IMG/VR virus record: IMGVR_UViG_2623621010_000003
Length of the DNA stretch: 20,000 bases
Direction: 5' to 3' (one strand)
From: an uncultured virus (IMG/VR IMGVR_UViG_2623621010_000003)
Taxonomy: Duplodnaviria; Heunggongvirae; Uroviricota; Caudoviricetes
Made by a program: the position numbers and the translations under genes. Below are positions 1 to 20,000 of the stretch, piece after piece. The notes beneath the pieces are model-generated. The model was given only the letters and a program-made list of their open reading frames with translations, ran no database searches and was not told the DNA's origin. Numbering within the stretch: position 1 is the stretch's first letter; every line of letters begins with the position of its first letter.

Positions 1-660
1 TTTGGTTTCCATCACTGGATCACCATCTTGATAACTAGGATTCCCTTGGCCATCAAGAACTGGGGTTCCTTCACCATCTAAGACAGGAACTTGCTCAAAG
101 ATAGGATCGCCATTCTCATCGACAACTTGAGTCGGGTTAACTGTGAATGAAATGTTCAAATCGCTAATCGCAGTAACGGTCACATCAAAAGACCATTGTT
201 CAAAAGAAAGACCACAGAAGCGGTCATAAATTGAATTTGGGCATGTGGCCTGAAACTTCCGCGTTAGAATATTGCGGTTTAAGTAAGACTCCCCAGTCTC
301 ACAGACCAAAGTCATCGTATCTGCAGATTCATCAAACTTGGGCTGCGTTACACGTCCTTTGTGCAAGACCAGCGTTTCGTTATTCAAAAGCTCTAAGATG
401 GTGATCGTTATCCCACCATAGAATATCTTATTGATGAATACTGCTTTAAGGTCGTCCCCATCCTGATTAAGCAAATTCATTTGCGGAAAAGTCACTTCGG
501 TATCACATTTATCAATGCTTTCATCTTCAATCACAGTACGTTGTAAGCCACGAACTGGAAGGTATTCAATACTGTTATGGACCACAGTTTTACGTGCACT
601 GGTAAAATTCCAAGTCTTATCCCCATGCTTAAGCTGATACAGCTCGACACGTGTTTTCAT
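1..660 (-). CDS. Phage tail-tip protein, DUF2163/BR0599-like (5' part only; runs off the window)
   Basis: Not in the ORF track. ATG at 660 overlaps the upstream TGA (ATGA). The frame stays open to base 1: MKTRVELYQLKHGDKTWNFTSARK...RKFQATCPNSIYDRFCGL. The C-x7-CG motif and tail position fit this family. Confidence 0.75.
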   Translation of the reverse strand, partial: MKTRVELYQLKHGDKTWNFTSARKTVVHNSIEYLPVRGLQRTVIEDESIDKCDTEVTFPQMNLLNQDGDDLKAVFINKIFYGGITITILELLNNETLVLHKGRVTQPKFDESADTMTLVCETGESYLNRNILTRKFQATCPNSIYDRFCGLSFEQWSFDVTVTAISDLNISFTVNPTQVVDENGDPIFEQVPVLDGEGTPVLDGQGNPSYQDGDPVMETK

Positions 661-1865
661 GAAGATAACTCCGTTATTGGCACCGTGACTTGTGTGATTC
701 CAGCACCTAAAAACTGAAATTCAATTTGATCCGCGTCAAAGCGATGTAGACCTAAATAACAGACCTTTTGAATATCGCTCACGGGCACATTCAAAGCGGG
801 TGAAACCGTCAAAGTCGTTGCTGTTTTTGCTGTAATTGCGTGTGCTGTCCAAATATCATTGACCTTGACTGCAATGTGCTTTCGGTCCGCTTCTAGAATA
901 TAAGCAGTATCTGTATTCAGTACGTTATAGACCGTGCCTGTGTTGGTGATATGCAAATGCTTTTCATACAACGGCATCCAAAATGCTTTTAAACGTCCCA
1001 TTCTCCGAAATAAGAAACGACGGTATTCATGAAATTCTGACCAGTCTTTCAGCACTGACTTAAACGGTTTTATGTAACGTGGCTTGGCATGATGGGTAAA
1101 TTGCTGAAATCCACCAATCGTTCCATCCACAATGCTTTGCTGTTGAGTCAAGGTCATTTCTAAAGAATCGCCATCTAGACGCAGCGGATTGAAGTAAATG
1201 TCGTCGCCCAAGTATTGCATTGGTTCATCACCATCATGTTCTGGCAAATCCTCAGCAATCACACGAAAGACCACCGAAGCATTGGACCAGAAGCCACCCG
1301 AATTGAGTGAGGCATCGCCATCAATAATGCAGATCCGTAAAGGCATAATCACTGCATTGGTTACCGTGATATTTGCTGAAAGTCGAAAGCCATCCTGATA
1401 TTCAGTTTCTAAAGGCTGAATCACTTCATTGGTTTCAGGATCTCGGATTTCCTCTTGGGTGATGATGTAACGCCCGATCTCGGTAATTTCGACCACCTGA
1501 ACACCTTCACGACTCTCTATAAAAGCGAAACCGACTTTTAAGTCGGCTTGAGTATTTGATGTATCCAGGATAATAAAATCATCCTCAGCAATATCAGGAA
1601 TGCTACGTTTCACCTGTCGCAGAGGTATGCCCCAGTAGTTTCGTAAATTGGCATACAACATATGGAACATGTCACCCATGGCTTTCTGCATTTGCACGTA
1701 CTTAAAGCTCAGGATCTGCCGTGGTGCATCTCGCAATGCATTACGCTCTTCACTCCCATCAAATGATTCGTGAACTTCAGTTAAGAACTCAAGCCGTTCA
1801 GTAGATTCAAGTAGAGGGCAATTTGTTAATACATGCACCTCACCATATGCTGTTTGTATTTTCAT
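657..1865 (-). CDS. Putative virion tail-tip/distal tail structural protein
   Basis: 402 aa ORF with GAGG RBS. First structural-type gene after the tape measure gene and translationally coupled to the DUF2163-like gene. Confidence 0.65.
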   Translation of the reverse strand: MKIQTAYGEVHVLTNCPLLESTERLEFLTEVHESFDGSEERNALRDAPRQILSFKYVQMQKAMGDMFHMLYANLRNYWGIPLRQVKRSIPDIAEDDFIILDTSNTQADLKVGFAFIESREGVQVVEITEIGRYIITQEEIRDPETNEVIQPLETEYQDGFRLSANITVTNAVIMPLRICIIDGDASLNSGGFWSNASVVFRVIAEDLPEHDGDEPMQYLGDDIYFNPLRLDGDSLEMTLTQQQSIVDGTIGGFQQFTHHAKPRYIKPFKSVLKDWSEFHEYRRFLFRRMGRLKAFWMPLYEKHLHITNTGTVYNVLNTDTAYILEADRKHIAVKVNDIWTAHAITAKTATTLTVSPALNVPVSDIQKVCYLGLHRFDADQIEFQFLGAGITQVTVPITELSS

Positions 1866-1888
1866 TTTGTCCTCAAATATTAGGCAAT

Positions 1889-1911
1889 AAAAAACCGCCC
1901 ATTTGGACGGT
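1889..1911 (-). terminator. Intrinsic terminator after the 115 aa accessory gene
   Basis: Minus strand ACCGTCC-AAAT-GGGCGG-TTTTTT. Confidence 0.8.
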
Positions 1912-1927
1912 CAAATACAGTATTTAA

Positions 1928-2275
1928 TTAATCAAAAAGTTCTGGATAATCCGTCAGTGCTCTTAAGCAAGTTGCGTTTCTGCCAGTTTCTTCCAGTTCA
2001 CTTTTGGTTGAGAATATACCAACACGAGTTGCATTCCCCATTGTGGTTTCACCATATTGAGCTATACATTGTTTGCTCATTTGGAAAATAGCTTCAGCAA
2101 CTTCGCTGTTCGCGCTTTCTTCATCAAGGTTACATTGTGATTTGATAGTCATCATATAACCTAAGATATCTGCATTATCCTTACAATCATCTAAAGTTAG
2201 ATTATCCAAATCCAAAGCCCATGTATTCATAGCTATTAATGCTAATAAAGTAGTAAATATAGCTTTTAGTTTCAT
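1928..2275 (-). CDS. Secreted 4-Cys hypothetical protein (moron)
   Basis: 115 aa with a Sec-type signal (MKLK-hydrophobic-TWA/L) and 4 Cys in the mature part. GAGGG RBS, AT-rich upstream spacer and its own terminator, inserted in the tail operon. Confidence 0.8.
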   Translation of the reverse strand: MKLKAIFTTLLALIAMNTWALDLDNLTLDDCKDNADILGYMMTIKSQCNLDEESANSEVAEAIFQMSKQCIAQYGETTMGNATRVGIFSTKSELEETGRNATCLRALTDYPELFD

Positions 2276-2402
2276 TTCACCCTCTTCAAAAAATTATTTT
2301 TTTCATGAATTTTCAAACAGATGAATCATACTAAAAACTATATTCACTAGCCATAGGTTTACCCAATATCCCCCTAATATTGAAAATTGCCTAGAACGGT
2401 GG

Positions 2403-5400
2403 TTACCGTTTCGCATAGCCAGTTCGTTTCATATGATAAAGAAAGGCTTTTTGACCGTCTGGGCTATATAGAAGTTCTTTTGCTTCATCCTCATTTTTAA
2501 CCATAATGACTCGCAATTGGTTATCGATGACTTGTTTCTGTGACTGAGTAGCCTGCTCACGATAACCATTCATTTTGGAACTTTGCATATTCAGGACTTT
2601 AGGAGCATCAAGGACCAATCCTCCATCTGCAAAACCATTCTTAATAGACTGGCGTAAAGCAAAGAACCCTGCTGGACCACCCAATGCTGCAATTTCTTCT
2701 TGCGTCAAGACACCTTCACCACGGTGAACAATACCAGCAGGCTCATACTTACCACCATAACCAGTGAAGCCACCACCTGCAAAGCCTTGAATAGCCATCG
2801 ATGAAATAGTTGCCAAAGCAGGTACTAATGCAGTCATGACAGCCATACCGCCTGCGAACTTTTGCGGTAAGGTCATTGCACTTGGATCAGCAAATGCCTG
2901 TGTATATGCAGTCCAAGCCGCAACTACTGAAGATGCAACAGAAAATGCCTGCTGCATGGCAAACATTGTTCGGTATGAACCAGACTGCTCACCTGCACTA
3001 TCTTTGACTGATTGAGTCAGTTGTGAAAATGTATTTTGTCCATTCGACAAAAGCCCTTGCCACATATCCAATTGCTGTTGGTACTGATCCAAAGCCATTT
3101 GCTTTGTACTGGCAAGGTAATCAGCATCCAAAGCCTTCATGTTTTCAAGATGGAGCTTCTTGGCTAACTCAATTAGCTCATAGCGCTTTTCAACCTCATC
3201 AGGTGCACCATATTCATTCCCAATTTGATTAACGCTATTTGTATAGCGGTCAAATTCAGCAGATTTAGCCTGCTTTGACGTAATACTTAGGCTTGTATTC
3301 TGATATTGAAGTGAGTTCTTGCCATACTTACTTACAACACCAAATAAAGAAATTGCATCCTCAGCATTTGCTAATTGCCCAAGTAAGTCATTTTTTGATG
3401 TATCGAACTTTTCCTTTTGGGCACGGCGATAGTTTTCAACATCCTCTTGATAAGCGATCTTTTGCTTTTCTGTATACTCCTTGATAGCAGTCTGATCACC
3501 TGCGAATGCTTTTTGAATAAGAAGCAACTTCTCCTTATTATCTTCAGCCATTTGCTCTTCTTCAGTGAAGTAAATTTGCATAACAGATTTTCTTCGTTCT
3601 TCTGCTTGCTTTTTTTCCTCCTCGATTTCGGCTTCGGTATCTTTGACTAATTCAACAGCAGCTTTAGCATCTGAAACAGCTTCGGCATTGCCTTTATATC
3701 CAAGTACCGAAACATGTAAATGCCCACCTGTGGCTCGTGAAGATTTCTGCTTATACTCATCCAAAACACGAATAACAAAACCATAGCTCTTTGCAAGTTT
3801 TTTAAGCTCCGCTACGGTTACAGCAGATTTAGCTGAATCGGCAATAGTGAAGTCAAAAGCATTTCCTGTCGCATGCTTGCTATTTGTTCCTTTGTGGTAG
3901 GTATCATTGAATGCGGTAAATCTCTTTAATTCATCTCCAAGTTGTTTTTGAGCCAGGTGTGCAAAATCAGCTGTATACGCTCTGATTTGCCCTCCTGCGA
4001 TTGATTCAGCAGATTTAATTCTTAAACCACTGAGAGCTGAAGCACCAACCAACTTATTCAGCTTTTCCTGTGATTCAACTTGTTTGCGGTTTGATTCTTC
4101 AATTTTCTTCTCAGACTCTTCACGCGCCTTGGTTTGTTGTTGAAGCTTATAGCCTGCCTCAACTTGTTTAATTTCTTGAGCAGATAATGAAGCTCCTATA
4201 AAACTCAGCCCAGCGTTTTGTCGATAATCGGCAAAATATTCTGCCTTATCTCGACTCCAACCAGCAGCCATATTCGCATCAATATAATTAGCTTTAGCAA
4301 CTTGATCCTGAATATCCTTTAGCGCCTCTCGTTGCTTTTGGGTTAAGATTGAAAATGCACTAGCCTGATCAACAATTGATCTGATATTTTCTTGATTTAT
4401 TTTAGTACTTTCTTTAACTTTACCGTTATATGCAGCAAGGATAGATTTTGCATTATTGACTGCATTAGACTCTTTGCCAACTGCCTCTGACTTACTATCA
4501 ATACTTGATTTTGCAGCATTACTTACTGTCATCAAGCTATTAACTGCTGTAGCCAACTGATTTGAACTAATTTTACCTTGTCGATACTGTTCGAAAAGTT
4601 GAGAGGCAATCTCACGGTCTTTTTCCGAAACTTGAGAATTACGTGTGATTGCATCTATAAGCCCAAGAAGCTCATTTCTTTGTTCTCGATAAACTTTATT
4701 GGCCTCGTTAAGTTCATCAGTTGCTTTTCGAGTGAGTACACGCTTCTGAGTGGCATCCAGCTTTTCATATTCTGCTGTTAATTCAGCAATCGATTTACCC
4801 TGTGTACTTAAAGATGGATCTAAAGAATCGCTAGACTTTTTCATATACAGAAATGCTGCTCCAGCAGCAATCCCCTGAACAGCTAGCATAGCTAAACCAG
4901 TTGGTCCACCAAGAAACGCCATTGCCCCCTGAAGCATCCCCATACTAGCTGCAGTTCCGGTAGCCCTACCTTGAAGTGCCATTAATGATACTTCCATTAC
5001 CCCTGCACGAATTGCAGCCATAGTAAATGTGCCTGCTAAAATTGCCCCCTGAACAACTAACTTAGTTGCTATCGCAGCGGTTAGTGCAAGAGCTACCGAT
5101 TTAATATCATCCATATTATCGGATACAGTTTGAATTACTGGTACAACAGCATTCACAAAAGTCGCTTGCAAGCCTTCCCATTGTAAATTTAATAACTGGA
5201 CATTTTCTTTAGCCAACACAAGGCTTTGAATCATATCATCTGACAAAATTGCATTGGCTCTTTCAGCAGCATCCCCCCATTTATTAAAGCCTTCACCACC
5301 ATTTTCAAGCAATGGAATAAGCAGCGACGAATCAGAAATGATCGCTTCCATATAAAACTTCATATCATTCTGGGTAGCATTTACTTTTTGAAGCGAGTTG

Positions 5401-5885
5401 TAATACAACTGTAACGCCTCTGGACCTGAAAGTTTCTGAAATTGCTGAATGGTTACGCCAACTCTTGGGGCAATATTCTCAAAAAAGTCCGCCAATGGAC
5501 CTCCACCAGATTGATGAAAATCACCAATACGATCCTGCATATCTTTCATTTTGTCTGCAAAAGACTCCATTGAGATACCTGCTGTTTCAGCACCTTTTGC
5601 GTAATATTGGAAATCTCTAAAAGTAGTATTTGCCAATTGTGCAAATTTCTTAATATCACTGCCTGTTTGAATCGTTTGATCAGCAAAAGCAACTAAACCA
5701 CCTACTGAAATTCCTGCGACAGCTGCGCCCAATGCAGTCGCAGCCACAGTTGCAACGCTAAAACTGTCTGCAATATTATTGCTTGAATTTCTTGCTTGAC
5801 GTTCCGCTCTTGTCATTGGCCCAGTAAAACTCCCAATTCGTGCGACTAAATCTAGGGTTAGTCTGCCCAGTGAAGCTGCTGCCAT
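2403..5885 (-). CDS. Tail tape measure protein with internal M15/LAS-like Zn-peptidase motifs
   Basis: 1160 aa, Ala/Gln-rich and helical, downstream of the chaperone genes. N-terminal SLGRLTLDLVA and C-terminal GFAGGGFTGYGGKYEPAGIVHRGEGV are typical of lambdoid TMPs. Internal SKHATGNAFD...GGHLHVS. Confidence 0.95.
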   Translation of the reverse strand: MAAASLGRLTLDLVARIGSFTGPMTRAERQARNSSNNIADSFSVATVAATALGAAVAGISVGGLVAFADQTIQTGSDIKKFAQLANTTFRDFQYYAKGAETAGISMESFADKMKDMQDRIGDFHQSGGGPLADFFENIAPRVGVTIQQFQKLSGPEALQLYYNSLQKVNATQNDMKFYMEAIISDSSLLIPLLENGGEGFNKWGDAAERANAILSDDMIQSLVLAKENVQLLNLQWEGLQATFVNAVVPVIQTVSDNMDDIKSVALALTAAIATKLVVQGAILAGTFTMAAIRAGVMEVSLMALQGRATGTAASMGMLQGAMAFLGGPTGLAMLAVQGIAAGAAFLYMKKSSDSLDPSLSTQGKSIAELTAEYEKLDATQKRVLTRKATDELNEANKVYREQRNELLGLIDAITRNSQVSEKDREIASQLFEQYRQGKISSNQLATAVNSLMTVSNAAKSSIDSKSEAVGKESNAVNNAKSILAAYNGKVKESTKINQENIRSIVDQASAFSILTQKQREALKDIQDQVAKANYIDANMAAGWSRDKAEYFADYRQNAGLSFIGASLSAQEIKQVEAGYKLQQQTKAREESEKKIEESNRKQVESQEKLNKLVGASALSGLRIKSAESIAGGQIRAYTADFAHLAQKQLGDELKRFTAFNDTYHKGTNSKHATGNAFDFTIADSAKSAVTVAELKKLAKSYGFVIRVLDEYKQKSSRATGGHLHVSVLGYKGNAEAVSDAKAAVELVKDTEAEIEEEKKQAEERRKSVMQIYFTEEEQMAEDNKEKLLLIQKAFAGDQTAIKEYTEKQKIAYQEDVENYRRAQKEKFDTSKNDLLGQLANAEDAISLFGVVSKYGKNSLQYQNTSLSITSKQAKSAEFDRYTNSVNQIGNEYGAPDEVEKRYELIELAKKLHLENMKALDADYLASTKQMALDQYQQQLDMWQGLLSNGQNTFSQLTQSVKDSAGEQSGSYRTMFAMQQAFSVASSVVAAWTAYTQAFADPSAMTLPQKFAGGMAVMTALVPALATISSMAIQGFAGGGFTGYGGKYEPAGIVHRGEGVLTQEEIAALGGPAGFFALRQSIKNGFADGGLVLDAPKVLNMQSSKMNGYREQATQSQKQVIDNQLRVIMVKNEDEAKELLYSPDGQKAFLYHMKRTGYAKR

Positions 5886-5903
5886 AACTTTTCCTCAGGC
5901 AAT

Positions 5904-5925
5904 AAAAAACCTCCTGAAGGAGGCT
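5904..5925 (-). terminator. Intrinsic terminator before the tape measure gene
   Basis: Minus strand GCCTCC-TTCA-GGAGG-TTTTTT. Confidence 0.7.
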
Positions 5926-5981
5926 GTCTTTATTTATGATGCTCTATCTAGGAGCAGGAGAAACCAACCTAAGCTGATTCC

Positions 5982-6293
5982 TTACCCCGCACCAAAATTA
6001 GCTTCCATATATTCTTCAAGAGATATTTCCTTACGCTGTTCATTTGGCATGAAGTCATAAGGATCTACTTCCTTGTGAATCTTCAAGCTAGTGTAATGCG
6101 CTGTCCAGTTACCAAAAGCATGTTCGAGCCTACGCCCAAAAAATAAAGAGCCATACTTTTTACGGTAGGCTCTCCAAATGTTTAGTTCAGCATTGTTTAT
6201 GTTTGCTTGCGCTTCTTCGATGGTACTTCCACCGATTCCGTTGAGGACAAGTTCGCACCAGAATTCATTTCGCTCGAATTCTTCTTCGGTGAC
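5982..6293 (-). CDS. Tail assembly chaperone -1 frameshift extension (gpT part of gpGT)
   Basis: Not in the ORF track. 103 open codons after the slippery heptamer with no obvious start: VTEEEFERNEFWCELVLNGIGGSTIEEAQ...WRAYRKKYGSL...DFMPNE...FGAG*. Confidence 0.88.
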   Translation of the reverse strand, partial: VTEEEFERNEFWCELVLNGIGGSTIEEAQANINNAELNIWRAYRKKYGSLFFGRRLEHAFGNWTAHYTSLKIHKEVDPYDFMPNEQRKEISLEEYMEANFGAG

Positions 6294-6727
6294 TTTCCCG
6301 TAAAGTTGTTCACCTTGTCAGCTTCTTGATATACCGCATCAATGAACTTTGGATCAGAAGTATATACATCAGTAAGTGAAGTGAAAAACGGCGTTCCTTT
6401 CCCATCTTCACAAATCGAACCAATCAAACGTGAAGCGACCAAACGACTACCATTGATTTCTTTTAACACTGGGTCATCTGGGTTTGTCACGACATCCCAT
6501 TCAAAAGCCTTTGCTACTTCTTGCTGAGCAATGAATGAAAGTCGCTTAATAAAGACCTGTCCTTCAAGTTCAACTTCATCACCGACAGTCATCTCCGATT
6601 TACTCGTAAGCTCTTTAAGGTCTTCAAGGTTCTCTTCTGTAGCAAATACCTTCCATGTTACTGTTCGCTCAATTGGCGCACCACTTTGGGTAACTTTTCG
6701 AAGGGCTTTAAGATTTGTTTTAGCCAT
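6197..6727 (-). CDS. Tail assembly chaperone (gpG-like)
   Basis: 176 aa between tail tube and TMP. Contains G GGA AAG in frame. Confidence 0.85.
   Translation of the reverse strand: MAKTNLKALRKVTQSGAPIERTVTWKVFATEENLEDLKELTSKSEMTVGDEVELEGQVFIKRLSFIAQQEVAKAFEWDVVTNPDDPVLKEINGSRLVASRLIGSICEDGKGTPFFTSLTDVYTSDPKFIDAVYQEADKVNNFTGKSPKKNSSEMNSGANLSSTESVEVPSKKRKQT
6293..6299 (-). other. Programmed -1 ribosomal frameshift slippery site GGGAAAG
   Basis: Same heptamer as lambda G/GT, in the correct phase (ACG GGA AAG), followed by a long open -1 frame. Confidence 0.88.
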
Positions 6728-7194
6728 TATGGAATCACTCGCGGGGTTGTGATGACAGCGGATGTACGTACCAAGGTGAAGGTGTAACCAATTAATGAGT
6801 CCTGTTCAACGGTTGGTGCTGCTGGGTTTAAGTAGCCTTGGAAAGACCACCAAATTCGTGTTTCAGGTAGATCAATACCTGTCGTAACATCATAAGTTGG
6901 CGGTGTTTGGTTATGACTGGAACCAACATACCACTCAACCTTTTCACCAGAATCAGCTAACGCGATAAGCTGTAAATGGCTTGCGTTTTCATCATCTAGG
7001 TCAATCTTAATGGAACCTTCACCAGGATCTCGTAAACCGCGCTCATAATCCTTCGTGTCTGAATCCAAGCAAGTTGCATCAATCTTAGAAAAGGAATCCT
7101 CTCCAAAAGTAAATGCTTTAGGGCAACTGAAGCGTACAACTGCACCTGCGATAACAGCAAATACTTGCGTACGTTGCGCTTTAATACGTGCCAT
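6727..7194 (-). CDS. Major tail (tube) protein
   Basis: 155 aa with GAGGAG RBS. IDATCLDSDTKDYERGLRDPGEGS matches the tail-tube motif (I..T.L.....Y..GL.D.G). Synteny fits. Confidence 0.88.
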   Translation of the reverse strand: MARIKAQRTQVFAVIAGAVVRFSCPKAFTFGEDSFSKIDATCLDSDTKDYERGLRDPGEGSIKIDLDDENASHLQLIALADSGEKVEWYVGSSHNQTPPTYDVTTGIDLPETRIWWSFQGYLNPAAPTVEQDSLIGYTFTLVRTSAVITTPRVIP

Positions 7195-7220
7195 GAGTAG
7201 CTACTCCTCTTTTTAGGCAT

Positions 7221-7244
7221 AAAAAACCGCCCTTTAAGGCGGTT
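7221..7244 (-). terminator. Intrinsic terminator between the neck genes and tail tube
   Basis: Minus strand AACCGCC-TTAAAG-GGCGG-TTTTTT. Confidence 0.7.
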
Positions 7245-7263
7245 AAGTTGGAAAATAAATCTG

Positions 7264-7635
7264 TTATCTGTTTAACCACCAATTCGCATCAAACCCACGT
7301 CCAAAAACATTAGTATCGAGAATTCGCTCAAAATGGTTGGGGTGAATACTGGTTACATAACAATATGGTTCAAGTGCAGTACGAATGGCTGCTCGAATAT
7401 CAGAAGCACGCTTTTGACTGCTGTCATAAACCACGATCTGGAATGAGACATGATCAATATCCGCTGCACAGTCCAAGTTGTTTTCAGGATTTGCAGTCAC
7501 AACTGACCAAACTGCATAAGGATATGTTGTGCCTGTTGGTGCAATATCCTCAAACACTTTTAAGGGGTTATTCCCTAGTAATGCTGTGACATTTGAATCT
7601 GCTTTTAATGTTGGAACCACTGGAAGAATATTCAT
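7264..7635 (-). CDS. Tail completion/terminator protein (DUF3168-like)
   Basis: 123 aa with APTGTTYPYAVW and FQIVVY motifs, just upstream of the tail tube. Confidence 0.8.
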   Translation of the reverse strand: MNILPVVPTLKADSNVTALLGNNPLKVFEDIAPTGTTYPYAVWSVVTANPENNLDCAADIDHVSFQIVVYDSSQKRASDIRAAIRTALEPYCYVTSIHPNHFERILDTNVFGRGFDANWWLNR

Positions 7636-8123
7636 AGTTTTGCAAGTTCCTTATCGAGCTCAGTACTAAAGTTCTGTGCAAATGAATCTGTCACAGCCTG
7701 AATATTGTTCTCTAAAGCAGGTCGCATAAATGGGGTTGGTGGTTGTCTGGATGTACCAAACTCTAGAAATCTCCAATAAAATACGCGGCCATCAGTTTGG
7801 TAAGACTGACCTACTCTGCCTGATCGTCTATTTTGAGCATTGTTTGTATATGGAGTTCTTGCCCCACCACGGACACCAACTCGCATAACCACAGTATTTT
7901 TGTCCCTAGACTTGCCAGGCTGCATTACAATTTCTTTATAGATTTGCTCTGATGTACTTGGATCATCTAAAGTCTTTGCATTGTTACGTGCTGCATCACG
8001 GACAATTGCCATAGCTTTACGCGCTGAACGCCTTGCAGCATTTTTTGCTAAACGTGGATTAGCCAAGGCTCTGAGCTTTCGCTCAATTTCATCCATCCCC
8101 GTTATTTCAACCTCAACAACCAT
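7632..8123 (-). CDS. HK97 gp10-family tail/neck component
   Basis: Contains FYWRFLEFGTSRQPPTPFMRPAL, typical of the HK97 gp10 family. Confidence 0.9.
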   Translation of the reverse strand: MVVEVEITGMDEIERKLRALANPRLAKNAARRSARKAMAIVRDAARNNAKTLDDPSTSEQIYKEIVMQPGKSRDKNTVVMRVGVRGGARTPYTNNAQNRRSGRVGQSYQTDGRVFYWRFLEFGTSRQPPTPFMRPALENNIQAVTDSFAQNFSTELDKELAKL

Positions 8124-8126
8124 GGC

Positions 8127-8453
8127 CTACTCCATTACTGCAAGCTCCAACGTCATGTAGATCTTACCGTTCTCATTGTCAGGCTTAGGCGGCGAAACAA
8201 TCTGAAAGGTGTATCCATCCCAAAGCACGCGCATTTCTGTGGTGATATCACTACGTTTACGTAGTTTTAAGCGTGCTGTAGTTTGTGAACCAGCAGCCTT
8301 GGCATTGATTGAGTCTTTAACTGATAAAAACTCAACCTTAGCCCAAAGCTTTTTGAACTCAGCCCACATTTCTGTTTCGTAGTTGTTTTCATCGTAAGTG
8401 CTGGTTTTATTTTGGATCGTGACTCGGTGGCAGAGTTCTTGGGTTAAGTCCAT
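8127..8453 (-). CDS. Head closure / head-tail adaptor protein
   Basis: 108 aa with HRVTIQ...W....KLWAKV...ITTEMRVLWDG pattern. Synteny fits. Confidence 0.88.
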   Translation of the reverse strand: MDLTQELCHRVTIQNKTSTYDENNYETEMWAEFKKLWAKVEFLSVKDSINAKAAGSQTTARLKLRKRSDITTEMRVLWDGYTFQIVSPPKPDNENGKIYMTLELAVME

Positions 8454-8456
8454 AAA

Positions 8457-8744
8457 TTAAACTCCCATTTCTCTGAATTTTTGCAACAATGACCAATAAG
8501 CCTGTGGTTTATCGTCTAAGCTTCGGCTGTAACGGTACTGAACAAAGATAAGGCGTGCAGAATCTAATGCTTCGTTATCAACCAAATCTGTTTCATTGAT
8601 ACGGTCTGCTTCATCAGCAATAATCTTGCGGTCTAGATCATTCTGAATTACGACGTTGGCTTCAGCAATCCAGTCCTCTATAAGATCATCTTCAGTGTCA
8701 TCGTCTACTCGACAATGCTTTTTAGCTTTCTGTAGATCGATCAT
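8457..8744 (-). CDS. Head-tail connector (HK97 gp6-like)
   Basis: N-terminal IDLQKAKKHCRVDDDTEDDLI, typical of gp6. Confidence 0.88.
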   Translation of the reverse strand: MIDLQKAKKHCRVDDDTEDDLIEDWIAEANVVIQNDLDRKIIADEADRINETDLVDNEALDSARLIFVQYRYSRSLDDKPQAYWSLLQKFREMGV

Positions 8745-8922
8745 CTGGTTTCACCTGCTTGGCTGGTGTTTTCTTAACTTTTGGCTCAACTACTTCAGAA
8801 GCTTCCGCTAATACCCCTTTAGCAACTAAATGCTTTACATCATTAGGATTGGCTTCTCGTTGTTCACCTGTACGATAGAATTTATCGCCATAGTGCTCGC
8901 GCTTAACTGTATAAATTGCCAT
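8722..8922 (-). CDS. Small hypothetical phage protein following the capsid gene
   Basis: 66 aa with GGAG RBS and a Lys/Pro-rich tail; overlaps the connector start. Confidence 0.7.
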   Translation of the reverse strand: MAIYTVKREHYGDKFYRTGEQREANPNDVKHLVAKGVLAEASEVVEPKVKKTPAKQVKPDDRSTES

Positions 8923-8934
8923 TTTAAACTCCAG

Positions 8935-8961
8935 AAATAAGGGGCTAAATGCCCCTTATTT
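8935..8961 (-). terminator. Terminator/hairpin after the major capsid gene
   Basis: Perfect 11-bp inverted repeat AAATAAGGGGC-TAAAT-GCCCCTTATTT. Confidence 0.8.
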
Positions 8962-8968
8962 AAATCGA

Positions 8969-10162
8969 TTAAGGTACAGGAACAATGTCACCATAGATGA
9001 ATGCTTCAGGACGATACACCGCCAAAGCCAAGCGCTCTTCAGCAAGAATTGTTACCAAGTTTTTGATGAAGTCATCTTCGTTTTCTGTCGCTACTTCAAC
9101 ACGAGATAACCAGCGGTCAAACAGTTGAGCCCCCATAGAGAAAGCGCCCGTCAGGAACTTATTCACTGTAATTGCTTGGGTTTCTACAACTGGCAATTTC
9201 CATAAAGTTGGGTTTAATGCTCCCTGTGGATTGCCAATAATGTACTGGCCCGAAGTGTCTTTCAGTGTTTCGATCGCAGCCCAATCAATCGGGTTCAATA
9301 CATGTCCACTTGCTGGGTATTCAGCTAGGACTGCTTGTAACATTGCGAAGCGCAAGGTATCAATTTTACTTTCTGCTGAAGTTGTGACACCCGCTGGACG
9401 AACATATGGGGTTGCTTGTGGAATGATACCCAGTAAGTTTTGACCAGTACCATCGCCATTCAGAATTTGGTTTTCTTCTTTGAACGCCAAGCCATAACGT
9501 AAGCGACCATCAATATAAGACTGTAACTGCGATGCATCATCCAAAATTTGACGCGATGCCTTCATGAAATGTGCAATTACTTTTGCATTTGTCGATTTCA
9601 AATCAAATTTGATATCAGACTGTGGCTTCAATGCACCTTCCGCGACCATTGCTGCTGCATTGGTAAAACCTGTTTCTTGTACGAATTCCAAAGCGTTGCC
9701 ATCCATACGACCAGGCATAAGCAAATCACGAATCGTAAGCTTACGCTCAGGTGGCGCAACGATGCCAGGAATACGTGTGGTTTGCACTAAATCACCTGCT
9801 GCACCTGCTGTATCTGTTGTTGCAGAAGTAATCGTGGCTTTAATTTCAAGATTTGCTTTACCTCGCTGTCCAGCTGAACCTTGCAATGATTTAAATTGCT
9901 CAGTTTCCACAAACTGACGCCCCAAAGACTTAAATTCTTCAGGTGCATCGCTCGGACGGCGGGCCATTTTCTGCTCAAGTTCATCTAAACGCGCTTTGGT
10001 TTCATTCAGCTTGGTAATCGCTTCATCGGCTGCCTGTTTGGCACCTTCCGCAATTTTATCACCATGTTCACGCTTACCTTTGAAGTCTTCGGCGATTCCT
10101 TTGACTTCATCAACTTGTTTTTTAAACTCTTGAGCGAGTTGTTCTAAATTCTGATCAGGCAT
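8969..10162 (-). CDS. Major capsid protein, HK97 fold with N-terminal coiled-coil delta domain
   Basis: 397 aa. Coiled-coil N-terminus, AAMVAEGALKPQSDIKF, DDFIKNLVTILAEERLALAVYRPEAF. Confidence 0.97.
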   Translation of the reverse strand: MPDQNLEQLAQEFKKQVDEVKGIAEDFKGKREHGDKIAEGAKQAADEAITKLNETKARLDELEQKMARRPSDAPEEFKSLGRQFVETEQFKSLQGSAGQRGKANLEIKATITSATTDTAGAAGDLVQTTRIPGIVAPPERKLTIRDLLMPGRMDGNALEFVQETGFTNAAAMVAEGALKPQSDIKFDLKSTNAKVIAHFMKASRQILDDASQLQSYIDGRLRYGLAFKEENQILNGDGTGQNLLGIIPQATPYVRPAGVTTSAESKIDTLRFAMLQAVLAEYPASGHVLNPIDWAAIETLKDTSGQYIIGNPQGALNPTLWKLPVVETQAITVNKFLTGAFSMGAQLFDRWLSRVEVATENEDDFIKNLVTILAEERLALAVYRPEAFIYGDIVPVP

Positions 10163-10814
10163 TGCTGACTCCTTTTAAGATATTTAAAGCATTTGAAATA
10201 GATTTCGCTTCTTTGATTTCTTCCTCTGACTCGCTCAGAAGAGATCGCAACCCTTTGCTAGCGATGGCAGTAGATTGCGATTTTGAAAATCCTGACTCTC
10301 TCAAGAATTTTTCAAATTCTGGTAACGTTGGCAGTTCGCCTTCATCTAATTTGGATTTAACTGAAGTAATCAGACTTCGATCATTCGCTGGCTGAGTCAC
10401 GATAGAGATTTCACCAATATCAACCTCGATCAACTCTCGAATCCCATTGCCTTGCTGATTTGCCTTCTTGGTGGAATATCCAATGCTTAAACCATCAATG
10501 GCACCCGCTTTCAGAAGTGCATGTGTGGATTTAGCTCTCGGCACATCATCAATAAGCAATTTACCTTCAACGAATAGTCCTTTTTCGTCTTCGTAAATGT
10601 TGGTGTAGATCCCAATTGGTTCGCTGTCGTTGTGGTTCCAAAGCACTGGTGGAAATTTATTTTTGGTTTTCCATTTATCGAGGGATACTTTGAAAGCCCC
10701 TGGCAAAATCACATCGTTGTACCAATCGATATTTCCAAAAACCGCCCCATAGCCCGAAAAAAAACCGTCCTCTTGGACGGCTTTAATTGCTAAATTAAAA
10801 CTTTTTCTATTCAC
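10155..10814 (-). CDS. HK97-family prohead protease
   Basis: Motifs FSGYGAVFGNID, VLWNH, GLSIGY, EISIVTQPAN. Start re-called at GTG 10814 (GGGG RBS, overlapping the portal stop) instead of the track's 10922. Confidence 0.93.
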   Translation of the reverse strand: MNRKSFNLAIKAVQEDGFFSGYGAVFGNIDWYNDVILPGAFKVSLDKWKTKNKFPPVLWNHNDSEPIGIYTNIYEDEKGLFVEGKLLIDDVPRAKSTHALLKAGAIDGLSIGYSTKKANQQGNGIRELIEVDIGEISIVTQPANDRSLITSVKSKLDEGELPTLPEFEKFLRESGFSKSQSTAIASKGLRSLLSESEEEIKEAKSISNALNILKGVSNA

Positions 10815-12042
10815 TTGTTTTCCCCTGTTCTTGTCCCAAAGACACCATTTGCATTTGCACCATGAGTTGATCTGCCGTTGGATCTTCAGCACGTGGCATA
10901 TCCTCAAGCTCACGTACTTCATTTCGGGTATATAGCCCGTTTTGGGTCATCTTCACGTAGAAATCTGCTCTTGCTGTGTTATTTGCACGCAATAGACCAT
11001 CTACAGCAAATTTAGGGCGATATTTGTATTTGTCCTGCGGCAATAGCAATTTGCGAGAAATGGTTTGCTCATATCGAACCAATTGAGGATTCAGTGAGTA
11101 GGTTAAAAAACCTTGATTAGTCTGCTCAAGGCTAGATGCCCAAGAGCTTGCTTTATTGGTATGTCCAATCAATTGCGGTGGAACCCCAAATGCTCGACAA
11201 ATTTCCTCAATTCCAAAGTAGCGAGATTCAAGAAGTTGCGCATCAATCGGATTAATTCGAATAGCACTGGCAGAAGCAAGCTTCATCCCCGCCTCAAGAA
11301 TCATGTATTTACCTGAGTTTTCAGGCTTACTGAACTCTGCTAAATGGTTGCGCATCCGTGTACGCTGCTCACCTGTGAGCGTTTGCTCCCCTGTTTCAAG
11401 GAAACCCCCAACCTTTAATCCATTTTTAAACCAGTCTTGAGCCTGATTATTAGCATCAAACTGCATGCCTATGGTTTGGGCAAAAAATTGAATTGCTGAA
11501 AGTCCAACGTAACCATCCAAGGTGAAACCTTTAAAATGCAAGATTTCATCATCAGTATAGATTTTAACTTTGCCATTTTCGGTGTAATGATATTCAAAGC
11601 CACCATCTTTCAAGCGCTTCTTAACCATTTCACTAGGGAAAAGTGGCTCTAATGAAATAACGCTTCGATCATTTCGGCGTGTAATATAGCTGTAGGCATT
11701 ACCCCATAGATCTAAACATGCAGATTGGATCTGCCAAAATTCACTTGCGCACATATCTGCATTGGGCGAATCATGTAAAACTCGGTAAAGACCATGATCT
11801 TTGGCGATCTTTTTATTTGAATCATATAAATGCAATGGTAGTGTTGAGATGGTTTCAGCACGCAATTTCACGCATGCCCAAACTGCTGAAAGCTTTAAGG
11901 CTGTTTCAGGGCTGACGACCGCTCCACCAGATGACAGATAGCTATCAAAAGGATATGAAGTATCCCCCTTTTTCAATTGGGTTCTTCCAGTCAATCGTGA
12001 CCAGAAACGGGACCAAAAACCCATGTCTTGTAAATCGCTCAT
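10807..12042 (-). CDS. HK97-family portal protein
   Basis: Motifs ALKLSAVWACV, LWGNAY, EILHFK...G.SAI, QLLESR...EEICRAFGVPP, TRNEVRELE. Confidence 0.97.
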   Translation of the reverse strand: MSDLQDMGFWSRFWSRLTGRTQLKKGDTSYPFDSYLSSGGAVVSPETALKLSAVWACVKLRAETISTLPLHLYDSNKKIAKDHGLYRVLHDSPNADMCASEFWQIQSACLDLWGNAYSYITRRNDRSVISLEPLFPSEMVKKRLKDGGFEYHYTENGKVKIYTDDEILHFKGFTLDGYVGLSAIQFFAQTIGMQFDANNQAQDWFKNGLKVGGFLETGEQTLTGEQRTRMRNHLAEFSKPENSGKYMILEAGMKLASASAIRINPIDAQLLESRYFGIEEICRAFGVPPQLIGHTNKASSWASSLEQTNQGFLTYSLNPQLVRYEQTISRKLLLPQDKYKYRPKFAVDGLLRANNTARADFYVKMTQNGLYTRNEVRELEDMPRAEDPTADQLMVQMQMVSLGQEQGKTSE

Positions 12043-13730
12043 GCTATCACGACATCCTCTAAATACCCGTCAATGTCAAAATTCTTTGCTTCAGGTGCAA
12101 GACTCATCAATGCCACAGCGTTAAACATCGCAATCACCGGGTCAATCTTGCCAATACCAGAGTCCTGCTTAGTAATTCGCATCCCGTTACCGATCATCAC
12201 GACTCGTGCATTGCCTACGCACCAAACCATAAGTTGTTGCCCTGCATGCCAAAGGTTGCCCTCTGCCAATTTCCGCTCGGTTGTCATGATATAGCCCATG
12301 AGCTTATGGCCTTGTGGTACCGCTACAAGAACCTCTTCAGGGATGCCTGCACCTGTTAGTCCATCAATAAGACCGCCTAGACCTTGTGGATCTAATCCAA
12401 TTTTGTCGAGCTTCCCGCTGTCATAAATTTGCTTTGCGATTAGCGCCAACTGATCAATGTCTTCACCCACTTTATCGACAACAACAAGGCTCCCTTCTTT
12501 CTCAAAGTCTTTATACTTTGGGATATTCTCTTTACGGCGTTCTAAGGCAAGTTTATTCGCCCAAGCCCTACTCCAGAGCCACCAAATACGTGGATCTTTC
12601 TTTAACCGCCCTAAGGCTGCAAAACCAAGTAAGTCATCGAGTCCACCACCATCAATTCCCAAGGTGATCAACTCAGATTGCTCAATCAAATGCTCAAGGC
12701 CAAATACATGCTTTTGCTGATTCCAATATTCAGCACCTGCCCAACGGTTTGCACGCAGGTTCATGCCGATTTCGATGTTCAAATGCTTGGCAAGAAAGTC
12801 TCGAAGTGACTCTTCACCCGCATCTTTAACCTTATTGAACTCTGAAATCAGATACTCAAGGTCAACAGAAGCACCTAAATTCGGGTTGGTGATGTAGAAA
12901 TTCTCTGGTTTTAAGTGCTCACCAGCTTCCACCAGGTGTTTAGGAAATTCATAAATCAGCGGTAAAAAGGCTTTATCTTCCTTAATTCCATCTCTTACAT
13001 CGCGGGCATAATCCAATAATTGCTTAAATACCCCGCATGGCACTTCATCTGACATGGTAGACAGATAAATCACACATCCTTCTGGACGAGATGCCAAACC
13101 ACCTTTCGCTTCACGGAACATGGATTCCGCATTGGCACGTTTACCAAAAAGCCAAACCTCATCTATCAAAATGATAGAGGCTTTCTTACCTGCTGCGGCA
13201 TTAGATTCGGCTGCAATCACTTTAAGTGTGGCACCAGTGCCTAAATGCGTTACCGTTTTAGTGTGCTCAGAAATATTGATCATTGCACTGAGCTCTTCAT
13301 CTGCCTTGATGAAGTCTCGGATCGGGTTGAAACTATTGTCGGCAACTTCTTTCGTTGGTGCCAAAATAATAAGTTCCGCTGAAAGCCGGTCATTCAACAG
13401 CAGCAAAGTCAGCATGATTCCAGCAGCTATCGTTGATTTCGTATTTTTCTTGGAAATCAGAAGAAAAAATTCACGAATTAAACGGCGTCTAGTTTCTGGA
13501 TTTAAAGCACCTGCAATTGCTCGGACAAATTCAATCACCCAATCCAAAGTGACATCGCCCATCTTCGGGCTATCCATCACATCGACAAGGATTAGCTCTT
13601 TAAAAATGCGCTCTGCAACATCTGCCACTTGAGGAAACAATGGTTCACATGGCATGAGCGACTGTTTTTTGACAATACGCTCCTCCCAGTCTGGGCAAGC
13701 TGTTGTCCATTCTGGGAGCATTGCGGTCAT
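12039..13730 (-). CDS. terL: Terminase large subunit
   Basis: 563 aa. Walker A variant ISKKNTKST, Walker B IILIDE, nuclease motif GIDGGGLDD, C-terminal KIDPVIAMFNA. Confidence 0.96.
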   Translation of the reverse strand: MTAMLPEWTTACPDWEERIVKKQSLMPCEPLFPQVADVAERIFKELILVDVMDSPKMGDVTLDWVIEFVRAIAGALNPETRRRLIREFFLLISKKNTKSTIAAGIMLTLLLLNDRLSAELIILAPTKEVADNSFNPIRDFIKADEELSAMINISEHTKTVTHLGTGATLKVIAAESNAAAGKKASIILIDEVWLFGKRANAESMFREAKGGLASRPEGCVIYLSTMSDEVPCGVFKQLLDYARDVRDGIKEDKAFLPLIYEFPKHLVEAGEHLKPENFYITNPNLGASVDLEYLISEFNKVKDAGEESLRDFLAKHLNIEIGMNLRANRWAGAEYWNQQKHVFGLEHLIEQSELITLGIDGGGLDDLLGFAALGRLKKDPRIWWLWSRAWANKLALERRKENIPKYKDFEKEGSLVVVDKVGEDIDQLALIAKQIYDSGKLDKIGLDPQGLGGLIDGLTGAGIPEEVLVAVPQGHKLMGYIMTTERKLAEGNLWHAGQQLMVWCVGNARVVMIGNGMRITKQDSGIGKIDPVIAMFNAVALMSLAPEAKNFDIDGYLEDVVIA

Positions 13731-13752
13731 GTTTTATTCCATAAAATACGAG

Positions 13753-13905
13753 TTATAGAATTGGTTTTACTTCTAGGTTTTGCGTGAATGCTTCTTTCCA
13801 AACATTATTTACATGGACAAGCCACTTACCTTTCTTGTTCTTTGCGTACGCCCATCCAAACGATGTCTTAGCAAGGTGTGTTGCATCTTTAGGTTTTGAG
13901 ATCAT
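13753..13905 (-). CDS. Small 50 aa hypothetical protein between terS and terL
   Basis: Not in the ORF track. GAGGTG RBS, MISKPKDATHLAKTSFGWAYAKNKKGKWLVHVNNVWKEAFTQNLEVKPIL*. Fills most of the intergenic gap. Confidence 0.75.
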   Translation of the reverse strand: MISKPKDATHLAKTSFGWAYAKNKKGKWLVHVNNVWKEAFTQNLEVKPIL

Positions 13906-13912
13906 AAACACC

Positions 13913-14392
13913 TCAACTCGGTAATTGACTGTTTAAAGTTCCAAACTTCCCACTTTGGGTGGCTTTCTTTGCTTCTTCTGCTTTTGATTCTTTCTTGCCT
14001 TTATCGGCAACCTTGCCATGTACATAAGGCAGCGCGGCCTTAGCAGCATTCACCCGCATGAACATGTCATCGCTTTTATTCATCACATCAATGAGAAACT
14101 GCAGCGGATCATCTTTGGCGTAGTTCTCATCATCCAAAGGGTTGTCATTTTCCCCACTATCCACTGAGTTAACTTTTGGTTTTTCTGGAGTTAACTTTTC
14201 AGGTTTAGAAGTTAACTTTTTGACTGATTTAAATTGTTCTATATATGCAATTACTTCAGGGATTTTTGCTAATTTTGAACCCTGCTGCATTGCAGATTTT
14301 TCACTGTATCCTGCTGAAATTGCAGCATCTTTATTGCTCATACCATCAACAACAGCTTGAGCAAAAGCTTTCATTTTTGCTGTTAAAGCCAT
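13913..14392 (-). CDS. terS: Terminase small subunit
   Basis: N-terminal HTH LTAKMKAFAQAVVDGMSNKDAAISAGYSEKSA, then DPLQFLIDVMN...RVNAAKAALPYVH. AAGGAG RBS. Confidence 0.92.
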   Translation of the reverse strand: MALTAKMKAFAQAVVDGMSNKDAAISAGYSEKSAMQQGSKLAKIPEVIAYIEQFKSVKKLTSKPEKLTPEKPKVNSVDSGENDNPLDDENYAKDDPLQFLIDVMNKSDDMFMRVNAAKAALPYVHGKVADKGKKESKAEEAKKATQSGKFGTLNSQLPS

Positions 14393-14423
14393 TGCGACTC
14401 CTTAACTCTAAAAGTTAACTTTT
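14167..14423. repeat. Four copies of AGTTAACTTTT (14167, 14189, 14210, 14413)
   Basis: Exact 11-mers read directly. The last lies in the perfect palindrome AAAAGTTAACTTTT (14410-14423). Confidence 0.85.
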
Positions 14424-14427
14424 AACT

Positions 14428-14512
14428 AAAAAGGGAAATTTTTTTATACGTGAGATGGGCGGTGGTGTCCGCTGATAAATGATTTTGAACTTTTTACCTC
14501 CCCCCTCCCAAC
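14428..14512 (-). other. Putative cos/packaging initiation region
   Basis: HNH-terS intergenic region. Minus strand has a G-run (GGGAGGGGGGAGG), a GC-rich core CGGACACCACCGCCC and an A-tract, the layout expected for HK97-like cos phages. The exact cut site cannot be determined. Confidence 0.55.
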
Positions 14513-14533
14513 GGCGATGAGCTCTTTTTTCAA

Positions 14534-14818
14534 TCATAGTCTGCTCTCCTGCTGGGTTTTCTTCTTATGGCAGTCAATGCACAACGACCAAAGATTGCTT
14601 GGGTCATCTGTTCCACCTTGCGCCGTGTTGATCTTATGGTCACATTCCAATTGATGTGTGACTAGACCACAGAGTTGACAGGTATAACCATCACGTACAT
14701 GGATGCTTTCTTTTAGTCTACGCCAAGGGCGACCACCACGACCTGTTCCCCAGTTTTTCTTGGGTTCAGTCTGTTGACGGCGTATCTCTAGCCTTGGCTT
14801 AAGTGTCTGTAGTTTCAT
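14534..14818 (-). CDS. HNH endonuclease (terminase cofactor, HK97 gp74-like)
   Basis: RDGYTCQLCG...CDHKIN...GGTDDPSNLWSLCIDCHKKKT, directly upstream of terS. Confidence 0.95.
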   Translation of the reverse strand: MKLQTLKPRLEIRRQQTEPKKNWGTGRGGRPWRRLKESIHVRDGYTCQLCGLVTHQLECDHKINTAQGGTDDPSNLWSLCIDCHKKKTQQESRL

Positions 14819-14829
14819 GGGGCAAACCC

Positions 14830-15066
14830 TTAGTCATCATCCAAGTTACGTGATTGTGGTTCATCCTCATCGCCAACGATCTCATCGAGCAGCATGCGGA
14901 TCTGTGCAGTCTGGTCACTGTTGATTTGTATGAGTTGGTTGTTCTGTTGGATCAGTTGATTGGTTTGATCGGTCAGTTTGTTGTTCTGTTCCACCAACTG
15001 ATTGTTCTGCTGTACCAGTTGTAAGACGATTGATTGCAAGTTGCAGTCGTTGTTTGCTGTACTCAT
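14830..15066 (-). CDS. Gln/Asn-rich heptad-repeat (coiled-coil) small protein
   Basis: 78 aa, LVQQNNQ-LVEQNNK-LTDQTNQ-LIQQNNQ-LIQINSD. Stops 11 nt before the HNH start. RBS is weak. Confidence 0.6.
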   Translation of the reverse strand: MSTANNDCNLQSIVLQLVQQNNQLVEQNNKLTDQTNQLIQQNNQLIQINSDQTAQIRMLLDEIVGDEDEPQSRNLDDD

Positions 15067-15115
15067 ACATTGCCTTTAGTTTTTGACGGCGTTCTTCACA
15101 GCCTTTGCAAGACAT
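14915..15115 (-). CDS. Small hypothetical protein with N-terminal CxxC (MSCKGCEERR...)
   Basis: Start re-called at ATG 15115 with GAGGTG RBS, downstream of the terminator. 66 aa. Confidence 0.65.
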   Translation of the reverse strand: MSCKGCEERRQKLKAMYEYSKQRLQLAINRLTTGTAEQSVGGTEQQTDRSNQSTDPTEQPTHTNQQ

Positions 15116-15129
15116 AGACACCTCGGAAT

Positions 15130-15170
15130 AAAAAAGAAAAACCGCACCAACTTTCTCAAGCAGTGCGGTC
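15130..15170 (-). terminator. Intrinsic terminator upstream of the packaging module
   Basis: Minus strand ACCGCAC-(15 nt)-GTGCGGT-TTTTCTTTTTT. Confidence 0.65.
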
Positions 15171-15203
15171 TTATGTGCCGTAATCCATTCGGCCAAGGAG
15201 AAT

Positions 15204-15226
15204 AAAAAACCACCCGAAGATGGTTT
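15204..15226 (-). terminator. Intrinsic terminator after the TonB_C gene
   Basis: Minus strand AAACCATC-TTCG-GGTGG-TTTTTT (cUUCGg loop). Confidence 0.8.
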
Positions 15227-15295
15227 ACTTACAATTTAAAAGATTGTCAGATTTAGTTCATTCAGACTGGTAAAATTTAACTGTTTAAATAACAA

Positions 15296-15943
15296 CTAGT
15301 CGATCGTATTTGAGTCTTCAGAAAATCTAAAAGAACTAGTAATACGTATAGGATATGGCTTACCATTAACAATTAATGGATAAAAATTAGCCTGCTTACG
15401 ATATTCATTTAAAGCATAATTATCCAATTCTGGTAATCCACTACTCACTTTAATCTCAGATTTGGTTAAATTTCCATTATCATCAGCTTCTGCATATATT
15501 CCAACGTATAAGGTTTGACCTTCAAGCTTTTGCTTCACAAAAAAGAATTTCGGATAATGTTTATATTTAGGCTCTCTTGAAACCTCTAATAAAAAAGGTT
15601 GTACTGCTCTAATAGGATAATAAATTCCATTCTCTTGATAAGGCTGAAATTTAGAACGCTTTACTGCATTTAGTACTTTTGTGTCTATTGATTCAAGCCC
15701 ACTACTTTCTATTACTTCTGCGGATTTAATAATACCATTTGCATTCGTCTTAAACTCAACCCTCACTATTCGGTCATATCCTAAAAGCTCTCTATTCTTG
15801 AATTTTATTATTGGTGCTCTTTGCCATTTTACGCCTTTCGGTTGTTCTTTAATGGTTTGGACATCCTGTGCATTCGCAGTGAAACTCAGACAAAAAATCA
15901 GGCCTATTAGGGTTTTAAATAAAATATTCATTATAAATTTCAT
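15296..15943 (-). CDS. Secreted protein with two TonB C-terminal domains
   Basis: Signal peptide ending in ANA/Q, then two repeats of V....NG....V..SSG...D...L......F.P...NG..YPIR. No SxxxH transmembrane anchor or Pro-rich linker. Start may be 15931. Confidence 0.8.
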   Translation of the reverse strand: MKFIMNILFKTLIGLIFCLSFTANAQDVQTIKEQPKGVKWQRAPIIKFKNRELLGYDRIVRVEFKTNANGIIKSAEVIESSGLESIDTKVLNAVKRSKFQPYQENGIYYPIRAVQPFLLEVSREPKYKHYPKFFFVKQKLEGQTLYVGIYAEADDNGNLTKSEIKVSSGLPELDNYALNEYRKQANFYPLIVNGKPYPIRITSSFRFSEDSNTID

Positions 15944-16077
15944 GTAGATAATGTTTTATGATCTTTAAAAGATTAGCACTATAGAATAAAAACAGTTTGC
16001 AATAAAATATTATTTTTTCTTTTAATTAATTCAACTCTAATTGAAAACAAAAGATCTGTTTATTTAGAGGTGTTCTC

Positions 16078-16239
16078 TTAACCAATGAACCATATAAATC
16101 CAATCAAAACTATCAACCCAACTATACCCGCTGCCATCCATTCTGATTTTGGATAGCCGATTAAATTATTTGAGTTGCTATAGTCAGGTCGTTGTCGATC
16201 AGTGTTATTTTTCTTGTTATGTAAATTATCTACTTTTAG
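16078..16239 (-). pseudogene. Startless gene remnant with a C-terminal transmembrane helix
   Basis: 53 open codons ...NLIGYPKSEWMAAGIVGLIVLIGFIWFIG*. In-frame TAA at 16240-16242 and no usable 5' start; abuts a hairpin. Confidence 0.45.
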
Positions 16240-16243
16240 TTAC

Positions 16244-16265
16244 AACCCTACATCCGCAGGGTTTT
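16244..16265. terminator. Hairpin/terminator after the 119 aa ORF
   Basis: Minus strand AACCCTGC-GGAT-GTAGGGTT. The T-run is better on the plus strand. Confidence 0.5.
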
Positions 16266-16284
16266 GAAAATTAAGTAGTAACTT

Positions 16285-16644
16285 TCATGCTGGCGCATTA
16301 AACCAATTTGGATTTGTCTCCATCAACTCACCGTTAGAAAAAGAAACCTGTCTAAAATTTTGGCTTATTAATGGTTCGCCATTTTCCCCTTTCAAGTTGT
16401 ATCGTTTACTGAGTTTCAGAGCAAGCTGATTAGAGCGAACGATCAAGCCTGAGTAAGTAAAGAAATCGTTTGGGTTTAAATATCTCAATGCATTCCAAAC
16501 ACCCATCATCTTAAAGTTTTGTTGGATGACGGCTTCTACTAATTGTTGAACAGATGAAATAAGGTTTTCAATTCTCCGTACAATATTTACCATGTCATAA
16601 ATATTAAATTTAATTACGAATCGCCATGCTTTATATATTTGCAA
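16285..16644 (-). CDS. Hypothetical protein, possibly a 5'-decayed gene
   Basis: 119 aa ORF from TTG with in-frame stops upstream. The true start is uncertain. Confidence 0.45.
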   Translation of the reverse strand: MQIYKAWRFVIKFNIYDMVNIVRRIENLISSVQQLVEAVIQQNFKMMGVWNALRYLNPNDFFTYSGLIVRSNQLALKLSKRYNLKGENGEPLISQNFRQVSFSNGELMETNPNWFNAPA

Positions 16645-16772
16645 TTCTGTTTCTACTCTTCATTGCATACCATTACAGACTTGATCAAGCTTCAGGAATT
16701 GGTCAATTCCTCTTATACCTTATCATTCTGTTAATAGTGGTTTGCATAAGAAGTGCTTGGCGTGTTCTGACA

Positions 16773-17060
16773 TTATCTTCTTAGGAAATTTTGATCTTCT
16801 TTATCCTCGAATTTCCTTTCACAATACTTATAGTTCTCTTCCTTACTTACATGACCATTAGCATGTACGCAGGAACAAAATAAAATTGCCTTGTTGTAAG
16901 GAATACTTTCAGGAACATCTACTCCATAACATTTCGAGTCAATATCTGACAATCGATTAGCAACTAACCACTTCCCAGAATAAAATGGATATGCAAACCC
17001 ACCAACTACCATGAGAAAGAGAACAATAATAGGAAAATTATTTTTTATGTAATTAATCAT
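16773..17060 (-). CDS. Small membrane-anchored 4-Cys protein, paralog B
   Basis: 95 aa. N-terminal TM helix, then CYGVDVPE...FCSCV...KEENYKYC. Confidence 0.8.
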   Translation of the reverse strand: MINYIKNNFPIIVLFLMVVGGFAYPFYSGKWLVANRLSDIDSKCYGVDVPESIPYNKAILFCSCVHANGHVSKEENYKYCERKFEDKEDQNFLRR

Positions 17061-17133
17061 TTGATTCTAAAAGATACTAAGTGAATGTGTTGGAGTATTA
17101 AATACTGTACTAAGACTCTGAAGAATTAAAAAT

Positions 17134-17418
17134 CTAGTCTTTAAAAATATCAAATATCGAAGGTTTAGATTTGGCTTCATCTATGCATGAAACTATTTTT
17201 TCTTCTTTGGGTCTAAAATCGTTGGGATTCTTTACACAATCACAGTAACTATCTAGCTTATTTTTTTCCAAGTTCTCAGGAACTGGAACACCAGAGCAAT
17301 CCTTTATATAGCCAACTTGTGGCGAGATCTTCACTCCCTTGTACATAAGGTATGGAATAAATAAGACGATTAAAACTAAAACAAATACTGGAAGGTTATT
17401 ATATATTTTACTTCGCAT
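17134..17418 (-). CDS. Small membrane-anchored 4-Cys protein, paralog A
   Basis: 94 aa from ATG 17418, which aligns with the start of paralog B. N-terminal TM helix, then CSGVPVPE...YCDCV...KEEKIVSC. Confidence 0.8.
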   Translation of the reverse strand: MRSKIYNNLPVFVLVLIVLFIPYLMYKGVKISPQVGYIKDCSGVPVPENLEKNKLDSYCDCVKNPNDFRPKEEKIVSCIDEAKSKPSIFDIFKD

Positions 17419-17442
17419 ATTTTTCTCAATGATCACTAATAC

Positions 17443-17473
17443 ACAAAAAGCCCATCGATTGATGAGCTTTTGT
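17443..17473 (-). terminator. tR'-like terminator of the late leader
   Basis: Minus strand AAAAGCTCATC-AATC-GATGGGC-TTTTTGT, about 35-65 nt after the predicted late start site. Confidence 0.85.
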
Positions 17474-17513
17474 CTTTGGTCTCGGTAGAACCGTAATACG
17501 ACCAGTATAGAAA

Positions 17514-17542
17514 AATATACCTTTAAATCTGGGACTATGCAA
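17514..17542 (-). promoter_or_regulatory. pR'-like late sigma70 promoter
   Basis: TTGCAT (17542-17537), 17-nt spacer, TATATT (17519-17514), immediately after the Q-like stop codon. Confidence 0.75.
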
Positions 17543-18235
17543 TCACAAATCGTATTCTTCAGCCACTTTAAAGAAATACCCTCTTAAATGCGCATCAAGG
17601 TCGAGTCGCCAATCATCCAACTTACTTAAAGCAAATTTTTCATATTGATCATACGTTTTTAAATATGCTTTTCGATCAATCGTCATGCATGAAATCCGAT
17701 GCCGTTCAGACTGGTTATATGCATTCTCCTTTTTGCCTTCACACTTGCTGCATTCGATATGCTTATTTTCAGCTTTAGAAAACACAAAGCCCTTACCATT
17801 GCATTTAGTGCATATTCCTCGCTTAAATAGAAACTGGATTAATGCTGAACGTGCAACTCCTTTAGCTGCATCTTTGGTAGTAATTTGCTTTGTCTTAAAA
17901 CCATCTTCTTGGAATTTTAAGCGGATCTCACTGGTTAATAAATTGTGCAGTAAAGCAAAGTGTCTATCTGTTGGGCCTGTCGATCTCACAAGTGCCCAGA
18001 GCATCGCACATTGTTCTGTTGCCATATCTTGCATCATCAATCCTGCACTATTGGCTTTGCTACCAAAATTAGATGATCCTCCAACATTATCTTTAAAACC
18101 ATCCATCGTTTTCTGTGCAAGATCAAGCAAAGTAAAATCTACAGAGGAAACACTTGGTGTGAATAATAAACGACGTAAATCATATGTGATTGCTAATTCT
18201 CTATGCTTTTCAAAACCTGCTTTTGCAGCATTCAT
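17543..18235 (-). CDS. Late antitermination protein, lambda Q-like (zinc finger)
   Basis: 230 aa with CTKCNGKG-x12-CSKCEG. Located after the resolvase and before a promoter-terminator leader. Confidence 0.75.
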   Translation of the reverse strand: MNAAKAGFEKHRELAITYDLRRLLFTPSVSSVDFTLLDLAQKTMDGFKDNVGGSSNFGSKANSAGLMMQDMATEQCAMLWALVRSTGPTDRHFALLHNLLTSEIRLKFQEDGFKTKQITTKDAAKGVARSALIQFLFKRGICTKCNGKGFVFSKAENKHIECSKCEGKKENAYNQSERHRISCMTIDRKAYLKTYDQYEKFALSKLDDWRLDLDAHLRGYFFKVAEEYDL

Positions 18236-18245
18236 TCTCTATCCC

Positions 18246-18677
18246 TCAAAATCTCGCAAAACGGCGGTGGACTAACATCGCTGCATCACGGGCATGTTCA
18301 TTGGTACGACCAAACCAACCCGTAATTCTTTTAAAGGTGTCCGCTTTATATTTGGTACTGTTGTTCTGTGGATGAATCATCTTGTGAAGATAACCTTGCT
18401 CCTTACACCAGTCTTCCCATATCTGCGCATCACGTTTAACAGATCCAACGCCCTGTGCCTTTTCACGGCCACCCGTAAACCAAGTACGTTGCCGAGCATC
18501 TTCTATATACAAGCAAACGTTTTGAATTCCCCATGCTTGTATCTCTGCTCGAACTTGCTCCATCGCCCTTGTGATCGATAAGGATGATACTTTCACCAAC
18601 TCACCGCCATTACCTCGGTCTGCTGCAACGGCGAAACCTGTATTTACCCCTGTATCAATTCCAATCATGATTTTCAT
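18246..18677 (-). CDS. RuvC-like (RNase H fold) Holliday junction resolvase
   Basis: IGIDTGVNTGFA...YIEDAR...NEHARDAAML. Start re-called at ATG 18677 (ATGA overlap with the upstream small ORF). 143 aa. Confidence 0.8.
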   Translation of the reverse strand: MKIMIGIDTGVNTGFAVAADRGNGGELVKVSSLSITRAMEQVRAEIQAWGIQNVCLYIEDARQRTWFTGGREKAQGVGSVKRDAQIWEDWCKEQGYLHKMIHPQNNSTKYKADTFKRITGWFGRTNEHARDAAMLVHRRFARF

Positions 18678-18841
18678 GCGTACATCGTCCCCAATTCGCT
18701 TTTGTTGTCTAAGAACATCTGATTGACTGCCCCGATGTATCCGCACCATCCAAAGACATCACTCCAGTAAGTCCAAACGCCGTTGGTGCAATTCCAAAAG
18801 GTTCCATCGTTTTCAATGTGTGTTGCGCCGTATGGAATCAT
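18674..18841 (-). CDS. Small 55 aa Trp-rich hypothetical protein
   Basis: Not in the ORF track. MIPYGATHIENDGTFWNCTNGVWTYWSDVFGWCGYIGAVNQMFLDNKSELGTMYA*, with ATGA overlaps at both ends. Confidence 0.85.
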   Translation of the reverse strand: MIPYGATHIENDGTFWNCTNGVWTYWSDVFGWCGYIGAVNQMFLDNKSELGTMYA

Positions 18842-19635
18842 GCTGCACCCCCAAATTTAACAACATGCCAATCGTTATCTTCTTTGGCCAATACACAACT
18901 GAATGAACAATCAATATCTGGCTCATCTTTATATCGACCTACATTTGGCTTGAGCTCGTCTAAGTAAATTGGACCATCATCGTTCTTTAAAATTGAATGC
19001 CCGATTTCTCGCTCAACTTTAGCCATTCTTGCGAAAGTCTCAGGAAAGTCTTTTCGAATCTTGTTCCAGTAGCCAGCTCCACCTTTCACACAACCAATGC
19101 AGTTGTTGTTCAAATATCCGAGTTTATACATTGCAGGTAATTCAATATTTGCGTCTTGTAACATTGCTAAGCAGTCTGCTTTAGTGAGCTCAGCTTCAAT
19201 TAATGGAAAGTAAGTTTGAAGAGTAGGATTTTTTTCCTCAAACTCTTGTGCTCTATCTATTTCCGTTAAGTCATAACCAAACACATGTAAGTCGCCATAT
19301 TCTTGAAATGAGCCACGGGGAATGCGTTTCAATTGAGTGGTACACGGTGCACCATTAGGACCTTTTAAAAAGTTCCTTCTACTAAAAACTTCATAAATTG
19401 AATTCTTTCCTTTTGGATATTGCGGGTTATAAAGTTTGATAATCTCCTGCCCAAACCATTGCTGACACTCATTGAAGAAACGTTCATTGTCGGTGTGTTC
19501 TTCAATAATCGGACTGTTGGCAATAACCACTGGAACATCAGGAAAAAGCTTTGAGGCTTGTTTAAGCATGATTTTTGTTGCTACAGCCGAAGCTGCTCCA
19601 CAGCTAAACCAGCAAACGATGCGCTGTACTTTCAT
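18838..19635 (-). CDS. PAPS-reductase-like / adenine nucleotide alpha-hydrolase (PP-loop) protein
   Basis: VCWFSCGAASAVA (PP-loop variant), APCTTQLKR, VFGYD, GYLNNNCIGCVKGG. Start re-called at 19635 (GGAGG RBS, ATGA overlap). 265 aa. Confidence 0.8.
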   Translation of the reverse strand: MKVQRIVCWFSCGAASAVATKIMLKQASKLFPDVPVVIANSPIIEEHTDNERFFNECQQWFGQEIIKLYNPQYPKGKNSIYEVFSRRNFLKGPNGAPCTTQLKRIPRGSFQEYGDLHVFGYDLTEIDRAQEFEEKNPTLQTYFPLIEAELTKADCLAMLQDANIELPAMYKLGYLNNNCIGCVKGGAGYWNKIRKDFPETFARMAKVEREIGHSILKNDDGPIYLDELKPNVGRYKDEPDIDCSFSCVLAKEDNDWHVVKFGGAA

Positions 19636-20000
19636 GCCACCTCCTTCAAGTTGCCACTGAAGCCAACCTGTTTCAGGTAGGGTTCCCATTTTATGGCTTG
19701 GGTTGGATCTTCAAGTTTTACGGCGATACGTGCTGCGAGTTTTTCAAAGGACTCTCCTGGTTCGCTGTACTTGCTTGAAAATTCTGGATGGTGTGCAAGT
19801 TTCTGTGCGAAGGTCGCAATCTGTTTTTCAGTCAGGTGTTTTGGGTTATTCGCTGTAGGTGTTTTGCTGTATCCCGCTTTGGTCTCTTGGGAGTACTTGC
19901 TTCGATAGGCGTTCAGCAACCAATCAGCAAAGTGGAAGTTCATGAGTTCATCGCAAAGGGATTTGTCTTGGTTGTAAAACTCAAATGCTCGTTTTTCCCG
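19632..20000 (-). CDS. Putative phage replication protein, C-terminal part (starts outside the window)
   Basis: The frame stays open from 19943 to the window edge (REKRAFEFYNQDKSLCDELM...). C-terminal LTEKQIATFAQKLAHHPEF...ESFEKLAARI resembles Rep C-termini, and the position upstream of the nin-like region fits. Confidence 0.55.
   Translation of the reverse strand, partial: REKRAFEFYNQDKSLCDELMNFHFADWLLNAYRSKYSQETKAGYSKTPTANNPKHLTEKQIATFAQKLAHHPEFSSKYSEPGESFEKLAARIAVKLEDPTQAIKWEPYLKQVGFSGNLKEVA

Follow-up and report, generated by a model that had tools for sequence, protein, structure and literature searches.

An anchorless protein of two TonB_C domains encoded by an Acinetobacter prophage, a candidate decoy for TonB boxes

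The window analysed here is a stretch of 20,000 nucleotides from a 75-kb virus record, and its carrier is a siphovirus-type Acinetobacter prophage. On the minus strand, a slot bounded by a Q-like gene upstream and by packaging genes downstream holds a gene for a protein with two TonB_C domains (the twin-TonB_C protein), two small membrane-protein genes and the remnants of two further genes. The features of the slot are, in the direction of reading:

17543..18235, minus strand: Q-like gene, upstream boundary of the slot (phrog_127, E 0.0011; a weak label)
16773..17436, minus strand: two small low-GC genes, also within the slot, for predicted membrane proteins without a known family (open reading frame list; Pfam, TIGR and PHROG searches)
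16216..16553, minus strand: 3' remnant of an ORF6N-type antirepressor gene (comparison with prophage L059)
15120..16217, minus strand: module 97.8% identical to prophage L059, with differing flanks (comparison with L059)
16078..16217, minus strand: 3' remnant of a DUF4236-type gene, with 351 bp missing at 16216/16217
15296..15943, minus strand: twin-TonB_C gene, 215 aa; a start at the second Met (15931) would give 211 aa
15866..15943, minus strand: predicted Sec signal peptide, residues 1-26, with an A-N-A cleavage motif and neither His nor lipobox (by sequence inspection)
15581..15838, minus strand: TonB_C domain 1, residues ~36-121, with 41-44% identity to the C-terminal domain of the host TonB encoded in tonB-exbB-exbD
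15317..15580, minus strand: TonB_C domain 2, residues ~122-209, with 31-34% identity to host TonB and a conserved helix signature peculiar to it; one clade family-wide
15207..15226, minus strand: intrinsic-terminator-like hairpin, ~70 nt past the twin-TonB_C stop
13913..14818, minus strand: HNH endonuclease and terminase small subunit genes, downstream boundary of the slot (Pfam, PHROG)

The slot between the Q-like gene and the HNH and terminase genes is hypervariable. Prophage L059 shares a 1.1-kb module with the window at 97.8% identity, in the same Q-terminase slot, and none of ten prophages with a related Q-like gene has a TonB-like domain downstream of it in the DNA fetched. At 16216/16217 the window lacks 351 bp that are present in L059 and in contigs from two sequencing runs (X15 and X19; matching loose ends occur in X18 and X20). 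This gap, which is a natural deletion or an assembly artefact, takes away the 5' part of the DUF4236-type gene. The shorter start of the twin-TonB_C gene, at the second Met, is the call used for many database members of the family.

A sequence-only reading of this DNA had described the gene as AT-rich, followed by its own terminator and placed between Q and the packaging genes. Its GC content is indeed 32.3%, against 42.9% in the head-tail genes. A terminator scan returned four sites, with 1.2 expected, and these include the stem at 15226-15207, in agreement with a terminator of its own; the wider region of 107 nt around the stem folds no better than shuffles (z -0.97). As for the position, the HNH and terminase small subunit genes confirm the packaging side, but the Q label on the other side is weak. 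No consensus promoter was found upstream of the gene (the scan gave 9 sites, with 12.2 expected), and Rfam gave no matches over 14400-17600. The best Fur-like boxes in 23 upstream regions matched at 10-13 of 19 positions and none stood above shuffles, and four tonB-operon controls failed likewise. Four RNA runs gave no contig across the gene, each of them with just 6-15% of the words of the region and with the carriers not shown to be present. Being accessory and of low GC content, with its own terminator-like stem and in a variable prophage slot, the gene has the genomic features of an exclusion moron.

Other genes of the same record deserve mention. A 78-aa Gln/Asn-rich repeat coiled-coil ORF stands before the HNH gene (14830-15066, minus strand; phrog_11566, function unassigned there), and a low-GC, signal-peptide-like gene of no family lies between the tape measure and tail genes (1928-2275, minus strand). 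Outside the window, the 75-kb record (G000:C1) contains a P2-like second prophage and a toxin-antitoxin-like pair, both labels being recognised from sequence.

The two TonB_C-like repeats seen at first reading were confirmed by profile and by fold. The models of the TonB_C domain family (PF03544 and TIGR01352) each match the protein in two stretches and above the curated cut-off, Pfam TonB_C with 63.9 bits (E 1.9e-17; cut-off 24.6) and TIGR01352 with 56.7 bits (E 2.2e-15; cut-off 27.1). The AlphaFold2 model, built from 17 sequences, has a mean pLDDT of 85 and presents the same TonB-like series of strands and helices twice. TonB C-terminal domains fill the top rows of its Foldseek search, and residues 38-122 superpose on residues 153-233 of E. 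coli TonB in the BtuB complex (2GSK_B; Z 9.8, rmsd 2.1, 79 residues aligned). The rows of the fold search cover mostly domain 1, and the assignment of domain 2 derives mainly from the HMM matches and from 32% identity to host TonB. The domains abut with zero linker, as seen in L029, a copy with 99% identity, and are 30% identical to each other. Among the family rows domain 2 is the more conserved of the two, and it has a conserved helix and aromatic signature of its own. A PHROG search of the protein gave no match, a BFVD search none with E <= 0.001, and the A4 profile none among PDB sequences.

By inspection, the N-terminus consists of a basic n-region, a hydrophobic core of ~12 residues and A-N-A, followed by Gln27. 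A-x-A-type cleavage motifs are present in most family members, also by inspection, and a lipobox is absent from all 29 family rows. The best 19-residue hydropathy of the query is 2.08, little under the 2.31-2.39 of host TonB anchors. The protein is likely exported by Sec and cleaved, which would leave it soluble in the periplasm. The absence of an SxxxH anchor and of a Pro-rich spacer, both claimed from the window alone, extends to the family in the first case: in 28 of the 29 rows the first 30 residues contain no His, and the remaining row is truncated at its N-terminus. As to the spacer, Ala26 is separated from Trp40 by a stub of 13 residues; the corresponding stretch is ~130 residues or longer in host TonB, where the domain begins at ~166-205 and where most rows have a ...GH... 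anchor and a spacer with 15-22% Pro. No exbB- or exbD-like genes were noticed beside family members in the loci viewed. Because it lacks the His anchor and its stub is too short to span the periplasm, the protein would be no true transducer, and the predicted anatomy rules out an ordinary one. The YP motif of E. coli TonB was rejected as a discriminator; it is absent from the phage protein, but from the host Acinetobacter TonBs too.

Comparison with the genus was made in 247 species genomes of Acinetobacter, where the best matches outside the family are single domains. All 20 of the best non-family matches that were opened are anchored, spacer-bearing TonBs with exbB- and exbD-like genes next to them (labels recognised from sequence). 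From the operon layout given in the available text of PMC3859900, we infer that this host tonB-exbB-exbD is a tonB3-type system. Domain 1 of the prophage protein has 41-44% identity to the TonB tip of this operon, against 29% to a chromosomal double-domain protein described below. In its last strand, 9 of 11 residues are identical to host TonB. The last strand of the TonB C-terminal domain is the strand on which the TonB box docks in the established structure, and across the family it is variable in both domains. A quick tree (quick search only, 99 rows by 86 columns) places all second domains of the family in one clade (SH-aLRT 100), which groups apart from the chromosomal doubles. The same tree does not resolve the branching among first domains, so we claim neither a donor nor an order of duplication.

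All named homologues belong to Acinetobacter. A scan of viral contigs gave 24 loci of the family, many of them near-identical and thus not independent, two frameshifted and one cut at the contig end; 23 of the 24 lie in an accessory slot before the tape-measure gene, amid shuffled small exported proteins. In the genomes, with at most nine candidates scored per genome, full-length matches were found at 12 places in 10 of the 247. Four of these places are clear prophages (L059, L060, L066 and L026) and one is a probable prophage (L061), while the remaining seven are low-GC islands or single insertions, where the DNA fetched contains no structural genes of phages. Besides the slot before the tape measure, prophages carry the gene between Q and terminase (window and L059), after the tape measure (L066) and after the lysis genes (L026). 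GenBank phages contributed four records, all under 60% identity and none covering 80%, and plasmids only single-domain matches of 45% on four very large records. The survey of homologues proposed by the sequence-only reading places them in prophages and also outside them, with 7 of the 12 genomic places being chromosomal islands or insertions.

Selection on the family was estimated from dN/dS over the mature protein, which is 0.11-0.53 in the 14 informative pairs of 15, the fifteenth having one change of each kind; the pairs overlap and the distant ones are saturated. Frames and signal peptides are intact across 37-61% identity and in several phage lineages, and broken copies occur at L022, L024, L116 and L117. 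Judged by this record of sequence, the twin-TonB_C gene is a mobile and selected accessory moron, enriched in prophages and not restricted to them. In loci L002-L024, the stretch between the tail tube or chaperone gene and the tape measure is an array, densely packed and shuffled, of genes for small exported proteins and for lipoproteins, most of which have no Pfam family. The proteins of this array are candidates for further exclusion or immunity factors.

The family also has relatives that carry the tip of TolA. Some homologues of 300 aa have a third domain that matches Pfam TonB_2 and groups with host TolA tips in the quick tree. A free-standing TolA-III-like protein, likewise matched by TonB_2, has a predicted signal peptide and 28-34% identity to host TolA tips, and the top six Foldseek matches of its model are all TolA-III (best 4G7X_B, E 5.4e-6), the folding alignment having included four host TolA rows. 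Its gene occupies the tail accessory slot of Acinetobacter prophages; in two of seven prophage loci it is directly behind the twin-TonB_C gene (L021:6676-7098 and L125:6713-7135), and in the other five the twin-TonB_C gene is absent from the DNA fetched (L128-L132). A fused TonB-TonB-TolA-III chain is intact in five loci and broken in two, all of one chromosomal island lineage, and in L114-L120 a lipoprotein with one TonB_C domain comes after it. This island (L114-L121) has a triple TonB in L121. A lipoprotein form of the TolA-III-like protein (124 aa; L079:1405-1779 and L133-L145) gave 22 matches in 21 of the 247 genomes; 13 loci were viewed, one of them near a phage Mu-F-like gene remnant, and a search of viral contigs with this lipoprotein as query returned none. 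Tips of TonB and TolA that are detached, adjacent and fused are what a decoy kit would be expected to look like. We take their co-occurrence as modest evidence, because many genes crowd the slot and a single event probably gave rise to the fusion.

The reading that we favour, with a probability of roughly 45%, is that the twin-TonB_C prophage protein acts as a soluble periplasmic decoy for TonB boxes. After Sec export the signal peptide would be cleaved and the protein set free in the periplasm. There it would capture by beta-strand augmentation, as its fold and the 9 of 11 shared residues of the last strand suggest, the TonB boxes of outer-membrane transporters or of incoming bacteriocins. 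With no coupling to ExbBD, the complex would be a dead end in which no pulling takes place, and the entry of TonB-dependent phages and bacteriocins would fall. The pairing of domains might confer avidity or else two specificities, and the TolA-III-like neighbour might play the same role on the Tol route, both points being speculative. The lysogen would in this way be protected from TonB-dependent invaders.

Free TonB C-terminal fragments in the periplasm are dominant-negative in E. coli, and in the literature searched we found no paper that shows this effect. Receptors are available to such a decoy, as the host that carries the 99%-identical copy has 16 with a plug domain. According to the accessible parts of PMC7391070 and PMC11658791, the tips of TonB and TolA are beta-augmentation docks exploited by colicins and phages, and the partial text consulted also states that group B bacteriocins bring their own TonB box. 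The decoy proposed by the sequence-only reading is thus supported in part: the gene is a mobile and selected moron, domain 1 closely resembles the host TonB tip and a TolA-III-like partner exists, but the family is not prophage-only and anchorless doubles are common on chromosomes. A wider kit, in which detached soluble or lipid-anchored TonB tips (single, double or triple) and TolA-III tips, sometimes joined in one Ton-Ton-Tol chain, shut both energised entry routes by mimicking the motor and not by plugging the receptor, is conceivable and on balance rather unlikely.

The range of invaders that such a decoy could meet must also be considered. In the available text of a review of A. baumannii phages the capsule is the commonest receptor and TonB is unmentioned (PMC10057898), and no TonB-dependent Acinetobacter phage was found in the literature searched. 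The receptor protein of T5 leaves the TonB box unchanged on binding, according to the accessible text of PMC9586334; use of a receptor therefore does not imply dependence on TonB, and phages of this sort would escape a TonB decoy. Blocking of all receptors would cost iron uptake, and tonB3 may be required for growth (PMC3859900, available portion); capture of the TonB box that bacteriocins bring themselves would avoid this cost. The accessory slots encode dozens of unrelated exported proteins, the majority of them outside any Pfam family, so that the shared location of the TolA-like gene counts only weakly in favour of a decoy. In the available part of a pangenome paper, btuB variants are associated with CRISPR types, and no more (PMC10038342).

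Anchorless TonB_C proteins are not confined to the prophage family. A chromosomal family of anchorless doubles (L088 type, 245-254 aa), on which no paper was found, has matches in 38 of 101 genomes, with housekeeping neighbours in the three copies viewed (L088:1162-1899, L086 and L072). It resembles the prophage family in having a signal peptide and two TonB_C domains, but differs in its interdomain linker of ~25-30 residues, its domain identity of 18-31%, its housekeeping setting in those copies and its presence in so many genomes. A second chromosomal type of anchorless double, of 226 aa, occupies one conserved site in three genomes, again with housekeeping neighbours (L069-L071). Among the 150 best matches from the library, proteins that combine a signal peptide with 1-9 TonB_C repeats are frequent. 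Three to nine repeats are seen in the predicted exported proteins P0108, P0141, P0154, P0155, P0180 and others of the representative library. Because chromosomal doubles and repeat proteins are common, soluble TonB_C modules are not inherently phage weapons.

This abundance, of chromosomal doubles of both types as well as of repeat proteins, speaks for a role to the benefit of the host, in which the soluble pair would stabilise, time or signal through TonB-dependent receptors, as a plug chaperone or by displacing a signalling domain, and would improve or tune uptake as a fitness moron of the prophage. The available text of PMC11658791 describes a FecA signalling domain displaced by a soluble TonB fragment, which is a precedent for it. 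However, the prophage family forms a separate clade (domain 2, SH-aLRT 100) and is 29-31% identical to the chromosomal double, in none of the loci viewed was a gene for a TonB-dependent receptor noticed next to it, and no Fur-like box rose above shuffles, though the tonB-operon controls failed too. We consider such a modulator unlikely.

Improbable as well is a repurposed module for strand capture, which would keep the TonB fold for other periplasmic partners, such as phage ejection proteins, contact-dependent or type VI effectors or lysis proteins, and serve in an immunity-like way. The neighbours of the gene are mostly small exported proteins, including ecotin, Sel1-repeat and DUF3298 proteins, and the helix and aromatic signature of domain 2, its own and more conserved than domain 1, would fit a partner of another kind; the TonB homologue FusB binds ferredoxin (solved structure 9HI3). 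Domain 1 nevertheless is still very TonB-like, docking strand included, and no other partner was identified.

It is quite improbable that the gene is near-neutral cargo, a captured host fragment barely expressed and hitchhiking in a recombination hotspot. The lack of a consensus promoter, the remnants of broken genes upstream and the four broken copies agree with it, but dN/dS is far under 1 in close pairs, and the retention of frames and signal peptides over such divergence in several phage lineages contradicts it. Highly implausible is an accessory protein that works as a true energy transducer and keeps its N-terminal anchor uncleaved. The database label 'energy transducer TonB' and the fairly hydrophobic N-terminus of the query would point to it, but the protein fails both the anchor and the spacer test: it has no His and a 13-residue stub, with A-x-A-type motifs in most members and no exbB or exbD noticed alongside.

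Returning to the decoy reading, its truth would imply that Acinetobacter faces TonB- and Tol-dependent invaders, so far poorly described, and would bear on the influence of prophage content on iron uptake and on the outcome of phage therapy. Even if it fails, many Acinetobacter labels of 'energy transducer TonB' would sit on proteins unable to be transducers, and the family would be a small, testable handle on the unexplained anchorless proteins with TonB_C repeats. No description of the family was found in the openly accessible literature searched. In the texts as available, a TonB-dependent receptor is all that a study of A. baumannii prophages mentions (PMC6193963), a review of superinfection exclusion covers only Cor/FhuA (PMC11436027), PMC3978071 contains no mention of TonB and PMC11209303 none of TolA. 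The twin-TonB_C family is real, accessory and apparently undescribed.

Among known systems, the closest likeness is to the C-terminal domain of host TonB (TonB3-type; 2GSK_B, 6I97_D and 9DDZ), with Z 9.8-10.7 and rmsd 2.1-2.4 over ~80 residues. In contrast to host TonB, the prophage protein has no His anchor, no Pro-rich spacer and no exbBD, is a tight tandem pair, and is accessory and prophage-associated. TonB9 and TonB10 of Bacteroides thetaiotaomicron likewise have two TonB_C domains in one chain, but they are chromosomal. A preprint states, in the part available, that dual TonB domains seem limited to Bacteroidetes (10.1101/2023.07.07.548152). The Acinetobacter prophage family and the chromosomal doubles, as predicted here, contradict this limit, and dual-TonB_C proteins would extend beyond Bacteroidetes even if the decoy reading fails. 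With Cor and T5 Llp the protein shares small size, phage origin, an orientation towards the periplasm and an action on TonB-dependent receptors, which is shown for Llp and proposed here. Membership in the Cor/Llp group was rejected, as none of the 29 family rows has a lipobox and no Cor/Llp match was found in Pfam or PHROG. According to the accessible text of PMC9586334, Llp is a lipoprotein that jams the plug of FhuA and does not contact the TonB box, whereas the twin-TonB_C protein is a TonB homologue without lipobox. If the decoy reading is true, it would be a natural dominant-negative TonB, and its route of exclusion, unlike that of Cor/Llp, could cover many receptors at once.
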